64,000 bases of DNA from Planctomycetota bacterium (GTDB lineage: Bacteria; Planctomycetota; JAJSAM01; JAJVHW01), in contig CBDFJG010000004.1 of assembly GCA_965248445.1 (NCBI GenBank), forward strand, positions 1,824,001 to 1,888,000. The letters run 5' to 3'. Position 1 is the stretch's first letter, and each line of letters opens with the position of its first letter. The notes under the pieces are model-generated. The model did no database searches, was not told where the DNA came from, and saw only the letters and a list, made by a program, of their open reading frames with translations. Positions 1 through 64,000 of the stretch are shown here, one piece after another. Position numbers and translations under genes: made by a program.

Positions 1-992
1 TCAACGTGCCTGCCCCCGACATGGGCACGGGCGCGCGGGAGATGGCGTGGATCGCCGACACGTACGACTCGATGAACAACGGCGGAATCGACAATTTCGC
101 CTGCGTCACCGGAAAGCCGGTGGGACAGGGCGGCGTCCAGGGGCGCGAAGAGGCGACCGGGCGCGGTGTGTACTACGGCGTGCGCGAGGCCCTGAGTCAC
201 CCGAGTGACTGCAAGCGCCTCGGCTTGACCGTGGGCATCGAGGGCAAGGCCGTGGCCATCCAGGGCTACGGCAATGTCGGGTTCCACGCGTCGAAGATCT
301 TCCGGAACGAAGGCAAGGCGCGAATCGTCGCGATCGGCGAGTGGAACGGCTGGTTGCACAACCCCGACGGCATCGATCTCGACGAACTGCAGAAGTTCCG
401 CGAGGCCGAGGGGACGATGTTCGGGTTCCCGGGCGCGAAGACCCGCAAGCGCGCCGGAATGATGCTCGAGGTCGAGTGCGACGTGCTCGTGCCGGCGGCG
501 ATCCAGAACGTCATCACTCTCGAGAACGTCGATCGCTTGCGCTGCAAGATCGTGGCGGAGGCGGCCAACGGTCCGACCACGCCGGGCGCGGAGCAGAAGC
601 TCGTCGATCGCGGCATCATGGTGCTGCCCGACATCTACCTGAACGCGGGCGGCGTGACCGTGAGCTACTTCGAGTGGACGAAGAACATCGGTCACATTCG
701 CTACGGCCGCATGTCGCAGCGGCTCGAAGCGATGAAGGAGTCGCGCGTGCTGCGCGCGCTGGAGGAGGCCACGGGCGGACTCCCCGAAGAGGACCGCCAG
801 GTCCTCGGCCGCGGGTCCAGCGAGCTCGATCTCGTCCGGTCCGGTCTCGAGGGCACGATGGTCGACGCGTATCGCGAGGTCCGCGATCAGCTGAAGAGAC
901 GCAAGCACGTGCAGGACTTGCGAACGGCCGCGTACGCCGTCGCGATCGAGAAGGTCGCCGCGAGCTACAAGAGCCTGGGTGTGTGGCCCTGA
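1..992 (+). CDS. gdhA: Glu/Leu/Phe/Val dehydrogenase (glutamate dehydrogenase), 5'-truncated by window edge
   Basis: Motifs PAPDMGTG, VTGKP..GG..GR.EATGRG, Rossmann IQGYGNVG, EAANGPTT and NAGGVTVSYFEW. Confidence 0.93.
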   Translation, partial: NVPAPDMGTGAREMAWIADTYDSMNNGGIDNFACVTGKPVGQGGVQGREEATGRGVYYGVREALSHPSDCKRLGLTVGIEGKAVAIQGYGNVGFHASKIFRNEGKARIVAIGEWNGWLHNPDGIDLDELQKFREAEGTMFGFPGAKTRKRAGMMLEVECDVLVPAAIQNVITLENVDRLRCKIVAEAANGPTTPGAEQKLVDRGIMVLPDIYLNAGGVTVSYFEWTKNIGHIRYGRMSQRLEAMKESRVLRALEEATGGLPEEDRQVLGRGSSELDLVRSGLEGTMVDAYREVRDQLKRRKHVQDLRTAAYAVAIEKVAASYKSLGVWP

Positions 993-1768
993 TCGACCCA
1001 GCTCCCGCACTCGCGCTTGCCGTGCGCGCAGCCGAGCGCGCGGCGGAGACGCTTCTCACACACTTTCGTGACCGCGGACTCGTCGTCGAGACCAAGGCGG
1101 ACGGAACCCCCGTCAGCCGTGCCGATCGCGAGGCGGAGAACATCATCGTCTCCACCATTCGCGCCGACGCGACGTTCGGTGCATTCGACGTGCTGGGCGA
1201 AGAGAGCGGCGGGCGCGGCACGGGATCGAGACTGCGCTGGGTCATCGACCCGCTTGACGGCACGCTGTCTTACACGCACGGCTTCCCTTTCTGGGGGACG
1301 CTGATCGCGCTCGAGGACGTGCAGGACGGGACGAGCATCGTCGGCGTCGCGCACTTTCCGGCGCTCGGCTGGACCTACGCCGCCGCGCTCGGCGACGGAG
1401 CCACACGGAACGGCACTCCGATCCGTGTGACGTCCGAGACCGACCCCGGGAAGACGATCCTCGGCTGCCCGGACGACGCCACGGCGGAACTGGCCGGTCA
1501 GCTGACAGCACTCCGAGAGCTGCGGTCGGGCCACTCTCGCGTGCGCGGGTACTGGGACTGCGTGTCGCACGTCCTAGCGGCGGAAGGTGCGTTCGGGGCG
1601 GTGTTCGACGTCTGTCTCGCGCCTTGGGACCTGGCCGCGACCCGCCTCATCGTCACCGAGGCCGGCGGTGAAGTCCGCACGCGGCCCTCTGCGTACGCGG
1701 ACACGACCGACGCACTGTTGGGCGCGCCAGCGATCGTCGCTGCGCTGGCGCCGCGCCTTCGATTCTGA
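983..1768 (+). CDS. Inositol monophosphatase family protein (histidinol-phosphatase-like)
   Basis: Motifs KADGTPVSRADREAE, GEE, WVIDPLDGT and PWDLAA..LIV.EAGG; GTG start at 983 overlaps the gdhA stop. Confidence 0.85.
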   Translation: MALIDPAPALALAVRAAERAAETLLTHFRDRGLVVETKADGTPVSRADREAENIIVSTIRADATFGAFDVLGEESGGRGTGSRLRWVIDPLDGTLSYTHGFPFWGTLIALEDVQDGTSIVGVAHFPALGWTYAAALGDGATRNGTPIRVTSETDPGKTILGCPDDATAELAGQLTALRELRSGHSRVRGYWDCVSHVLAAEGAFGAVFDVCLAPWDLAATRLIVTEAGGEVRTRPSAYADTTDALLGAPAIVAALAPRLRF

Positions 1769-2107
1769 TCACACCTTCTTGGGCACACGAGACCGGGACC
1801 GGTTCTGCGCGGGCGGCGAGAACGCCACGTCGGCCAGCTTGGAGACGTGGCGCCGTAGCGCAACGCGACCTCGCGGCGTGATCCGCACAGTGGTGCGCGG
1901 CCGGCGGCGGACGAAGTCCTTCGTGACGGTCACGTACCCAGCGCGCTCGAGCTTGTCGAGGTGGTTCCCCAGGTTCCCCTGGGTGACGGCGAGCGCATCC
2001 TTCAGTTCCGGGAAGGTCGCAGAGCGGCACTGGATGAGCATCGCGATCACGCCGAGGCGAACCCGCGAGAGCAGAAGGCCGTCGAACTCGTACGGCGCCG
2101 AACTCAC
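1769..2107 (-). CDS. Winged-helix transcriptional regulator (MarR/ArsR-like, HTH_34 type)
   Basis: RVRLGVIAML...ATFPELKDALAVTQGNLGNHLDKLERAGYV..TKDFVRRRPRT; GTG start overlaps the upstream gene's stop. Confidence 0.8.
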   Translation of the reverse strand: MSSAPYEFDGLLLSRVRLGVIAMLIQCRSATFPELKDALAVTQGNLGNHLDKLERAGYVTVTKDFVRRRPRTTVRITPRGRVALRRHVSKLADVAFSPPAQNRSRSRVPKKV

Positions 2108-2721
2108 GCGGTTCCGCCGGCGGTGTGCGCGTGGACCCACCGCCGCACGCGCGACTCGGCCATGACGCCGGGGATCAGGAGGCCCAGTCCCATAGCCGGT
2201 CCGAGGATGTAGCCCGCGTAGTCGGCGAAGCGGAGCGCGACGAGGAACGCCACGAAGATGGCTGCGGCGCTCACGAAGAACTCGCGCCGGTAGACGACGC
2301 CGAGGCCGTACGCCATGACTGCGTACGCCAGTCCCCAGACGAGAGGGATGTGAGGTCCGGCCACCAGTTCCAGCGGTGGGCCGGCCGCCGAGAGCAGGAT
2401 GGCAGGCACGAGGGCGCCCCAGACGATCGTCACGATCTGACGGCCGACATACGTGTTCTCGGAGCGGATCCGCGGTGCGACCCGAAGCCGGACCTCCAGC
2501 ACTGTGCTCAGCACCGAACCGATGAAGAGCGCGGCCGCCATGACGGCGAACATCTCCCCCATGCGGCCACGCAACTGAAACCAGTTCGCGAGCGGGTACC
2601 ACACGAGCACCAGCGCTCCCCAGATCACGAAGTGGAACGCGTGCGGATCGACCGCCCGCTCCGTCCGCTCGAGGACATTCCGGATGTACCCCAGATCACT
2701 CTTCGCCTGCCCTCCCTGCAT
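2104..2721 (-). CDS. Hypothetical multi-pass membrane protein, co-transcribed with the wHTH regulator
   Basis: About 6 hydrophobic segments; DLGYIRNVLER N-terminus; GGAGG RBS before ATG at 2721. Confidence 0.7.
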   Translation of the reverse strand: MQGGQAKSDLGYIRNVLERTERAVDPHAFHFVIWGALVLVWYPLANWFQLRGRMGEMFAVMAAALFIGSVLSTVLEVRLRVAPRIRSENTYVGRQIVTIVWGALVPAILLSAAGPPLELVAGPHIPLVWGLAYAVMAYGLGVVYRREFFVSAAAIFVAFLVALRFADYAGYILGPAMGLGLLIPGVMAESRVRRWVHAHTAGGTA

Positions 2722-2750
2722 CGACGACCTCCCGGCCTGCGGCCGCATTA

Positions 2751-2773
2751 AGTCTGTTTTTCAGACTAGTCTG
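2751..2773. promoter_or_regulatory. Candidate operator AGTCTG-N5-CAGACT plus overlapping palindrome CAGACTAGTCTG
   Basis: Perfect inverted repeats in an AT-rich patch 30 bp upstream of the membrane protein/wHTH operon. Confidence 0.5.
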
Positions 2774-2816
2774 CACTCTTTAACCGATCAAGCTCCGATT
2801 CGGTTCGGAGAACGGC

Positions 2817-3869
2817 TCAGGCCTCGTCGGACGGCATGAAGCGCTCGAACCGGCTGCGGTCGCCGGCGCTTCGGTAGGCGAACTCGCCGGGGATGATCTC
2901 CTCGCGCGCCAGCCGGTGCAGCGAGTCGTCGAGACGGTGCATGCCCTCGCTCCTTCCGGCGTGAAAGAGGGACTCGATCTTGTGCGTCGCTCCGTCGCGC
3001 ACGATCGATGCGAGTGCGGTTGAGCTGAACAGTAGTTCCGTCGCCGGAACTCGTCCGCCGCCTTCCGTCCGCGGGCAGAGGATCTGGCTCAGCACGCCGC
3101 GCAGCGATCCGCCGAGCATGGAACGGACGTGGTGTTGGTGGTCTTCGTCGAACACCTCGATGATGCGGTCGATCGTCCGGCCGGCGCTGTTGGTGTGCAG
3201 CGTCGAGAACACGAGCGTCCCGGTCTCGGCCAGCGTCAGCGCGAGCTGGATGGTCTCCCGGTCGCGCATCTCCCCCACGAGCACGAGGTCCGGATCCTGG
3301 CGCCCGGCGGACAGGAGAGCGTCGGCGAACGACTCGGAGTCCTTGCCGATCTCGCGCTGCGTGAACCACGAGTTCTTGTCCGTGTGCACGAACTCGATTG
3401 GATCCTCGATCGTCACGACGTGCCGGCCGTCCCGCTGGTTCACGAGGTCGAGCAGCGCTGCGAGTGTGGACGACTTGCCGCTGCCCGTCGGTCCGGTCAC
3501 CAACACGAGTCCGGAGCGGAGGTCGGCGAAGCGAGCGACCTCGGCCGGCACGTTCAGCTCCTCGAGCGACGGGATGCGTCGGGGGATCAACCGGAACACT
3601 GCCCCGACCCCGCCACGATGCCGGAACACATTGACTCGGAAGCGCGCGCGGTCCGGCAGCTCGTGTGCCAAGTCAACCTCGCCGTGGTCGTCGAACAGTG
3701 CGCGCTGTCTGTCGTCGAGCAGCGGCAACGCCAGCGGACCGACCTCCACCGGCACGTCGCGCAGTCGCGTCAAGTGGCCGTGCACGCGGATCTTCGGAAC
3801 GACACCGTCGATCAGGTGCAGGTCCGATCCCTCCTGCTCGATCAACTCGCCGAGGAGCGTGTTGAGCAT
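2817..3869 (-). CDS. PilT/PilU family type IV pilus retraction ATPase
   Basis: SDLHL, RFRVNVF, Walker A GPTGSGKSST, TIEDPIEF, QDPDLVLVGEMRD and STLHTNSA. Confidence 0.9.
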   Translation of the reverse strand: MLNTLLGELIEQEGSDLHLIDGVVPKIRVHGHLTRLRDVPVEVGPLALPLLDDRQRALFDDHGEVDLAHELPDRARFRVNVFRHRGGVGAVFRLIPRRIPSLEELNVPAEVARFADLRSGLVLVTGPTGSGKSSTLAALLDLVNQRDGRHVVTIEDPIEFVHTDKNSWFTQREIGKDSESFADALLSAGRQDPDLVLVGEMRDRETIQLALTLAETGTLVFSTLHTNSAGRTIDRIIEVFDEDHQHHVRSMLGGSLRGVLSQILCPRTEGGGRVPATELLFSSTALASIVRDGATHKIESLFHAGRSEGMHRLDDSLHRLAREEIIPGEFAYRSAGDRSRFERFMPSDEA

Positions 3870-5008
3870 CACCCCGCCTCCTCGAACCGGTCCTTAGCGA
3901 TCGCATAGCTCCGCGCAGTGTCGCGACTGATCACCCCCTGCTTGACGCGCTGCAACAGGCAGGTATCGAGGTCGATCATGCCCGTACGGCGGCCCGTCTG
4001 CAGTAGCGATGGGATCTGGTGCGTGCGCTCCTCGCGGATGTGATTGGCCACTGCGAGAGTGCTGTGCAGGATCTCGTACGCGACGACACGGCGACCTCCG
4101 CCCTCGCGAGGGAGCAATCGCTGCGAGATCACGGTGCGCAGCGTGGCGGCGAGCATCGTCCGCACCTGCGCTCGCTCCCGCCCAGGAAACAGGTCGAGCA
4201 TGCGGTTGACCGTCGATATCGCACCGCGGGTGTGGAGCGTACCCAGCACGAGATGCCCGGTCTCCGCCGCGAGGATCGCCGTGCGGATCGTGTCGAGATC
4301 GCGGAGCTCCGACACCAGGATCACGTCCGGGTCCTCACGCAGCGCGGCGCGCAGCGCACCCGCAAATCCGGACGTGTGCGCGCCGAGCTGACGCTGTGTG
4401 ACGTTGGCGAGATCACTCTCGAACACGTACTCGATCGGGTCCTCGATCGTGACGACATGATCCGCGCGCGTGCGGTTCACGTGTCCGACGAGCGCAGCGA
4501 GCGTCGACGACTTGCCGCAGCCCGACGGCCCGGTCACGAGCACCAGCCCGTGCCGGTGCTCGGTGGTCTTCAGGAGTTCGTCGGGCAAATCCAGTTCCGC
4601 GATGGTCGGGATGGTCAGCGGCACGAGTTTGAGCGCCGCGCCCCAGCCGCGACGCTGATGGTGCACGTTCGCGCGCACGCGGCCGAGGTCCGGAAGCTCC
4701 ACACAGAGGTCGACGTCGTGGTCGCGGGGGAGTCCCCCGCGCTCGCACAGGTCGAGTGCGAGCCCGTCGGCCTCGCCCGGGGCCAGCTCGTGTGTCTCGA
4801 ACGGGAGGAGAGCGCCCTCCACGCGTGCGCAGGGCACGCCCCCGGCCGAAAAGTGCACGTCCGACGCCCCGGCGTCCCGCGCAACCCGCACGAACCCCGC
4901 CAGGGTCCGCTCGTCCGGTGCGGGCAGCGTCTGCGGCACCTCGGGCTCGGCGTCCGGCTCTTCTTCCGGCTCAGGCGCCGCACCGAACAACCGCTCGAGG
5001 AATGACAT
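3869..5008 (-). CDS. pilT: Type IV pilus retraction ATPase PilT
   Basis: ASDVHF, GPSGCGKSST, TIEDPIEY, ALREDPDVILVSELRD, AETGHLVLGTLHT and AVANHIRE (AIRNLIRE-like). Confidence 0.88.
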   Translation of the reverse strand: MSFLERLFGAAPEPEEEPDAEPEVPQTLPAPDERTLAGFVRVARDAGASDVHFSAGGVPCARVEGALLPFETHELAPGEADGLALDLCERGGLPRDHDVDLCVELPDLGRVRANVHHQRRGWGAALKLVPLTIPTIAELDLPDELLKTTEHRHGLVLVTGPSGCGKSSTLAALVGHVNRTRADHVVTIEDPIEYVFESDLANVTQRQLGAHTSGFAGALRAALREDPDVILVSELRDLDTIRTAILAAETGHLVLGTLHTRGAISTVNRMLDLFPGRERAQVRTMLAATLRTVISQRLLPREGGGRRVVAYEILHSTLAVANHIREERTHQIPSLLQTGRRTGMIDLDTCLLQRVKQGVISRDTARSYAIAKDRFEEAG

Positions 5009-5036
5009 GCGGAGAGAGTCTCAGAACAGCCGGGCA

Positions 5037-5214
5037 CTAGGCGAGGAAGATGAACTGCGAACGAGGAGTGGCGCGAGGTTCGCGTAGCGAACCGAGTGAC
5101 ACCCCGCAGCGAGCCGCCTCCGTAGCGTCCGGAGGACGCGTAGGAGGGAGACATGCTAGTTGGAGTGTGGCATGCGGGGCGCTTCGCGCGCCCCGCATGC
5201 CACACTCCAACTAG
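5037..5214. repeat. Two stacked CTAG-bounded palindromic elements (REP/MITE-like), including a perfect 27-bp stem hairpin at 5156-5214
   Basis: CTAG at 5037, 5156 and 5211; CTAGTTGGAGTGTGGCATGCGGGGCGC-ttcgc-GCGCCCCGCATGCCACACTCCAACTAG; further hairpins GGTTCGC-gta-GCGAACC and CCTCCGTAGCGTCC-gga-GGACGCGTAGGAGG. Confidence 0.7.
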
Positions 5215-6548
5215 AAGTCCATCGTGCCGCCGATGGCGATGATGTCGACCTTCGCGGCGTAGGAGCCGTCGATCGTGCTTCCCGTCGACTCCGTGACGTG
5301 CGTGTGCGCGCTGTCGACCCAGATGTGCGTGTAGCCGATGTGGAGCCGCAGATCCTCGTTGAACTGGTAGCTCGCGCCCACCGCCAGCCACGTGCGGTCC
5401 GAGCCGGGAATGCGCGGGCTGCGCGTGTGGTGCTTCGTCGGGCTCTGGTCGTAGGCCACGCCGGCGCGGAGGGTCCACTCGTCGTTGACCTCGTACTCTG
5501 CCCCCACGGCGAACTTCGTGGTGTCGTCCCACGAAAGCGGCAGGACGGAGTCGGGCTGCGCCGGGTTGTCGAACTTGATCCGCAGCGTGCGAAGCCTGCT
5601 CCAGCGCGTCCAGCTCACGTCGGCCATGATCGACAGCTTCTCGTCGATGCGGCGCCACGCGGAGATCGACGCGGTCTCGGGGAGAACCGCGCGGGCCGTG
5701 ACGTCGGTCTTGGCGAACGCGCCTGTCGCCAGGATCGGAGCGGCCTCCGGGGGTGCCACGAACTCGGCGTCTCCCTCGAGTTCATGGGAGATCTTGGACC
5801 GGAAGTGCACGCCGAATCGCGTGTCCTCGTCGTGCTCGTACAGCACGCCGACGTTGTAGCCAAAGCTGATGTCGTCACCCTGGATGTTGGCCTTGCCGTC
5901 ACTCTTCTGAGGCTTGAGCCCGAGCGCGGCCGCCGGTGCCGGGCCGAGCGCTCCCACGGCGATGGCACCGAAGTCGACCGCCTGCGTCAGCTGCGCTTCG
6001 ACGTACTGGATGTCGATGCCGAGGCCCACCGACCACTGCTCGTCGATGCGGTAGGCGACTGTGGGCTGGATGTTGATCGTCTTGAGGTCGGACGTGCCCG
6101 CGTGGTAGCGGCCGATCCACGTGCGGTTGTATTCGGTCTTCAGACCGAACGGTGTGTTGACACCCAGTCCGATGGCCCACTTGTCGTTGATCGGCATGCC
6201 GACGTAGAAGGCAGGCAGCCACGCGCCGTTGGCGACATCACCGCCCTCCGCACCGCTGAGCGGCGTGCCGAACCCATCGACCGACTTGTCGTTGTCGAAG
6301 TGGCCGGAGGCGCGGATCCAGGCGATCGCCTGGCTGGTCTGACGCTTCTTCAGCCGGGTGAGCCCCGCGGGATTGAAGAAGATCGTCTCGACGTCGTCTG
6401 CGAGCGCGGCGCCGCCGGCGAACGCGCTACCGAGTCCGCGCGCGCTCTGCTCGGCGAGTTGGAACCCGGACGCCTCGGCGTTCGCAGCGCCAAGCGCCAG
6501 CGCAGCCATGCCGATGCCCGCCACGACTGCTCGAGAGCGTGCCCTCAT
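5211..6548 (-). CDS. fadL: Outer membrane long-chain fatty acid transporter, FadL/OmpP1/TodX family
   Basis: Signal peptide ending AEA, SGFQLAEQSARGLGSAFAG, FFNPAGL, TPFGL.TEY, RIPGSDR.W and C-terminal Phe. Confidence 0.92.
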   Translation of the reverse strand: MRARSRAVVAGIGMAALALGAANAEASGFQLAEQSARGLGSAFAGGAALADDVETIFFNPAGLTRLKKRQTSQAIAWIRASGHFDNDKSVDGFGTPLSGAEGGDVANGAWLPAFYVGMPINDKWAIGLGVNTPFGLKTEYNRTWIGRYHAGTSDLKTINIQPTVAYRIDEQWSVGLGIDIQYVEAQLTQAVDFGAIAVGALGPAPAAALGLKPQKSDGKANIQGDDISFGYNVGVLYEHDEDTRFGVHFRSKISHELEGDAEFVAPPEAAPILATGAFAKTDVTARAVLPETASISAWRRIDEKLSIMADVSWTRWSRLRTLRIKFDNPAQPDSVLPLSWDDTTKFAVGAEYEVNDEWTLRAGVAYDQSPTKHHTRSPRIPGSDRTWLAVGASYQFNEDLRLHIGYTHIWVDSAHTHVTESTGSTIDGSYAAKVDIIAIGGTMDF

Positions 6549-6653
6549 TGGTGTCTCCCGGAAATGGAACACCCTCCCCGCCGCGACGTACTGTACGCAG
6601 GGGCCGCCCGGCGGGTAAAGGTCCGATGCGCGCCGCGTTGCCGTCCCGACGCG

Positions 6654-7520
6654 TCAGCGCGCGGCCGGGGGGCGGTGACTCCAGAGGGGCGAACGGGCAG
6701 CGTCGCCCACGATGCGGACCGGCTCGGCGCCCGGCACGCAGGCGTAGCCGGACAGATCGGTGACCCCCACCTCGGCCAGGGCCTCTTCGTCGAGCATCGC
6801 GCGGCCGGAGACCTCGCCGCACGGCCGGCTGACGATCGCCAGAGTCGCGTCCGCGACGACCGCGGGCTTGCGCCACATGGCAGGCGTCCCGATGCCGTGG
6901 TGGATCGTCGCCTGCGACTCGACGAGCGTGGCGGGCCAGAGCGCCGTCACCGCGATCCCGTCCGCGCGCACCTCCTGGGCCAGCCCGTGAGCGATCAGCG
7001 TCATCCCGAATTTCGAGATGCAGTACCCGACCCTTCCCGGCGACATGCCCGGATCGATGGCCGGGGAGAACACGAGGATGTGGCCCCCGCCCGCGGCACG
7101 GAGATGGGGCAGCGCCTCCCGCGAGAGGATGAACGCCGCACGGGCGTTCACGTCCATCACCAGATCGAAGCGTTTGGTGGGCGTGCTCTCCATGGTGTCC
7201 CACCAGAGAGCGCCGGCGTTGTTCACCACGATGTCGATTCGACCGAGTCCCGCGGCCGTCTGCTCGACCAGGTCTCGCAGATCGTCCTCCTTGCGGACGT
7301 TGGTGCGCACCGCAAGAGCCCGGCGCCCCAGCCCGGTGATTGCCTCGGCCGTCTCGCGGATCGATCCCGGCGTGCGTTCCTCGCTCGTGACGGTGCGCGC
7401 GGCCACCGCGACGTCCGCGCCCGCCTCCGCGAGTCTCACCGCAACGGCGCGACCGATGCCGCGGGACGCGCCCGTCACGATCGCGACGCGGCCGGTCAGA
7501 TCCGGAAGATCTTGAAGCAT
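6654..7520 (-). CDS. SDR family oxidoreductase (HSDL2-like)
   Basis: TGASRGIG, NNAG and YCISK (YxxxK). Confidence 0.88.
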   Translation of the reverse strand: MLQDLPDLTGRVAIVTGASRGIGRAVAVRLAEAGADVAVAARTVTSEERTPGSIRETAEAITGLGRRALAVRTNVRKEDDLRDLVEQTAAGLGRIDIVVNNAGALWWDTMESTPTKRFDLVMDVNARAAFILSREALPHLRAAGGGHILVFSPAIDPGMSPGRVGYCISKFGMTLIAHGLAQEVRADGIAVTALWPATLVESQATIHHGIGTPAMWRKPAVVADATLAIVSRPCGEVSGRAMLDEEALAEVGVTDLSGYACVPGAEPVRIVGDAARSPLWSHRPPAAR

Positions 7521-7560
7521 GCGCAACAGGGTCGCCGCAACGTCACCGATGCGCCACACG

Positions 7561-8478
7561 TCATCGGGAGAGCTTGGTCAGCAGGAGCCCGAGCCATCCG
7601 TGCGCGAGTCGCAGCCGAAACGTCAGATCGCGCTTCGCAGGGAGCAGTTCGTACCCGCGTCGCGCCATCTCGTCGCCGCACACGTGCTGGATCACGGCGA
7701 GATCGCGGTCGGGCTTCGACAAGCGCTTTCGCCACTTGTCGACGCCCGCCGCGGAGACCGGACCGCCGGCCTGCGCCGCCCCCGCGTCCGTCTTGATCCC
7801 GGCGAACCCCGACTGCACGGCCATCAAGCTGGGATCGAATCGCAAGCCCAAGAACTCGGAGATCCGCTGGAGCATCGCGTCAGGATCCTGCACGAACTCC
7901 TCGTAGGAGACGCCCACGGCGTCCGGCCGATCAACGAGGCGGCCTGCCGACTCCCGCCAGAGCCGCGCGGCGGCGTACACGTTCGACGTCGCCCACGAGC
8001 AGTGCTTGAGACTCGAAGCGACGGCGCGCGGATCACGCACGAGGTGGATGAAGCGCGCCTCGGGGAAGTCCTCGAGGATCGAGTCACGCCGGAACACGTG
8101 CGGCGGCGACTTCTCGCACCACAACAGTGCGTTCGGATCTCCCGAGCCGGTGTCCTCGGAGTACCGCGAGACGGTCAGTTCGAAGATGCGCCGCCAGGTC
8201 GTCCCGTCTGCGGCGATGTCCGATCGCAGCCGCGGAAGGTCGATCGTCCAGCGTCCGATCTTCTGGTCGGCGATCCACGCATCCGCGACGGTCGCGCGAT
8301 CGCCCGGGCGGGACAAGTCGCGAGACGCCTGACGCTCCTTGAACACCCAGAAGTTCGTCTCGGGCAGGCTGATCATCCCGGGGATGCGGCCGAGCGTCAG
8401 GCTGAGCATGGTTGAACCCGAACGGGCAGCGCTCATGACGAACACGGGCGCAGACGAGGTTGCGGGTGTGTCGGACAT
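7561..8478 (-). CDS. PAPS-dependent sulfotransferase family protein
   Basis: 5'-PSB motif AARSGSTML, EKSP, 3'-PB motif VRDPRAVASS and YEEFVQDP. Confidence 0.85.
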   Translation of the reverse strand: MSDTPATSSAPVFVMSAARSGSTMLSLTLGRIPGMISLPETNFWVFKERQASRDLSRPGDRATVADAWIADQKIGRWTIDLPRLRSDIAADGTTWRRIFELTVSRYSEDTGSGDPNALLWCEKSPPHVFRRDSILEDFPEARFIHLVRDPRAVASSLKHCSWATSNVYAAARLWRESAGRLVDRPDAVGVSYEEFVQDPDAMLQRISEFLGLRFDPSLMAVQSGFAGIKTDAGAAQAGGPVSAAGVDKWRKRLSKPDRDLAVIQHVCGDEMARRGYELLPAKRDLTFRLRLAHGWLGLLLTKLSR

Positions 8479-8534
8479 GGCTCGCGGGAGTATGCCAGAC
8501 GCGGAGTTCGCCCGGCGCGAGATCAGTGCGGGCG

Positions 8535-9326
8535 TCAGACCTGCCAGCCGTACTGGCGTCGCAACAGGTCCAGGAACTCGCTCTTCTTGTCGCCGAGCGC
8601 CCGGAACTGGTCCTTGCCGTCGTCGTGGATCAGCACCGGGGTGATGGATGCCCGCAGGTCCCAGCCCATGCGGTGGTGCGCGATGTAGCAGAGCCAAACG
8701 TCCTCGATGAACCGATACCGGTCGGGGCACTCGAGCGTGTCATCGCGGAGAAACACCGCGGTGTCCGCCACGAACCCTGCGACTCCGGTGTAGTGGGCCG
8801 GCTCGCCCGGCATGGCGCGGTCGCGATCCCAGTAGTTCCCGCCGGGACGGAAGCGCCACGACCAGTGCGATCGCATCGTGCCCGGAGTCGCCTCTCTCGT
8901 GAAGCCCGCGAGACCCCAGTCGTTCGCGAACACGACGTCGTCGTCGATGAAGATCACGAACGGCTCGTCGGGCGCAAGGCGCCGCGCGAGTCGGAAGCGT
9001 CCCTCACCGCCGATGTTCTCGTCACTGTGATGAACGCGCGTCTCGATGGTCTTCGCCGACGCGAGAATCCGGTCGATCTCGTCGCGCGCGAGCGTGTTGT
9101 TGTTCCACACGCAGAGGAGCGGCCGCTCCACCCCGCGCTGGCGCTCGAGCATGGCGATCGTGCGCGGGAGGTGCTCGATGCGCTGCCACGTGCACATCAC
9201 GACCGGAATGCGCTTCGCCTTGCCGCGCAAGAGCGTCCGCAGCCGTAGACGCAAGCCGAAGAGACGCCGCGCCGCCCAGCGCCGGGCGCGCGTCGCTAAG
9301 GTCAAGTCATCACGCGCTCCCGACAC
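8535..9326 (-). CDS. Glycosyltransferase family 2 (GT-A)-like protein
   Basis: VVMCTWQR, N.GG.GRF, FVIFIDDD (DxD) and IEDVW. Confidence 0.65.
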   Translation of the reverse strand: MSGARDDLTLATRARRWAARRLFGLRLRLRTLLRGKAKRIPVVMCTWQRIEHLPRTIAMLERQRGVERPLLCVWNNNTLARDEIDRILASAKTIETRVHHSDENIGGEGRFRLARRLAPDEPFVIFIDDDVVFANDWGLAGFTREATPGTMRSHWSWRFRPGGNYWDRDRAMPGEPAHYTGVAGFVADTAVFLRDDTLECPDRYRFIEDVWLCYIAHHRMGWDLRASITPVLIHDDGKDQFRALGDKKSEFLDLLRRQYGWQV

Positions 9327-9405
9327 GCCGCGATCGTAGCGGCGGCCACTTGCACGCTGGCACGTGATTCGTGCTCTCCACCACAGAGCGGTGCCGGTCG
9401 AGGGA

Positions 9406-11208
9406 CTATTGGAACGGATAGCCGTCGCGGTCGATCACACTCTTGGCGAGGAGGCGTCCTTCGGCGCGGACCTCGAACGGCTCGCGGCGGGTCAACTTGC
9501 GGAGCATCGCGAGCATGCTGCGCCGTTCCTCGCCTTCGGCGCTGGCGGACAGTACCTGCCGACCGGCGGCCACGACCTGTCCGAAGCCGTGCTCGATCGC
9601 CAGACGAGCGGCGGCCCGACGGGCACGACCCTCGTTCTCGGCGAGTTCGGCCTCCGTCGCGGCTGCTCGCAGGACCGCCGTCTCCATCGCGAACGTCTGG
9701 ATGACCATGTCGGCTAGCCACGCGAGCACCTCTTGCTCCTCGGAGAGGCGCGTCAGGAACTTCTGCCCCGCCACACCGGAGCAGAAGAGCGTCATCTTGC
9801 GGGCGGCCTCCGTCGCCGCGAGTTCATGGCCGAAGGAGTCGGTCGGCTCCTCGCGCCGCGTGCGGCGGCTCATCAGTTCGTCGGTGACCTGCTTGACGGC
9901 GCCGAGAAGCGGCAACTCGCCGCCGAGCGCCCGCCGCAAGAGCGTGCCGGTCACGAGCATCCGGTTGATCTCGCTGGTGCCTTCCCAGATGCGGTTGATG
10001 CGCGCATCTCGGAACTGCCGCTCGGCGGGGTACTCCTGCACGTAGCCGTAGCCGCCGTGCACCTGAAGCATCTCGTCGACGACGAAGTCGAGCGCCTCAC
10101 TCGCGTACACCTTGTTCACGGAGCACTCGACCGACAGTTCCTTGAGTGCGGCAACAGTGGCCCGCGATGCATCGGTCTCCCCCGCGGCATACGACGCCGC
10201 GATGTGGTCGTCGATCAAACCCGCGGTGCGATAGACCATGCTCTCCGCGCAGTAGATCCGCATGGCCGCCGCGGCGAGCTTCTGCTGGATCAACGGGAAC
10301 TCGACGATCGGCCGGCCGAACTGCTGACGCTCCTGCGCGTAGCGCGTGCCGGTCTGGAGCGAGATCTTCGCGCCTCCCAGAACCGCCGGCGCGAGCTTCA
10401 GGCGCCCGATGTTCAGCACATTGAAGGCGATGCGGTGGCCCTTACCGACGTCTCCGAGCACATTCTCCGCGGGTACTGCCACGTCGGCGAACGACAGCGC
10501 GCAGGTGGACGAACCGGAGAGGCCGAGCTTCTTCTCTTCGGGCCCGACGTCGAACCCGGACGCACCCGCCTCGACGATGAACGCGGTGAACTGCTCGCCG
10601 TCCACCTTCGCGAACACGATGAACAGGTCCGCGAATCCGGCATTGGTGATGAACTGTTTCGAACCGTTCAGCAGATAAACGCCGCGCTCGTCGTCCCAAA
10701 TCGCCGTCGTGCGCGCGGACAGCGCGTCGGAGCCGCTGCCGGCCTCGGTCAGGCCATAGGCGGTGATGATCTCGCCGGTCAGGATCTTGTCGAGGTACCG
10801 GGTGCGCTGCTCATCGGTGCCGAAGTAGAGGATCGGCAGACCGCCGATGCCGGTCTGCACCATGACGGCCGGCGCGAACGACCCGCCGAGACCGACCTTC
10901 TCGGCCACGAGCATCGCCGTGCGCTTGGAGGCACCCAGGCCGCCGAGGGCTTCGGGGACGTCCACCGAGAACACTCCGAGTTCTCCCGCCGCGCGGACGA
11001 GGCCCTCGAGAACTCCGTCCTCGTGGGCGTCGATGCGGTCGTGCACGGTCAGCACGCTCTCACGCACGAACTCCTCGACCGACGCGGCGAGCATGCGCGC
11101 GTCCTCGTCGAAGTGCTCGGGCACGAACACTGTCGAGGCGTCACCCGGTCCAAGGAGGAAGGAACCGGAGACGATCGGGTTGGTGCGTTTCGCCGGGGTG
11201 GCGGTCAT
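9406..11208 (-). CDS. fadE: Acyl-CoA dehydrogenase (FadE/YusJ-like)
   Basis: YGLTEAGSGSDA, NGSKQFITNAG, RQQFGRPI, QVHGGYGY and RINRIWEGTSEINR. Confidence 0.93.
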   Translation of the reverse strand: MTATPAKRTNPIVSGSFLLGPGDASTVFVPEHFDEDARMLAASVEEFVRESVLTVHDRIDAHEDGVLEGLVRAAGELGVFSVDVPEALGGLGASKRTAMLVAEKVGLGGSFAPAVMVQTGIGGLPILYFGTDEQRTRYLDKILTGEIITAYGLTEAGSGSDALSARTTAIWDDERGVYLLNGSKQFITNAGFADLFIVFAKVDGEQFTAFIVEAGASGFDVGPEEKKLGLSGSSTCALSFADVAVPAENVLGDVGKGHRIAFNVLNIGRLKLAPAVLGGAKISLQTGTRYAQERQQFGRPIVEFPLIQQKLAAAAMRIYCAESMVYRTAGLIDDHIAASYAAGETDASRATVAALKELSVECSVNKVYASEALDFVVDEMLQVHGGYGYVQEYPAERQFRDARINRIWEGTSEINRMLVTGTLLRRALGGELPLLGAVKQVTDELMSRRTRREEPTDSFGHELAATEAARKMTLFCSGVAGQKFLTRLSEEQEVLAWLADMVIQTFAMETAVLRAAATEAELAENEGRARRAAARLAIEHGFGQVVAAGRQVLSASAEGEERRSMLAMLRKLTRREPFEVRAEGRLLAKSVIDRDGYPFQ

Positions 11209-11212
11209 CCGA

Positions 11213-12409
11213 TCAGCTCTCCCGCTCGAAGAGTCCGGCTGCGCCCATGCCGCCGCCGACACACATGCTCACGACGCCGAAGCGCCCGTCCCGCCGTGCC
11301 ATCTCGTGCAACAGGGTGGCGGTCAGCTTCGCGCCGGTCGCGCCGAGCGGGTGTCCCAGCGCGATTCCCCCGCCGTTCACGTTGAGTTTGTCGCGCGGGA
11401 TCACGAGTTCCCGCGCGCAGTGGACGGCCTGTGAGGCGAACGCCTCGTTGACCTCGAACAGGTCGATGTCGCCGATCGTCAGCCCGTTGCGCTCGAGGAG
11501 TGCCGGGATTGCGACTGCCGGGCCGATGCCCATCACCTCAGGAGCCACACCGACGACTACGAAGTCGCGCAGCACCCCGAGCGGGGTCATTCCTGCCTGC
11601 TCGGCACGCGCGCGGCTGGTGACCAGCGCCGCCGCCGCTCCGTCGCTCATCTGCGAGGAGTTCCCCGCCGTGACGGTGCCGCGGACGTTGAACGCCGGGC
11701 GCAGCTTCGCGAGTGCGTCGAGACTCGTGTCGGCACGCGGACCTTCGTCCGTGTCGAACGTGACACGAGTCTCCAGGGACTCGCCGCGCGGTCCTGGGCG
11801 CTTCGAGACGACGTCGAGCGCGATGATCTCATCGGCGAACTTCCCGGCCGCGATGGCCGCGAGGGCCTTCTCATGTGACTTCAGCGCAAACGCATCCTGT
11901 GTCTCGCGCGTGATCCCGTACTGCTCCGCCACGATCTCCGCTGTGTTGCCCATTCCGATGTAGGCGTGCGGCTGCTCGAGGACGAGGCGGGGGTTCGGCC
12001 GCACCTGCGCGCCGCCCATGGGCACCAGCGACATGCTCTCGGTCCCGCCGGCGAGGATCGCCGTGGCGCCGCCGGTTCGAATCCGGTCGGCGGCCTGTGC
12101 GATCGCCTGCAGACCGCTCGCGCAGAAGCGGTTGACTGTCATGCCGGGCACGGCGTGCGGGAACCCGGCACGCAGCGAGGCCATCCGCGCGACGTTCAGT
12201 CCCTGCGGTCCCTCCGGCATCGCACAGCCGAGGATGACGTCGTCGATCGCGTCCGCGTCGATGCCCGGGGCGCGTTCGAACGCAGCGATGAGAACCGCAG
12301 CGGCCATGTCGTCCGGGCGCGTCTCGCGCAGCGTTCCACGCGGCGCCTTGCCGACGGCAGTGCGCACCGCGCTGACGATGACGGCGTCGTTGGCGTTTTT
12401 GTCGGTCAT
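11213..12409 (-). CDS. fadA: Acetyl-CoA C-acyltransferase (thiolase)
   Basis: NRFCASGL, GNSSQMSDGAA, NEAFA, GHPLGATG and SMCVGGGMG. Confidence 0.95.
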   Translation of the reverse strand: MTDKNANDAVIVSAVRTAVGKAPRGTLRETRPDDMAAAVLIAAFERAPGIDADAIDDVILGCAMPEGPQGLNVARMASLRAGFPHAVPGMTVNRFCASGLQAIAQAADRIRTGGATAILAGGTESMSLVPMGGAQVRPNPRLVLEQPHAYIGMGNTAEIVAEQYGITRETQDAFALKSHEKALAAIAAGKFADEIIALDVVSKRPGPRGESLETRVTFDTDEGPRADTSLDALAKLRPAFNVRGTVTAGNSSQMSDGAAAALVTSRARAEQAGMTPLGVLRDFVVVGVAPEVMGIGPAVAIPALLERNGLTIGDIDLFEVNEAFASQAVHCARELVIPRDKLNVNGGGIALGHPLGATGAKLTATLLHEMARRDGRFGVVSMCVGGGMGAAGLFERES

Positions 12410-12411
12410 CG

Positions 12412-14817
12412 TCAGTTCCTCAATGCCTTGCCGGTCTTCAGGATGTGCTCCATGCGCGCGAGCGTCTCGTCGTTGCCGCAGAGGCTCATGAACGCCTCGC
12501 GTTCGAGTTCGAGCAGATAGTCCTCGGAGACTCTCGACGACGCGCTCACCTCGCCGCCGCACAGCACCCACGCGAGCCTGTCGCCGAGCACCTTCTCGTA
12601 CGCGGTGATGAACCCGCCCAGCGCCATGTTGTGGAGGCCCGCGCGAATGGCGGCGAGACCGGGCTCCCCGACGACGCGGATGTCGGTGCGGGGCCGCGGG
12701 GCCTCGTAGCCGGCGACGTCGAGGGCCCTCACCCGCCGCTTCGCCTCGTGGATCAGCAGTTCGCCGTTGACGACAACCCCGTCCGTCGAGCGCAGGAAAC
12801 CGTAGTTCTGCGCCTCGACCGCGCTCGTCGCGACACGAGCCATGCCGACGGTCTCGAACACGCGCTGCACGTGTGGGAAGAGATCGATGTCGGCGCCACG
12901 GGGCAGCGACTCGTCGATGCGGCGGACCAGTTCCTTGCAGCCGCCGCCGGCCGGGATCACGCCGGCGCCGAGCTCAACCAGGCCGATGTACGTCTCCGCC
13001 GCAGCCACGACCGCGTCGCCGCCGAGCACGACCTCACACCCGCCGCCGAGCGTGAGCCCGCGTGGCGCCACGACCACCGGACGCTTGGCGAATCGCAGGC
13101 GGAAAGTCGCGTGCTGGAAGCGCTCGACCATCCACAGGACGTCGTCGTAGTTGTCGTCGTCGAGTTCGCTCAGGATCAGCAGGAGGTTCGCGCCCGCGCA
13201 GAAGTTCGCGGCGTCGTTGCCGACCACGAGACCACGCCAGCGCTCCTCCACCTCGTCCACCGACTTCTCGAGCATCTCGATGACGCCCGGTCCGATGGTG
13301 TTCATCTTCGTGTGGAACTCGAGGCACGCGACGTCGTCGCCGAGATCGATCAGCGTCGCGTCGGGCGATTCGAGGATCGTCTTGCCGGCGTCCTTCAGGT
13401 CCGCGAGCACGACGAAGTCGCTGTTGCGGGGTACCAGGGCCCCATCGCCCGAGGCGGCGTCGAAGAAGGACACTCGGCCCTGCTCGCGCTCGTAGAACGA
13501 CTCGCGCCCCGCGTCGAGCATCTGTTGCACGATCGGCGGCACGGAGTGCCCTTCGGCTGCCATCCGCTCGCACGTCTTGCGGACGCCGAGCGCGTCCCAC
13601 ACCTGGAACGGCCCGATCTCCCAGCCGAAACCCCAGCGCATCGCCCGGTCCACTTTCACGACGTCGTCGGCGATCTCGGGGATGCAGGAGGCGGCGTAGC
13701 GAAGTGTCGCTGAGATGTTTTCCCACAGGAACTCGCCGGCGCGGTCCTTCGCGAACACGAGCGTCTTCAGGCGCTCGGTCAGATCCTCCATGCCGCGGGC
13801 CATGCCGAGCGACGGGATGTTCACCTTGCCCTGTTCGACGTACCGGCCGTTCACCCAGTCGAACATCAGGATGACGCGCTCACCGTCCTTCTTCGACTTG
13901 CGATAGAAGCCCGCTCCCGTCTTCGCACCGAGCGCCCCGGAGTCGATCAGGCCGAGCATGAAGGGCGGCGGCACGAACAGCTCGCGGTGCGAATCGAACG
14001 GCAGGCGGTCGTACAGGTTCCTCGCGACGTGCGCGAGCGTATCCAGGCCGACGAGACCCACAGTGCGGAACGTGGCGCTCTTGGCCCGCCCCACCGCCTT
14101 TCCGGTCAGCTTGTCGATCTCCGCGACGGTGTAGCCCTTCTCCACCATCAGATGGATGGCGTGGAACACGCCGAAGACACCGATGCGGTTCGCGATGAAG
14201 TTGGGCGTGTCCTTGGCGTGCACGATTCCCTTGCCGAGCACGCGCTCGCCGAACTCGGTCATGAACGACAGCACCTCGTCCGACGTGTCCGGGCCACGCA
14301 CCAGCTCGAGCAGCTTCAGATACCGCGGTGGGTTGAAGAAGTGCGTCACGAGGAAGCGCGGGCGCAGTCCCTCGGGAAGCGCACCCGACAGCTCCTCCGC
14401 GGACAGCCCCGACGTGTTCGAGGAGAGGATGGCGTGCTCCGATACGTGCGGCGCGATCCGCTCGTAGAGCGACTTCTTGATGTCGAGGTTCTCGATGATC
14501 GCCTCGACGATCCAGTCGCAGTCCGCGAGCCGCGCGACGTCGTCGTCGAAGTTTCCGACGTCGACGAGCGCCGCCCCGCCGGGGGCGAAGAATGCGGCCG
14601 GCTTGGCGCGGGTGGCGGCCTTCAGCCCGGCGCGGGCGCGGGCGCTCGGGTCCGGGCCGTCCGACTTCAGGTCGAGCAGGAGCGTCGGGATACCGACGTT
14701 CGCGAGGTGCGCCGCGATGGCGGCCCCCATCACGCCGGAGCCGAGCACGGCTGCCCGTTCGACGCTCCGCACTCCTCCAGTCCCAGTTGACCCGGTGCCG
14801 GTCGTCGCCTCAGACAT
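12412..14817 (-). CDS. fadN: 3-hydroxyacyl-CoA dehydrogenase/enoyl-CoA hydratase (FadN/YusL architecture)
   Basis: N-terminal GSGVMGAAIA, SNTSG and HFFNPPRY; C-terminal crotonase motifs FCAGANL, GGGCE and GLVELGAGVIPAGGG. Confidence 0.92.
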   Translation of the reverse strand: MSEATTGTGSTGTGGVRSVERAAVLGSGVMGAAIAAHLANVGIPTLLLDLKSDGPDPSARARAGLKAATRAKPAAFFAPGGAALVDVGNFDDDVARLADCDWIVEAIIENLDIKKSLYERIAPHVSEHAILSSNTSGLSAEELSGALPEGLRPRFLVTHFFNPPRYLKLLELVRGPDTSDEVLSFMTEFGERVLGKGIVHAKDTPNFIANRIGVFGVFHAIHLMVEKGYTVAEIDKLTGKAVGRAKSATFRTVGLVGLDTLAHVARNLYDRLPFDSHRELFVPPPFMLGLIDSGALGAKTGAGFYRKSKKDGERVILMFDWVNGRYVEQGKVNIPSLGMARGMEDLTERLKTLVFAKDRAGEFLWENISATLRYAASCIPEIADDVVKVDRAMRWGFGWEIGPFQVWDALGVRKTCERMAAEGHSVPPIVQQMLDAGRESFYEREQGRVSFFDAASGDGALVPRNSDFVVLADLKDAGKTILESPDATLIDLGDDVACLEFHTKMNTIGPGVIEMLEKSVDEVEERWRGLVVGNDAANFCAGANLLLILSELDDDNYDDVLWMVERFQHATFRLRFAKRPVVVAPRGLTLGGGCEVVLGGDAVVAAAETYIGLVELGAGVIPAGGGCKELVRRIDESLPRGADIDLFPHVQRVFETVGMARVATSAVEAQNYGFLRSTDGVVVNGELLIHEAKRRVRALDVAGYEAPRPRTDIRVVGEPGLAAIRAGLHNMALGGFITAYEKVLGDRLAWVLCGGEVSASSRVSEDYLLELEREAFMSLCGNDETLARMEHILKTGKALRN

Positions 14818-15485
14818 CACTTGCCCTCCGCCGCGAGGGCGCGCGTCAGCATGTCACCGACGGGCGCGACGTGTTGCATCAGATCGAGCCGCTTCTTGGC
14901 GCGCACCCAGCTCGTGACAGCCTCGTCGAGCCCCCCGAACACGACCTGGCGCGCGAGATGGACGTCGAGCGCAGCGTCGAACTCGCCGCACGACACGCCA
15001 CTCCGCACGACGCTCTCGATCACCTGGAAGTAGTCGAGCACCGTCTCGCGAATGCCCTCACGCAGCACCGGATCGGCGTCGCGCAGGTGGATCTGAAAGA
15101 CGGCCGCGAGCGCGCGGTCATCCTCGAAGAACCCGAAGTGCAACTCGACCAGGCGGCGCAGGCGAGCTGTGCCTGCGGCGGTCTCGGCGAGCGCGGGGCG
15201 GCAGCGCTCGATGTAGCCCCCGAGGTGTCGCTCCACCAGGCGGACGAGCAGGTCCTGCTTCCGCTTGACGTAGAGGTAGATCGTCCCAGTGGCGACGCCG
15301 GCGGCCGCCGCGACGTCGGCGATCGTGCTCCCGTGGTAGCCGCTCTTGGCGAACACATCCACGGCCGCGCGGAGGATGCGCCCCTCCTTGCCGTTCTTGG
15401 GAACTCCGTTCCCCTTCGCAGGGAGCGGAGCGGCCGAAGGCGCGGCGGCCTCGGGCTCGCCAGCAGGAACTGAATGAACATTCAT
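14817..15485 (-). CDS. fadR: TetR family fatty-acid regulator (Bacillus FadR/YsiA-like)
   Basis: TetR HTH ILRAAVDVFAKSGYHGSTIADVAAAAGVATGTIYLY; directly upstream of fadN-fadA-fadE. Confidence 0.85.
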   Translation of the reverse strand: MNVHSVPAGEPEAAAPSAAPLPAKGNGVPKNGKEGRILRAAVDVFAKSGYHGSTIADVAAAAGVATGTIYLYVKRKQDLLVRLVERHLGGYIERCRPALAETAAGTARLRRLVELHFGFFEDDRALAAVFQIHLRDADPVLREGIRETVLDYFQVIESVVRSGVSCGEFDAALDVHLARQVVFGGLDEAVTSWVRAKKRLDLMQHVAPVGDMLTRALAAEGK

Positions 15486-15490
15486 TCAGT
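15469..15490. promoter_or_regulatory. FadR(YsiA)-type operator palindrome ACTGAATGAA-CA-TTCATTCAGT
   Basis: Perfect 10-bp inverted repeat over the fadR start; resembles the B. subtilis FadR box TGAATGANTANTCATTCA (recalled consensus). Confidence 0.85.
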
Positions 15491-15492
15491 AC

Positions 15493-15521
15493 AGTATGGG
15501 GCACGCCGGTGGCGACGTCAA
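15493..15521 (-). promoter_or_regulatory. sigma70-type promoter of fadR-fadN-fadA-fadE: TTGACG-N17-CATACT
   Basis: -35 at 15521-15516, 17-bp spacer, -10 at 15498-15493; ATG lies 7 nt after the -10 box. Confidence 0.75.
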
Positions 15522-16024
15522 GCAGGCTGGAGGCGGCGGCCGCCGTGAGTCCCGCGGGGCTCGCGCGGCTCGCGGTGCACCAGCCGGGTGACCGCAAAGA
15601 CGGCGCTCTGATAGACCGAGTCCGACTCGAATTCCGCCTGCGGCGCCCACACGAAGGCCGGGGGCGGCGTGTCACTCAGCCCGACGAGGGTCCCGGAGAA
15701 GAAGTAGCCGGTCTGGTCCCAAGCCGCCAGCCCATCCGGCTGCACGAACCACTCCCGGAGTGCCCCCACGAAGCGGAGGCCGGTCACGGAGGCGGCGGCC
15801 TCCTCGCGGACCTCGCGCACCGCAGCCTCCTCGGGCGTCTCGCCAGTTTCGATTCCGCCGCCGACGAGGTACAGGCCGCCGTGCAGCCCGCGTTCGCACG
15901 CCAGGCGGCCGTCGGCGTCGCGGGCGATCACGTACGCCGCGCGGCGGGGGCGGTAGACGGGTCCTCCACCCGACGCGCCGAAGACCAGCGGGTGCCAGAA
16001 CGCGCCGGAGAGCCGCCGTGGCAC
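15518..16024 (-). CDS. NUDIX hydrolase
   Basis: Nudix box GGIETGETPEEAAVREVREEAA. Confidence 0.85.
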   Translation of the reverse strand: MPRRLSGAFWHPLVFGASGGGPVYRPRRAAYVIARDADGRLACERGLHGGLYLVGGGIETGETPEEAAVREVREEAAASVTGLRFVGALREWFVQPDGLAAWDQTGYFFSGTLVGLSDTPPPAFVWAPQAEFESDSVYQSAVFAVTRLVHREPREPRGTHGGRRLQPA

Positions 16025-16025
16025 T

Positions 16026-17726
16026 TCAGGACTCGCCCTTCTTCGCAATCTCCTCGTCGCGCAACGAACGGCGCAGGAGCTTCATCATCGAGGACTTCGG
16101 GAGGCTCTCGCGGAACTCGATCATCTTCGGGACCTTGTACGCAGCGAGCTGATCCTTGCAGTGCGCCATGACTTCCTCCGCGCTGCACGCCGTGTTCGGA
16201 TGCAGGACGATGTAGCTCTTCACGGTCTCCCCGCGCCGCTCGTCGGGAACGCCGATCGTACACGCCTCGAAGATCGCGGGGTGTGAGACCAGCACGCGGT
16301 CGATCTCGTCCGGGTAGATGTTGTAGCCGGACGCCAGGATCATGTCCTTCTTGCGGCCGACGATCTTGAAGTATCCGTCCTCGTCGATCTCCGCAAGGTC
16401 GCCCGTGTACATCCAGCCGTCGCGCAGTGCTTCGGCCGTCGCATCCGGCCGGCCCCAATACCCCGGCATGATCTGCGGGCCCGTGACGATCAACTCTCCG
16501 GGTTCGCCGACGCCCAACTCCGTGACGCCGTCTTCGGGAGACACGATCTTCGCGTCGGTGTTCGGCAGCGGGATGCCGATGGACCCCACCTTGCGCACTC
16601 CGTCCATCGGGTTGCAGTGAGTGCACGGAGAGCACTCCGTCATGCCGAAGCCCTCGACGATCTTGGCGCCGGTCAGCTTCTCGAACCTCTCGAGCACGTC
16701 CTTCGGCAGCGGGGCAGACCCCGAGACGCAGGCCTTCACCGACGAGACGTCCAGGTTCTCGATGCCCGGGTACTGGTTCATCGCGTTGTAGAGAGCGGGA
16801 ACGGCCGGGAGCATCGAGACGCGGTGCTTGGTCACGTTCTTGACCATCATCGGGATGTCCCGCGGATTTGGCATCACGACGATGGACGCGCCCGTCGAGA
16901 GCGGGAAGAGCATCGAGATCACGAACCCGAACACATGGAAGTAGGGCAGTGACGCGAGCGAGACTTCCTCTCCCGGATTGCACTTCGGGAGCCAAGCGAC
17001 GAGTTGCTGCACCTGGTACGACAGGTTCTTGTGCGTCAGCATGACGCCCTTGGCGGCACCGGTCGTTCCTCCGGTGTACTGGAGCAGCGCGAGGTCGTCT
17101 ATCGCCGGTTGATGCGTGTACCGCGTGGCTCCGGCCTCCGCAATCAGATCCTTGAACCCGTGCACGTTGCCACCGAGCGCGACCTTGGCGTGCAGTCCCG
17201 CGCGCTTGAGCTTGAGCGGCGCGAGCAGATTGAGTGGGAACCGTAGATAGTCGGGCACGTGCGTGATGACGTAGTGCTCGACCGGTACCTGCGAGCGCAG
17301 TGCCTTGATCGACTTCTCGTACAGCCAGCCGCCGGTGATGGCGACGTGCACCTTCGAGTCGTTCCACTGGTGCACGATCTCGCGCGGCACGTAGAGCGGG
17401 TTCGTCATGACCGCCTGCGCGCCGAGCGCGAGCGTCGCCATGGTCGCGATGACCGTCTGCGGCAGATTCGGCAGATGGATCGCGACGCGGGAGTCCCTCT
17501 GCACCCCCAAGGCGTGCAACGACGCCGCGAACGCGTCCACCATCTGGCCCAGTTCTCGATACGAGATGCGGAAGTTCAGGAAGATCAGCGCATCGCGGTC
17601 CGGAAAGGCGACGACCGATTGCCGGAAACGGTCGACGACCGTAGCGTCGTCGAAGTCGATCGAGTGGGGCACGCCCTCGTCGTAGTGCTTGAACCAGGGC
17701 CGGTCGCCGATCGCTGGGCTACTCAT
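16026..17726 (-). CDS. fadD: Long-chain-fatty-acid--CoA ligase
   Basis: LQYTGGTTGAAKG, EGFGMTE, YTGD, GRKKDMI and PKSSMMKLLRR. Confidence 0.93.
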   Translation of the reverse strand: MSSPAIGDRPWFKHYDEGVPHSIDFDDATVVDRFRQSVVAFPDRDALIFLNFRISYRELGQMVDAFAASLHALGVQRDSRVAIHLPNLPQTVIATMATLALGAQAVMTNPLYVPREIVHQWNDSKVHVAITGGWLYEKSIKALRSQVPVEHYVITHVPDYLRFPLNLLAPLKLKRAGLHAKVALGGNVHGFKDLIAEAGATRYTHQPAIDDLALLQYTGGTTGAAKGVMLTHKNLSYQVQQLVAWLPKCNPGEEVSLASLPYFHVFGFVISMLFPLSTGASIVVMPNPRDIPMMVKNVTKHRVSMLPAVPALYNAMNQYPGIENLDVSSVKACVSGSAPLPKDVLERFEKLTGAKIVEGFGMTECSPCTHCNPMDGVRKVGSIGIPLPNTDAKIVSPEDGVTELGVGEPGELIVTGPQIMPGYWGRPDATAEALRDGWMYTGDLAEIDEDGYFKIVGRKKDMILASGYNIYPDEIDRVLVSHPAIFEACTIGVPDERRGETVKSYIVLHPNTACSAEEVMAHCKDQLAAYKVPKMIEFRESLPKSSMMKLLRRSLRDEEIAKKGES

Positions 17727-17857
17727 CACGTTCACCTCGCGGCCCGGCCTCTCCCGTCCGGTCGGGGACCACGATAGCGACAGGATGGCGCCCTGCGCGA
17801 CTCGTGGTTGGCCCATTTCGGGAACACCGGCCCCGCGTGTGTACGCTGGGCGCTCCC

Positions 17858-18247
17858 ATGCGCCACGCCCTGCTGCTGCTCGCCGCCCTCTCCCTGGCTG
17901 CCTGCTCCCGGTCGCCGCCGCCGCCGCCGGGCCCGCCCGGCAAGACGGCGACGCTGATCGTCCGCAACGCAGCGCCGGCGGGCGACGTGGTGGTGATCAC
18001 CGCGAAGAAGGAGGGGCTCACGGACCTGAACCTCGAGGTCCCGGTCGCCCGGAGCGCGAATCAGGCGGCCGTCGCCGGCGCGATCTACTTCTTGATGCCC
18101 GCCGAATGGCAGCGCGCGAGCTACCTGGCGGGCGACGGCGTCGTGATCCCCGCGATCGAGGACGTTGCCGTCGACACGGGCGAGACCGGGCTGGAGATCT
18201 CGCTGACTGTGACGCCGCGCCCGCCTCCCGGCTACGAACGCGAGTAG
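17858..18247 (+). CDS. Hypothetical lipoprotein
   Basis: MRHALLLLAALSLAAC lipobox followed by a Pro-rich linker. Confidence 0.65.
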   Translation: MRHALLLLAALSLAACSRSPPPPPGPPGKTATLIVRNAAPAGDVVVITAKKEGLTDLNLEVPVARSANQAAVAGAIYFLMPAEWQRASYLAGDGVVIPAIEDVAVDTGETGLEISLTVTPRPPPGYERE

Positions 18248-18276
18248 CACCCGCCTCGGCGCAGCCGCGAGTGCCA

Positions 18277-18519
18277 TCAGACTCCGTCGCGCCGGGCGAG
18301 CAGGTTGCGCGCTACCGACGTCATGATCGAGGCCACACCGACAAGCCCGAGCAGCGTGAGCGGCCAACCGCCGCCCAGAATCCAGCCGAGCACCAGCGCG
18401 ATGGCGAAAGCGAGCATGAGCAGCGAGGCGACGATCCAGAACCAGATGATCCGCGAGAGCGGGAGTCTGATGGGAGCCGTGGGCGGCGGGACGACCGACT
18501 CGTCGCGAGCCTCTTCCAT
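18277..18519 (-). CDS. Small hypothetical membrane protein (2 TM)
   Basis: Two hydrophobic helices; ATG immediately follows the peptidase stop. Confidence 0.55.
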   Translation of the reverse strand: MEEARDESVVPPPTAPIRLPLSRIIWFWIVASLLMLAFAIALVLGWILGGGWPLTLLGLVGVASIMTSVARNLLARRDGV

Positions 18520-20685
18520 CTACGCCAGCGCATCTTCGAGGAAGGCGAGGATGCGCTCCTCCATGTAGATGCGATCGGCCTCGCCCCGGGGCATGTGACG
18601 CTCGTCGGGGAAGAGCAGGAGTTCGTACGGCTTGCGCGCACGGATCAGCGCGTTCACGAGGCGCGCCGTGTGCTGAAAGTGCACGTTCTCGTCGATGAGG
18701 CCGTGCACCAACAGGAGCTTGCCCCGCATCTGCTCGACGTGGTGCATCACGCTGCCCCGCTGGTAGCCGTCCGCGTTCTCCTGCGGCAGCCCCATGTAGC
18801 GCTCTGTGTAGCACGAGTCATAGCCGTCGTAGTGCGTGACGGGTGCTCCGGCGACGGCCGCCTTGAACACCTCTGGTGCGCGGGCGAGACACATGCACGA
18901 CATGTAGCCGCCGTAGCTCCAGCCATAGATCGCGACCCGATCGGGATCCGCGAGACCCTGGTCAACGCACCAGCGCACGCCGTCCACCTGATCCAGCACT
19001 TCGAGGTTGCCCATGTCGTGCTTGATCCAGCCCTCGAACGCGAGGCCGCGGCGGGCGGCGCCGCGGTTGTCGACGACGAGCACGAGATAACCCCGCCGGC
19101 GGAGAGCCTGTGCGCGCAGGTCCACCGTCACGTCCCATCCGTTCTTCACCCTCTGCGCGTGCGGACCGCCATACACGCTCACGATCAGTGGCCACGGACC
19201 TGCGCCCTGCGGCGGGCGGTAGAGAAGCGCGTCGAGCGGGATGCCGTCGCGATTCTCGATCGTGATCAGTTCGGGCGCCGTGAGCGCCATCTCTGTGACC
19301 CGCTCATCGGCAGCGTCGTGAAGCGTGCGCAGGAGGGACCCATCCGACAGGTCGCGCAAGTCGCACCGTACCGGACGGTCGCGCGCGTGGTGCCGGTCCA
19401 CGAACGTGTCGAATGCGGGCGAGACCGCCGTCATGTGCATGCCGTCGTCCGGCGTCAGACGAGTGACCTCGCCGTCGGCGAGCGGCACCCGGTAGAGATG
19501 GCACTCCGTCGCGCCGTCCTTCGTCGCCATGAAGTAGACGGCACCGCCTTCGTCCTCCTGCACGGCCTGCAGCGAGTCGACCATCCAGTCCCCGGAGGTC
19601 AGCCTGCGCACCAGTGAACCGTCGGCTGCCCTCAACTCCAGATGACGAAAACCCGTGCGTTCGGAGGCCCACAGGAAGCCGCCGGCAAGCTCGCTCTCCT
19701 CGGACTTCAGCGGCCGGAAGCAGCGGTGCAGGTTGATCCAGACGTCACTCGACTCGCGGAGCAGTTCGGTGGCCGCGCCGGTGGTGGTGTCGAACTGGAG
19801 CAGGCGCAACTCGGACTGGCGCCGGTCCATGACCTCCGCCGCGAGTCGCCCGTCCGGGAACCAATGGACGCGCGCTAGGTAGATGTCGAGGTCCGCACCG
19901 AGGTCCATCCACACCGGTTCGCCGCCCGCGGCGGGGACCACACCGAGTCGTACGTGGGCGTTCGGCGCTCCGGCGAACGGGTATCGGTGGTCCTCCTGTG
20001 CGGCGTCGCCGACGGCGTCCTTCCCCTGGTGCACGATGCGGTACGCCGGGATGTGCTTCTCGTCGACTTCGACGAATGCGATGTGCGACGAACTCGGTGA
20101 CCACCAGAATCCGCGCAGCCGCCCCATCTCCTCTTGCGCCACGAATTCCGCGAGCCCGTTGGTCACACCGCCCGCAGCAGCGCCGGTCGTGAGCGCTCGC
20201 GCGGAACCGCCCTCGGTGTGCACGACGTGCACTTCGCCACCGCGCACGAACGCGACGTGCTCGCCGTCGGGTGCGAACGTCGCGTCCATGGCGGTGCCTG
20301 CATCCGCAGAGACGAGTTCGCGCAGTTCCGCCCCACGCTCGTCGAGTAGGTACACACCACCTGCGATCGGCAGGAGGATACGGCTGCCGTCCTTGCTGAA
20401 CGCGTACGACGTCACGCCGATCGCGCGCTGGCGCAGCCGCTCGCGGCGGAGCTTCTCCTCGAGTGACAGGTCCGCCTCACCCGCGGCCGTCGGTGCCCGG
20501 GCCAGGACTTGTGTCTCCCCGCTCGCGACGTCGTGTCCGTGCAGCACCTGCGCCAGGTCGCCGTCCGGACTCGCCAGGAACGCGAGCGTCTCTCCGTCCT
20601 TTGCATACGCGTACGCAACCGGCGCCGACATCCCGGGACGCGGGAAGCGCGCGATCTGCTCGACGGGGATCTCGGGTGCGCTCAC
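18520..20685 (-). CDS. S9B family dipeptidyl peptidase IV-like serine peptidase
   Basis: Propeller motifs AQEEMGR..GFWWSP and YPFAG..N; VYGGP, GWSYGG (nucleophile), HGLIDENVH and FPDERH. Confidence 0.93.
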   Translation of the reverse strand: MSAPEIPVEQIARFPRPGMSAPVAYAYAKDGETLAFLASPDGDLAQVLHGHDVASGETQVLARAPTAAGEADLSLEEKLRRERLRQRAIGVTSYAFSKDGSRILLPIAGGVYLLDERGAELRELVSADAGTAMDATFAPDGEHVAFVRGGEVHVVHTEGGSARALTTGAAAGGVTNGLAEFVAQEEMGRLRGFWWSPSSSHIAFVEVDEKHIPAYRIVHQGKDAVGDAAQEDHRYPFAGAPNAHVRLGVVPAAGGEPVWMDLGADLDIYLARVHWFPDGRLAAEVMDRRQSELRLLQFDTTTGAATELLRESSDVWINLHRCFRPLKSEESELAGGFLWASERTGFRHLELRAADGSLVRRLTSGDWMVDSLQAVQEDEGGAVYFMATKDGATECHLYRVPLADGEVTRLTPDDGMHMTAVSPAFDTFVDRHHARDRPVRCDLRDLSDGSLLRTLHDAADERVTEMALTAPELITIENRDGIPLDALLYRPPQGAGPWPLIVSVYGGPHAQRVKNGWDVTVDLRAQALRRRGYLVLVVDNRGAARRGLAFEGWIKHDMGNLEVLDQVDGVRWCVDQGLADPDRVAIYGWSYGGYMSCMCLARAPEVFKAAVAGAPVTHYDGYDSCYTERYMGLPQENADGYQRGSVMHHVEQMRGKLLLVHGLIDENVHFQHTARLVNALIRARKPYELLLFPDERHMPRGEADRIYMEERILAFLEDALA

Positions 20686-20755
20686 GGGGTGCCTCCGAGG
20701 CCGAGGCGCGGCGCGTCGTTACTCGCGTCAGTGACCGAGGCCGGCACGAACGGCA

Positions 20756-21157
20756 TCACACTCCGCCGAACGAGTACATCAGCGCGCCAGCGCCAAAACA
20801 TGCCGCGTTGAGCAGGAACACCACACCGGCTCCGATCAGGGTCACCTTCAAGAGCAGGTTGTCCTTCTTCTTCACCGCGTAGATCGCGAGCGGGATGACC
20901 GCGAGGAGCTGTGTTATCCCGATGAAGTACATCGTCGCTCCATGCAGTGGGATGAGAAGGAGTAGCGCCTGTGTCGCGGCCAGAACGGCGGCGAACGTGC
21001 CGATGCGCCCCCAGAGCGAAACCGGAGTCGCCGGACGACGCGGCAGGACCTCGTGCGGATCGTCTCCCGGCTTGCGCGGCGGAGGCGGCAGGGCTCCACG
21101 GTCGTCGACGTTCTCGAGTGGATCGTCCGGAGCGAACAGGTCGTCCCGCTCGCTCAC
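20756..21157 (-). CDS. Hypothetical membrane protein (3 TM), last gene of the Lgt-like/radical SAM operon
   Basis: Acidic Pro-rich N-terminus then hydrophobic segments; GTGA overlap with the radical SAM stop. Confidence 0.6.
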   Translation of the reverse strand: MSERDDLFAPDDPLENVDDRGALPPPPRKPGDDPHEVLPRRPATPVSLWGRIGTFAAVLAATQALLLLIPLHGATMYFIGITQLLAVIPLAIYAVKKKDNLLLKVTLIGAGVVFLLNAACFGAGALMYSFGGV

Positions 21158-22574
21158 GCGATCGCCTCCTGCTCCCTACGCAGCGGAGCCAGCACGCGCT
21201 CCTCCAGATCGTCGCGGTAGAAGAGGTTGTACGTGTCGAACGGGATCAGCCGTCCGTCCACCGGATGCACGAAGTGGATGCAGCTCTTCTTGACGGAGCG
21301 CACGTCGAGGGCGTGTGCGTCCATGAACTGGACGATCAGCACACGAAACACGTTCTCGTAGGACAGGTTCGGCATCGCGGCGCGGGGCATGCAACAGAGC
21401 AAGTCCTTCAGGCTCTCAGCGCCACTCTCCGGCGAGTGCGCGGTCGAGAACGTCTTGAAGAGGCCCTCCTTCACGGCCTCGTCGTGCTCGAACACGATCG
21501 TGCTGCGAGCGCCGTCGAGTAACACACTCTGGTCGAGCAACCCCGTCAGCGGGATGACCTTGTCCTCGATCTTGATCGCGTACGCCATCGCCAGACAATC
21601 CGGGTGACACGGCACGGGGATGATGTCGGCCGGCGCGAAGACGTCGGTCTGCTCGAGAACGCGGGAGCGTACCTCGGTCAGCGTGAGGCGGTTCACGGCC
21701 GGGTCGTAGTTCTCGGCGCGCCCCGCGTGCTGCACGGGCTGGAGGGTGACTCCGCGAACGCACTTCCATTTGAGCGCGAAGTCGACGATCTCCCCGAGTT
21801 CGTCGTCGTTGACGCCGCGCATCACCGTCACGACGAGCGTGGTCGAGAGTCCGACGGCTTCGAGGTTCTCGAGCGCCTTCATGCGCACGTCGACAAGGTC
21901 CTCGCCACGAAGACGCTGGTGCACTTCGGCCCGCAGCGAATCCCACTGCAGGTAGATCTCGAAACCCGGCGCGTAGGCCGCCAGCCGCTCGGCGAACCCG
22001 GGGTCCTTCGCGATGCGCACGCCGTTCGTGTTGAGCATCAGGTGACGGATCGGCCGCTCCTTGGCCGCATCGAGGATCTCGAAGAACTGCGGGTGCACCG
22101 TCGGCTCGCCGCCGGAGATCTGCACGACGTCCGGCTCGCCTTCGTTGGCGACGACCGCGTCGAGCATCGCCTCGACCTCCTCGAGCGTGCGCGACTCGCT
22201 GCGCGCCCGCCCGCTGGACGCGTAGCAGATCGGGCAGTCGAGGTTGCAGCGGTCGCAGATCTCGATGATCGAGAGACAACTGTGCTGCTCGTGGTCGCTG
22301 CAGAGGCCGCAGTCGTAGGGACAGCCCCCTTGACCGGTGTGTTGAAGCGCACCGGCATCTCGGACGGCTTCAGGAACTCCTCGCGCGCCCGTCGGTAGTA
22401 GACAGCGTCGTCTGCGACGAGGACCTTCTCGAGTCCGTGGCGCGGGCAGCGCTTGTGCATGTAGACGCGGCCGTCCTGGATCACGATCTTGGCATCCACC
22501 CGCCGCAGGCACGTGGAGCAGACCGAGATCGTCAGGTCGTAGAACAGATACGGACGGACCCGCGCTTCACCCAT
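21154..22574 (-). CDS. Radical SAM protein, tetraether synthase (Tes/GDGT-MAS, MJ0619)-like; apparent 1-nt deletion frameshift at about 22325
   Basis: N-terminal CSTC-x20-CPRH, GCPYDCGLCSDH, CNLDCPIC (CxxxCxxC), SGGEPT, LNTNG and C-terminal FMDA..DV..VKKSCIHF..DGRLIPF; the two ORF halves join at a G5 run. Confidence 0.85.
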
Positions 22575-23313
22575 CGCGAGACTCTACCCCACGCACGAGC
22601 CGCGGTACGTCCCGTAGGTAGAACAGGAGTCCGAACACGCACGCCCACTGGATCGCCGTCAGTCCGAAGTGGTGCACGCCCGGCTTCAGGAAGTCGACTG
22701 CCAGCCGGAACGTCAGGTACGCGAACATGAACGCGCGGAATCGATCCCCCTCGCGCAAGCCGCGATACCGCAACAGCGCCAGCCCGAGCACCGCGGCGAA
22801 GACCATCTCGACGACTCGCACCGGATGCCGCGCGACGTCCTCACCCAGCACGAGTCCCCACCACGCACCGGTCGGCAGCCCGTGCGTCCCGTCCTCGATG
22901 CCCGCCGAAATGCACCCGAGCCGCCCGATGACGATGCCTACGCAGAGCGGAACGACGAACGCGTCCCCCGTCGAGCGCGTGACGCCGGAGAACCGTTTCC
23001 AGGTCTCGACCGAGATCAGCCCGCCGAGCAGGGCGCCGACGATCGTCTTACGCCCGACGATCGGCACCGGGCCCGCGAACATCCCGGCGAGCCCCTGTTC
23101 GTCGGCCAGCCAGCCGAGCAACCACGATCCGAACGCGGCCCCCACGATGGCCGCGGCGATGGACCCGAGGCGCGTGCCGAAGTCCAGCGGGTCCGCACCC
23201 TTACTGCGCGTGCGGCGGAACACCCAGAACCCGACCGCGTAGGCCGACGCCTCGAACAGCACGTGCGCACTGATCCCGATCGAACCGATCCGGAGGACGA
23301 GCGGGAACTCCAC
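22567..23313 (-). CDS. Prolipoprotein diacylglyceryl transferase (Lgt)-like membrane protein
   Basis: Multi-TM; GALLGG, TGDAFVVPL..GIVIGRLGC, ARHPVRVVE and YLTFRLAVDFLK resemble Lgt motifs; overlaps the radical SAM start. Confidence 0.8.
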   Translation of the reverse strand: MEFPLVLRIGSIGISAHVLFEASAYAVGFWVFRRTRSKGADPLDFGTRLGSIAAAIVGAAFGSWLLGWLADEQGLAGMFAGPVPIVGRKTIVGALLGGLISVETWKRFSGVTRSTGDAFVVPLCVGIVIGRLGCISAGIEDGTHGLPTGAWWGLVLGEDVARHPVRVVEMVFAAVLGLALLRYRGLREGDRFRAFMFAYLTFRLAVDFLKPGVHHFGLTAIQWACVFGLLFYLRDVPRLVRGVESRDG

Positions 23314-23348
23314 CGGCCCAGGCTACGCAGGTGAGGAGTCCCGCGCGT

Positions 23349-23422
23349 TCTTCAGCCCGTCGCCCCCTCTTCAGCCCCGCAGGCCCCTCTTCAGCCCCGC
23401 AGCCTCTTCTTCAGCCCCACAG
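23349..23422. repeat. Four direct repeats of TCTTCAGCCC(C) with 19/20/20-bp period
   Basis: Copies start at 23349, 23368, 23388 and 23408, in the divergent intergenic region. Confidence 0.75.
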
Positions 23423-23461
23423 CTTGGGGTGCCGATGTCGAAGCGGAGCCCCTGCGCCACC

Positions 23462-24517
23462 ATGACACACGCCGTCAACTCCCCCTGGCCCTCAGCGCCC
23501 GGTCTGGTGCTGTCGGTGGACGTGCTCTCCGACGAGCCCGGCGGCCGGCGGCAGCGCCACACTACGGTGTCCTGCGGCACCGCGCTGCCGCGCGTGCAGC
23601 GGATCGCCGAGCGGTTCGGCGTGCGTCCGACGTACCTGGTGTCGTTCCAGGCCCTGGGCGAAGCGGAAGTCCGGGACGTGATCACCAACTACGCCCGCGC
23701 CGGCCGCTGCGAGATCGGCGCCCTGCTCGACCTGTCGACCAATCCGCCCTTCCTGCCGGGTGACGGTCACGACGGCGCAGTCCCATCGCAGCCCCCCACC
23801 GAGTTCGTGTCGCAGAAGCTCGTGATCCTGACGGACGTGCTGTGGCAGCGCACCGGAGTGCGGCCGGTGAGTCTGCGACTGCGCGGGCTCGGAGCCACCG
23901 GTGAGGTGCTGCGGGCGGCGGCGGAGTTCGGGTACGCGGTCGACGCGAGCATCCGCCCCGGCGAGTCGTACGTCGCGTCCGACGGGCCCGATCTTGTCGC
24001 CGCGCCGCGGCGTCCGTACCACCCCGCGATCCTCGATGCAGTACAGAGCGGCCAGGTGCCGCTCCTCGAGGCGCCGGTCTCGACGGTCAGTCCGGGCGCG
24101 ACCGACCGCCGTCTTCGAAAGCGTATCGGCCTGCGGTCGCTCACTGCGACGGGTCAGCCGATTTCACTCGATCCCACGGCGGCTCCAGTGGACCTCATGG
24201 TCGAGGCCGTCGACGCCGTGATCGCCGACGAGCAGCCGGTGATCCACTTCACGCTGCCGGCCCACGCGCTCTTCCCCGGTGCCAGCGGGCGGGCCGAGAC
24301 AGCTGATGAGGTGGATGCTCACCTTCGTGCGCTTGCCACGGTGCTCGGTCACACCGTCCGCGCCCGCAGCGCGATCGGGCGCACGCTCTGTCAACTCGCG
24401 TGGATCGACCCCGAGTGCCTACGCGGCGCGCCGCGCGAGCAGGACCTCAGCGACTCGCAGCGCAGCGGCGACGAGACCCTCGCCCGCATCTCGAGCGCCA
24501 TCGACGGCCTGCAGTAG
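23462..24517 (+). CDS. Polysaccharide deacetylase-like (WalW-like) protein
   Basis: LSVDV, FGVRPTYLV, CEIGA, TNPPF, GYAVDAS and LLEAPVS; catalytic His positions appear degenerate. Confidence 0.6.
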   Translation: MTHAVNSPWPSAPGLVLSVDVLSDEPGGRRQRHTTVSCGTALPRVQRIAERFGVRPTYLVSFQALGEAEVRDVITNYARAGRCEIGALLDLSTNPPFLPGDGHDGAVPSQPPTEFVSQKLVILTDVLWQRTGVRPVSLRLRGLGATGEVLRAAAEFGYAVDASIRPGESYVASDGPDLVAAPRRPYHPAILDAVQSGQVPLLEAPVSTVSPGATDRRLRKRIGLRSLTATGQPISLDPTAAPVDLMVEAVDAVIADEQPVIHFTLPAHALFPGASGRAETADEVDAHLRALATVLGHTVRARSAIGRTLCQLAWIDPECLRGAPREQDLSDSQRSGDETLARISSAIDGLQ

Positions 24518-24547
24518 CTCGCCCCCCACCGCGCGGCCGGCGAGCGG

Positions 24548-24985
24548 CTACTCGTCGCGGCTGTGCGCGCTCTCCAGGTCGATGTCGGCGTACAGTCCGC
24601 TGCCACCCACTCGTCCGTCGCGGCCGAGCGAGCGCAGCTCGAAGAGGCGATCTTCCTCGTCGGCGGCGTACACGAACGGGTGTCCCCACGCATCGGTGGG
24701 GACGGACGTAGAGTCCAAGTAGGCGTCAGGGCCGACCAACTCGTCCAGCCGAACCGGCAACTTCCTTCGCTCCAAACGGAACTGCCGGATGGCCATCTCC
24801 ACCTGAATCAGCTGCGTCTTCGTCACCTGCACGTTCGCCCGGTCCGTGTACGAACCGACGCTGCGACGCACCACGAATGCGAGCGTCGCGACCGCCCCCA
24901 CGACCAGCAGGATGCAGACGCCGAGGATCACGAACACCCGTCTGTGAGAACCGGAACCGTCCGGCTGTGTGCGTTCGTCGCTCAC
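24548..24985 (-). CDS. Type II secretion protein G (GspG)-domain protein without a canonical prepilin cleavage site
   Basis: One TM helix then AIRQFRLE..KLP..LDELV, PTDAWGHPFVY and ELRSLGRDGRVGGSG..ADI. Confidence 0.75.
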   Translation of the reverse strand: MSDERTQPDGSGSHRRVFVILGVCILLVVGAVATLAFVVRRSVGSYTDRANVQVTKTQLIQVEMAIRQFRLERRKLPVRLDELVGPDAYLDSTSVPTDAWGHPFVYAADEEDRLFELRSLGRDGRVGGSGLYADIDLESAHSRDE

Positions 24986-25135
24986 TGGTCCCCCTCTTCC
25001 CCACGCAGCCCCGCTTCCCCTTGCAGATGGTACAGCGCCGGAATCACCGTGCGGGAATCCCGGAATCGCCGCGCGGGAATCACAGCGCCCCGGACCGCAC
25101 GGCGATCCGGGGGCTTGTTGATGTTGCGCGTGTGA

Positions 25136-26584
25136 CTAGAAGTCGATTGCGAAGCGCATCCCGAGGAGGTCGTAGTCGCCGAGATCGTCGACCTGACCCT
25201 TCGTGACGTTCAGCAGAACGCGCGTGTGCGGATTGAGGTACCAGGCCACACCCACCGTCCACTGGTCGATGTCGGGAGCCGCTCCGGCTCCACCGCTCGG
25301 GTTCCACTCGTCGTACCGCAACGCAACCTGGACCGCGCCGGTGCCGCCCCCGTCGCCGTAGTTCTTCTTCGGCGCCGTGCGTCCCCAGACGTTGTTCTTG
25401 CGGTCGTAGACGCGGCTCTCACCCGTGACGTAGTAGCCGAACGTCGCGTGCCATGCCTCGACCGTGGCGTCGCTCGGGCCGCCGTCGACATCGAAGTTCG
25501 CGCGGGCGAACTCGGTGTCCATGAAGAACGGGCCGTTCACGTACGCGGCTTCGACGTTGTAGAGCGTGCCGTCGTCGGACTCGACCCCGGGCGTCGGGCC
25601 CCGCGGCGTCCCTGTGGCACCGATCGTGCTGAAGCTGCCCGACGAGAGACGCTGGTTGCCGTGCGTGCCGAACGTGATGCTCTCGTCCGAGGGGTTGCGC
25701 AGGCTTCCGCCGACACCGAGGTGCACGAGGTGGTTGTCGTCGTCCGGGTTCTCCCAGGCAACGCCGGCGACGCGAGCGGTGTGGTTCCACTCGCCCTGGC
25801 TCGTGTTGCCACGATCGTCGCCGTACGAGTCGGAGTCGCGGAACGAACCGATGGCCCAGTTCCAGTTGCCGTCGAATGTGTTGCGCAGGCTGATGCCTGT
25901 GCTGCGATCCGGTAGGAGGTCGACGTCCATCCCGCGTTCCATGAACGTGATGAGGTTGTCGCTCGTGAGGTTCGTCATGCCGATCGGCTCGTAGTGGTGA
26001 CCGACGGTGAAGAACCCGATGCAGGGATGGTCGAGCGTCATGTAGACGTCCGTGAAGTCCGCGTCGCCGCCGGCGAAGTCGTACTCCGCCTTGAACCCCA
26101 CGTTGCCGTAGATCGTCCCGGCCATGAACAGGCGGGCACGGCGGAAGTAGGCGCCCGTGTCGAACTTCTCCTGGGTGACGGGCGGCGTGTCCTGCGCGCC
26201 CATGAAGCGCTCGATGGCGTTGTCCACGTCACCGCGGACGAAGTCGAGCTGCGTACGACCGCCGATCTTGAACTTGAAGTCGCCGTCTGCGGAGTCGGCT
26301 CGGAGGCCGCCCTTCCAGTACGTCGACATGCCGGTGTCGCCGGCGCTCAGGACGCGTTCCAGCTCGGCGATGCGCGAGACCAGCTCGCTCGATGCGCCGA
26401 CCTGAGACTTGGCTGTCAGCCGTTCGACCTGTGCCTCGAGTTCGAGCAGACGCTGCTCGAGCTGCGCCTCACGCTCGCTCGTTTCGTTCGCCAGGGCCGT
26501 CGAGCTGGTGAGGCAGAGCGCGAGGGCGCCCGCCGCGATTCCGCAAATCGCATGCGCTCTGAACCGCTTCGTTGTGGTGGTCAC
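25136..26584 (-). CDS. Phosphate-selective porin, OprO/OprP family
   Basis: Signal peptide and coiled coil, GGRTQLD, FRRARL..GT..G, ITFMER, YYVTGESR.Y, WYLNP and C-terminal Phe. Confidence 0.88.
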   Translation of the reverse strand: MTTTTKRFRAHAICGIAAGALALCLTSSTALANETSEREAQLEQRLLELEAQVERLTAKSQVGASSELVSRIAELERVLSAGDTGMSTYWKGGLRADSADGDFKFKIGGRTQLDFVRGDVDNAIERFMGAQDTPPVTQEKFDTGAYFRRARLFMAGTIYGNVGFKAEYDFAGGDADFTDVYMTLDHPCIGFFTVGHHYEPIGMTNLTSDNLITFMERGMDVDLLPDRSTGISLRNTFDGNWNWAIGSFRDSDSYGDDRGNTSQGEWNHTARVAGVAWENPDDDNHLVHLGVGGSLRNPSDESITFGTHGNQRLSSGSFSTIGATGTPRGPTPGVESDDGTLYNVEAAYVNGPFFMDTEFARANFDVDGGPSDATVEAWHATFGYYVTGESRVYDRKNNVWGRTAPKKNYGDGGGTGAVQVALRYDEWNPSGGAGAAPDIDQWTVGVAWYLNPHTRVLLNVTKGQVDDLGDYDLLGMRFAIDF

Positions 26585-26621
26585 TGCGTTCCTCCCAAGT
26601 GGCGCGCACCCTCGCCGTCTC

Positions 26622-27770
26622 GTAACCGTTCACCCCTTGACAGCGTGTGAGCCTCAGCGTGCGAGGGGCAGCGGGACCATGACGGGCGGGTCGGCGCCGG
26701 TGAGGTGCGCGGCGACCGAGTCGGCGAGGAAGTCGAAGACTTGGTCGCCACGGCGTCGCAGCGTGGCCGCGGCGGTCAACACGCGCTCGGCGAAGCGGAG
26801 TCCGCGAGCGGACTGGCTTCCGAAGGAGCCCTTGCGCCAGAGCACCGCTTTGCGGACCGCGCGCTCGGCGGCGTTGTTCGTCGGACTCACGTCCTGGGTC
26901 CGCGCATAGGTGAAGAGGGCGACCACGCGGGGGCGCAGATGGTTGGCCAGAGCCGAGTCGTCGTTCGCGATCAGTCGCTCGAGCCGTCCGCGCAGCACAG
27001 CGGCTTCGCCTTGCAGCCGGTCACGGTCGCCGTGCTCACCGAAGAGCCGGTAGCTGCGCATGACCGACTGCGCGATCATGACGCCCTTGTTGCCGAAGCG
27101 GCGATGTCCTCGCGGGCCTTCGGCCAGCGCACGGAAGGCGCGCTCGATGTGCGCCCAGCAGAGCTGGCGGCGGGCAAGTGGGTGTGACTCGTAGGCACCC
27201 ATCCGGTCGCTGATCACCGTGCCACCGAAGCGCCGCCCGATCAGCCGCCCTTTCGCCTTGGCACTGCGGCGGCGATCGATCCCGAAGGCTGTGGCGTGCT
27301 CGCTCTCCGCCGCCCACAGCCAGCACACCCGGCCCCGTTCCTTCCACGACGTCTCGTCCACGTTGGCTCGCAGCGACGTGCGGACTGCCCCGAGGGCTTC
27401 GAGGTACGACGAGTGCAGAGCGTCACTGAGCCGACGCTCACAGTCGCTGATCTTGCCCAGCGACATCTTCACACCGAAGATCTCACCGAGCAGCCGCTGC
27501 GTCTCCCGCACGCTCACGCGGTACACGCCGCGCAGCGCGCCGGCAAGTGTGGTCAGCCGCGGACCGAAGGCCCCGGTCGGCACGCCATCGGGCAGGACCG
27601 CCGTCGTGACCGCACGACAGCGCCGGCACCGCGCCTTGTGCAGCCGGTGCTCCCGCACCGTGACGAGCACGCGCGGGAGCACCGTCACCTGGTGCCGGTA
27701 CGGATCGCCGATGCCCTGCTCGAGATCGTCGTGTCCGCACGCGTCGCAGAGGTCGGGACGGTGGTCCTTG
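26622..27770 (-). mobile_element. 5'-truncated IS66-family element (single-ORF type); only one terminal IR left
   Basis: End GTAACCGTTCAC at 26622; transposase motifs DET, ISDR, QLCWAH and PTNNAAERAVR; homology stops at DHRPDLCDACG and the leucine-zipper N-terminus is missing. Confidence 0.85.
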
Positions 27771-27830
27771 GTGAGGCGCGAGCACTCTCTGCGAGCCTCC
27801 CGTCTCCTACTCTAGGAATCGGCCGGGACG

Positions 27831-27852
27831 GGGTTGTTCAACACGCTGCTAG
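27831..27852. mobile_element. Possible terminal remnant of an IS1182/IS5-like element
   Basis: TTGTTCAACACGCTG followed by CTAG resembles recalled ends of CTAG-targeting IS1182/IS5 elements; no transposase present. Confidence 0.35.
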
Positions 27853-27862
27853 AGACTAGTGT

Positions 27863-28492
27863 TCACCGCGGCGCGGCTGGAAGCGCACGAGGTTTCGCAT
27901 GCCGGACCAACAACGCCTCGATCAGCCGACCGTTGTTGAATTGCAGCCGGTATTCGCTTGAGATCGACTTGCCTTCGACGTTCCAGTAGGTCCACCACTC
28001 GGACGTGCCGCGGGCGGCAACTTCGTCCGGCGTGCCAAAGGCGTCCAGTGACATGATCTCGGATGCGAATAGCCACCGCGACCGGAGATCCGCGTTCGTC
28101 TTCCACTCGGCGAGCGGTTCGAGGGCAGATACGCTCTTGGACGACATCGGCTCCGTGTCGTCGCGCGACACATGAGATGTCGTCACGCGGCTGGGTTCTC
28201 CCAACGCCGTCGGACGTCCCGTTCGGTGCCTCGCGGCGTCCGCGAGCGTCCTGGCGTTCAGCGTCTCACGAATATCACGGCGCGTTGCCGCCAAGCCTCG
28301 CTCGAGCACGCCCTCGACACGTTCAAGATGGGCGCGAGTCATGCGCATCTCCTGAGTGATTGCTCGGAGCGCGTCCGTGTCTCTGTCGGGCAGCGAGTCC
28401 AACGCCTCGCCCGTGAAGACGAGCGTGAGTACGACGCCCGCGAGCAGACAGACAGTGCCGGCTGCGGCAATCGGCAGTACGGTCTTTCCCAT
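27863..28492 (-). CDS. Hypothetical membrane-anchored protein with a C-terminal BamE/SmpA-like small domain
   Basis: N-terminal TM, coiled coil, then FGTPDEV....EWWTY...YRLQFNNGRL. Confidence 0.55.
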   Translation of the reverse strand: MGKTVLPIAAAGTVCLLAGVVLTLVFTGEALDSLPDRDTDALRAITQEMRMTRAHLERVEGVLERGLAATRRDIRETLNARTLADAARHRTGRPTALGEPSRVTTSHVSRDDTEPMSSKSVSALEPLAEWKTNADLRSRWLFASEIMSLDAFGTPDEVAARGTSEWWTYWNVEGKSISSEYRLQFNNGRLIEALLVRHAKPRALPAAPR

Positions 28493-28662
28493 GGTCTCCC
28501 CCTCGCCGTGTGTGGCCCTTACTGTGACCGGAGCGGGGCGGCCTCGGGTTGATAGGCGGTCCAGTGACTGCTCCATCGTCTGAACCTGGACTCCGGAAAC
28601 GATGTCCCCCGCCTCACCGAGGTTATCGCGGCGCCGGTCGCGCCGAGCAGATTCCGACCTAG

Positions 28663-30331
28663 CCCGAATCGTTCACCAGCCGGGAATCTGAGCGGGCCGT
28701 CGTCTGTCTAAGTGCTCGTACTCGCTAGTACTTGCACCGACAGGAGCGCCGGCCCGATGACGACAGACTGTAGCCCGCAGGGGACCCTCTTCGCGGGCAT
28801 CTGTGGACGCACCGCGGTGACGCGCTTCGACGCCGGTACCGTGACGAGCGACGGGGGCGTGCTGCTGCTCGAGCGGACCGATCGTCGCATCGATCTGCTC
28901 TCGCGGTTTGCGCGCTGCTTCGGGGACCACCGGGACCCGCGTCGGGTCGAGCACACGGTCGGCCAGATGCTGCGTCAGCGGGTCTTCGGGCTGTGCGCGG
29001 GCTACGAGGATCTGGTGGACCACGACCATGTCGGCAAGGACCCGCTGTTTGCCGCGGCGTGCGGCAAGCGCGAGGGTGCTCTGGCCACGCACCCGACGCT
29101 CTCGCGGCTCGAGACCACGCAGCTCGGCGCCACGGCACAGACGCGCTACGCCAAGATCGAGATGGACCAGGAGCGCGTGGACAGCGTGCTCAGCGACGTC
29201 TTCTGCGAGGCCATGGGGCCGGAGGATCCGGGCCTGCTCGTGCTGGACCTGGACCACTCCGACGTGCGGCTGCACGGCCGGCAGGAGGGCCGCTTCTTCC
29301 ACGGCTACTACGGGCACTACTGCTACCTGCCGCTGTACGTCTTCTGCGGCGAGCACCTCTTGCTCGCTCGGCTCCAGACCGCTGACAGAGATCCCGCGCG
29401 CGGAGTCGTGGACGAGCTCCGTGCGCTGGTCTTACGTCTGCGGCGCCGCTGGCCCCGGGCCAAGGTGCTCGTGCGCGCAGACTCGGGCTTTTGCCGCGAG
29501 GAGCTGATGGCCTGGTGCGAGGCCGCCGGCCACTTCTACCTGCTGGGCATGGCGCGCAATGAGCGCCTTGAGCGACACGTCGAAGACGCGCTCGATGAGG
29601 CCGCAGCCCGTGCCGTGCAGACCGGCCGAGCAGCCCGGGTCTTTCGCGACTTTGCCTGGACCACGCTGGGGAGCTGGAGCCAGAGGCGTCGCGTGGTCGC
29701 CAAGGCCGAGCACCTGCCGGGCGGCAAGCGCAATCCCCGCTTCGTGGTGACCAATCTGCCGCCTCGTAGCTGGAGCAGCAAGCGTCTCTACGAGCAGCTC
29801 TACTGCGCCCGGGGCGAGGCGGAGAATCGCATCAAGGAGCAGCAGCTCGAGCTCTTCGGCACCCGTCTGTCGGTGCACACGATGCAGGGCAACGCCGTGC
29901 GGATGGCCATGTCGGCCATGGCCTACGTCCTGACCTGTGCGCTGCGACGCATCGGTCTCGCCGGCACCGAGATGGCGCGTGCGCAAGCCGGCACGATCCG
30001 CCTGCGGCTGCTCAAGATCGGCGCGCTCGTGCGGATCACGACGCGCCGGATCTGGGTCTCGATGTCCTCGTCGTGGCCCTGGCAGCACGTCTTCGAGCGC
30101 TGCGCGCAACGACTGCTGGCATCCCCGAAGCCGACCTGACGTCCCGCCGCGCCGTCCGCCACACCACCGCCCGGCCTACGGTCTGCCCACACCGCAGAAT
30201 CCGCGCCGTTTCGGCCGCTCACTCGCGTTGCCCTTGTGGCAACGACGACAGCATCCGCCCTCGCCTGGCCAAGATCTGACCCTGTGGACTCCGAAAGCAC
30301 CGTCATCGCGACGTCTCGTGAACAGATGCGG
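28663..30331 (+). mobile_element. IS1380-family insertion sequence, copy 1 (1669 bp), CTAG target duplication
   Basis: Ends CCCGAATCGTTCAC and GTGAACAGATGCGG; CTAG at 28659-28662 and 30332-30335; matches 44170-45838 in reverse. Confidence 0.95.
28757..30139 (+). CDS. IS1380 family DDE transposase
   Basis: TSDGG.LLL, GYED..D, LDLD....HG.QEG, RADSGF and Y.ARGEAENRIKE. Confidence 0.95.
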   Translation: MTTDCSPQGTLFAGICGRTAVTRFDAGTVTSDGGVLLLERTDRRIDLLSRFARCFGDHRDPRRVEHTVGQMLRQRVFGLCAGYEDLVDHDHVGKDPLFAAACGKREGALATHPTLSRLETTQLGATAQTRYAKIEMDQERVDSVLSDVFCEAMGPEDPGLLVLDLDHSDVRLHGRQEGRFFHGYYGHYCYLPLYVFCGEHLLLARLQTADRDPARGVVDELRALVLRLRRRWPRAKVLVRADSGFCREELMAWCEAAGHFYLLGMARNERLERHVEDALDEAAARAVQTGRAARVFRDFAWTTLGSWSQRRRVVAKAEHLPGGKRNPRFVVTNLPPRSWSSKRLYEQLYCARGEAENRIKEQQLELFGTRLSVHTMQGNAVRMAMSAMAYVLTCALRRIGLAGTEMARAQAGTIRLRLLKIGALVRITTRRIWVSMSSSWPWQHVFERCAQRLLASPKPT

Positions 30332-30645
30332 CTAGAGCTTCTTCTTCAGCGGCAGGCCGCGACCCTTCGACCCTTGCGGATCGCATTCACGCGCTTGAGC
30401 TTCTGAGCCGGTGTGAGGCCCGCCCACGGGTTCTTGCGCTTCTTGCCCGACTTCGTGAGCTTGCTCGTCTTCGCGGTCGCTCCGCGGCCACGCCTCTTGC
30501 TCGGGCGGGGCTTGCCGTCCATGAGCCCACGGAGGTCTGCAAGGGCGCCTTCGCGTCCCTCGGCTCTTGCTGTTTCGATCAGCGTCCCAAGTCGGCTGGT
30601 CAAGTCGTTGAGGAGCGAATCAGTGTTGTTCGCGATACGAGGCAT
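30332..30645 (-). CDS. Small Lys/Arg-rich putative nucleoid-associated protein; 3' end frameshifted by an 8-bp duplication
   Basis: Helical N-terminus, basic linker, NPWAGLTPAQKLKRVNAIRKGR; removing one CGACCCTT copy gives ...KGRGLPLKKKL-TAG ending at the IS target. Confidence 0.6.
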
Positions 30646-30897
30646 CTCGTTCTCCAGGATGTGATGCGCTTGACGCGCTGCCCCCACCAGCATGGTGTAC
30701 CGCCAGCGCGCACCGCCCGTCGAGGTAGACAGGTAGACTTGGTGAGACGGGGGAGATCGGTTCCGGAAGTCCAGGCTCAGACGACGGAGCAGTCATTGCA
30801 CTGCCATCAACCGAGGCCACCCCCGTCACCGCGTCACCGTGCGTCGCCCGGCGACGCGGCCGAATGAATCGCGTCTCGCGTTCGTCCAATCTCCCGG

Positions 30898-31353
30898 ATG
30901 TCCGCAACAAGTCCACCGGCTGCTCGGCCTGCACGTTCTGAGCGGCACGCGTCGGTCGCGTCCCACTCGACGAGCCGCAAGGAGCTCGCTGACTGCGCGG
31001 AGCCGCGCAAGCCGAGGCGGTGGACGCTCAGCGCCATCGCTGGCAATGCAGCGCGCGTGATCGCCGTGGTCTGTTGCGCGCTCAGCGCACTGTCGGCGCT
31101 CGAATGGGTGCGCTACCTCTCTGTGAACGGGTTCTATGAAGACGCGTGGTACGCCAGAGTCGGCGAGGTCGCCTGGAGCTTCAGCTGGCCGTCTCTCTTG
31201 CTCCTGTTCGGCCTCTACGTCCTCAGCCGGCGACGACCGCTGACCGAGAGGCCGACGAGCGCCGACGTGGTGAGCGAGGGAGGCGCTGTGCATCCCAGGG
31301 GCACGGTCGCAGGCTCTCGCGCGGCCCCGCTTACACTGTCGGAGTTCTGTTGA
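30898..31353 (+). CDS. Possible small membrane protein
   Basis: Two hydrophobic segments; stop overlaps the nadB start; start codon uncertain. Confidence 0.3.
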   Translation: MSATSPPAARPARSERHASVASHSTSRKELADCAEPRKPRRWTLSAIAGNAARVIAVVCCALSALSALEWVRYLSVNGFYEDAWYARVGEVAWSFSWPSLLLLFGLYVLSRRRPLTERPTSADVVSEGGAVHPRGTVAGSRAAPLTLSEFC

Positions 31354-32993
31354 ACGATCCCCCCCGCTTCCTCCGGCAGTTCGACACATCGCTGCTGCCG
31401 CAGATCTTCTGCGACGTGCTGGTGATCGGCACGGGGGTGGCCGGGCATCTCGCCGCGCTGGAAGCTGCTCGCCGTGGCGCCCGCGTGCTTGCGCTGACCA
31501 AGGCGTCGCCGCTCGAGAGCAACACGCTGTACGCGCAGGGCGGTGTCGCGGCGCCTCTCCATGTCGGCGACTCCGTCGAGAAGCACGTTGAGGACACGCT
31601 CCGGGCCGGCGACGGCCTCTGTCACGGGAAGTTCGTGCAGGGGGTTATCCAGGAGGCCTCGCAGGCCGTGGATCGACTTCGGGAAATCGGGGTCGTGTTC
31701 GACCAGGAGAACGGCGCGCTGTCCCTCAGCCGAGAAGGCGGTCACTCGGCGCGGCGTGTGGCCCGCGCGAACGGCGATGCGACCGGCCGCGAGATCCAAC
31801 GGGCACTGGCTGCTGCGCTGCTTGGCGAAGACGACATCCGCTCCGTGCCGGATGCGTTCGTCGTTGATCTGCTGACCGAGGACGGCGAGTGCCTCGGCGC
31901 ACTGGTGCACTACGCGGGGGAGTTGCGCGCGGTGTGGGCCGCATCGACGGTGCTCGCGTCCGGCGGCGCCGGTCGCCTGTTCCGCGAGAGCACGAATCCC
32001 TCCGTCACGACCGGCGACGGCCTCGCGATGGCGTATCGAGCCGGCGCGGCCGTGCGGGACATGGAGTTCATGCAGTTCCACCCGACCGTGCTGTACGTGC
32101 CGGGCGCGCCACGCACCCTGCTCTCGGAGGCGGCCCGGGGTGAAGGCGCGCACGTGCTCGACGTGCGGGGCCGGCGATTCCTGACGGATTACGACGAGCG
32201 TGGCGAGCTGGCACCCCGCGACATTGTCTCCCGATCGATCGTGACGCACCTGATCGATAACAGCGACACGCACGTACTCCTCGATCTGCGGCACCTGCCC
32301 GCCGAACGGCTGGAGTCCCACATCCCAGGAGTGGTCGCTACCGGTCGCTCGGTCGGACTCGACGTCAGCGAGCATCCGCTGCCGATCCGACCGGCCGCGC
32401 ACTACACGCTCGGCGGCGTGGTCACGGACACGGATGGACGCACCACGCTCCCCGGCTTGTTCGCGTGCGGCGAAGTGACCTCGAGCGGCCTGCACGGCGC
32501 CAATCGCCTGGCTTCGAACAGCCTGCTGGAGGGCGTCGTGATGGGGCGTCGTGCCGGGCGGCTGGCCGCCGCCCGCGCTGCGGGGCGTTCCGCCCGCGCG
32601 AGGGACATCACGTGCGATGCTCCCGGTCCGTCGGTATCCGAGTTCGACGCCGACGACCTCAGGCGCTCCATCGAGAGCGTCCTCTGGCGCCAAGCCGGCA
32701 TCCGGCGCGACGGTGACGGCCTGGCTGCGGCGGCGCAGCAGCTCGAGGAGTGGGCACCGTTCGTGCTCGGACGCACCCTGCCGCTGGCAGCGGGGGTCGA
32801 GGCACAGAACCTCTGCATACTCTCCCGTCTGCTCGTGCAGGCCGCGCTGGAGCGCGAGGAGACGCGCGGCGTCCACTGGCGAACCGACCGGCCCGATCGC
32901 GACGACAGCCGCTTTTGCGGACACATGGTCCAGCAGCGCGGCAAGGAACTGCGATTCTCACCGCACGTCCCGACGGAGCCAGCCGCCACGTGA
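31350..32993 (+). CDS. nadB: L-aspartate oxidase
   Basis: IGTGVAG, SNTLYAQGGVA, REGGHSARRV, QFHPT, LSEAARGEGA, ELAPRDIV, AAHYTLGG and HGANRLASNSLLE; TTG start after GGAG. Confidence 0.93.
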   Translation: MNDPPRFLRQFDTSLLPQIFCDVLVIGTGVAGHLAALEAARRGARVLALTKASPLESNTLYAQGGVAAPLHVGDSVEKHVEDTLRAGDGLCHGKFVQGVIQEASQAVDRLREIGVVFDQENGALSLSREGGHSARRVARANGDATGREIQRALAAALLGEDDIRSVPDAFVVDLLTEDGECLGALVHYAGELRAVWAASTVLASGGAGRLFRESTNPSVTTGDGLAMAYRAGAAVRDMEFMQFHPTVLYVPGAPRTLLSEAARGEGAHVLDVRGRRFLTDYDERGELAPRDIVSRSIVTHLIDNSDTHVLLDLRHLPAERLESHIPGVVATGRSVGLDVSEHPLPIRPAAHYTLGGVVTDTDGRTTLPGLFACGEVTSSGLHGANRLASNSLLEGVVMGRRAGRLAAARAAGRSARARDITCDAPGPSVSEFDADDLRRSIESVLWRQAGIRRDGDGLAAAAQQLEEWAPFVLGRTLPLAAGVEAQNLCILSRLLVQAALEREETRGVHWRTDRPDRDDSRFCGHMVQQRGKELRFSPHVPTEPAAT

Positions 32994-34351
32994 TCGAGAC
33001 CGACGCGGAGAACGGTCATCAGCGCGTGATCCTCGTCGGGCTCCGGCTCCTCGCGGACCCCGAGCACCACGAGGGGCCGCTCGCCGAGCTCGAGCGCCTG
33101 GCCGCCACGGCCGGCGGCACGGTGGTCGGTCGCTTCGTCCAGCGTCGCAAGCGCCCGGACTCGAAGTACTTCATCGGTCGCGGGAAGGCGCAGGAGGTTG
33201 CCCGCGCCGCGCGCAGCCAGGACGCTCACCTGATCCTCGTGGACAACGATCTCTCCCCTGCGCAGGAACGCAACCTCGAGGAGTTGACCAGCTGCACGGT
33301 GGTCGACCGCAGCGGGCTGATCCTCGACATCTTCGCGACCCGTGCGCGCACGACTCAGGCCCGGCTGCAGGTCGAGCTGGCTCAGCTGCAGTACACGCGT
33401 TCGCGGCTCAAGCGAATGTGGACGCACCTCGAGCGCATGGAAGGCGCCATCGGTACGCGCGGACCAGGTGAGAAGCAGATCGAGGAGGACCGTCGTCTGA
33501 TCGACCGGCGCATCCAGGCGCTGCGGCGTTCTCTGAAAGTGGAGGAACGCCGCCGCGAGACACGCTCCCGCTCCCGGGCCCCGTTCTTCAACGTGTCGCT
33601 CGTGGGTTACACGAACGCGGGCAAGAGCACACTTCTCCGCGCGCTCACGGGGGCTGACACGTTCATCGAGGACAAGCTCTTCGCCACACTCGACACGCAG
33701 ACTCGCGCGTGGGAACTGGCCGGAAACCAGCGCGTGTTCCTGTCCGACACGGTCGGGTTCATCCGCGACCTCCCGCACAACCTGGTCGCGTCGTTCCACT
33801 CGACGCTTGCCGAAGCCGTCGAAGCGGATCTGCTGCTGCACGTCGTCGATGCCTCGAGCCCCGACGCAGAGCACCACATGCGCGTCGTGCTCGAGGTCCT
33901 GCGGGAGATCGGCGCCGGCGCTCCGTCACTCCTCGTGTTCAACAAGGTCGATGCGGTCGCGGACCGCATGCAGACCGCGTCGTTGTTCAGCGCACACCCG
34001 GATGCGCTCGCCGTGTCGGCCGTCGCGGGGGACGGGCTCCCGGCTCTCGGTGCGCGCGTTGCCGACGTCGTGCAGTCGTTCCTGCGCGAGATCGAGTTGG
34101 ACGTGCCAGCCGCCGCAGGCCGCTTGCTGGCGTTTGTCGCGGAGAAGGGCACCGTGGTCGAGCGGGAGTACACGGGGGAGCGCGTTCGATTGCGCGTGCG
34201 GCTCGCGCCGCGCGACGTGGCACACGTGATCGGTCACTTGCAGGAGTGCGATGGGCGGCTCGTCGAGGCGGCCGGGGCTGAGGAGCGTCCGGAGCCACAC
34301 CCGGTCGCGCCCGATGAACGCTCCGCCGACGGCGAGTCCGACGCGGCCTGA
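32990..34351 (+). CDS. hflX: GTPase HflX
   Basis: LSPAQERNLE, ILDIFA.RA, RGPGE, GYTNAGKST, LFATLDT, DTVGFIRDLP and NKVD. Confidence 0.95.
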   Translation: MIETDAENGHQRVILVGLRLLADPEHHEGPLAELERLAATAGGTVVGRFVQRRKRPDSKYFIGRGKAQEVARAARSQDAHLILVDNDLSPAQERNLEELTSCTVVDRSGLILDIFATRARTTQARLQVELAQLQYTRSRLKRMWTHLERMEGAIGTRGPGEKQIEEDRRLIDRRIQALRRSLKVEERRRETRSRSRAPFFNVSLVGYTNAGKSTLLRALTGADTFIEDKLFATLDTQTRAWELAGNQRVFLSDTVGFIRDLPHNLVASFHSTLAEAVEADLLLHVVDASSPDAEHHMRVVLEVLREIGAGAPSLLVFNKVDAVADRMQTASLFSAHPDALAVSAVAGDGLPALGARVADVVQSFLREIELDVPAAAGRLLAFVAEKGTVVEREYTGERVRLRVRLAPRDVAHVIGHLQECDGRLVEAAGAEERPEPHPVAPDERSADGESDAA

Positions 34352-34385
34352 TGCTGATGCGGCCTGATGCGGCCTGATGCGGCGG
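34343..34385. repeat. Tandem GCGGCCTGAT repeats reiterating the hflX 3' end
   Basis: Full copies at 34343, 34359 and 34369, plus partial copies. Confidence 0.8.
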
Positions 34386-35757
34386 TGGCGAACGAGGAAC
34401 ACGACGCGTCCCGCCTCGACGGCATCGCCATTGTCTACGTCGTCGTCGAACGGGACTCCGGCGGCGACGCCGTGCTCAGGTGGCTGCGCTCGTCCAGCAT
34501 CCGCCATCGTGCCCGACTGATCCTCCTCGACGGGTTCAAGGACCCGAGCGAGATGCACGTCGATGACCCGGAGCGCTTCCCTGAGCGCTGGCAGGCCGCG
34601 AAGGACTCCGCCCCGCCGTGGTCGGATCGGGCTGCGGCGCTCCTGTCCCCCGCACGAGACCGTCTGTTCACCGAGTGTCGCGATCTCGCCCTGAGCCCCG
34701 ACGTGCTGGGAGAAGTCACCAGCACACTTCGCGAGTGCGCCGTGGTGGGCGAGCAGCGACTCGGACAGCTCTTGTTCCTCGTGCTCGTGACGCGCCTCTT
34801 TGATCGGCCTGTCTCTGTGCTGGTCGAAGGCCCCTCTTCCGCGGGGAAGTCGTACGTCGTGAGTTCCGTGCTGCGACTTCTGCCGAAGTCCACTCACGTC
34901 AATCTGACGTGCAGCTCGCCGCTCGGACTCATCTACGCCCAGGAGTCGCTGTCGCACCGCTTCGTTGTTCTGGTTGAGAAGACTGCCCTAGAGAACCGGA
35001 CCTTCGCAGACATGCTGAAGACGCTCCTGTCGGAGGGGTTCATCGAACGGTGGATTGTCGAACTCCAATCAGATCGCCCAGTTGGCCGCGTGCTTCGCAA
35101 GGACGGCCCAACGGGCTTGATCTCCACGACGACGGACGTAGCGATCGATCCCGAGTGGGACACCCGCGTGTTCTGCGTTCCCGTCACCGAGTCGAGTGAG
35201 CACACCGCTGACATCCTCCGAGTGCAGATAGAGGACAGTGGACAACCGGACCTCGGTCCTCGGTCCGTGGCATGCACTCCAGCACTGGCTAGACGTGGGA
35301 CCGCGAGACGTGTCGATCCCGTTCGCCGACGAACTGGCGCGTCGCATCCCTCCGCTGAACGTGCGCTTGCACCGAGACGTGGCGGCGGTCCGTTCTCTCA
35401 TCGACGCATCGGCGTTGCTCCATCAGGCCACGCGAGACGTGGACGCCGAGGGCCGCATCATCGCCACGCTAGATGACTACGCAGCCGTCTACGAACTCAC
35501 GCACGACCTGATCGCAACCGCCGTGAACGATGCGGTCTCAACAACGGTCCGCGAAACCGTCGCCACGGTGCGGAGGCTCATTGAGGAGTCGGCCGACGGC
35601 GTGTCGGTGACAGCCGTCGCCAGGACACTCGGCATCGACAAGGGCAGCGCCTCCCGTCGCGTCAAGCGGGCCATCCGCGGCGGGTACGTCGTGAGAGCCG
35701 AGGAACGCCCGGGCCGCGCCTCTCGACTAGCCATCGGAGAACCGTTGCCGGAGGAGG
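34367..35757 (+). pseudogene. Mobile-element primase/helicase remnant (partial TOPRIM, P-loop ATPase, C-terminal wHTH)
   Basis: VYVVVERDSGG...KDPSEMH, VVGE, Walker A GPSSAGKS and HTH VTAVARTLGIDKGSASRRV; frameshift at the duplicated CCTCGGT (35251-35264); cut at the 3' end by an IS. Confidence 0.7.
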
Positions 35758-36065
35758 CGGGACGTGTCAACGACTTTGAGACACCGCGTCTTCGAGTTTA
35801 GTGAGCAGCCTCCTGTGTCGCAGTCTCCAGCGCCGCGAGTTCCCGGGCCGGCGGGTTGATCCACGTCTCGGTCGGCAGAGCCGGCGGCGTCGGCGCACGG
35901 CGCACGAAGCGCTCGGGATGCGCCGCGTACGCGGCATCGAGCACGACCGAGCGCGCGGCGACGGCCGCTTCGGCGCGGCCGTAGTGCACGGTCTCGGGCG
36001 TCAGCAGCCCGAGACTCGAGTGACGATGCTCGCGGTTGTACCAGTGGAAAAAGGCGCGGCAGTGC
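35758..36065 (-). mobile_element. Partial (right-end, about 308 bp) inverted copy of the IS3-like element
   Basis: Reverse complement of about 37398-37705; abuts the left end of the full copy. Confidence 0.92.
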
Positions 36066-36136
36066 CCTCTGTGCCAACGTGGCTGAGACACCGACCCCAC
36101 GGATGATTACTGTGCAGGGCGGTGGAGGAACCAGCG

Positions 36137-36640
36137 ATGACGAACAACCACAACACAGCGCCGGGGGAGATCCCGGAGCCGAGGGAGGGCGAGCATAGCG
36201 AGCGCGATCGAGGCGGAGGGGGCTCCCCCGGGGCGCGCGGCCCGGGGGACGTTGGGGTGCGCGACCCCGAGGTCGTGCCGCGCGCCTCGCGGCGGCGCTT
36301 TGGCGCCGCGTACAAGCTACGGATCATCGAGGCGGCGGACGCGTGCACGAAGCCCGGCGAGATCGGCGCTCTCTTGCGCCGTGAGGGGCTGTACTCCTCG
36401 CACTTGTTGACGTGGCGGCGCGCGCGGGACCAGGGCCAGCTCGAGGCGCTCTCGCCCAAGCGGCGTGGTCCCAAGCCCGATCCGGACCGTGCGCTCAAGA
36501 AGCGCAACGAGCAGCTCGAGCGCGAAGTCGCCCGTCTCGAGAAGCGGCTCGAGACGGCCGAGGTGATCATCGACGTGCAGCGAAAAGTCTCACGGCTGCT
36601 GGGCATCGAGATGCCCGAGACGAGCGGGAGCGACACGTGA
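36137..36640 (+). CDS. IS3-like OrfA (HTH and leucine zipper)
   Basis: RRRFGAAYKLRII, GALLRREGLYSSHL..WR and a coiled coil ending IDVQRKV. Confidence 0.9.
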   Translation: MTNNHNTAPGEIPEPREGEHSERDRGGGGSPGARGPGDVGVRDPEVVPRASRRRFGAAYKLRIIEAADACTKPGEIGALLRREGLYSSHLLTWRRARDQGQLEALSPKRRGPKPDPDRALKKRNEQLEREVARLEKRLETAEVIIDVQRKVSRLLGIEMPETSGSDT

Positions 36641-37665
36641 TTGCGGCGGAGGAGCTGGGGGGACGCGTGGGCGTCGCCCCCGCGTGCCGCGCGCTCGGAG
36701 TCACGCGCGCCACGCTCTATCGGCGCCGAACGGCACGCACGTGCCCCCGGCCCCAGCAGCCGCGCCGGCGCTCGCCGCGCGCCCTCACGATCGACGAGCG
36801 TCTTACCGTACTCGCGGTGCTGAGCGAGGAGCGCTTCTGCGATCTGTCACCGCTTGCGGCGTGGGCGATCCTGCTCGACGAGGGACGCTACCTGTGCTCG
36901 GTGCGCACGATGTACCGCATCCTCGGTGCGGCTGGTGCTGTGCGTGAGCGCCGCAACCAGCTGCGTCATCCCGCGTACAAGAAGCCCGAGCTCCTCGCGA
37001 CCTCCCCGAACCAGGTCTGGAGCTGGGACATCACCAAGCTCCGCGGCCCGGTGAAGTGGAGCTACTTCTATCTCTACGTCGTGCTCGACATCTACTCCCG
37101 CAACGTCGTGGGCTGGATGCTGGCGGACTGCGAGAGCGGTGCGCTGGCGACGGCACTCATCGAGCAGTCCTGCGAGAAGCAGGGGATCGCGGCGGAGCAG
37201 CTCACGATCCACTCCGATCGGGGGCCGCCGATGATCAGCAAGCCGGTGGCCTTTCTGCTCGCCGATCTCGGCGTGACGAAGTCGCACAGCCGGCCGTACA
37301 CGTCGAATGACAATCCGTTTTCCGAGAGCCAATTCCGCACGCTGAAGTACCGGCCGGACTTCCCAGCGCGCTTCGGCTGCATCGAGGACGCGCGGGCGCA
37401 CTGCCGCGCCTTTTTCCACTGGTACAACCGCGAGCATCGTCACTCGAGTCTCGGGCTGCTGACGCCCGAGACCGTGCACTACGGCCGCGCCGAAGCGGCC
37501 GTCGCCGCGCGCTCGGTCGTGCTCGATGCCGCGTACGCGGCGCATCCCGAGCGCTTCGTGCGCCGTGCGCCGACGCCGCCGGCTCTGCCGACCGAGACGT
37601 GGATCAACCCGCCGGCCCGGGAACTCGCGGCGCTGGAGACTGCGACACAGGAGGCTGCTCACTAA
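36637..37665 (+). CDS. IS3-like OrfB DDE transposase (rve core)
   Basis: PNQVWSWDIT, LDIYSR.VVGW, IHSDRG, DNPFSES.F.TLK and WYN.EHRHS; GTGA overlap with orfA. Confidence 0.92.
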   Translation: MIAAEELGGRVGVAPACRALGVTRATLYRRRTARTCPRPQQPRRRSPRALTIDERLTVLAVLSEERFCDLSPLAAWAILLDEGRYLCSVRTMYRILGAAGAVRERRNQLRHPAYKKPELLATSPNQVWSWDITKLRGPVKWSYFYLYVVLDIYSRNVVGWMLADCESGALATALIEQSCEKQGIAAEQLTIHSDRGPPMISKPVAFLLADLGVTKSHSRPYTSNDNPFSESQFRTLKYRPDFPARFGCIEDARAHCRAFFHWYNREHRHSSLGLLTPETVHYGRAEAAVAARSVVLDAAYAAHPERFVRRAPTPPALPTETWINPPARELAALETATQEAAH

Positions 37666-37705
37666 ACTCGAAGACGCGGTGTCTCAAAGTCGTTGACACG
37701 TCCCG

Positions 37706-38640
37706 CCAGCCGAGGCGGGTGGAAAGCAGACTTTCGTGTTCGTCCACGATTCGGGCGACGCCGCCCAGGTGTTCGGCTATGCGATGGGGAAAGACGGCTC
37801 CCTCGCGCCGGTCCCCGGCTCCCCGTTCCAGATCGGTGAGCCCTCCTCCGAGTGCGGTGGACAGTGCCAGACGTCGGCGTACAGCAAGCGCCGGAAGGTG
37901 CTGCTGACCACGCATGCGAACGGCGTGACGTCATGGGTGGTGGCGAAGGACGGCTCCCTCACACAGGGGACGGGCGGAGCGCTCCCGGGCAGTTCCTCCA
38001 TGGGTGTGGCGGTGGTCGACGTGAAGAAGCACTCGTTCGCCTACGTCGCGACGAACGCGGGCGATATCCACGGGTACGAGATCGGCCGGGACGGCTCGCT
38101 GACTCCCCTGCCGGGGTTTCCCGTCTCGCGCGGCGACGACCTCATCGGGATGACTTCGATCAAGCGCGTGCTCCTGGTCATCAACGAGGACTCGTCCGAG
38201 GTCTACTCCTTCGTGGTCGGCAAGAACGGCGCCCTCACGGAACCGGACTCCTCGCCGAGCGCCTTCGCGCCGGAGGACGGCCGCTCGTACAGCGTGCATA
38301 CCGACGCCAAGGGCAAGTTCGTCGTCGTCGGGAGCAACAACCGCATGGACGTCCAGGCGCTCGACAGGAAGACCGGCGCCGTCACGCCGATGCAGGACGG
38401 GACGCAGTTGCTCCCGATCGACGGGATCAACGGACCCGCGGTGTCGAAGAAGGGGGTCATCGCAGTGATCCCCTTCGGCCTGAGCCAAAGCGCGAACGAC
38501 CTGCGGATGATGACGGTCTTGAAGAGGTCGCGCAAACTCGCAAGTCTGGGCCCGATCCAGACGCTCGGCATGACGAATGTCTCGGTGTACGTCTTCGCTC
38601 CGAACGGGAAGTTCCTGATTGCGGCCGACGAGGAGCCCGT
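37706..38640 (+). pseudogene. Beta-propeller (lactonase-like) secreted protein, truncated at both ends
   Basis: Repeated blades (DGSLAPVPGSPF, DGSLTPLPGFP, NGALTE, TGAVTP); only the AEA end of the signal peptide remains next to the IS; frame breaks within blade 7. Confidence 0.65.
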
Positions 38641-40235
38641 TCCTGAAGGCGGGCAAGACCTGGAAGCTGAAGATCCGCGGTCAGGAGGACGTCTCCGGCC
38701 AGGAGTGTCTCGAGAACCCGACGGTTGTCGTCTCGGATCTGGCCGCGGCGCCGTCGGTGGACGAGGCGCCAGACGACCGCGGCAGGGGCAAGTTCCGGAT
38801 TGCGCTCCTCGACCTGCCGGGCGGCGGCCGCGTCGACATCACCACATGCGGCAAGACCCGCACCTGGCACCTCGTCAACCTGGGCCCGAAGGGCGCGCTC
38901 GACGATCCGATCTCGCCGATCGAGCCCCCCGCGAGTCTGAGCTACGACGAACCGGCGCCCTCCTACAGGGTCGGCGACCCGATCACCGACAACACCGCCT
39001 CGCTCGGCGGCGGCGGCGCGCCGACCGCGTTCTCGATCGCGCCGCAGGCGCCCGACGGACTGACGTTCGACGCGGCCACCGGAACGCTCAGCGGCACGCC
39101 GGAGACCGCCGCGTTCTCCTCCCCGTTCACGATCACGGCGTCGAACGACTCGGGGCAGACGGAGGCGGTGCTGTCGATCCAGGTCACTCCGGAGACGCCG
39201 GACGGAGTCGAGTTCCTCGAGGCCGGCTTCGTCATCGAACAGCTCCACTCCGGACTCGACGTGCCCGTCAAGCTCGCGTTCCTGCCCGACGGGCGTCTCC
39301 TCTTCAACGAGCTGCTCAACGGCAGGACGCGCGTCATCGCGTCGGACGGAACGCTCCTGACAACCCCGTTCGCGACGACGACCGTCAACACGGGCGGGGA
39401 GCAGGGGCTGCTCGGGCTCGCAGTCTCGCCGACATTCGAGAGCGACGGCCACGTCTTCGTGCTCGCCACCGTTCCGGCGGATGGGCCCCAGCCGATCCGC
39501 AACCAGGTCATCCGCTACACGGCCACCGGTGACACCGGCGGTTCGCCGACGGTGATCCTGGACGACATCCCGGCGGCGACTATCCACAACGCGGGCGATC
39601 TGCAGTTCGGCCCGGTCGACGGCAAGCTCTACGTCAGCACGGGCGACGCAGAAGACGAGGACAACTCGCAGACGGACGGGAGGCTCGCCGGCAAGATCCT
39701 CCGGATCAACGCGGACGGAACCGTTCCCGGAGACAATCCCGTCCCCGGCGACCCGGAGTGGTGCCGCGGGCTCCGGAACACCTTCGACATGGCGTTCCAC
39801 CCGGTTACCGATGGCCTTTTCGGGTCGGAGAACGGACCGACGTTCGGCGACGAGATCAACTTCCTCGCTCGGGACAAGAACTTCGGCTGGGGTCCCGTCC
39901 CGCCGGATCTTCCCGCGTTCAAGCTGGGCGTGCGGGTGATCGATTGGACGCCCGTGATCGTGCCGACGGGCGTGTTGTTCCTCGAGGGCGCAGGCTTCCC
40001 GGCCGACTTCGAGGACGACCTGCTCGTGCTCGAGTACGACGAGGCCGGCATCCGTCGCCTGCAACTCTCCGGCTCGTCGAAGATCGACCTCGACGCACAA
40101 GTCCCGTTCGTCGACCTGGACGATTCGGGGTCGGTCGACAACAAGCCGCTCGACGCGGTCGAGGCGCCGGATGGTTCGCTGTGGTTCTCGACGTTCGGCG
40201 GCCTCTGGCGGGTCGCTCCGTACGAAACACCCTGA
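38635..40235 (+). CDS. PQQ-dependent glucose/sorbosone dehydrogenase family protein with an Ig-like domain; N-terminus apparently lost
   Basis: Ig-like PDGLTFDAATGTLSGTP; LAFLPDGR, GEQGLLGLAVSP, HNAGDLQFGP.DGKLY..TGD, GKILRIN.DG, GLRNTFDMAFHP and DEIN...NFGW. Confidence 0.8.
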
Positions 40236-40405
40236 CGCGCGACCGGCAAGCGCCGCGGTGTAACCGATCTCGCGGTAACCACTTACGAGAGTGCGTCGCG
40301 GCGGCGGGCGACGAGATACCACGTAACGGGCGCACCTGGGAATCTGTGGTACTTTTCAAGTTACGCAGCTGCTAGGCAGACCACGCGTTGGGAGGTTACA
40401 TCGAA

Positions 40406-42862
40406 ATGTTCTGGCCCTCATTTGGGGGAGGGACCGGGCGCCTCGTTCGCTTGAGTATTCTGTCCGTGATCCTGGCTGGGATCGCACCCGCCGTTCAGGC
40501 TGAGAACGGCGAAGGCTACGTCTTCGACGTCACGATCGCTCCGATCTGCCTCGACGGTACGTACCCAGTCAACATCTCCCCCTCCAGTGGCGATATTGCG
40601 GCAGCACTCACGCTTACGACGGATGCTCGGGGCAAGCTCTCCGGAACCCTTACGGCGGATAGCACCGCTTATGCCGCCAAGGGGAAGATCAAGATCAGGG
40701 GCTCGGGGACGACCTTCAAGGTCACCGCGAAGCTCTCGAAAAAGGAAAGTGTCACGCTCAAAGGTTCGCTCAGCGCGGACTCGATCAGTGGCTCTGCGAA
40801 GGGCAAGGGCGCCTTCGGTGGCGCGACCACGTTCGACATGGACGTGACGGATGCCGGCGAAGCCATCGGTTCCATCTCCGCTGTCGCCGTGCCGAAGTCG
40901 CGCGGCCGACTGGGCGGGACGGGAACGATGACCGTCTGCGGCATCGCCGTGCCCATCAAGATCGCGGGCAAGACGAAGGGGAAGTTCTCGATCATCTTCA
41001 AGGGATCGAAGAAGAAGACCCCCGTCTCCGTCAAGGGCACGGGCGACTACACCCCGGGCAGCGCACTTCTGACGCTGACCGCCAAGGGCTACGGCACGCG
41101 TTCGCACGACGCCGGCGTGAGGAACGTCGACACCGTTCTGCCACCCGCGAACGTCGTCTACGGCTTCGCCTCTCCGCTCTACGAGCGCGAGGATGTCATC
41201 ACGGCGAACGTCCCGACCGCGGACGGCGACGTCGCGGACACCTGGAGCATCACTCCGCCGCTTCCGTCGGGACTCTCGATGGACGGGGTCACGGGTGTCG
41301 TCACCGGCACACCGGACACGGTCCAGGCACCGTCACAGCACACCGTCACCGCCGGCAACCTGGCCGGCACCGCCGATGGGGCTTTGACCATCGAGGTGCG
41401 GGAGAACCGCGCCTTCTCGCTCGCCGTGCAGCCCGGACTCACGGCAGTGGACGTGCGTCACTTCCTCAACCGCGCCACGTGGGCGGTGAACGAAGCCGAC
41501 GTCGCGGACATCCAGGCCAACGGCATCGAGCAGTACATCGACGAGATGATGGTGTTCGAGCTCGACACGGCGTGGGAACAGGCCGCCACCGCGGAGGAGT
41601 TGCAAGACAGCAGCGATCCGCAGGGCCTCGTTCCGAACTCGACCGAGGTCGCGCGCTGGTGGTCCGAGCTGATGATGACCACCGAGAGCCCGTTCCAGGA
41701 GGTCCTCACGATCTTCTGGCACGACGCGATGCCGATCAACACGAACGACATCGGCGGCAACAGCCGCGCGCATCTCATGGTCCCCTACATCAACCTGCTC
41801 CGCGGCGACGGCACAGCGAACTTCAAGACGCTGATGACCGACCTCTCACGGGACGGCGCGATGCTGCGCTACCTCGACAACCACATCAACACGCGCACGG
41901 CTCCGAACGAGAACTACGCGCGTGAGTACTGGGAGCTCTTCACCGCGGGCGTGGACAACGGTTACACGCAGGACGACATCGTCGAGTCGGCGAAGGCGTT
42001 CACCGGCTGGCGCGAGCGCTCGCAGGTCGTCAACGACTACCCGACGCCCGGCAACTCGGTGACGACGTACTACTTCGAGTTCGACACGAACCGGCACGAC
42101 GTCAACGACAAGAACTTCCTCGGCCAGACGGTCTCGGGACAGAACGTCACCGACGACTTCCAGGCCGTCACGGACATCACGTTCGCGAACATCGATGTCG
42201 AGAACTTCATATCGAAGAGGCTGATCGAGTGGTTCGCCTTCTTCGAACCGCCCGACGAGCTGGTCACAGCTCTCGGAGCGGTGTTCCGCAACGCCAACTT
42301 CGAGATCATGCCGATGCTCAAGGCTCTGTTCATGAGCGAGGCCTTCTACTCGTCGCGGGCACGCGCGAACTACATCAAGAACCCCGTCGAGTTCGGCGTC
42401 GGCTTTGTCCGCACGACCGGCCTGCGCATTCCGCCGAATGACATGGACTCGCTCCTCAACACGCTCGCGATGCGGCCTTCTTTCCCGCCGGTCGTGGACG
42501 GTTGGCCGGAGAGCACAGCATGGCTCTCCGCACAGGCGATGGTCGACCGGAGCAATCTGATCGAGCACACAGTCAACAACGAGATGAGCTTCCAGAACGG
42601 CCTCGGCATCGACGTCGCAGACCTGTTGCCGCCTCCGGGCCAGCAGAGCGCGGCCGAGGTGATCGACCAACTGGCGACTCTGATGCAGGTCACGCTCGGC
42701 GCCGGTGAGCGCCAAGACCTCATCGACTACATGGTCACGGAGAACGACGGCGGCGTCATCGAGCCGTCACCTTGGGACCCGCTCAACTCGAGCATGGTCA
42801 ACGAACGCGTGCGGGGCGTCCTGTACGTCCTGGCTGTACACCCCACGTATCAGGTCCGGTAA
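40406..42862 (+). CDS. DUF1800 family protein with N-terminal Lys-rich beta domain and Ig-like domain
   Basis: Signal peptide (AVQA), LPSGLSMDGVTGVVTGTP, HFLNRATW, QEVLTIFWH, AMLRYLDN, PNENYAREYWELFT.G, AFTGW and KNPVEF. Confidence 0.88.
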   Translation: MFWPSFGGGTGRLVRLSILSVILAGIAPAVQAENGEGYVFDVTIAPICLDGTYPVNISPSSGDIAAALTLTTDARGKLSGTLTADSTAYAAKGKIKIRGSGTTFKVTAKLSKKESVTLKGSLSADSISGSAKGKGAFGGATTFDMDVTDAGEAIGSISAVAVPKSRGRLGGTGTMTVCGIAVPIKIAGKTKGKFSIIFKGSKKKTPVSVKGTGDYTPGSALLTLTAKGYGTRSHDAGVRNVDTVLPPANVVYGFASPLYEREDVITANVPTADGDVADTWSITPPLPSGLSMDGVTGVVTGTPDTVQAPSQHTVTAGNLAGTADGALTIEVRENRAFSLAVQPGLTAVDVRHFLNRATWAVNEADVADIQANGIEQYIDEMMVFELDTAWEQAATAEELQDSSDPQGLVPNSTEVARWWSELMMTTESPFQEVLTIFWHDAMPINTNDIGGNSRAHLMVPYINLLRGDGTANFKTLMTDLSRDGAMLRYLDNHINTRTAPNENYAREYWELFTAGVDNGYTQDDIVESAKAFTGWRERSQVVNDYPTPGNSVTTYYFEFDTNRHDVNDKNFLGQTVSGQNVTDDFQAVTDITFANIDVENFISKRLIEWFAFFEPPDELVTALGAVFRNANFEIMPMLKALFMSEAFYSSRARANYIKNPVEFGVGFVRTTGLRIPPNDMDSLLNTLAMRPSFPPVVDGWPESTAWLSAQAMVDRSNLIEHTVNNEMSFQNGLGIDVADLLPPPGQQSAAEVIDQLATLMQVTLGAGERQDLIDYMVTENDGGVIEPSPWDPLNSSMVNERVRGVLYVLAVHPTYQVR

Positions 42863-42873
42863 AGGAGGGACAT

Positions 42874-44169
42874 ATGTGCAACCAACACAAGGGGCACGGA
42901 CACCTTCCTAAGGGCGTCACGCGCCGAGACATTCTCAGAGCCGGTACGGCAGCCGCGGGCATCGTTGCCCTCGGACCGCTCGCCGGCGGCATCAAGGTCG
43001 CGCACGGTGCTCCGCTGAACATCAAGCGGATGATCGTCGTGAACTTCTTCGGTGGGCAGGACACGCTCAACTTCGTGATCCCCCACCTGCTGCCTCGCTA
43101 CAACAATCGACGGCCGACGATCGCCATCAACAACGGTCTCAGCCTCGATAACGGCGGTGCGGCGACGAACATCGACTTCACCATCCACCCGGTGATGACG
43201 GACATCCGCAACATGTGGGACGACGGCGACATGGCCTTCGTCAACAAAGTCGGGTATCCGCAACAGAACCTCAGTCACTTCACCAGTCAGAACATCTTCA
43301 GCCGCGGCGTCCGCTCGGAATCGGACGGAGCCGTCCGGTCAGGCTGGATCGCGCGATGGGCGGACGAGAACGCGCCGACGGCTTTGTCGTCGGTCGGTAT
43401 CGGCGTCGGTCGGTTGCTGGACTTCGTGGGTGGGCAGACCAGCCCGTTCCTCGCGTCCTCCCTCAGCAACTTCGAGGTCCGAGGCCGCGGAGGCGGCAAC
43501 GGCCTGAACGACGACGACTTGCACCGCGTCAACACGGCCAAGTCGATGCTGGCACAGTTCGGCGGTACGGGCGTCTCGGCCGAAGCCAAGACTGCGGTCG
43601 ATCAGGCCTACCAGCTCGCGGATCAGGTCGCAGACTCGATCACGAACTACTCCGGAACCGGTGACTACGGCTCGTCGACCTTCGCCAATCGGATGAAGGA
43701 CATCTCCCGCATGGTCGAGGCGGGGTTCGAGACGCAGATCTACTACACCGGCTTCGGCGGACTCGACACGCACGGCGGACAACTCAACCGTCACTCCCCC
43801 ATCCTGGCGAACTTCAACAACGCGGTCCGGGGCTTCTCCCAGGACATGAAGTCGCTGGGCCAGTGGGACAACACGGTGATCGTCGGAATCACAGAGTTCG
43901 GCCGTCGCAACTTCGAGAACGGTTCGCAAGGCACCGACCACGGGCACGAATCGACGCAGATGATCATCGGCGGACCGGTACAGGGAGGCAACCGCGGCGG
44001 CGCTCTGGTCGACAACGACCTCGCCACCAACTGGCTGCAGAACTCCTCCGAGTCGTCCGATTTCCGCTCCGTCTACAAGGAGATCCTCACGGATCACCTC
44101 GGGTCGGGCGGCATGAACGTCGTCTTCCCGGAGGTCATTCCAGGAGACCAGGACCTCGGGCTCATCTAG
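42874..44169 (+). CDS. DUF1501 family protein with Tat signal
   Basis: TRRDILRAG, GGQDTLN..IP, RPTIAI, VGYP.QNLSHF, GGLDTH, TEFGRR..EN...GTDHG and DFRSVY; AAAGGAGG RBS. Confidence 0.9.
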   Translation: MCNQHKGHGHLPKGVTRRDILRAGTAAAGIVALGPLAGGIKVAHGAPLNIKRMIVVNFFGGQDTLNFVIPHLLPRYNNRRPTIAINNGLSLDNGGAATNIDFTIHPVMTDIRNMWDDGDMAFVNKVGYPQQNLSHFTSQNIFSRGVRSESDGAVRSGWIARWADENAPTALSSVGIGVGRLLDFVGGQTSPFLASSLSNFEVRGRGGGNGLNDDDLHRVNTAKSMLAQFGGTGVSAEAKTAVDQAYQLADQVADSITNYSGTGDYGSSTFANRMKDISRMVEAGFETQIYYTGFGGLDTHGGQLNRHSPILANFNNAVRGFSQDMKSLGQWDNTVIVGITEFGRRNFENGSQGTDHGHESTQMIIGGPVQGGNRGGALVDNDLATNWLQNSSESSDFRSVYKEILTDHLGSGGMNVVFPEVIPGDQDLGLI

Positions 44170-45838
44170 CCGCATCTGTTCACGAGACGTCGCGATGACG
44201 GTGCTTTCGGAGTCCACAGGGTCAGATCTTGGCCAGGCGAGGGCGGATGCTGTCGTCGTTGCCACAAGGGCAACGCGAGTGAGCGGCCGAAACGGCGCGG
44301 ATTCTGCGGTGTGGGCAGACCGTAGGCCGGGCGGTGGTGTGGCGGACGGCGCGGCGGGACGTCAGGTCGGCTTCGGGGATGCCAGCAGTCGTTGCGCGCA
44401 GCGCTCGAAGACGTGCTGCCAGGGCCACGACGAGGACATCGAGACCCAGATCCGGCGCGTCGTGATCCGCACGAGCGCGCCGATCTTGAGCAGCCGCAGG
44501 CGGATCGTGCCGGCTTGCGCACGCGCCATCTCGGTGCCGGCGAGACCGATGCGTCGCAGCGCACAGGTCAGGACGTAGGCCATGGCCGACATGGCCATCC
44601 GCACGGCGTTGCCCTGCATCGTGTGCACCGACAGACGGGTGCCGAAGAGCTCGAGCTGCTGCTCCTTGATGCGATTCTCCGCCTCGCCCCGGGCGCAGTA
44701 GAGCTGCTCGTAGAGACGCTTGCTGCTCCAGCTACGAGGCGGCAGATTGGTCACCACGAAGCGGGGATTGCGCTTGCCGCCCGGCAGGTGCTCGGCCTTG
44801 GCGACCACGCGACGCCTCTGGCTCCAGCTCCCCAGCGTGGTCCAGGCAAAGTCGCGAAAGACCCGGGCTGCTCGGCCGGTCTGCACGGCACGGGCTGCGG
44901 CCTCATCGAGCGCGTCTTCGACGTGTCGCTCAAGGCGCTCATTGCGCGCCATGCCCAGCAGGTAGAAGTGGCCGGCGGCCTCGCACCAGGCCATCAGCTC
45001 CTCGCGGCAAAAGCCCGAGTCTGCGCGCACGAGCACCTTGGCCCGGGGCCAGCGGCGCCGCAGACGTAAGACCAGCGCACGGAGCTCGTCCACGACTCCG
45101 CGCGCGGGATCTCTGTCAGCGGTCTGGAGCCGAGCGAGCAAGAGGTGCTCGCCGCAGAAGACGTACAGCGGCAGGTAGCAGTAGTGCCCGTAGTAGCCGT
45201 GGAAGAAGCGGCCCTCCTGCCGGCCGTGCAGCCGCACGTCGGAGTGGTCCAGGTCCAGCACGAGCAGGCCCGGATCCTCCGGCCCCATGGCCTCGCAGAA
45301 GACGTCGCTGAGCACGCTGTCCACGCGCTCCTGGTCCATCTCGATCTTGGCGTAGCGCGTCTGTGCCGTGGCGCCGAGCTGCGTGGTCTCGAGCCGCGAG
45401 AGCGTCGGGTGCGTGGCCAGAGCACCCTCGCGCTTGCCGCACGCCGCGGCAAACAGCGGGTCCTTGCCGACATGGTCGTGGTCCACCAGATCCTCGTAGC
45501 CCGCGCACAGCCCGAAGACCCGCTGACGCAGCATCTGGCCGACCGTGTGCTCGACCCGACGCGGGTCCCGGTGGTCCCCGAAGCAGCGCGCAAACCGCGA
45601 GAGCAGATCGATGCGACGATCGGTCCGCTCGAGCAGCAGCACGCCCCCGTCGCTCGTCACGGTACCGGCGTCGAAGCGCGTCACCGCGGTGCGTCCACAG
45701 ATGCCCGCGAAGAGGGTCCCCTGCGGGCTACAGTCTGTCGTCATCGGGCCGGCGCTCCTGTCGGTGCAAGTACTAGCGAGTACGAGCACTTAGACAGACG
45801 ACGGCCCGCTCAGATTCCCGGCTGGTGAACGATTCGGG
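44170..45838 (-). mobile_element. IS1380-family insertion sequence, copy 2 (1669 bp), CTAG target duplication
   Basis: CTAG at 44166-44169 (contains the DUF1501 stop) and 45839-45842; inverted match to copy 1. Confidence 0.95.
44362..45744 (-). CDS. IS1380 family DDE transposase
   Basis: Same protein sequence as 28757-30139. Confidence 0.95.
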   Translation of the reverse strand: MTTDCSPQGTLFAGICGRTAVTRFDAGTVTSDGGVLLLERTDRRIDLLSRFARCFGDHRDPRRVEHTVGQMLRQRVFGLCAGYEDLVDHDHVGKDPLFAAACGKREGALATHPTLSRLETTQLGATAQTRYAKIEMDQERVDSVLSDVFCEAMGPEDPGLLVLDLDHSDVRLHGRQEGRFFHGYYGHYCYLPLYVFCGEHLLLARLQTADRDPARGVVDELRALVLRLRRRWPRAKVLVRADSGFCREELMAWCEAAGHFYLLGMARNERLERHVEDALDEAAARAVQTGRAARVFRDFAWTTLGSWSQRRRVVAKAEHLPGGKRNPRFVVTNLPPRSWSSKRLYEQLYCARGEAENRIKEQQLELFGTRLSVHTMQGNAVRMAMSAMAYVLTCALRRIGLAGTEMARAQAGTIRLRLLKIGALVRITTRRIWVSMSSSWPWQHVFERCAQRLLASPKPT

Positions 45839-45906
45839 CTAGCGCAGCGCGGGGGGCCGCGGCTGCGCGGTGGCGGTGCGGGATCATGGCCGTACGAGGC
45901 GTGGCG

Positions 45907-46091
45907 TCACTGCTGAGCCACAGTGATCTTGAGAGCGAGCACGCCCGCGCCCATCAGCGCACCGGACTCATCGACCAAGATGACGTGCTTCACGCCCGGG
46001 GACTCGACGAGCTCACCGATCACTGCCTGCCACGTTCCGATGGGATCGTCGCGCTCGAGGTCACGGTCCATGAGACGGAGCGCGAACACCC
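45907..46091 (-). pseudogene. 3' fragment of a possible C2-domain protein, decapitated by the IS3-like element
   Basis: FALRLMDRDLERDDPIGTWQAVIGEL resembles the C2 Ca2+-binding loop pattern (.v.D.D...DD.iG). Confidence 0.45.
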
Positions 46092-47732
46092 CGGGACGTG
46101 TCAACGACTTTGAGACACCGCGTCTTCGAGTTTAGTGAGCAGCCTCCTGTGTCGCAGTCTCCAGCGCCGCGAGTTCCCGGGCCGGCGGGTTGATCCACGT
46201 CTCGGTCGGCAGAGCCGGCGGCGTCGGCGCACGGCGCACGAAGCGCTCGGGATGCGCCGCGTACGCGGCATCGAGCACGACCGAGCGCGCGGCGACGGCC
46301 GCTTCGGCGCGGCCGTAGTGCACGGTCTCGGGCGTCAGCAGCCCGAGACTCGAGTGACGATGCTCGCGGTTGTACCAGTGGAAAAAGGCGCGGCAGTGCG
46401 CCCGCGCGTCCTCGATGCAGCCGAAGCGCGCTGGGAAGTCCGGCCGGTACTTCAGCGTGCGGAATTGGCTCTCGGAAAACGGATTGTCATTCGACGTGTA
46501 CGGCCGGCTGTGCGACTTCGTCACGCCGAGATCGGCGAGCAGAAAGGCCACCGGCTTGCTGATCATCGGCGGCCCCCGATCGGAGTGGATCGTGAGCTGC
46601 TCCGCCGCGATCCCCTGCTTCTCGCAGGACTGCTCGATGAGTGCCGTCGCCAGCGCACCGCTCTCGCAGTCCGCCAGCATCCAGCCCACGACGTTGCGGG
46701 AGTAGATGTCGAGCACGACGTAGAGATAGAAGTAGCTCCACTTCACCGGGCCGCGGAGCTTGGTGATGTCCCAGCTCCAGACCTGGTTCGGGGAGGTCGC
46801 GAGGAGCTCGGGCTTCTTGTACGCGGGATGACGCAGCTGGTTGCGGCGCTCACGCACAGCACCAGCCGCACCGAGGATGCGGTACATCGTGCGCACCGAG
46901 CACAGGTAGCGTCCCTCGTCGAGCAGGATCGCCCACGCCGCAAGCGGTGACAGATCGCAGAAGCGCTCCTCGCTCAGCACCGCGAGTACGGTAAGACGCT
47001 CGTCGATCGTGAGGGCGCGCGGCGAGCGCCGGCGCGGCTGCTGGGGCCGGGGGCACGTGCGTGCCGTTCGGCGCCGATAGAGCGTGGCGCGCGTGACTCC
47101 GAGCGCGCGGCACGCGGGGGCGACGCCCACGCGTCCCCCCAGCTCCTCCGCCGCAATCACGTGTCGCTCCCGCTCGTCTCGGGCATCTCGATGCCCAGCA
47201 GCCGTGAGACTTTTCGCTGCACGTCGATGATCACCTCGGCCGTCTCGAGCCGCTTCTCGAGACGGGCGACTTCGCGCTCGAGCTGCTCGTTGCGCTTCTT
47301 GAGCGCACGGTCCGGATCGGGCTTGGGACCACGCCGCTTGGGCGAGAGCGCCTCGAGCTGGCCCTGGTCCCGCGCGCGCCGCCACGTCAACAAGTGCGAG
47401 GAGTACAGCCCCTCACGGCGCAAGAGAGCGCCGATCTCGCCGGGCTTCGTGCACGCGTCCGCCGCCTCGATGATCCGTAGCTTGTACGCGGCGCCAAAGC
47501 GCCGCCGCGAGGCGCGCGGCACGACCTCGGGGTCGCGCACCCCAACGTCCCCCGGGCCGCGCGCCCCGGGGGAGCCCCCTCCGCCTCGATCGCGCTCGCT
47601 ATGCTCGCCCTCCCTCGGCTCCGGGATCTCCCCCGGCGCTGTGTTGTGGTTGTTCGTCATCGCTGGTTCCTCCACCGCCCTGCACAGTAATCATCCGTGG
47701 GGTCGGTGTCTCAGCCACGTTGGCACAGAGGG
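46092..47732 (-). mobile_element. IS3-like insertion sequence, copy 2 (orfA 47157-47660, orfB 46132-47160)
   Basis: Inverted match to 36065-37705 with the same proteins; no target duplication. Confidence 0.92.
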
Positions 47733-48155
47733 GAGAGCGGACCGAACGAGAAGCGGAACATCTCGTCGAGCGTGCTCGGACCGCCCTCGGGCTCGCGCGC
47801 CATGTCGCACAGGCGCCCGGGCAGGATGCCCGCATCGTGCTCGAACAGGCGGTCGTTCAACTGGTCCCCGGTCAGCCCGTCGGGCAGCCGCGCCCAGTGA
47901 TAGAACCCGCCCTCGCCCGTGAAGAGCTCGATGCCGAGAGACGAGAGGCCCTCGCCGTAGCGTTTGCGCTGCGCCCCGAAGAAGCTGCGGACCGCACTGC
48001 GCGCCAGTCGCACCCGCTCGGTCTCGAGCAGTCGCGTCACGTAGAGCTGCGACGCACGCGAGACGCCGCCCATGCCGAGCGAGGAGTAGTTGCGGAAGAT
48101 CTCGACGTGCTTCTTTGCCGCGACGCACCACCCGATCCGCATCCCCGGCACCTGG

Positions 48156-49687
48156 GTACCCGTTCAGGGTATGACGATCCGCGGCCTCAGCGCGTGATCG
48201 GGAGCGCGACGAGAGCCGGCGGCGAGCGGTTGTGCGCGAGTGCCGCGCTGACGTCTGCGAGGTAATCGAAGACGCTCTCGCCACGCTGGCGGAGCGTGGC
48301 GGTGACGGTCAGGATGCGCTCGACGAAGCGGAGTCCGCGCTCGCTCTGACTTCCGTGCGTTGCGCGTCTCCACAGGACCGGCTTGCGCACCGCGCGCTCA
48401 GCGGCGTTGTTCGTCGGGGAGACGCCAGGGACGTCGGCGAAGGTCCACAGAGCCTCCGCTCGGTCGAGCAGATGCCGAGTCGTTCCGCGTACTCGGCGGT
48501 GCTTGCTGTCTGCGCCGCGCACGAGCAGCGTCAGGAGTCGGTCCCATGTGAGACGCAGCTCACGCCGCATGCGGTCGCGGTCCCCGTGCTCGCCGAAGTG
48601 ACGCTGAGCTCGCATGACAGCCTGGGCGAGACGCACGGCCTGCTTGCCGAAGCGCCGGCCGCCGCGCGAGCCCTCGGCCAGCGCTCGAAAGTCCCTCTCG
48701 AGATGCGCCCAGCAGATCTGGCGGCGCTCGGTGGGATGCTGGTCGTAAGCGCCCATACGGTCGGTCACGAGGACGCCCCTGAAGCGCTTGCCCACGAGTC
48801 GCCGCATGGCCTTGGCGCTCCTGCGCCGATCGATACGATGGACCGTGGCGTGCTCACAGACCGCGCTCCACAGCCAATGCAGCGTGCCACGACGCGACCA
48901 CGGTGTCTCGTCTACATAGGCGACGCTGCTCGTGCGTACGGCCCCGAGGGCCTCGATGTGCGCTGAGGAGATGGCTCCCGACACCCGCTCCTCGATCGCA
49001 CTGACCGTGCCCGGTGACATCGAGACGCCGATGACGTCACGCAACAGACGACTGGTCTCGCGCCGCGACAGGCGGAAGACGCCGACCAGAGCCGCGGTGA
49101 GCGCACAGAGTCGCGGGCCGAAGGGACTCGCCGTCACACCGCTTGGCAGCGAGGCAGTGGACGTGGCGCCACAGTCCGTGCACCGTGCCCGGTGCAACCG
49201 GTGCTCGGTCACCTGGATCAGCCGTGGCGGGACCTCGAAGACCTGCTGGCGTGTCGGGGCGCGATCGATCGGGACGAGCACGTCGCTCCCACACGCGCTG
49301 CACTCGCGCGGGCGGTGGTCCTCTACGCCATCGACCTCGGACTCGTCCACGAGCTTGCGCGTCGCCCCTTTGTGGCCGGGCTGCGCACCCTGGCGCTTGT
49401 CCGACGGCGGCTTGCGCCGCCGCCGCTTCTTGGACCACGACGGATCCGAGGACGGTGGGCGCGAGGAGGTGCGGGAGTCCCGGCGAAGACGGCTCTCGAG
49501 ATCGTCGATCCGTGCCGCCTGCCGCTCGATCACCTCCGCCTGCTCGGCAATCGTCTCGTCCCGAGCGTCCAGACGACGGGTCAGGCGCTCGACCAGATCA
49601 CGCAGCTCATCGGTGCCCACATCCGATTCATCGACCGAACGGAAAGCGATCTGGATCCGAGCTCAGAACCAAGGGCTGAACGGGTAC
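48156..49687 (-). mobile_element. IS66-family single-ORF (ISBst12-like) element, copy A (1532 bp), 8-bp TSD GCACCTGG
   Basis: IRs GTACCCGTTCAG/CTGAACGGGTAC; TSD at 48148-48155 and 49688-49695. Confidence 0.95.
48187..49620 (-). CDS. IS66 family transposase
   Basis: Leucine zipper, SS.PPSSD, GAQPGHKG, CSACG/CTDCG Zn ribbon, DET, VTDR, QICWAH and PTNNAAERAVR. Confidence 0.95.
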   Translation of the reverse strand: MGTDELRDLVERLTRRLDARDETIAEQAEVIERQAARIDDLESRLRRDSRTSSRPPSSDPSWSKKRRRRKPPSDKRQGAQPGHKGATRKLVDESEVDGVEDHRPRECSACGSDVLVPIDRAPTRQQVFEVPPRLIQVTEHRLHRARCTDCGATSTASLPSGVTASPFGPRLCALTAALVGVFRLSRRETSRLLRDVIGVSMSPGTVSAIEERVSGAISSAHIEALGAVRTSSVAYVDETPWSRRGTLHWLWSAVCEHATVHRIDRRRSAKAMRRLVGKRFRGVLVTDRMGAYDQHPTERRQICWAHLERDFRALAEGSRGGRRFGKQAVRLAQAVMRAQRHFGEHGDRDRMRRELRLTWDRLLTLLVRGADSKHRRVRGTTRHLLDRAEALWTFADVPGVSPTNNAAERAVRKPVLWRRATHGSQSERGLRFVERILTVTATLRQRGESVFDYLADVSAALAHNRSPPALVALPITR

Positions 49688-50110
49688 GCACCTGGAGCCC
49701 CTTCGTGGCCGCGCCGACGACGAAGATGTCCGTCGCATCGATATCGTCGATGTACCTCAGCGCGCTCTCGGGTTCTGGATCGACGAAGAACTCGTACGCT
49801 TCGTCGATCAGCGCGCCGCGGCCGGGAGCGCTGTGCATGTCGACGATCGCGCGGAGAGCGTCTCCCGTCGCCGCGACACCGGTGGGGTTGCAGGGGTTGC
49901 TCTTCAGCAGCATCACCCGTGAACTCCCGTCGAGCGGATCGACGTCGTAGTCACCGGGCGCGGGCCGGAAGCGGTTCTCCACGTTGCTGGGGATCAGCCG
50001 GTGGGGGACGTCGAGGAGACGCAGCACGTCCCAGTACGGCGTGTACTCCGTCGACTCGAGCGTGACCGTCGTCCCCGGCTTCAGGAACGCGAGGATCGCG
50101 AAGATCGCGG

Positions 50111-50150
<40 letters not shown>

Positions 50151-50541
50151 CGAACACCGCTACGTGGTCGGCCGTGATTCCAGCGTCGTAGAACGTGTTG
50201 TAGTAGTCGGCGATGGCCTGGCGCAGCGGCGGCTCGCCGTCGGCCTTCGGGTACATCAGGTCGGTGGACGTGATATCGACGCTGCTCGGCAGCGGCGGCC
50301 CGCCGGGCAGCTGCGTCGTGAGCGGAAAGCCCTGCGCCCACGGGTGCGTGCCGGCATCGCCCATGTACTTCTGCGTGGCGTCGGCGAACTTGAAGAGGGT
50401 CTCGTAGATCCCCATCGGCGGGAACGTCTTGAGCAGCATGGGCGTCATCTGGCTCCAGTGAGGCAAGAGGCTACTCATGCCGGCCGGACACACAAGGCAG
50501 GACGCACCGCGACCGATGACGGGCGCGTATGCTGCGCTCTC

Positions 50542-50898
50542 GTGCGTGCTGCCTCACTCCCGCTGATCGTCCCGGCTCTGGCCGCCGCCGGGTGCATGTC
50601 GCTCGACTACGACCTGGCGGACGTGCCGATCCCGATCAGCGCACAGCCCGCGCCCGCGGGGACACACACGGAGCCGATCACGGTCGTGGCGAAGCACGTG
50701 CTGTACGCGCACGGTCTCCTGGGAGAGCGGGAGCCGGACGTCGCCTGGCTGATCGACGAGACGACCCGCGGCTACAGCCGCATCACGGGCTTTCGGTTGA
50801 CCCACGGCGCCACGTTCCACGACTGGCTGCTCACGCACCTTTCGCTCACGCTGCTGCGCTTCAAGACGATCACGATCGACATGGAGCGGATTCGCTAG
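50542..50898 (+). CDS. Small hypothetical lipoprotein (Bor-like)
   Basis: LAAAGC lipobox-like sequence; TFHDWLLTHLSLTLL..KTITID C-terminus. Confidence 0.55.
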   Translation: MRAASLPLIVPALAAAGCMSLDYDLADVPIPISAQPAPAGTHTEPITVVAKHVLYAHGLLGEREPDVAWLIDETTRGYSRITGFRLTHGATFHDWLLTHLSLTLLRFKTITIDMERIR

Positions 50899-52530
50899 CT
50901 CCGGCGCGCGTCAGTACTTGAGCGACTTGCCTTTGGGGGCCATGCGCACCTGCACCGCGCGCGTGTCCGTGCCGAGGCTGATCTCGATGGGGACGCCGAT
51001 CGGGCCGCCGGGCAGCGCACCGAGGTCGAGGTTCTTGCCCTTGAGCGAGAGTTGCTCCTTGCCGTAGTCGACCTTGAACTGGGAGATGCCGGGCGCGGAC
51101 GGCGGGTTCTTTGCCGTGAATGTGTCGCCCTTGGGCGTGAACTCGCCACCGGGGATGGTGACCTCGAACGAGTCGCCGTAGCGCACCATCACGTCGGGAG
51201 CCGTCGCCGGCGTGCCGCCATCGGTGGCGATGCCCGCGGTCAGGCTCAGCTTGTCCTTCCCGCCGCCCTTGTGCGTTGCCTTGGCCTTGAACGGAAACAC
51301 ACCGGGCTCGCTCAGCGCGCCGCGTCTCTTGCCCAGCCGGTACTTGCCGGCTTCGAGCTCGACCGTGCCGCGCCCATCCGCCGAGGCGGTCGCGAAGCGC
51401 ACCGAGATCGAGCCGTTCAGATCGATCGTGCCGACCTGTTCGCCCGTGACCTGCAGCTTGAACTTCGCGCGCGAACTGCCTGACTTGTGCGGTGTGATCG
51501 AGAACGTGATGCTGTCGTCCTTGAACTCGAACTTCCTGCCCTTGGCCGCCAGAGTCCCCGCGAACGTGAGGCCCGCGACCGAGATCGTCGCGGGTCCGGC
51601 CAGACGTGCTGCCGCAGCGCCCGTGTCGAAGAAGCCGGCGACCGTCATCTTCGACTTCGCGGGCTTCTTGGCGTTCACCTTGATCGCCACGTTCTTCGGG
51701 AGGACGAACGAGTCGGTGAGCGGTGCGTGGATGCTGAGCTCGACGTCGCCGCTGGTCGCGGCGTTGTTGCCCGAGCGAACGCTCGCGCCCGTCGCGTCGA
51801 TCGTCGCGCTGCTGCCGCCGAAGCTCTCGAGCGTGATGTCGCCCGACGCGCCTCCCACGTTGGCTTCGGTGAACACGATGGCCTGCGGCATCAAGAGCGA
51901 ACCGGAAACCGAGGTTGCGTCAACGCGCACCTGGCTGCGATACGCGCCCTCGACTGTCGCCGTGTCCTGGGAGTGGACGGAGAGCAGGCCGGAGGTGGCG
52001 TCCATCACCACGACGTCGAGTGTGGCTGCGCCGTTTGCCGCGACGACGCTCACGCCGACCCCGGTCGCGCGCGGAAAGCCGCCGCCCGAGGTTCCGAGCG
52101 TGACGTCGTTTGCGGCGTGGATGTCGATCGTGTCGCCCGTGCTCGTCAGCGTGACTTCGTCGGTAGCCGTGACGTCCTTGCCGTGCGCGTGGAGCCGGAT
52201 CCCGCCCTTACCGACGGCCGTCGCGGTGCCTGCTCCGGCGAGGATCACCGACTCGCTGGCCTTCAGTGTGATCTGCCCGCCGGCGAGGGGGTCCCCCTCG
52301 CCTGAGCCGTCGCTGGCGACCAAGGAGAAGTCGGGGCCGATCTCGACGGGCCCACCGAACGCCTCGACGCGGACGTTCCCTCGATTGGCATTCAGGACCA
52401 CACCGAAGGTCAGGGCGACTTCGGTGCCCGCATCCATCAGTACGTTGCCGCCGTTTCGCCTCGACGGTGATGTCGACCAATGACACCACTCCGTCCCCGA
52501 TCGCATGCGCGACGAAGTCGCCGACTTCGG

Positions 52531-54062
52531 GTACCCGTTCAGCCCTTGGTTCTGAGCTCGGATCCAGATCGCTTTCCGTTCGGTCGATGAATCGGATGTG
52601 GGCACCGATGAGCTGCGTGATCTGGTCGAGCGCCTGACCCGTCGTCTGGACGCTCGGGACGAGACGATTGCCGAGCAGGCGGAGGTGATCGAGCGGCAGG
52701 CGGCACGGATCGACGATCTCGAGAGCCGTCTTCGCCGGGACTCCCGCACCTCCTCGCGCCCACCGTCCTCGGATCCGTCGTGGTCCAAGAAGCGGCGGCG
52801 GCGCAAGCCGCCGTCGGACAAGCGCCAGGGTGCGCAGCCCGGCCACAAAGGGGCGACGCGCAAGCTCGTGGACGAGTCCGAGGTCGATGGCGTAGAGGAC
52901 CACCGCCCGCGCGAGTGCAGCGCGTGTGGGAGCGACGTGCTCGTCCCGATCGATCGCGCCCCGACACGCCAGCAGGTCTTCGAGGTCCCGCCACGGCTGA
53001 TCCAGGTGACCGAGCACCGGTTGCACCGGGCACGGTGCACGGACTGTGGCGCCACGTCCACTGCCTCGCTGCCAAGCGGTGTGACGGCGAGTCCCTTCGG
53101 CCCGCGACTCTGTGCGCTCACCGCGGCTCTGGTCGGCGTCTTCCGCCTGTCGCGGCGCGAGACCAGTCGTCTGTTGCGTGACGTCATCGGCGTCTCGATG
53201 TCACCGGGCACGGTCAGTGCGATCGAGGAGCGGGTGTCGGGAGCCATCTCCTCAGCGCACATCGAGGCCCTCGGGGCCGTACGCACGAGCAGCGTCGCCT
53301 ATGTAGACGAGACACCGTGGTCGCGTCGTGGCACGCTGCATTGGCTGTGGAGCGCGGTCTGTGAGCACGCCACGGTCCATCGTATCGATCGGCGCAGGAG
53401 CGCCAAGGCCATGCGGCGACTCGTGGGCAAGCGCTTCAGGGGCGTCCTCGTGACCGACCGTATGGGCGCTTACGACCAGCATCCCACCGAGCGCCGCCAG
53501 ATCTGCTGGGCGCATCTCGAGAGGGACTTTCGAGCGCTGGCCGAGGGCTCGCGCGGCGGCCGGCGCTTCGGCAAGCAGGCCGTGCGTCTCGCCCAGGCTG
53601 TCATGCGAGCTCAGCGTCACTTCGGCGAGCACGGGGACCGCGACCGCATGCGGCGTGAGCTGCGTCTCACATGGGACCGACTCCTGACGCTGCTCGTGCG
53701 CGGCGCAGACAGCAAGCACCGCCGAGTACGCGGAACGACTCGGCATCTGCTCGACCGAGCGGAGGCTCTGTGGACCTTCGCCGACGTCCCTGGCGTCTCC
53801 CCGACGAACAACGCCGCTGAGCGCGCGGTGCGCAAGCCGGTCCTGTGGAGACGCGCAACGCACGGAAGTCAGAGCGAGCGCGGACTCCGCTTCGTCGAGC
53901 GCATCCTGACCGTCACCGCCACGCTCCGCCAGCGTGGCGAGAGCGTCTTCGATTACCTCGCAGACGTCAGCGCGGCACTCGCGCACAACCGCTCGCCGCC
54001 GGCTCTCGTCGCGCTCCCGATCACGCGCTGAGGCCGCGGATCGTCATACCCTGAACGGGTAC
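52531..54062 (+). mobile_element. IS66-family single-ORF element, copy B (1532 bp), 8-bp TSD GACTTCGG
   Basis: Same IRs as copy A; TSD at 52523-52530 and 54063-54070. Confidence 0.95.
52598..54031 (+). CDS. IS66 family transposase
   Basis: Same protein sequence as copy A. Confidence 0.95.
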   Translation: MGTDELRDLVERLTRRLDARDETIAEQAEVIERQAARIDDLESRLRRDSRTSSRPPSSDPSWSKKRRRRKPPSDKRQGAQPGHKGATRKLVDESEVDGVEDHRPRECSACGSDVLVPIDRAPTRQQVFEVPPRLIQVTEHRLHRARCTDCGATSTASLPSGVTASPFGPRLCALTAALVGVFRLSRRETSRLLRDVIGVSMSPGTVSAIEERVSGAISSAHIEALGAVRTSSVAYVDETPWSRRGTLHWLWSAVCEHATVHRIDRRRSAKAMRRLVGKRFRGVLVTDRMGAYDQHPTERRQICWAHLERDFRALAEGSRGGRRFGKQAVRLAQAVMRAQRHFGEHGDRDRMRRELRLTWDRLLTLLVRGADSKHRRVRGTTRHLLDRAEALWTFADVPGVSPTNNAAERAVRKPVLWRRATHGSQSERGLRFVERILTVTATLRQRGESVFDYLADVSAALAHNRSPPALVALPITR

Positions 54063-54917
54063 GACTTCGGACACGACGCGGCACCAGTTCAGGAACACAA
54101 AAGTCCCCGACAGGAGGAGTACTTCACCATTCCCGGCGATGACCTCGGCCGACTGTATGTCCACGGCCGTTTGGTTCGAGTCGGCACTGGGACCGTGTGC
54201 GCGGAACGTGATGTCGCCGTCGACCGTCGTCACCCTGCTCAGCACGGCGCCGGGCACGAACTCCCCGTCCGACCGGGCGCCTGTGCCGATGTCCACGCGG
54301 TCCGCATCGATCGTGATGGGACTCGCGGCGCCCGTCGTGCGAATGAACGTCACGGGCACGCCGAAGCGGTGTTCCAGTCCGACGGACCCACCGGCTACCA
54401 AGACGATCGGCTGATTGTCGCCGGTCGTTTGAATGCCCCCGTCGATGTCGATGATACCCGTCGCGCAGAGCGTCACGGGCCCCGTGTACGTGACGACCGC
54501 GTCTTGGATCAGCAGTGACTCATACTCGTAGATCCCGCCCGGCAGCGTCATGTCGCTCGTAATCGCCACCAGCCCAAGCGCTCCCGTGCCGGTGTCCGGC
54601 TTCGTCGGCAGCGTCGCCGTGAGAGTTCCCTGCGGCGTCAGTGCCGGCGCGTTGGGCGGCACCGCCGCCGGCGCGCACGGGTCGATGGTGACCGTGCCCT
54701 GCGTCGCAGCAGTTCCCGCGGCAACGGTCGCCCCAGTCGTGTCGATCGTGGCGCTGCCGACCGCACCGTCGAGTCCGACGCAGACGATCACCAGTGTCAA
54801 CCCTGCGACCAGGATTCGCGTCACGCGCATGCTCCCCCCCTCACTCGGTGCGATGTCACACCAACCCGCGCCCATTCTAGGCGTTCCGGCGCCCTGGGCG
54901 CATGCGCGCCGCGCCGA

Positions 54918-57900
54918 CTAACCTCGCACGACCGTCGTGGCCGTACCCGTTCCGGCGTCGCCGATCTCTGCCCTCCAGGCGTCCATGATCTGCCGGTTCA
55001 CATCGAGCTCCGTGAGCATCCGTTCGCGGCTCTCGCCGGGCGCGCGTGCTACGGACTCATCGAGCAATCGCTTGGCCTCGACGAGGTGGCTCTTGTCGCG
55101 GGTCGCCAGCCACAGTTGGAGACGCGCCTCACACCGCTGGTCGGCGACCAGCACCTCCTCGTTCTTCTCGAATGCAGCCAGCGCGTCCGCGGCGTCCCCG
55201 CCGGGCAGGCGTGCGAGGTGACAGCGAGCGAGCGTCTCCTCGCCGCGCGCGCGGATCTCCACCGCGAGGTCGCGGGCGACGACGTACATCTTGTGTGCGC
55301 GCGCTTCGTCGCCGGCCGCAGAGTGCAGAGATGCGAGCGCGAGACGCGCCGAGAGGACGACCTGCTGGAGCCCGGACGCCTCGCTCAACTCCAGCCCGGC
55401 TTGCATCTCGCGCTTCGCGAGCGCAGCGTCGCCCAACGCCTGCGCAAGTGAGCCCCTGTTGATGCGTCCGTAGGCTTCACCCCGCCGGTCCCCGATCTCG
55501 TGAGCGAGCTGGATCTGCCTCTCGTACTGCTGCCGGGCCTCCTCGAGCCGGCCGCTGAAGAAGAAGACGTTCCCCAGGTTGCCGGTGCTGCTCCCCTCGC
55601 CCCGGCGGTCGCCCGTTTCGCGGCAGAGATCCCGTTGACACTCGAACTGGACCTGCGCTTCCGCCAACCGGCCCTCGAACCAGAACACGCTCCCGAGACT
55701 TCCCATCGCGCGCGCCTCACCCTGCCGATCTCCCAGTTCGCGGCAGAGGGCGAGGTGCCGCTCGTGCTGCTCACGGGCGGCGTCCAAGAGACCCATCGCC
55801 GCCAAGACGTTCCCGAGATTGCCGATGGCGATCACTTCGCTCACCCGGTACCCGATCTCGAGTGCAATCGCGAGCTGGTGCTCGTAGAGCGCCTTCGCCT
55901 CCGCCAACTGCCCCTCGGCCTTGACCACGAGACCGAGGTTCCCCGTCGCGACCGATTCGCCCTGCCGGTCGTCGATGTCGCGGCAGATCTCGAGTCGCCG
56001 CTCGATGTGCTCGCGCGCCTCGGTGAGCCGCCCCGTACCCCAACAAACGACGCCCAGCTGGCCGATGGCGCCGGCCTCCGCCCTCGTGTCGCCCACCTCG
56101 CGAGCGATCTCGAGAGCACGGTGCGACGCCGCTTCCGCGGCGGCGTGATTGGCGGTGCGCCAGTACCGGCGGCTGAGTGCGAGCGCCGCCTCGATCTGGA
56201 TCGCGCGGTCGCCCGCCTCCCGGGCGACCCGTTCCGCTTCCTGTACGGCTTCCTCCTGTCGGGTGCGGCGTCCCATCGCATCCAGTGCGCCCGCCAGTTG
56301 AAGGAGCACGCGCGCCCGATCCGTTCCCGCGAGCAGGCCCGGCTCCGACAGAACGCGCTCCGCCAGCGCGACCACCTGGGATTGGAGGTAGCTCTGCTCG
56401 AGGTGTGCCATCGCCGGAGCCACGTAACGCTTCGCCCGTTCGCCTCGCCCGCCCTTCAGAAAGTGCTCGCACAGGTCCCTGCAGAGCGCGCCGTCGAGCG
56501 ACGTGGGGTCGCTCGCAGCGGCGCTCGCATGCGTCTCGAGTGCTTCGGCCAGAGCGGAGTGGTAGTGCTCGCGAAGCTGCTCGAGAATCCCGGAGTAGAG
56601 GGCCTCTTGCACCTGGTGATGGTCGAACGTGACATGGCGCCCCGCCGCTCTCACGAGTCGATGCGACTTCTCGATCCGGCCGAGTCGCTTCAGTGCCGGG
56701 ACGACCGGGATTCCCGCCGCGGTCGCGACGAGCACCGGATCGAACTCGAAGCCGTAACACGCGGCGACCTCGAGCAGGTCCTTGTCTTCCTCCTCCAAGG
56801 CCGCGATGCGCGCGTTGATCATCTCCAGCACCGACGATGGGATCCGAATGTCCTCGATCGCTTGCGTCGAGTCCCACGTACCGTGCGCGCCTCCATCGAG
56901 AGACGATCCGTCGCGCAGACTGCGGATGATCTCGAACACGAAGAACGGATTGCCGTCGGACTTCTGCGCCACCTGTCCGGCGAGGCGCAGTGCCAACTGC
57001 TCCGATCCGAGCGAGTCCTGCAGCAGGCTGATCAGGTCCTTGGGTCCAAGGCGTGTGAGATCCAGCAGCGTCGTGTGCTCGCGGCGGCGGAGATGGGCGA
57101 CCCACTCGTCGGAGACCGCCGGGCGCGTGGACCCGACCAGAAGCACACGGTGACCCGCCATTGCCAGGCCGAGCGTTGTGAACATCGAGCGGGCGTGCTT
57201 CGGCGCGAACTGAAGGTCGTCGATCAGGACGATGGTTGTTCGCTCGGCACCGAGACTCCGCGTGGAATGGACGAAACACGTTCCGAGCGAGTCCTGCGTC
57301 AACTCGAACACGCCGTCGGGTGACGGTTCGCCGCGCAGAACCGCATCGAACGCGGGGGCGAGAAGCGGTGTCTGCATCAGATGCTCGGCAGACCCCGCGT
57401 CGCCGAAGTGCTCGCGATACGCGCGCGAGAAGCCGTCCGCCGCGGTCGCCGCGCCACCGGGAGGGTAGCTACCGAAGAGGAAATTGAAGTCTTCGCCGTC
57501 CTGCTCCAGGCGCGCGATCAGTTCATCGATGAGGCGCGTTTTCCCGATGCCGGCCTCGCCTCGGATCAGTACGACCTGGCCGTCACCGGCCTGTGCCGCG
57601 GCGTACAGCGAACGGAGCTTCGACAGTTCGTCCTCTCGTCCGTGGACGGCCGTCTCCCGCTGGATGCGCATGCGCCGGGGCGGCTGGCTGGAACTCGCGC
57701 GCAGCTCACGCATCCGTTCGTGCCACCACGCGGAGTCCTCGCCCTCTGCGAGCACCGCGTGAAGTTCCTCGGCTGTTGCGAAGCGCTCGTCGCGAGTCTT
57801 CGCGAGCAGCGTGTGGACGACCTCCTCGAAGAACGGACTCAGTTGCTGGTGAACGTCGCCGAGTCGCCGGGGCTCCTCGTCGCAGACCCGCTTCATCACG

Positions 57901-58565
57901 GCGCGGAAGTCACCGCCGCGGTAAGGATGGTGACCGCACGCGAGTTCATAGAGCAAGACGCCGAGCGCGTGCAGGTCGGTGCGCCCGTCCACCTCACTCG
58001 AGGTGAACTGCTCCGGCGCCGCATAGGCCGCGGAGCCGATGAACGCGCCGCTCTGCGAGAGGCGGATCGCCTCGTCCGCCAGACGCGCAACTCCCAGGTC
58101 CATCACCTTCACCACGTGCTCTGCTGTGATGAGCACGTTCTCGGGCTTGAGGTCCCGGTGCACGACGCCGACCGCATGGATTGCGGCGAGACCCTTGCAG
58201 ACTTCGCGTCCGATGTGCCGGCAGAGTTCCTCGGGCACTCTGTCAAGGTCGCGTTGCAGGCCGGCGAGGGTCTGACCCTCGACGTACTCCATGACGAGAA
58301 AGTGCGAGCCGGCGATGGCGTCGCAATCCAGCGTGCGGACAACGTTGTCGTGCACGATCGCCTGTCCGACCTGCGCCTCGCGCATGAAACGCTTGAAGAA
58401 GCCCTCGGTCTCGAGGAGATGAGGGTGCACGATTTTCAGGGCGACGCGGGTACCCGCCTCGAGTCCTGGCGCGCGTCCCTGAACGACGGCGACGTAGACT
58501 TTCCCCATGCCGCCGGAACCGAGCCCCCGCTCGATCAGGTAAGGTCCGAGCCGTTCCCCTTTCAT
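54918..58565 (-). CDS. Ser/Thr kinase - STAND (AAA_16-type) NTPase - TPR protein, paralog 1
   Basis: GSGGMGKVY, VALK, HRDLKPEN, DLG, APE; GEAGIGKT, LIDDLQ, SDGNPFF, FDHHQVQEALY; about 9 repeats of 40 aa. Confidence 0.92.
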   Translation of the reverse strand: MKGERLGPYLIERGLGSGGMGKVYVAVVQGRAPGLEAGTRVALKIVHPHLLETEGFFKRFMREAQVGQAIVHDNVVRTLDCDAIAGSHFLVMEYVEGQTLAGLQRDLDRVPEELCRHIGREVCKGLAAIHAVGVVHRDLKPENVLITAEHVVKVMDLGVARLADEAIRLSQSGAFIGSAAYAAPEQFTSSEVDGRTDLHALGVLLYELACGHHPYRGGDFRAVMKRVCDEEPRRLGDVHQQLSPFFEEVVHTLLAKTRDERFATAEELHAVLAEGEDSAWWHERMRELRASSSQPPRRMRIQRETAVHGREDELSKLRSLYAAAQAGDGQVVLIRGEAGIGKTRLIDELIARLEQDGEDFNFLFGSYPPGGAATAADGFSRAYREHFGDAGSAEHLMQTPLLAPAFDAVLRGEPSPDGVFELTQDSLGTCFVHSTRSLGAERTTIVLIDDLQFAPKHARSMFTTLGLAMAGHRVLLVGSTRPAVSDEWVAHLRRREHTTLLDLTRLGPKDLISLLQDSLGSEQLALRLAGQVAQKSDGNPFFVFEIIRSLRDGSSLDGGAHGTWDSTQAIEDIRIPSSVLEMINARIAALEEEDKDLLEVAACYGFEFDPVLVATAAGIPVVPALKRLGRIEKSHRLVRAAGRHVTFDHHQVQEALYSGILEQLREHYHSALAEALETHASAAASDPTSLDGALCRDLCEHFLKGGRGERAKRYVAPAMAHLEQSYLQSQVVALAERVLSEPGLLAGTDRARVLLQLAGALDAMGRRTRQEEAVQEAERVAREAGDRAIQIEAALALSRRYWRTANHAAAEAASHRALEIAREVGDTRAEAGAIGQLGVVCWGTGRLTEAREHIERRLEICRDIDDRQGESVATGNLGLVVKAEGQLAEAKALYEHQLAIALEIGYRVSEVIAIGNLGNVLAAMGLLDAAREQHERHLALCRELGDRQGEARAMGSLGSVFWFEGRLAEAQVQFECQRDLCRETGDRRGEGSSTGNLGNVFFFSGRLEEARQQYERQIQLAHEIGDRRGEAYGRINRGSLAQALGDAALAKREMQAGLELSEASGLQQVVLSARLALASLHSAAGDEARAHKMYVVARDLAVEIRARGEETLARCHLARLPGGDAADALAAFEKNEEVLVADQRCEARLQLWLATRDKSHLVEAKRLLDESVARAPGESRERMLTELDVNRQIMDAWRAEIGDAGTGTATTVVRG

Positions 58566-58667
58566 CACGCGCAGGCTAGCTGCCCGACCGGCCGGGGCGC
58601 TTGCGCCGTCCCGCTACGGGCTCGGGACGCGGGTCGCCGGGTTCCGCGGATGCGCTACCTTGGCGGC

Positions 58668-61600
58668 ATGCTGGGGGAGCAGCTGGGACCGTACGTCGTC
58701 GAGGAGAAGCTCGGCGCGGGCGGCATGGGAACCGTGTACCGCGCGATGGGTCCGGCCGGGCCGGTTGCGCTGAAGGTCCTGCACCCGCACTTGCTCGAGA
58801 TTCCCGACGCCGCCGCGCGCATGCAGCGTGAGATCGAGATCGGCAAGACGGTGTGGCACGACAACGTCGTGCGGACCTACGAGGGCGGCGAGGCGAACGG
58901 CCACGCCTACATCGCGATGGAGCTGGTCGAGGGCCAGACGCTGTTGCAGTTACTGAGCGAGCTCGAGCGCGTCCCCGAGGAGCTGTGCCGTCACATCGGA
59001 CGCGAGGTCTGCAAGGGCCTAGACGCCATCCACGCGGTCGGCGCGATCCACCGGGACGTCAAGCCGGAGAACGTGCTGATCACAGCGGATCACGTGGTCA
59101 AGCTGATGGACCTCGGCGTCGCGCGGCAGATGGACGACAAGCTGCGGCTCAGCCAGAGCGGTGTGTTCGTCGGCTCTCTTCGCTACGCAAGTCCCGAGCA
59201 GCTGCAGAGCGGCGGGAAGGGCTTGGACGCGCGCAGCGATCTGCACGCGCTCGGCTTCGTGCTCTACGAGCTCTCGTGCGGAGCGCCGCCGTTCGACGGC
59301 GACGATGCGTCGGAGGTCATCCGAAGCGTCTGCAGCGACGAGCCTCGCCGGCTCGGGGACATCAATCCGCAACTCTCGCCGTTCTTCGAGGAGGTCGTGC
59401 ATACGCTTCTCCGCAAGAACCGCGACGAGCGCTTCCGAACGGCGGCCGAACTGCGGGTCGTGCTGGAGGATGGCGAGGACAGCGCGTGGTGGCACGAGCG
59501 CGCGCGCGCTTTGCGTGTCGAGACGCGCCGCCCGCTGCGCCGCATCCGTATCCCGCGCGAGACCGCCGTGTACGGTCGCGACGGCGAACTGGCCCTGTTG
59601 AGCGGTCTCTTCGACCAGGCGAACAAGGGTGACGGCCAGGTCGTTCTGCTCCAGGGCGAAGCGGGCGTCGGCAAGTCCCGCCTCGTGGACGAGCTGATCC
59701 GGCGGCTGCAGGAGGAGGGCGAGGAGATCGACTTCCTGTTCGGGAGCTACCCTCCCGGCGGCGCCGCCACGGTCGCGGGGGCGTTCAGCACGGCGTACCG
59801 CGAGCACTTCGGCGAGCAGGGCAGCGCAGCGTACTTGCCCGAGAACCAGGCACTCGTGCCCGCGTTCGATGCGCTGCTGCGCGGCGACCCGGCGCCGTCG
59901 GGGGCCGCACCCCTGAACAAGGGCTCCCTGCAGACGTGCTTCGTGCGCGCCACTCAGGGACTCGCAGCAGAACGCGTCGCGGTCATCTTGATCGACGACC
60001 TGCACTTCGCGCCCGGCGAGGGACGCGCGTTGTTCACGTCGCTCGCCCTCAGCGTGACGGGTCATCGAGTCCTGCTGATCGGCACGATGCGGGACGGCGT
60101 CGACGAGGACTGGGTTGCCGGTGTGACACGGCTCGACCACGCGGCGCACCTGCAGATAGCGCGTCTCGGGGCCAAGGACCTCGTGCAGATGCTCGAAGAC
60201 TCGCTGCGCTCACGCAAGCTGGCGGAGGAACTGGGCGTGCGCATCGCCGTGAAGTCCGACGGCAATCCATTCTTCGTGTTCGAGATCATCCGATGCCTAC
60301 GCGATGGCGGGTTGCTGCGGCAGTCCGCTGACGGCAGCTGGGTGACGACGCAGGTGATCGACGAGATCGAGATCCCATCGTCGGTGCTCGACCTGGTCAA
60401 TGCACGCGTCGCGTCTCTGTCCGAGGACGAGCGCAACCTGCTCGACGTGGCCGCTTGCTGGGGCTACTCGTTCGATCCCCTGATGGTCGGTGAGGTGCTC
60501 GGCATCGCACGCATTCCGCTGTTGCGCCAGCTCGCGCAGATCGAGCGCAAGCACCGGCTCGTGCGCGCGGCCGGCGTCAAGTACGTGTTCGATCACCACC
60601 AGGTCCAGGAGGCGCTGTACGGGTCGCTCTCCGAACTCCTGCGGCGCGAGTACCACGGCGCTCTGGCCGATGCCTGCGCCGCGCGCGCCACGGCGGGTGG
60701 CGTGGCTCTGTCGGAGGTCACCGGCCCCGCCGCCGTCGACATCGCCGATCACTACCTGCTGAGCGCGCGTCCACAGCAGGCGCTGGTCCATGTCGATGCC
60801 GCCGTCGCGCACCTGTGGGAGGGCTTCGTGCAGGAGCGCATCGTCGTCCTCCTGACACGCGTCCTCGACGCGCCAGGGCTTGTCACCGGCGTGCACCGAG
60901 CCCGCCTCCTGTCAACCGTGTCCAAGCCTCTCGCGTATCTGTCACGATGGGACGACCAGCTGCGCGTGCTCGACGAAGCGCTCGAACTCGCAACGACCGC
61001 GGACGACAAGCACTTGCAGTCGACGGTCCTTCTCCTACTCAGCGGCCGCCTGATCCGGGTCGGGCGATACGAAGACGCACACGACGTGCTGGTCCGCGTC
61101 CTGGCGCTCGCGCGGGAGACGGGCGACCGGACCGTCGAGGCCGCCTGCAACGGCAACCTGGCCACCGTGCTCGGCATCCGCGGCGAAGTGGACGAGGCGC
61201 TCGAGAAGTCGAAGCGCGTTCTCGCCATCGAGCACGAAGTGGGCAATCGCGTGGGCATCCGCATCTCGACCGTGAACCTGGGGAACACGTACTTCCGTGC
61301 GGGGCGCTTTGCGGAGGCGCGCGAGCAGTTCCTCCTGCACCAGGAGATCTGTCGTCGGGACGGTGACCGGGCGGCGGGCGCCCGTAGCCTCGGCAACCTG
61401 GGCGGCGTGTGCATCTCCGAAGGACGGATCGCAGAGGCGGAGACGCACTACCGGCGGCAGCTCGAGATCTCAGGGGAACTCGGTGACCGGTTGAGTCAGG
61501 CCTATGCGTACAGCAACCTCGGCCACGTGAGCTCGGAGCTCGGGCGCTACGACCAGGCGCGCGAGGAGTACAAGAGCAGCCTCGAGATCAGCCACGAGAT

Positions 61601-62141
61601 CGGCCACCGGCGTGGCGAGGCGACCGCGCACCACAATCTCGGGAGCGTTGCGACCTCGCTACGGGAATTGGAGACCGCGGGGGTGCACCTGCGCGCGTCT
61701 CTTGCGATCGCAGAGGACATCGGACTTCCGAACGTCGAGAGTCTCTGCCACCTGGATCTGAGCTACCTGTTCCAGCTGCGTGAAGACGAGCCAAACGAGC
61801 GACGGCACCTGGACGAGGCGGACCGGATCGCCACCGCGACCAACCAGCTGACCGAACTGGTCCTCGCCCGTTGTCGCCTGGCACTCCTGCCCGGCGGTGA
61901 CGTCGGTCGTGCGATCGCGGCGCTGGGCGAGTACGAAGCGCGCATCCGCGCTCCGTCGCGCTGCAAGGCGCGCTACCTGTTGTGGCGCGCGACTGACGAT
62001 CTCGTGCACCTGACCGAGGCTCGCCGACTCGTGGACGAAGCGGTGGCGGGGATGCCCGACGAGGCGCGTCAACAGACTCTCACGCACAACGAGACGTACT
62101 CCGCCGTCCTCTCCGCCTGCGAGGAAGAGGGCATCGCGTGA
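58668..62141 (+). CDS. Ser/Thr kinase - STAND NTPase - TPR protein, paralog 2
   Basis: GAGGMGTVY, HRDVKPEN, DLG, SPE; GEAGVGKS, LIDDLH, SDGNPFF; about 8 repeats of 40 aa. Confidence 0.92.
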   Translation: MLGEQLGPYVVEEKLGAGGMGTVYRAMGPAGPVALKVLHPHLLEIPDAAARMQREIEIGKTVWHDNVVRTYEGGEANGHAYIAMELVEGQTLLQLLSELERVPEELCRHIGREVCKGLDAIHAVGAIHRDVKPENVLITADHVVKLMDLGVARQMDDKLRLSQSGVFVGSLRYASPEQLQSGGKGLDARSDLHALGFVLYELSCGAPPFDGDDASEVIRSVCSDEPRRLGDINPQLSPFFEEVVHTLLRKNRDERFRTAAELRVVLEDGEDSAWWHERARALRVETRRPLRRIRIPRETAVYGRDGELALLSGLFDQANKGDGQVVLLQGEAGVGKSRLVDELIRRLQEEGEEIDFLFGSYPPGGAATVAGAFSTAYREHFGEQGSAAYLPENQALVPAFDALLRGDPAPSGAAPLNKGSLQTCFVRATQGLAAERVAVILIDDLHFAPGEGRALFTSLALSVTGHRVLLIGTMRDGVDEDWVAGVTRLDHAAHLQIARLGAKDLVQMLEDSLRSRKLAEELGVRIAVKSDGNPFFVFEIIRCLRDGGLLRQSADGSWVTTQVIDEIEIPSSVLDLVNARVASLSEDERNLLDVAACWGYSFDPLMVGEVLGIARIPLLRQLAQIERKHRLVRAAGVKYVFDHHQVQEALYGSLSELLRREYHGALADACAARATAGGVALSEVTGPAAVDIADHYLLSARPQQALVHVDAAVAHLWEGFVQERIVVLLTRVLDAPGLVTGVHRARLLSTVSKPLAYLSRWDDQLRVLDEALELATTADDKHLQSTVLLLLSGRLIRVGRYEDAHDVLVRVLALARETGDRTVEAACNGNLATVLGIRGEVDEALEKSKRVLAIEHEVGNRVGIRISTVNLGNTYFRAGRFAEAREQFLLHQEICRRDGDRAAGARSLGNLGGVCISEGRIAEAETHYRRQLEISGELGDRLSQAYAYSNLGHVSSELGRYDQAREEYKSSLEISHEIGHRRGEATAHHNLGSVATSLRELETAGVHLRASLAIAEDIGLPNVESLCHLDLSYLFQLREDEPNERRHLDEADRIATATNQLTELVLARCRLALLPGGDVGRAIAALGEYEARIRAPSRCKARYLLWRATDDLVHLTEARRLVDEAVAGMPDEARQQTLTHNETYSAVLSACEEEGIA

Positions 62142-64000
62142 ACTCCGGCGAGGCGCTCGGCCCGTATCAGCTCTTCCAGGAGCTCGGTTCCGGCGGGATG
62201 GGGACCGTTTACCGCGCGGAGGGTCCCGAGGGCGTCGTGGCTGTCAAGATCGTGCGCCCGCAACTGTTCGAAACCGACGACGCGCTGGAGCGCTTTCACC
62301 GCGAGGTTGCGATCGGTCGCACAGTCGACCACCCGAACGTGGTGCGGACCTACGGCGGCGGGGAAGCGGATGGCCGCCACTACCTCGCGATGGAGCTCGT
62401 CGAGGGGCAGACGCTCGACGCTCTGCTCAAGGAACTCGAACGCGTCCCCGAAGAACTCTGCCGTCACATCGCGCACGAGGTGACGCAAGGCCTTGCTGCG
62501 ATTCACGCAGCCGGTGCGATCCACCGCGACATCAAGCCCGAGAACGTCCTCATCACGCCCGGCCACATCGTCAAGATCATGGATCTGGGCGTCGCGCGTT
62601 CGATGAACGACGCCATGGCGCTCTCGCGCACAGGGATGTTCGTGGGATCGCTCTGCTACTCGAGTCCCGAACAGTTGAAAGGCGGAGGCAAGGCAATCGA
62701 CGGGCGCGTGGATCTGCACGCGCTCGGTCTGGTGCTCTACGAGCTCTCGACCGGCGTCAATCCCTACGTCGCGGACGAATTCGGGCAGGTCGTGCGCAAG
62801 GTGTTGCACGACGAGCCGCGCCGCCTCGGCGACGTCAATCCGCAGGTCTCCCCGTTCTTCGAGGAGGTGGTGCACAACCTCCTCGCCAAGGACCGCGACG
62901 AGCGTTTCGCGAGCGCCGGAGATCTGCTCCTCGCCCTCGAGGAGGGCGAGGACTCCGCATGGTGGCACGCGCGGGCGGTCGCACTCCGCATCGCCACCAA
63001 GCGCCCGCTCCGCCGCGTCCGCATCCCGCGGGAGACGGCGGTCTTCGGCCGCGACGCGGAGCTCGCGCAACTCCGCGCGCTCTACGAGATAGCACGCGCG
63101 GGCGAGGGCCAGGTCGTGCTCGTCGAAGGCGAGGCGGGCATCGGTAAGTCCCGCATCGTGGACGAGTTCGTGGCGGGACTCCACCGCGACGACGAGGAGT
63201 TCCAGTTCCTGTTCGGTTCCTATCCGCCCGGCGCAGCGGGTACGGCCGTCGGTGCGTTCTCGACTGCTTACCGCGAACACTACGGCGACGAGCACCTCGA
63301 AGACGCGCTGGCCGCGCACCTTTCGGCCACACCGCGGCTGGTGCCGTCGTTTGCCGCGGTCCTGCGCGGCGACTCGCCGCCCGAGGGCGCCCAGCCACTC
63401 ACGCCCGAGTCGCTGCCCGCAGTCTTCGTGCACGCAACCAGGGCTCTCTCAAAGGAGCGCACGACGATCGTGCTGATCGACGACTTGCACTTCGCGCCGG
63501 AGGAGGGCCGCGCGCTATTCTTGGCCTTGGCGCTCGCCGCGCCGACGCAGCGCACGCTGCTCATCGGCACCGCGCGACGCGGGCTCTCCGAGAACTGGGT
63601 GGGCGGTCTCCTGCGCCATGGTTACACGTCGCGTATGGAACTTGGCCGCCTCGGTGCGAAGGATCTGGCGCGTCTGCTCAAGGACTCACTGCGGTCCGAG
63701 CGGCTCGCGGGCAAGCTCGCCCTTCTGGTCGCGGAGAAGTCGGACGGCAATCCGTTCTTCGTGTTCGAGATCATCCGTGGCCTTCGCGAGGGGCAGTTCC
63801 TCGCGCAGAGCGTGGACGGATCGTGGATCGCGACGCAGGACATCGAGCGCATCGACATCCCGTCTTCAGTGCTCGGACTCGTGCAGGCGCGTGTGGCGAA
63901 TCTCGACGAGGGGGAGCGTGACCTGCTCGACGTTGCGGCGTGCTGCGGGTTCGACTTCGACCCGACTCTCGTAGGCGAGGTGGTGGGACTCGCTCGCATC
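62138..64000 (+). CDS. Ser/Thr kinase - STAND NTPase protein, paralog 3; runs off the window and is absent from the ORF track
   Basis: GTG at 62138 overlaps the paralog 2 stop; reads VNSGEALGPYQLFQELGSGGMGTVY, HRDIKPEN, DLG, GEAGIGKS, LIDDLH and SDGNPFF. Confidence 0.9.
   Translation, partial: MNSGEALGPYQLFQELGSGGMGTVYRAEGPEGVVAVKIVRPQLFETDDALERFHREVAIGRTVDHPNVVRTYGGGEADGRHYLAMELVEGQTLDALLKELERVPEELCRHIAHEVTQGLAAIHAAGAIHRDIKPENVLITPGHIVKIMDLGVARSMNDAMALSRTGMFVGSLCYSSPEQLKGGGKAIDGRVDLHALGLVLYELSTGVNPYVADEFGQVVRKVLHDEPRRLGDVNPQVSPFFEEVVHNLLAKDRDERFASAGDLLLALEEGEDSAWWHARAVALRIATKRPLRRVRIPRETAVFGRDAELAQLRALYEIARAGEGQVVLVEGEAGIGKSRIVDEFVAGLHRDDEEFQFLFGSYPPGAAGTAVGAFSTAYREHYGDEHLEDALAAHLSATPRLVPSFAAVLRGDSPPEGAQPLTPESLPAVFVHATRALSKERTTIVLIDDLHFAPEEGRALFLALALAAPTQRTLLIGTARRGLSENWVGGLLRHGYTSRMELGRLGAKDLARLLKDSLRSERLAGKLALLVAEKSDGNPFFVFEIIRGLREGQFLAQSVDGSWIATQDIERIDIPSSVLGLVQARVANLDEGERDLLDVAACCGFDFDPTLVGEVVGLARI

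Follow-up and report, generated by a model that had tools for sequence, protein, structure and literature searches.

The radical SAM gene in the window, the 64,000-nucleotide stretch of Planctomycetota DNA that we analyzed, belongs to a cassette in which it is paired with a gene for a second, divergent Lgt protein and followed by a gene for a small membrane protein. The pairing of the two enzymes is conserved, and the cassette is present in many bacterial phyla. Both enzymes fall in known superfamilies, yet judged by their residues and profile scores they fail the tests that define Tes, TrsS, and housekeeping Lgt. We conclude that this is a widespread and real lipid-protein modification cassette, apparently undescribed, of which the window holds a copy that is probably broken. 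The explanation that we favor, at slightly better than even confidence, is radical tailoring of a phospholipid tail followed by S-lipidation of small proteins by a dedicated Lgt.

The three genes lie on the minus strand, and their order from 5' to 3' is the Lgt paralogue (22567..23313, 248 aa), the radical SAM gene (21154..22574), and the small membrane-protein gene (20756..21157, 133 aa with three predicted membrane helices), whose product is a candidate substrate. The initial annotation described overlapping start and stop codons, and we found the same: the Lgt-like and radical SAM genes share 8 nt (ATGGGTGA), and the radical SAM and small genes share 4 nt (GTGA), with AGGAGG ahead of the small gene. 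The radical SAM gene encodes a protein of the Tes/GDGT-MAS fold, with a zinc ribbon (PF23545) ahead of a PF04055 core. All the motifs that had been named in it are present (CSTC-x20-CPRH, GCPYDCGLCSDHEQH, CxxxCxxC, CHPDC, FMDA, KSCIH, and DGRLIPFD); however, they do not lie in one frame. The N-terminal part (22326..22574, 83 codons, minus strand) holds the rubredoxin-like CxxC-x20-CxxH domain (PF23545, 71 bits), and the C-terminal part (21154..22326, 390 codons, minus strand) holds the N-cluster motif CxxxCxxCxxHxxHxC, the SAM cluster CxxxCxxC, and a remodeled C-terminal domain. The two parts are separated by a frame-shifting one-base deletion in a G5 run (22325..22329, minus strand), just ahead of GCPYDCGLC. 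When homologous loci were compared, the other genes around the cassette (a downstream S9 peptidase, an upstream 362-aa gene, gspG, and a porin) were not conserved as neighbors.

We quantified the linkage of the two enzyme genes from both sides. The survey on the enzyme side comprised 80 genome loci found with the radical SAM enzyme. The Lgt-like gene was present in 54 of the 68 loci whose enzyme had at least 53% identity, compared to none of the 12 loci with more distant enzymes (38 to 44% identity). In ten of the 14 loci missing the gene, a contig end lies about 1.3 kb or less from the start of the locus. Seven of eight searched genomes without an adjacent copy have the gene elsewhere. For the reverse test, we used 80 metagenome loci chosen by the Lgt-like protein, of which 60 contained an enzyme match; among loci with at least 1 kb of sequence downstream, the proportion was 49 of 54. 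Across 41 genomes of the window's phylum, 11 carry the Lgt-like gene (at least 190 bits), and in all 11 it adjoins a gene for a Tes-fold enzyme. Conversely, 10 of the 11 of these genomes with a close enzyme have the Lgt-like gene, and in the exception the enzyme gene is near a contig start.

The two enzymes also occur as one polypeptide. An enzyme-side search for longer proteins returned 51 long homologues, 49 of which are fusions of Lgt, zinc ribbon, and radical SAM domains, with a median pairwise identity of 59% and the same residue pattern as the unfused cassette. A fusion search from the Lgt side returned only seven Lgt-PDZ proteins and no enzyme fusions, and none of the 80 Lgt-selected metagenome loci contained a fused cassette. 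The pairing reported in the initial annotation is thus conserved well beyond the window, in both surveys and in the fusions. Hosts in our tree belong to the Bacteroidota, Pseudomonadota, Acidobacteriota, Planctomycetota, Myxococcota, Bacillota, and Actinomycetota, together with a Peregrinibacteria bin; cultured carriers of the cassette are Tumebacillus flagellatus and Niallia oryzisoli.

The architecture of the radical SAM enzyme is of the Tes type, as first annotated. PDB entry 7TOL was the best sequence match of the window's enzyme fragment (E 1.8e-55) and also the best fold match (TM 0.80, 29% identity) of a predicted model (pLDDT 89), which was built from the intact homologue L104 rather than from the window's split gene. 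The same model matched the lipid enzyme at E 3e-38 versus 3e-11 for peptide maturases. Tes/GDGT-MAS (MJ0619; PDB 7TOL, 7TOM; NF045702) and the Lgt-linked enzymes have in common a four-domain fold, a C-x2-C-x20-C-x2-H rubredoxin site, the N-cluster motif, and the SAM cluster, and these three motifs are intact in the clade. Lipid is the putative substrate of the enzyme, with the modeled fold as the one basis for this assignment.

Several properties set the enzyme apart from its relatives. The window fragments scored 240 and 37 bits against the Tes model NF045702, and the intact homologues scored 272 to 285 bits, four of four under the cutoff of 450. The best-scoring NCBIfam model was that of TrsS (NF045646), a member of the same superfamily, which gave the intact homologues 301 to 333 bits, under its cutoff of 490. 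Quick trees were made with 12 above-cutoff bacterial Tes, 6 TrsS, and 8 acidobacterial sister proteins, archaeal rows being absent. In these trees, the Lgt-linked bacterial enzymes formed their own clade (SH-aLRT 99 to 100) apart from all three groups. The window's enzyme does not group with MoaA, an affinity that the initial annotation had considered. Several of the acidobacterial sister-clade genes precede a methyltransferase-like gene. On the evidence of scores, trees, and cluster residues, the enzyme is neither Tes nor TrsS.

The C-terminal cluster of Tes has been described as held by three cysteines and Met439, with the first radical held as a C-S adduct to a cluster sulfur (PMC13459092; PMC9433317). 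The paper's text leaves the cysteines unnumbered, and we assigned them by their invariance in 12/12 Tes, 6/6 TrsS, and 8/8 sister proteins to Tes C338, C455, and C470, which correspond to positions 244, 348, and 364 in window numbering. In the remodeled C-terminal metal region of the window's enzyme (21235..21609, minus strand), the residues at these positions are C, S, and D, and Met439 is replaced by V and Tyr459 by F. The changes from CC to SC and from PFC to PFD that had been noted relative to the archaeal pattern are real against 7TOL, and the loss of these two cysteines is shared by the clade. Among 46 aligned members, position 348 is S, T, or A in all (S or T in 45) and position 364 is D or E in all, the cysteine being lost throughout at both. 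The CHPDC motif, which had also been pointed out, is present in the window, but its second cysteine (position 244) is not a family feature, being cysteine in 11 members and lost in 35. Met439 is kept as methionine in 24/46 members and Tyr459 in 0/46; both are dispensable in Tes according to PMC9433317.

Other cysteines are conserved in the clade, namely C240 (46/46), C311 (44/46), C312 (44/46), and C349 (46/46), and the clade has a CC motif that is extra compared to Tes and absent from TrsS. Because the sister clade has a set matching these four cysteines alongside the Tes set, the four probably form a separate metal site. Locus L117 encodes an Lgt-linked enzyme that branches next to the clade (support 92) and retains all three Tes-type cysteines; the partnership of the two enzymes may therefore predate the cysteine loss, and this locus counts against our favored reading.

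These residues bear on the earlier suggestion that the system makes membrane-spanning or cross-linked lipids. In that case, the enzyme would still join two lipid tails by C-C coupling, with the first radical kept on a cluster that has acquired other ligands. The product, a membrane-spanning or macrocyclic lipid, would either stay free or become a spanning anchor once the Lgt paralogue had transferred it to the small protein. Such chemistry would suit the whole-length Tes fold of the model and the intact rubredoxin, N, and SAM clusters; the replacement residues are themselves conserved (S/T in 45/46, D/E in 46/46) and could ligate metal, with four conserved cysteines nearby, and bacterial Tes homologues have been proposed as brGDGT synthases (PMC8941075). 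However, tail-to-tail synthesis of spanning lipids is made unlikely by the replacement of C348 and C364 in all 46 aligned members, and of C244 in 35, when Tes, TrsS, and the sister clade keep all three. The four nearby cysteines seem to belong to a site of their own, Tyr459 has not been kept, and the clade is distinct from Tes. In addition, Tes homologues do not follow the distribution of bacteria that produce membrane-spanning lipids: under stringent criteria, PMC13159169 reports them in just 3 of 14 acidobacteria that make iso-diabolic acid, and in no other producer that it screened. We regard tail coupling as unlikely, and the suggestion of spanning lipids is weakened, but the more general proposal of the initial annotation, an uncharacterized lipid or lipoprotein modification system with altered chemistry, is supported.

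The Lgt-like protein has the Lgt fold and scores 44.3 bits against PF01790, above the gathering cutoff of 24.9, which upholds the homology assigned to it at the outset. Compared to E. coli Lgt (PDB 5AZB/5AZC; PF01790, TIGR00544), the window's protein keeps R143, G154, H196, Y235, and R239, whereas Y26 is changed to H, H103 to V, N146 to C, E243 to D, and R246 to K. The paralogue family also differs in having a shorter head and a new, invariant ExxK (E103/K106), and it is accessory to housekeeping Lgt; the window's genome contains two further Lgt-family genes, scoring 230 and 137 bits. The phosphate-binding arginines of Lgt are conserved. Six residues are described as essential in E. coli Lgt (Y26, H103, R143, N146, G154, and R239; PMC13251419), of which the paralogue retains three (R143, G154, and R239). 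The same source describes MSMEG_5408, the second Lgt of M. smegmatis, as having Y26H and N146C, changes that it shares with the paralogue family, and its activity as only presumed low; this likeness is one of published description rather than of compared sequence or neighborhood. Because Y26, H103, and N146 are replaced and the activity of MSMEG_5408 is presumed low, the paralogue might be no transferase.

The 133-aa protein has no match in Pfam or NCBIfam, no paralogue in its own genome, and few sequence relatives. Its last helix comes after a basic loop (KKKD..K) and ends in LLNAAC-FGAGALMYSFGGV, with Cys120 (codon 20798..20800, minus strand) as the predicted lipidation site. Canonical prolipoproteins have an N-terminal signal ending in [LVI][ASTVI][GAS]C; the window's cysteine is instead residue 120 of 133 and lies in N-A-A-C. 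Genes in the same position at other loci encode hypervariable proteins, commonly as tandem paralogues, whose hydrophobic membrane helix has a lipobox-like cysteine at its end. These counterparts have an approximate consensus of [LI]-[GL]-x-[GSA]-x-C, followed by hydrophobic residues at +1 to +5. We found no common family among 35 positional counterparts, and the small protein matched only unnamed Atlas clusters (best 0.93). The cysteine was the sole conserved column in a 35-sequence alignment, partly by construction, as the rows were picked and trimmed on it.

To describe this feature, we used a rule of 14 uncharged hydrophobic residues followed by a cysteine, formulated after viewing the first set of loci. 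In that set, the rule holds for 42 of 57 small ORFs with two helices that lie no more than 300 nt from the cassette, compared to 4 of 18 farther ORFs. Throughout the window's genome it holds for 27 of 109, the window's small gene being among the 27. The held-out, Lgt-selected set, from which only identical sequences were removed and which includes many kin, gave 53 of 57; its distant control consists of one ORF only and is uninformative. The loci in these counts are related to one another, and P values computed from them overstate significance. Among 69 hand-listed proteins, passed through a filter that restricted the -2 residue and chose the wrong cysteine in a few rows, 65 have the cysteine a median of 20 residues past a basic stretch (K/R 2.1 versus D/E 0.5) and hydrophobic residues after it.

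The candidate acceptors resemble those of E. coli Lgt in having a basic stretch, a hydrophobic helix, and then a cysteine. They differ in that the cysteine is often C-terminal in a multi-helix protein, the -1 residue is non-canonical and often large, and the residues after the cysteine are hydrophobic (mean KD at +1 to +5 of +1.6, versus -0.9 for 57 pattern-picked lipoproteins). The cysteine is C-terminal in 37 of the 65 proteins (tail of 20 residues or fewer); in the other 28, it follows the first helix and precedes a long, membrane-bound tail. The tails share no motif. The short tails, the hypervariability, and the tandem paralogues are what one would expect of a RiPP-like lipopeptide pathway, in which the Lgt paralogue would add an ordinary diacylglyceryl group, the radical enzyme would modify the peptide, and signal peptidase II would release a short C-terminal lipopeptide. 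The long membrane-bound tails in 28 proteins and the lack of a common tail motif argue against such a pathway, and the closest structure is a lipid enzyme, well ahead of the peptide maturases, so we consider it distinctly improbable.

From the positive-inside rule and the basic stretch before the helix, we infer that the cysteine of the small protein faces outward. This placement weighs against a different role for the cysteine, in which the small protein would quench the radical: the lipid-tail radical would be joined to its sulfur as a thioether at the tail, the cysteine replacing the Tes cluster sulfur, and the Lgt-like protein would be a non-catalytic scaffold. The first Tes radical does form a C-S bond to a cluster sulfur, as described in PMC13459092, at a site that is remodeled here, and a scaffold would be consistent with the loss of Y26, H103, and N146 and with fusions that tie both proteins together. 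However, the membrane would separate a cytoplasmic enzyme from a cysteine that lies about 20 residues past a basic, inside-facing stretch, and a scaffold leaves the conserved phosphate-binding arginines of Lgt without explanation; we judge this quite unlikely.

Because of its helix-end, lipobox-like cysteine, the small protein is likely the substrate of the Lgt paralogue. An adjacent small membrane ORF passed our filter in only 38 of 61 Lgt-bearing loci, and none was found at several loci, such as those of Archangium, L109, and L117. In Methylococcales-type genomes (L198, L199, and L209), the Lgt paralogue lies instead beside a conventional-looking lipoprotein gene. Both observations could be accommodated if the small genes were passengers and the two enzymes modified another lipid or ordinary lipoproteins, which we consider very improbable given the enrichment of the positional cysteine in both the first and the held-out set, each selected independently.

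Our favored explanation has two steps: the radical SAM enzyme would tailor a phospholipid tail on the inner side of the membrane, after which the tailored diacylglyceryl group would be passed by the dedicated Lgt paralogue to the helix-end cysteine of small membrane proteins. The C-terminus of Lgt is cytoplasmic. The radical SAM enzyme, whether associated with Lgt or fused at that C-terminus, would be cytoplasmic too, and because of this location its action on the lipid would need to come before the transfer. The outward-facing cysteine would be at the side of the Lgt active site, which lies at the outer face of the membrane (PMC4728403). Because the ligands of the cluster that stores the first radical in Tes are replaced, a tail modification that needs a single radical is predicted as more probable than C-C coupling between two tails. 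A second Lgt would be kept because the housekeeping Lgt would not handle the tailored donor or the non-canonical, hydrophobic-tailed acceptor. Both the activity and the lipid product are predictions, and the residue losses in Lgt, the departure of the cysteine context from the lipobox, and the missing small ORF at some loci count against them. We considered the TigD/TigE cluster as a precedent and rejected it; as described in PMC10878394, it has no Lgt or lipoprotein gene.

The window's own copy of the cassette differs from its relatives in the state of the enzyme gene. Both parts of the enzyme are in one frame in all 75 homologous loci that have both (80 loci were compared, and 5 have no N-terminal part), and relatives of the same family have K/R-W-G-C at the junction, where the window is one base short. 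Programmed frameshifting as a family feature was rejected, as none of these 75 homologues shows a shift. The shortened junction was identical and ungapped in contigs of four of four runs, which come from one sample, with the platform unrecorded, and which are possibly the assembly's own source. Frame changes appeared in 5 of 112 orthologue comparisons of the window's assembly, which reduce to two sites that are clear and a third that is doubtful; the assembly also contains G/C runs as long as 35. We think it likely that the frameshift is a real lesion, and an assembly error is the less likely alternative. If real, the lesion appears recent, because the enzyme retains 107 of 107 clade-conserved columns. 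Of 29 positions conserved in the family, the Lgt-like gene lacks 5, compared to zero or one lost in 113 of 134 homologues, a pattern that fits erosion or local divergence. The window's cassette is probably a recent, inactive pseudogene. These signs of a broken or eroding copy, like the helix-end cysteine and the Lgt-enzyme fusions, go beyond the initial annotation.

In the open literature that we searched, with subscription journals and supplements outside its scope, we found no description of the cassette. Being frameshifted, the window's own copy is of lesser importance than the family to which it belongs, in which a large group of bacterial Tes homologues gains a testable role and a named candidate substrate. 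Because these enzymes pass the e-value and identity filters of genome surveys (1.8e-55 to 7TOL for the fragment alone) without the Tes C-cluster cysteines, such surveys should not take members of the clade as a sign of tetraether or brGDGT synthesis. More broadly, and with somewhat less than even confidence, we propose that the cassette is a second bacterial protein-lipidation pathway, hitherto unrecognized, in at least seven phyla. Its two enzymes, a radical enzyme derived from Tes and a dedicated Lgt, in many cases fused into a polypeptide that would span both membrane faces, would put a radical-tailored lipid (possibly a tail-linked spanning anchor, or one attached from tail to sulfur) on cysteines at internal or C-terminal positions of small, hypervariable membrane proteins. 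If this is true, bacterial S-lipidation would reach beyond N-terminal lipoboxes and ordinary diacylglycerol.

Immediately upstream of the Lgt-like gene lies a tandem repeat with a 20-bp unit in 3.8 copies (window positions 23349-23423), at which the assembly is one unit shorter than contigs of the same sample. A gene for a 362-aa product is found in divergent orientation at 23429-24517 on the forward strand; searches of this product against Pfam and NCBIfam returned nothing significant, and it may resemble a degenerate polysaccharide deacetylase. Two transposase genes are located 3 to 7 kb from the cassette: an IS66-family gene (26654-27688, reverse strand), which looks split, and a DDE_Tnp_1_4 gene (28712-30139, forward strand), whose element is found again next to the housekeeping lgt. 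Elsewhere in the window, a homopolymer of 35 C at 50115-50149 is probably an assembly artefact.

In Archangium-type genomes (loci L040, L042, L044, L046, L047, and L052), the Lgt-like gene and the enzyme gene are divergently transcribed, and the Lgt-like gene is preceded by a gene for a His-rich membrane protein with the look of a sterol desaturase/hydroxylase; no small Cys protein was detected in these six loci. In Methylococcales-type genomes (loci L067, L198, L199, and L209), a gene for a 210-aa lipoprotein-like product, which carries FxGxC-FTP and a membrane segment at its C-terminus, is followed by the Lgt paralogue, and the paralogue and the enzyme are often unlinked. Another member of the Lgt-linked clade, L030, has an enzyme gene with a frame break in its C-terminal part.

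The Lgt-linked enzyme of locus L117 (G019:C115) still carries the full set of three Tes-type cysteines and has no CC motif; it may be an intermediate. Two planctomycetes (L115, G035:C30; L116, G029:C229) each encode a pair of divergent Tes-fold radical SAM paralogues with 30 to 35% identity, side by side in L116 and separated by approximately 3 kb in L115; neither pair has an Lgt-like gene in its neighbourhood. These paralogues have His at the Met439 position and form a separate long branch in the tree. In two proteins (P0061 and P0062), one of them from Streptomyces, a methyltransferase domain is fused to the Tes-fold enzyme.

The sister clade (L068-L071 and L073-L080), which is mostly acidobacterial, retains the Tes-type cysteines and has an additional cysteine set. 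Its enzymes score below both the Tes and the TrsS cut-offs, and in at least five loci the next gene is methyltransferase-like. We regard this sister clade as a stronger candidate for two-radical chemistry than the Lgt-linked one.
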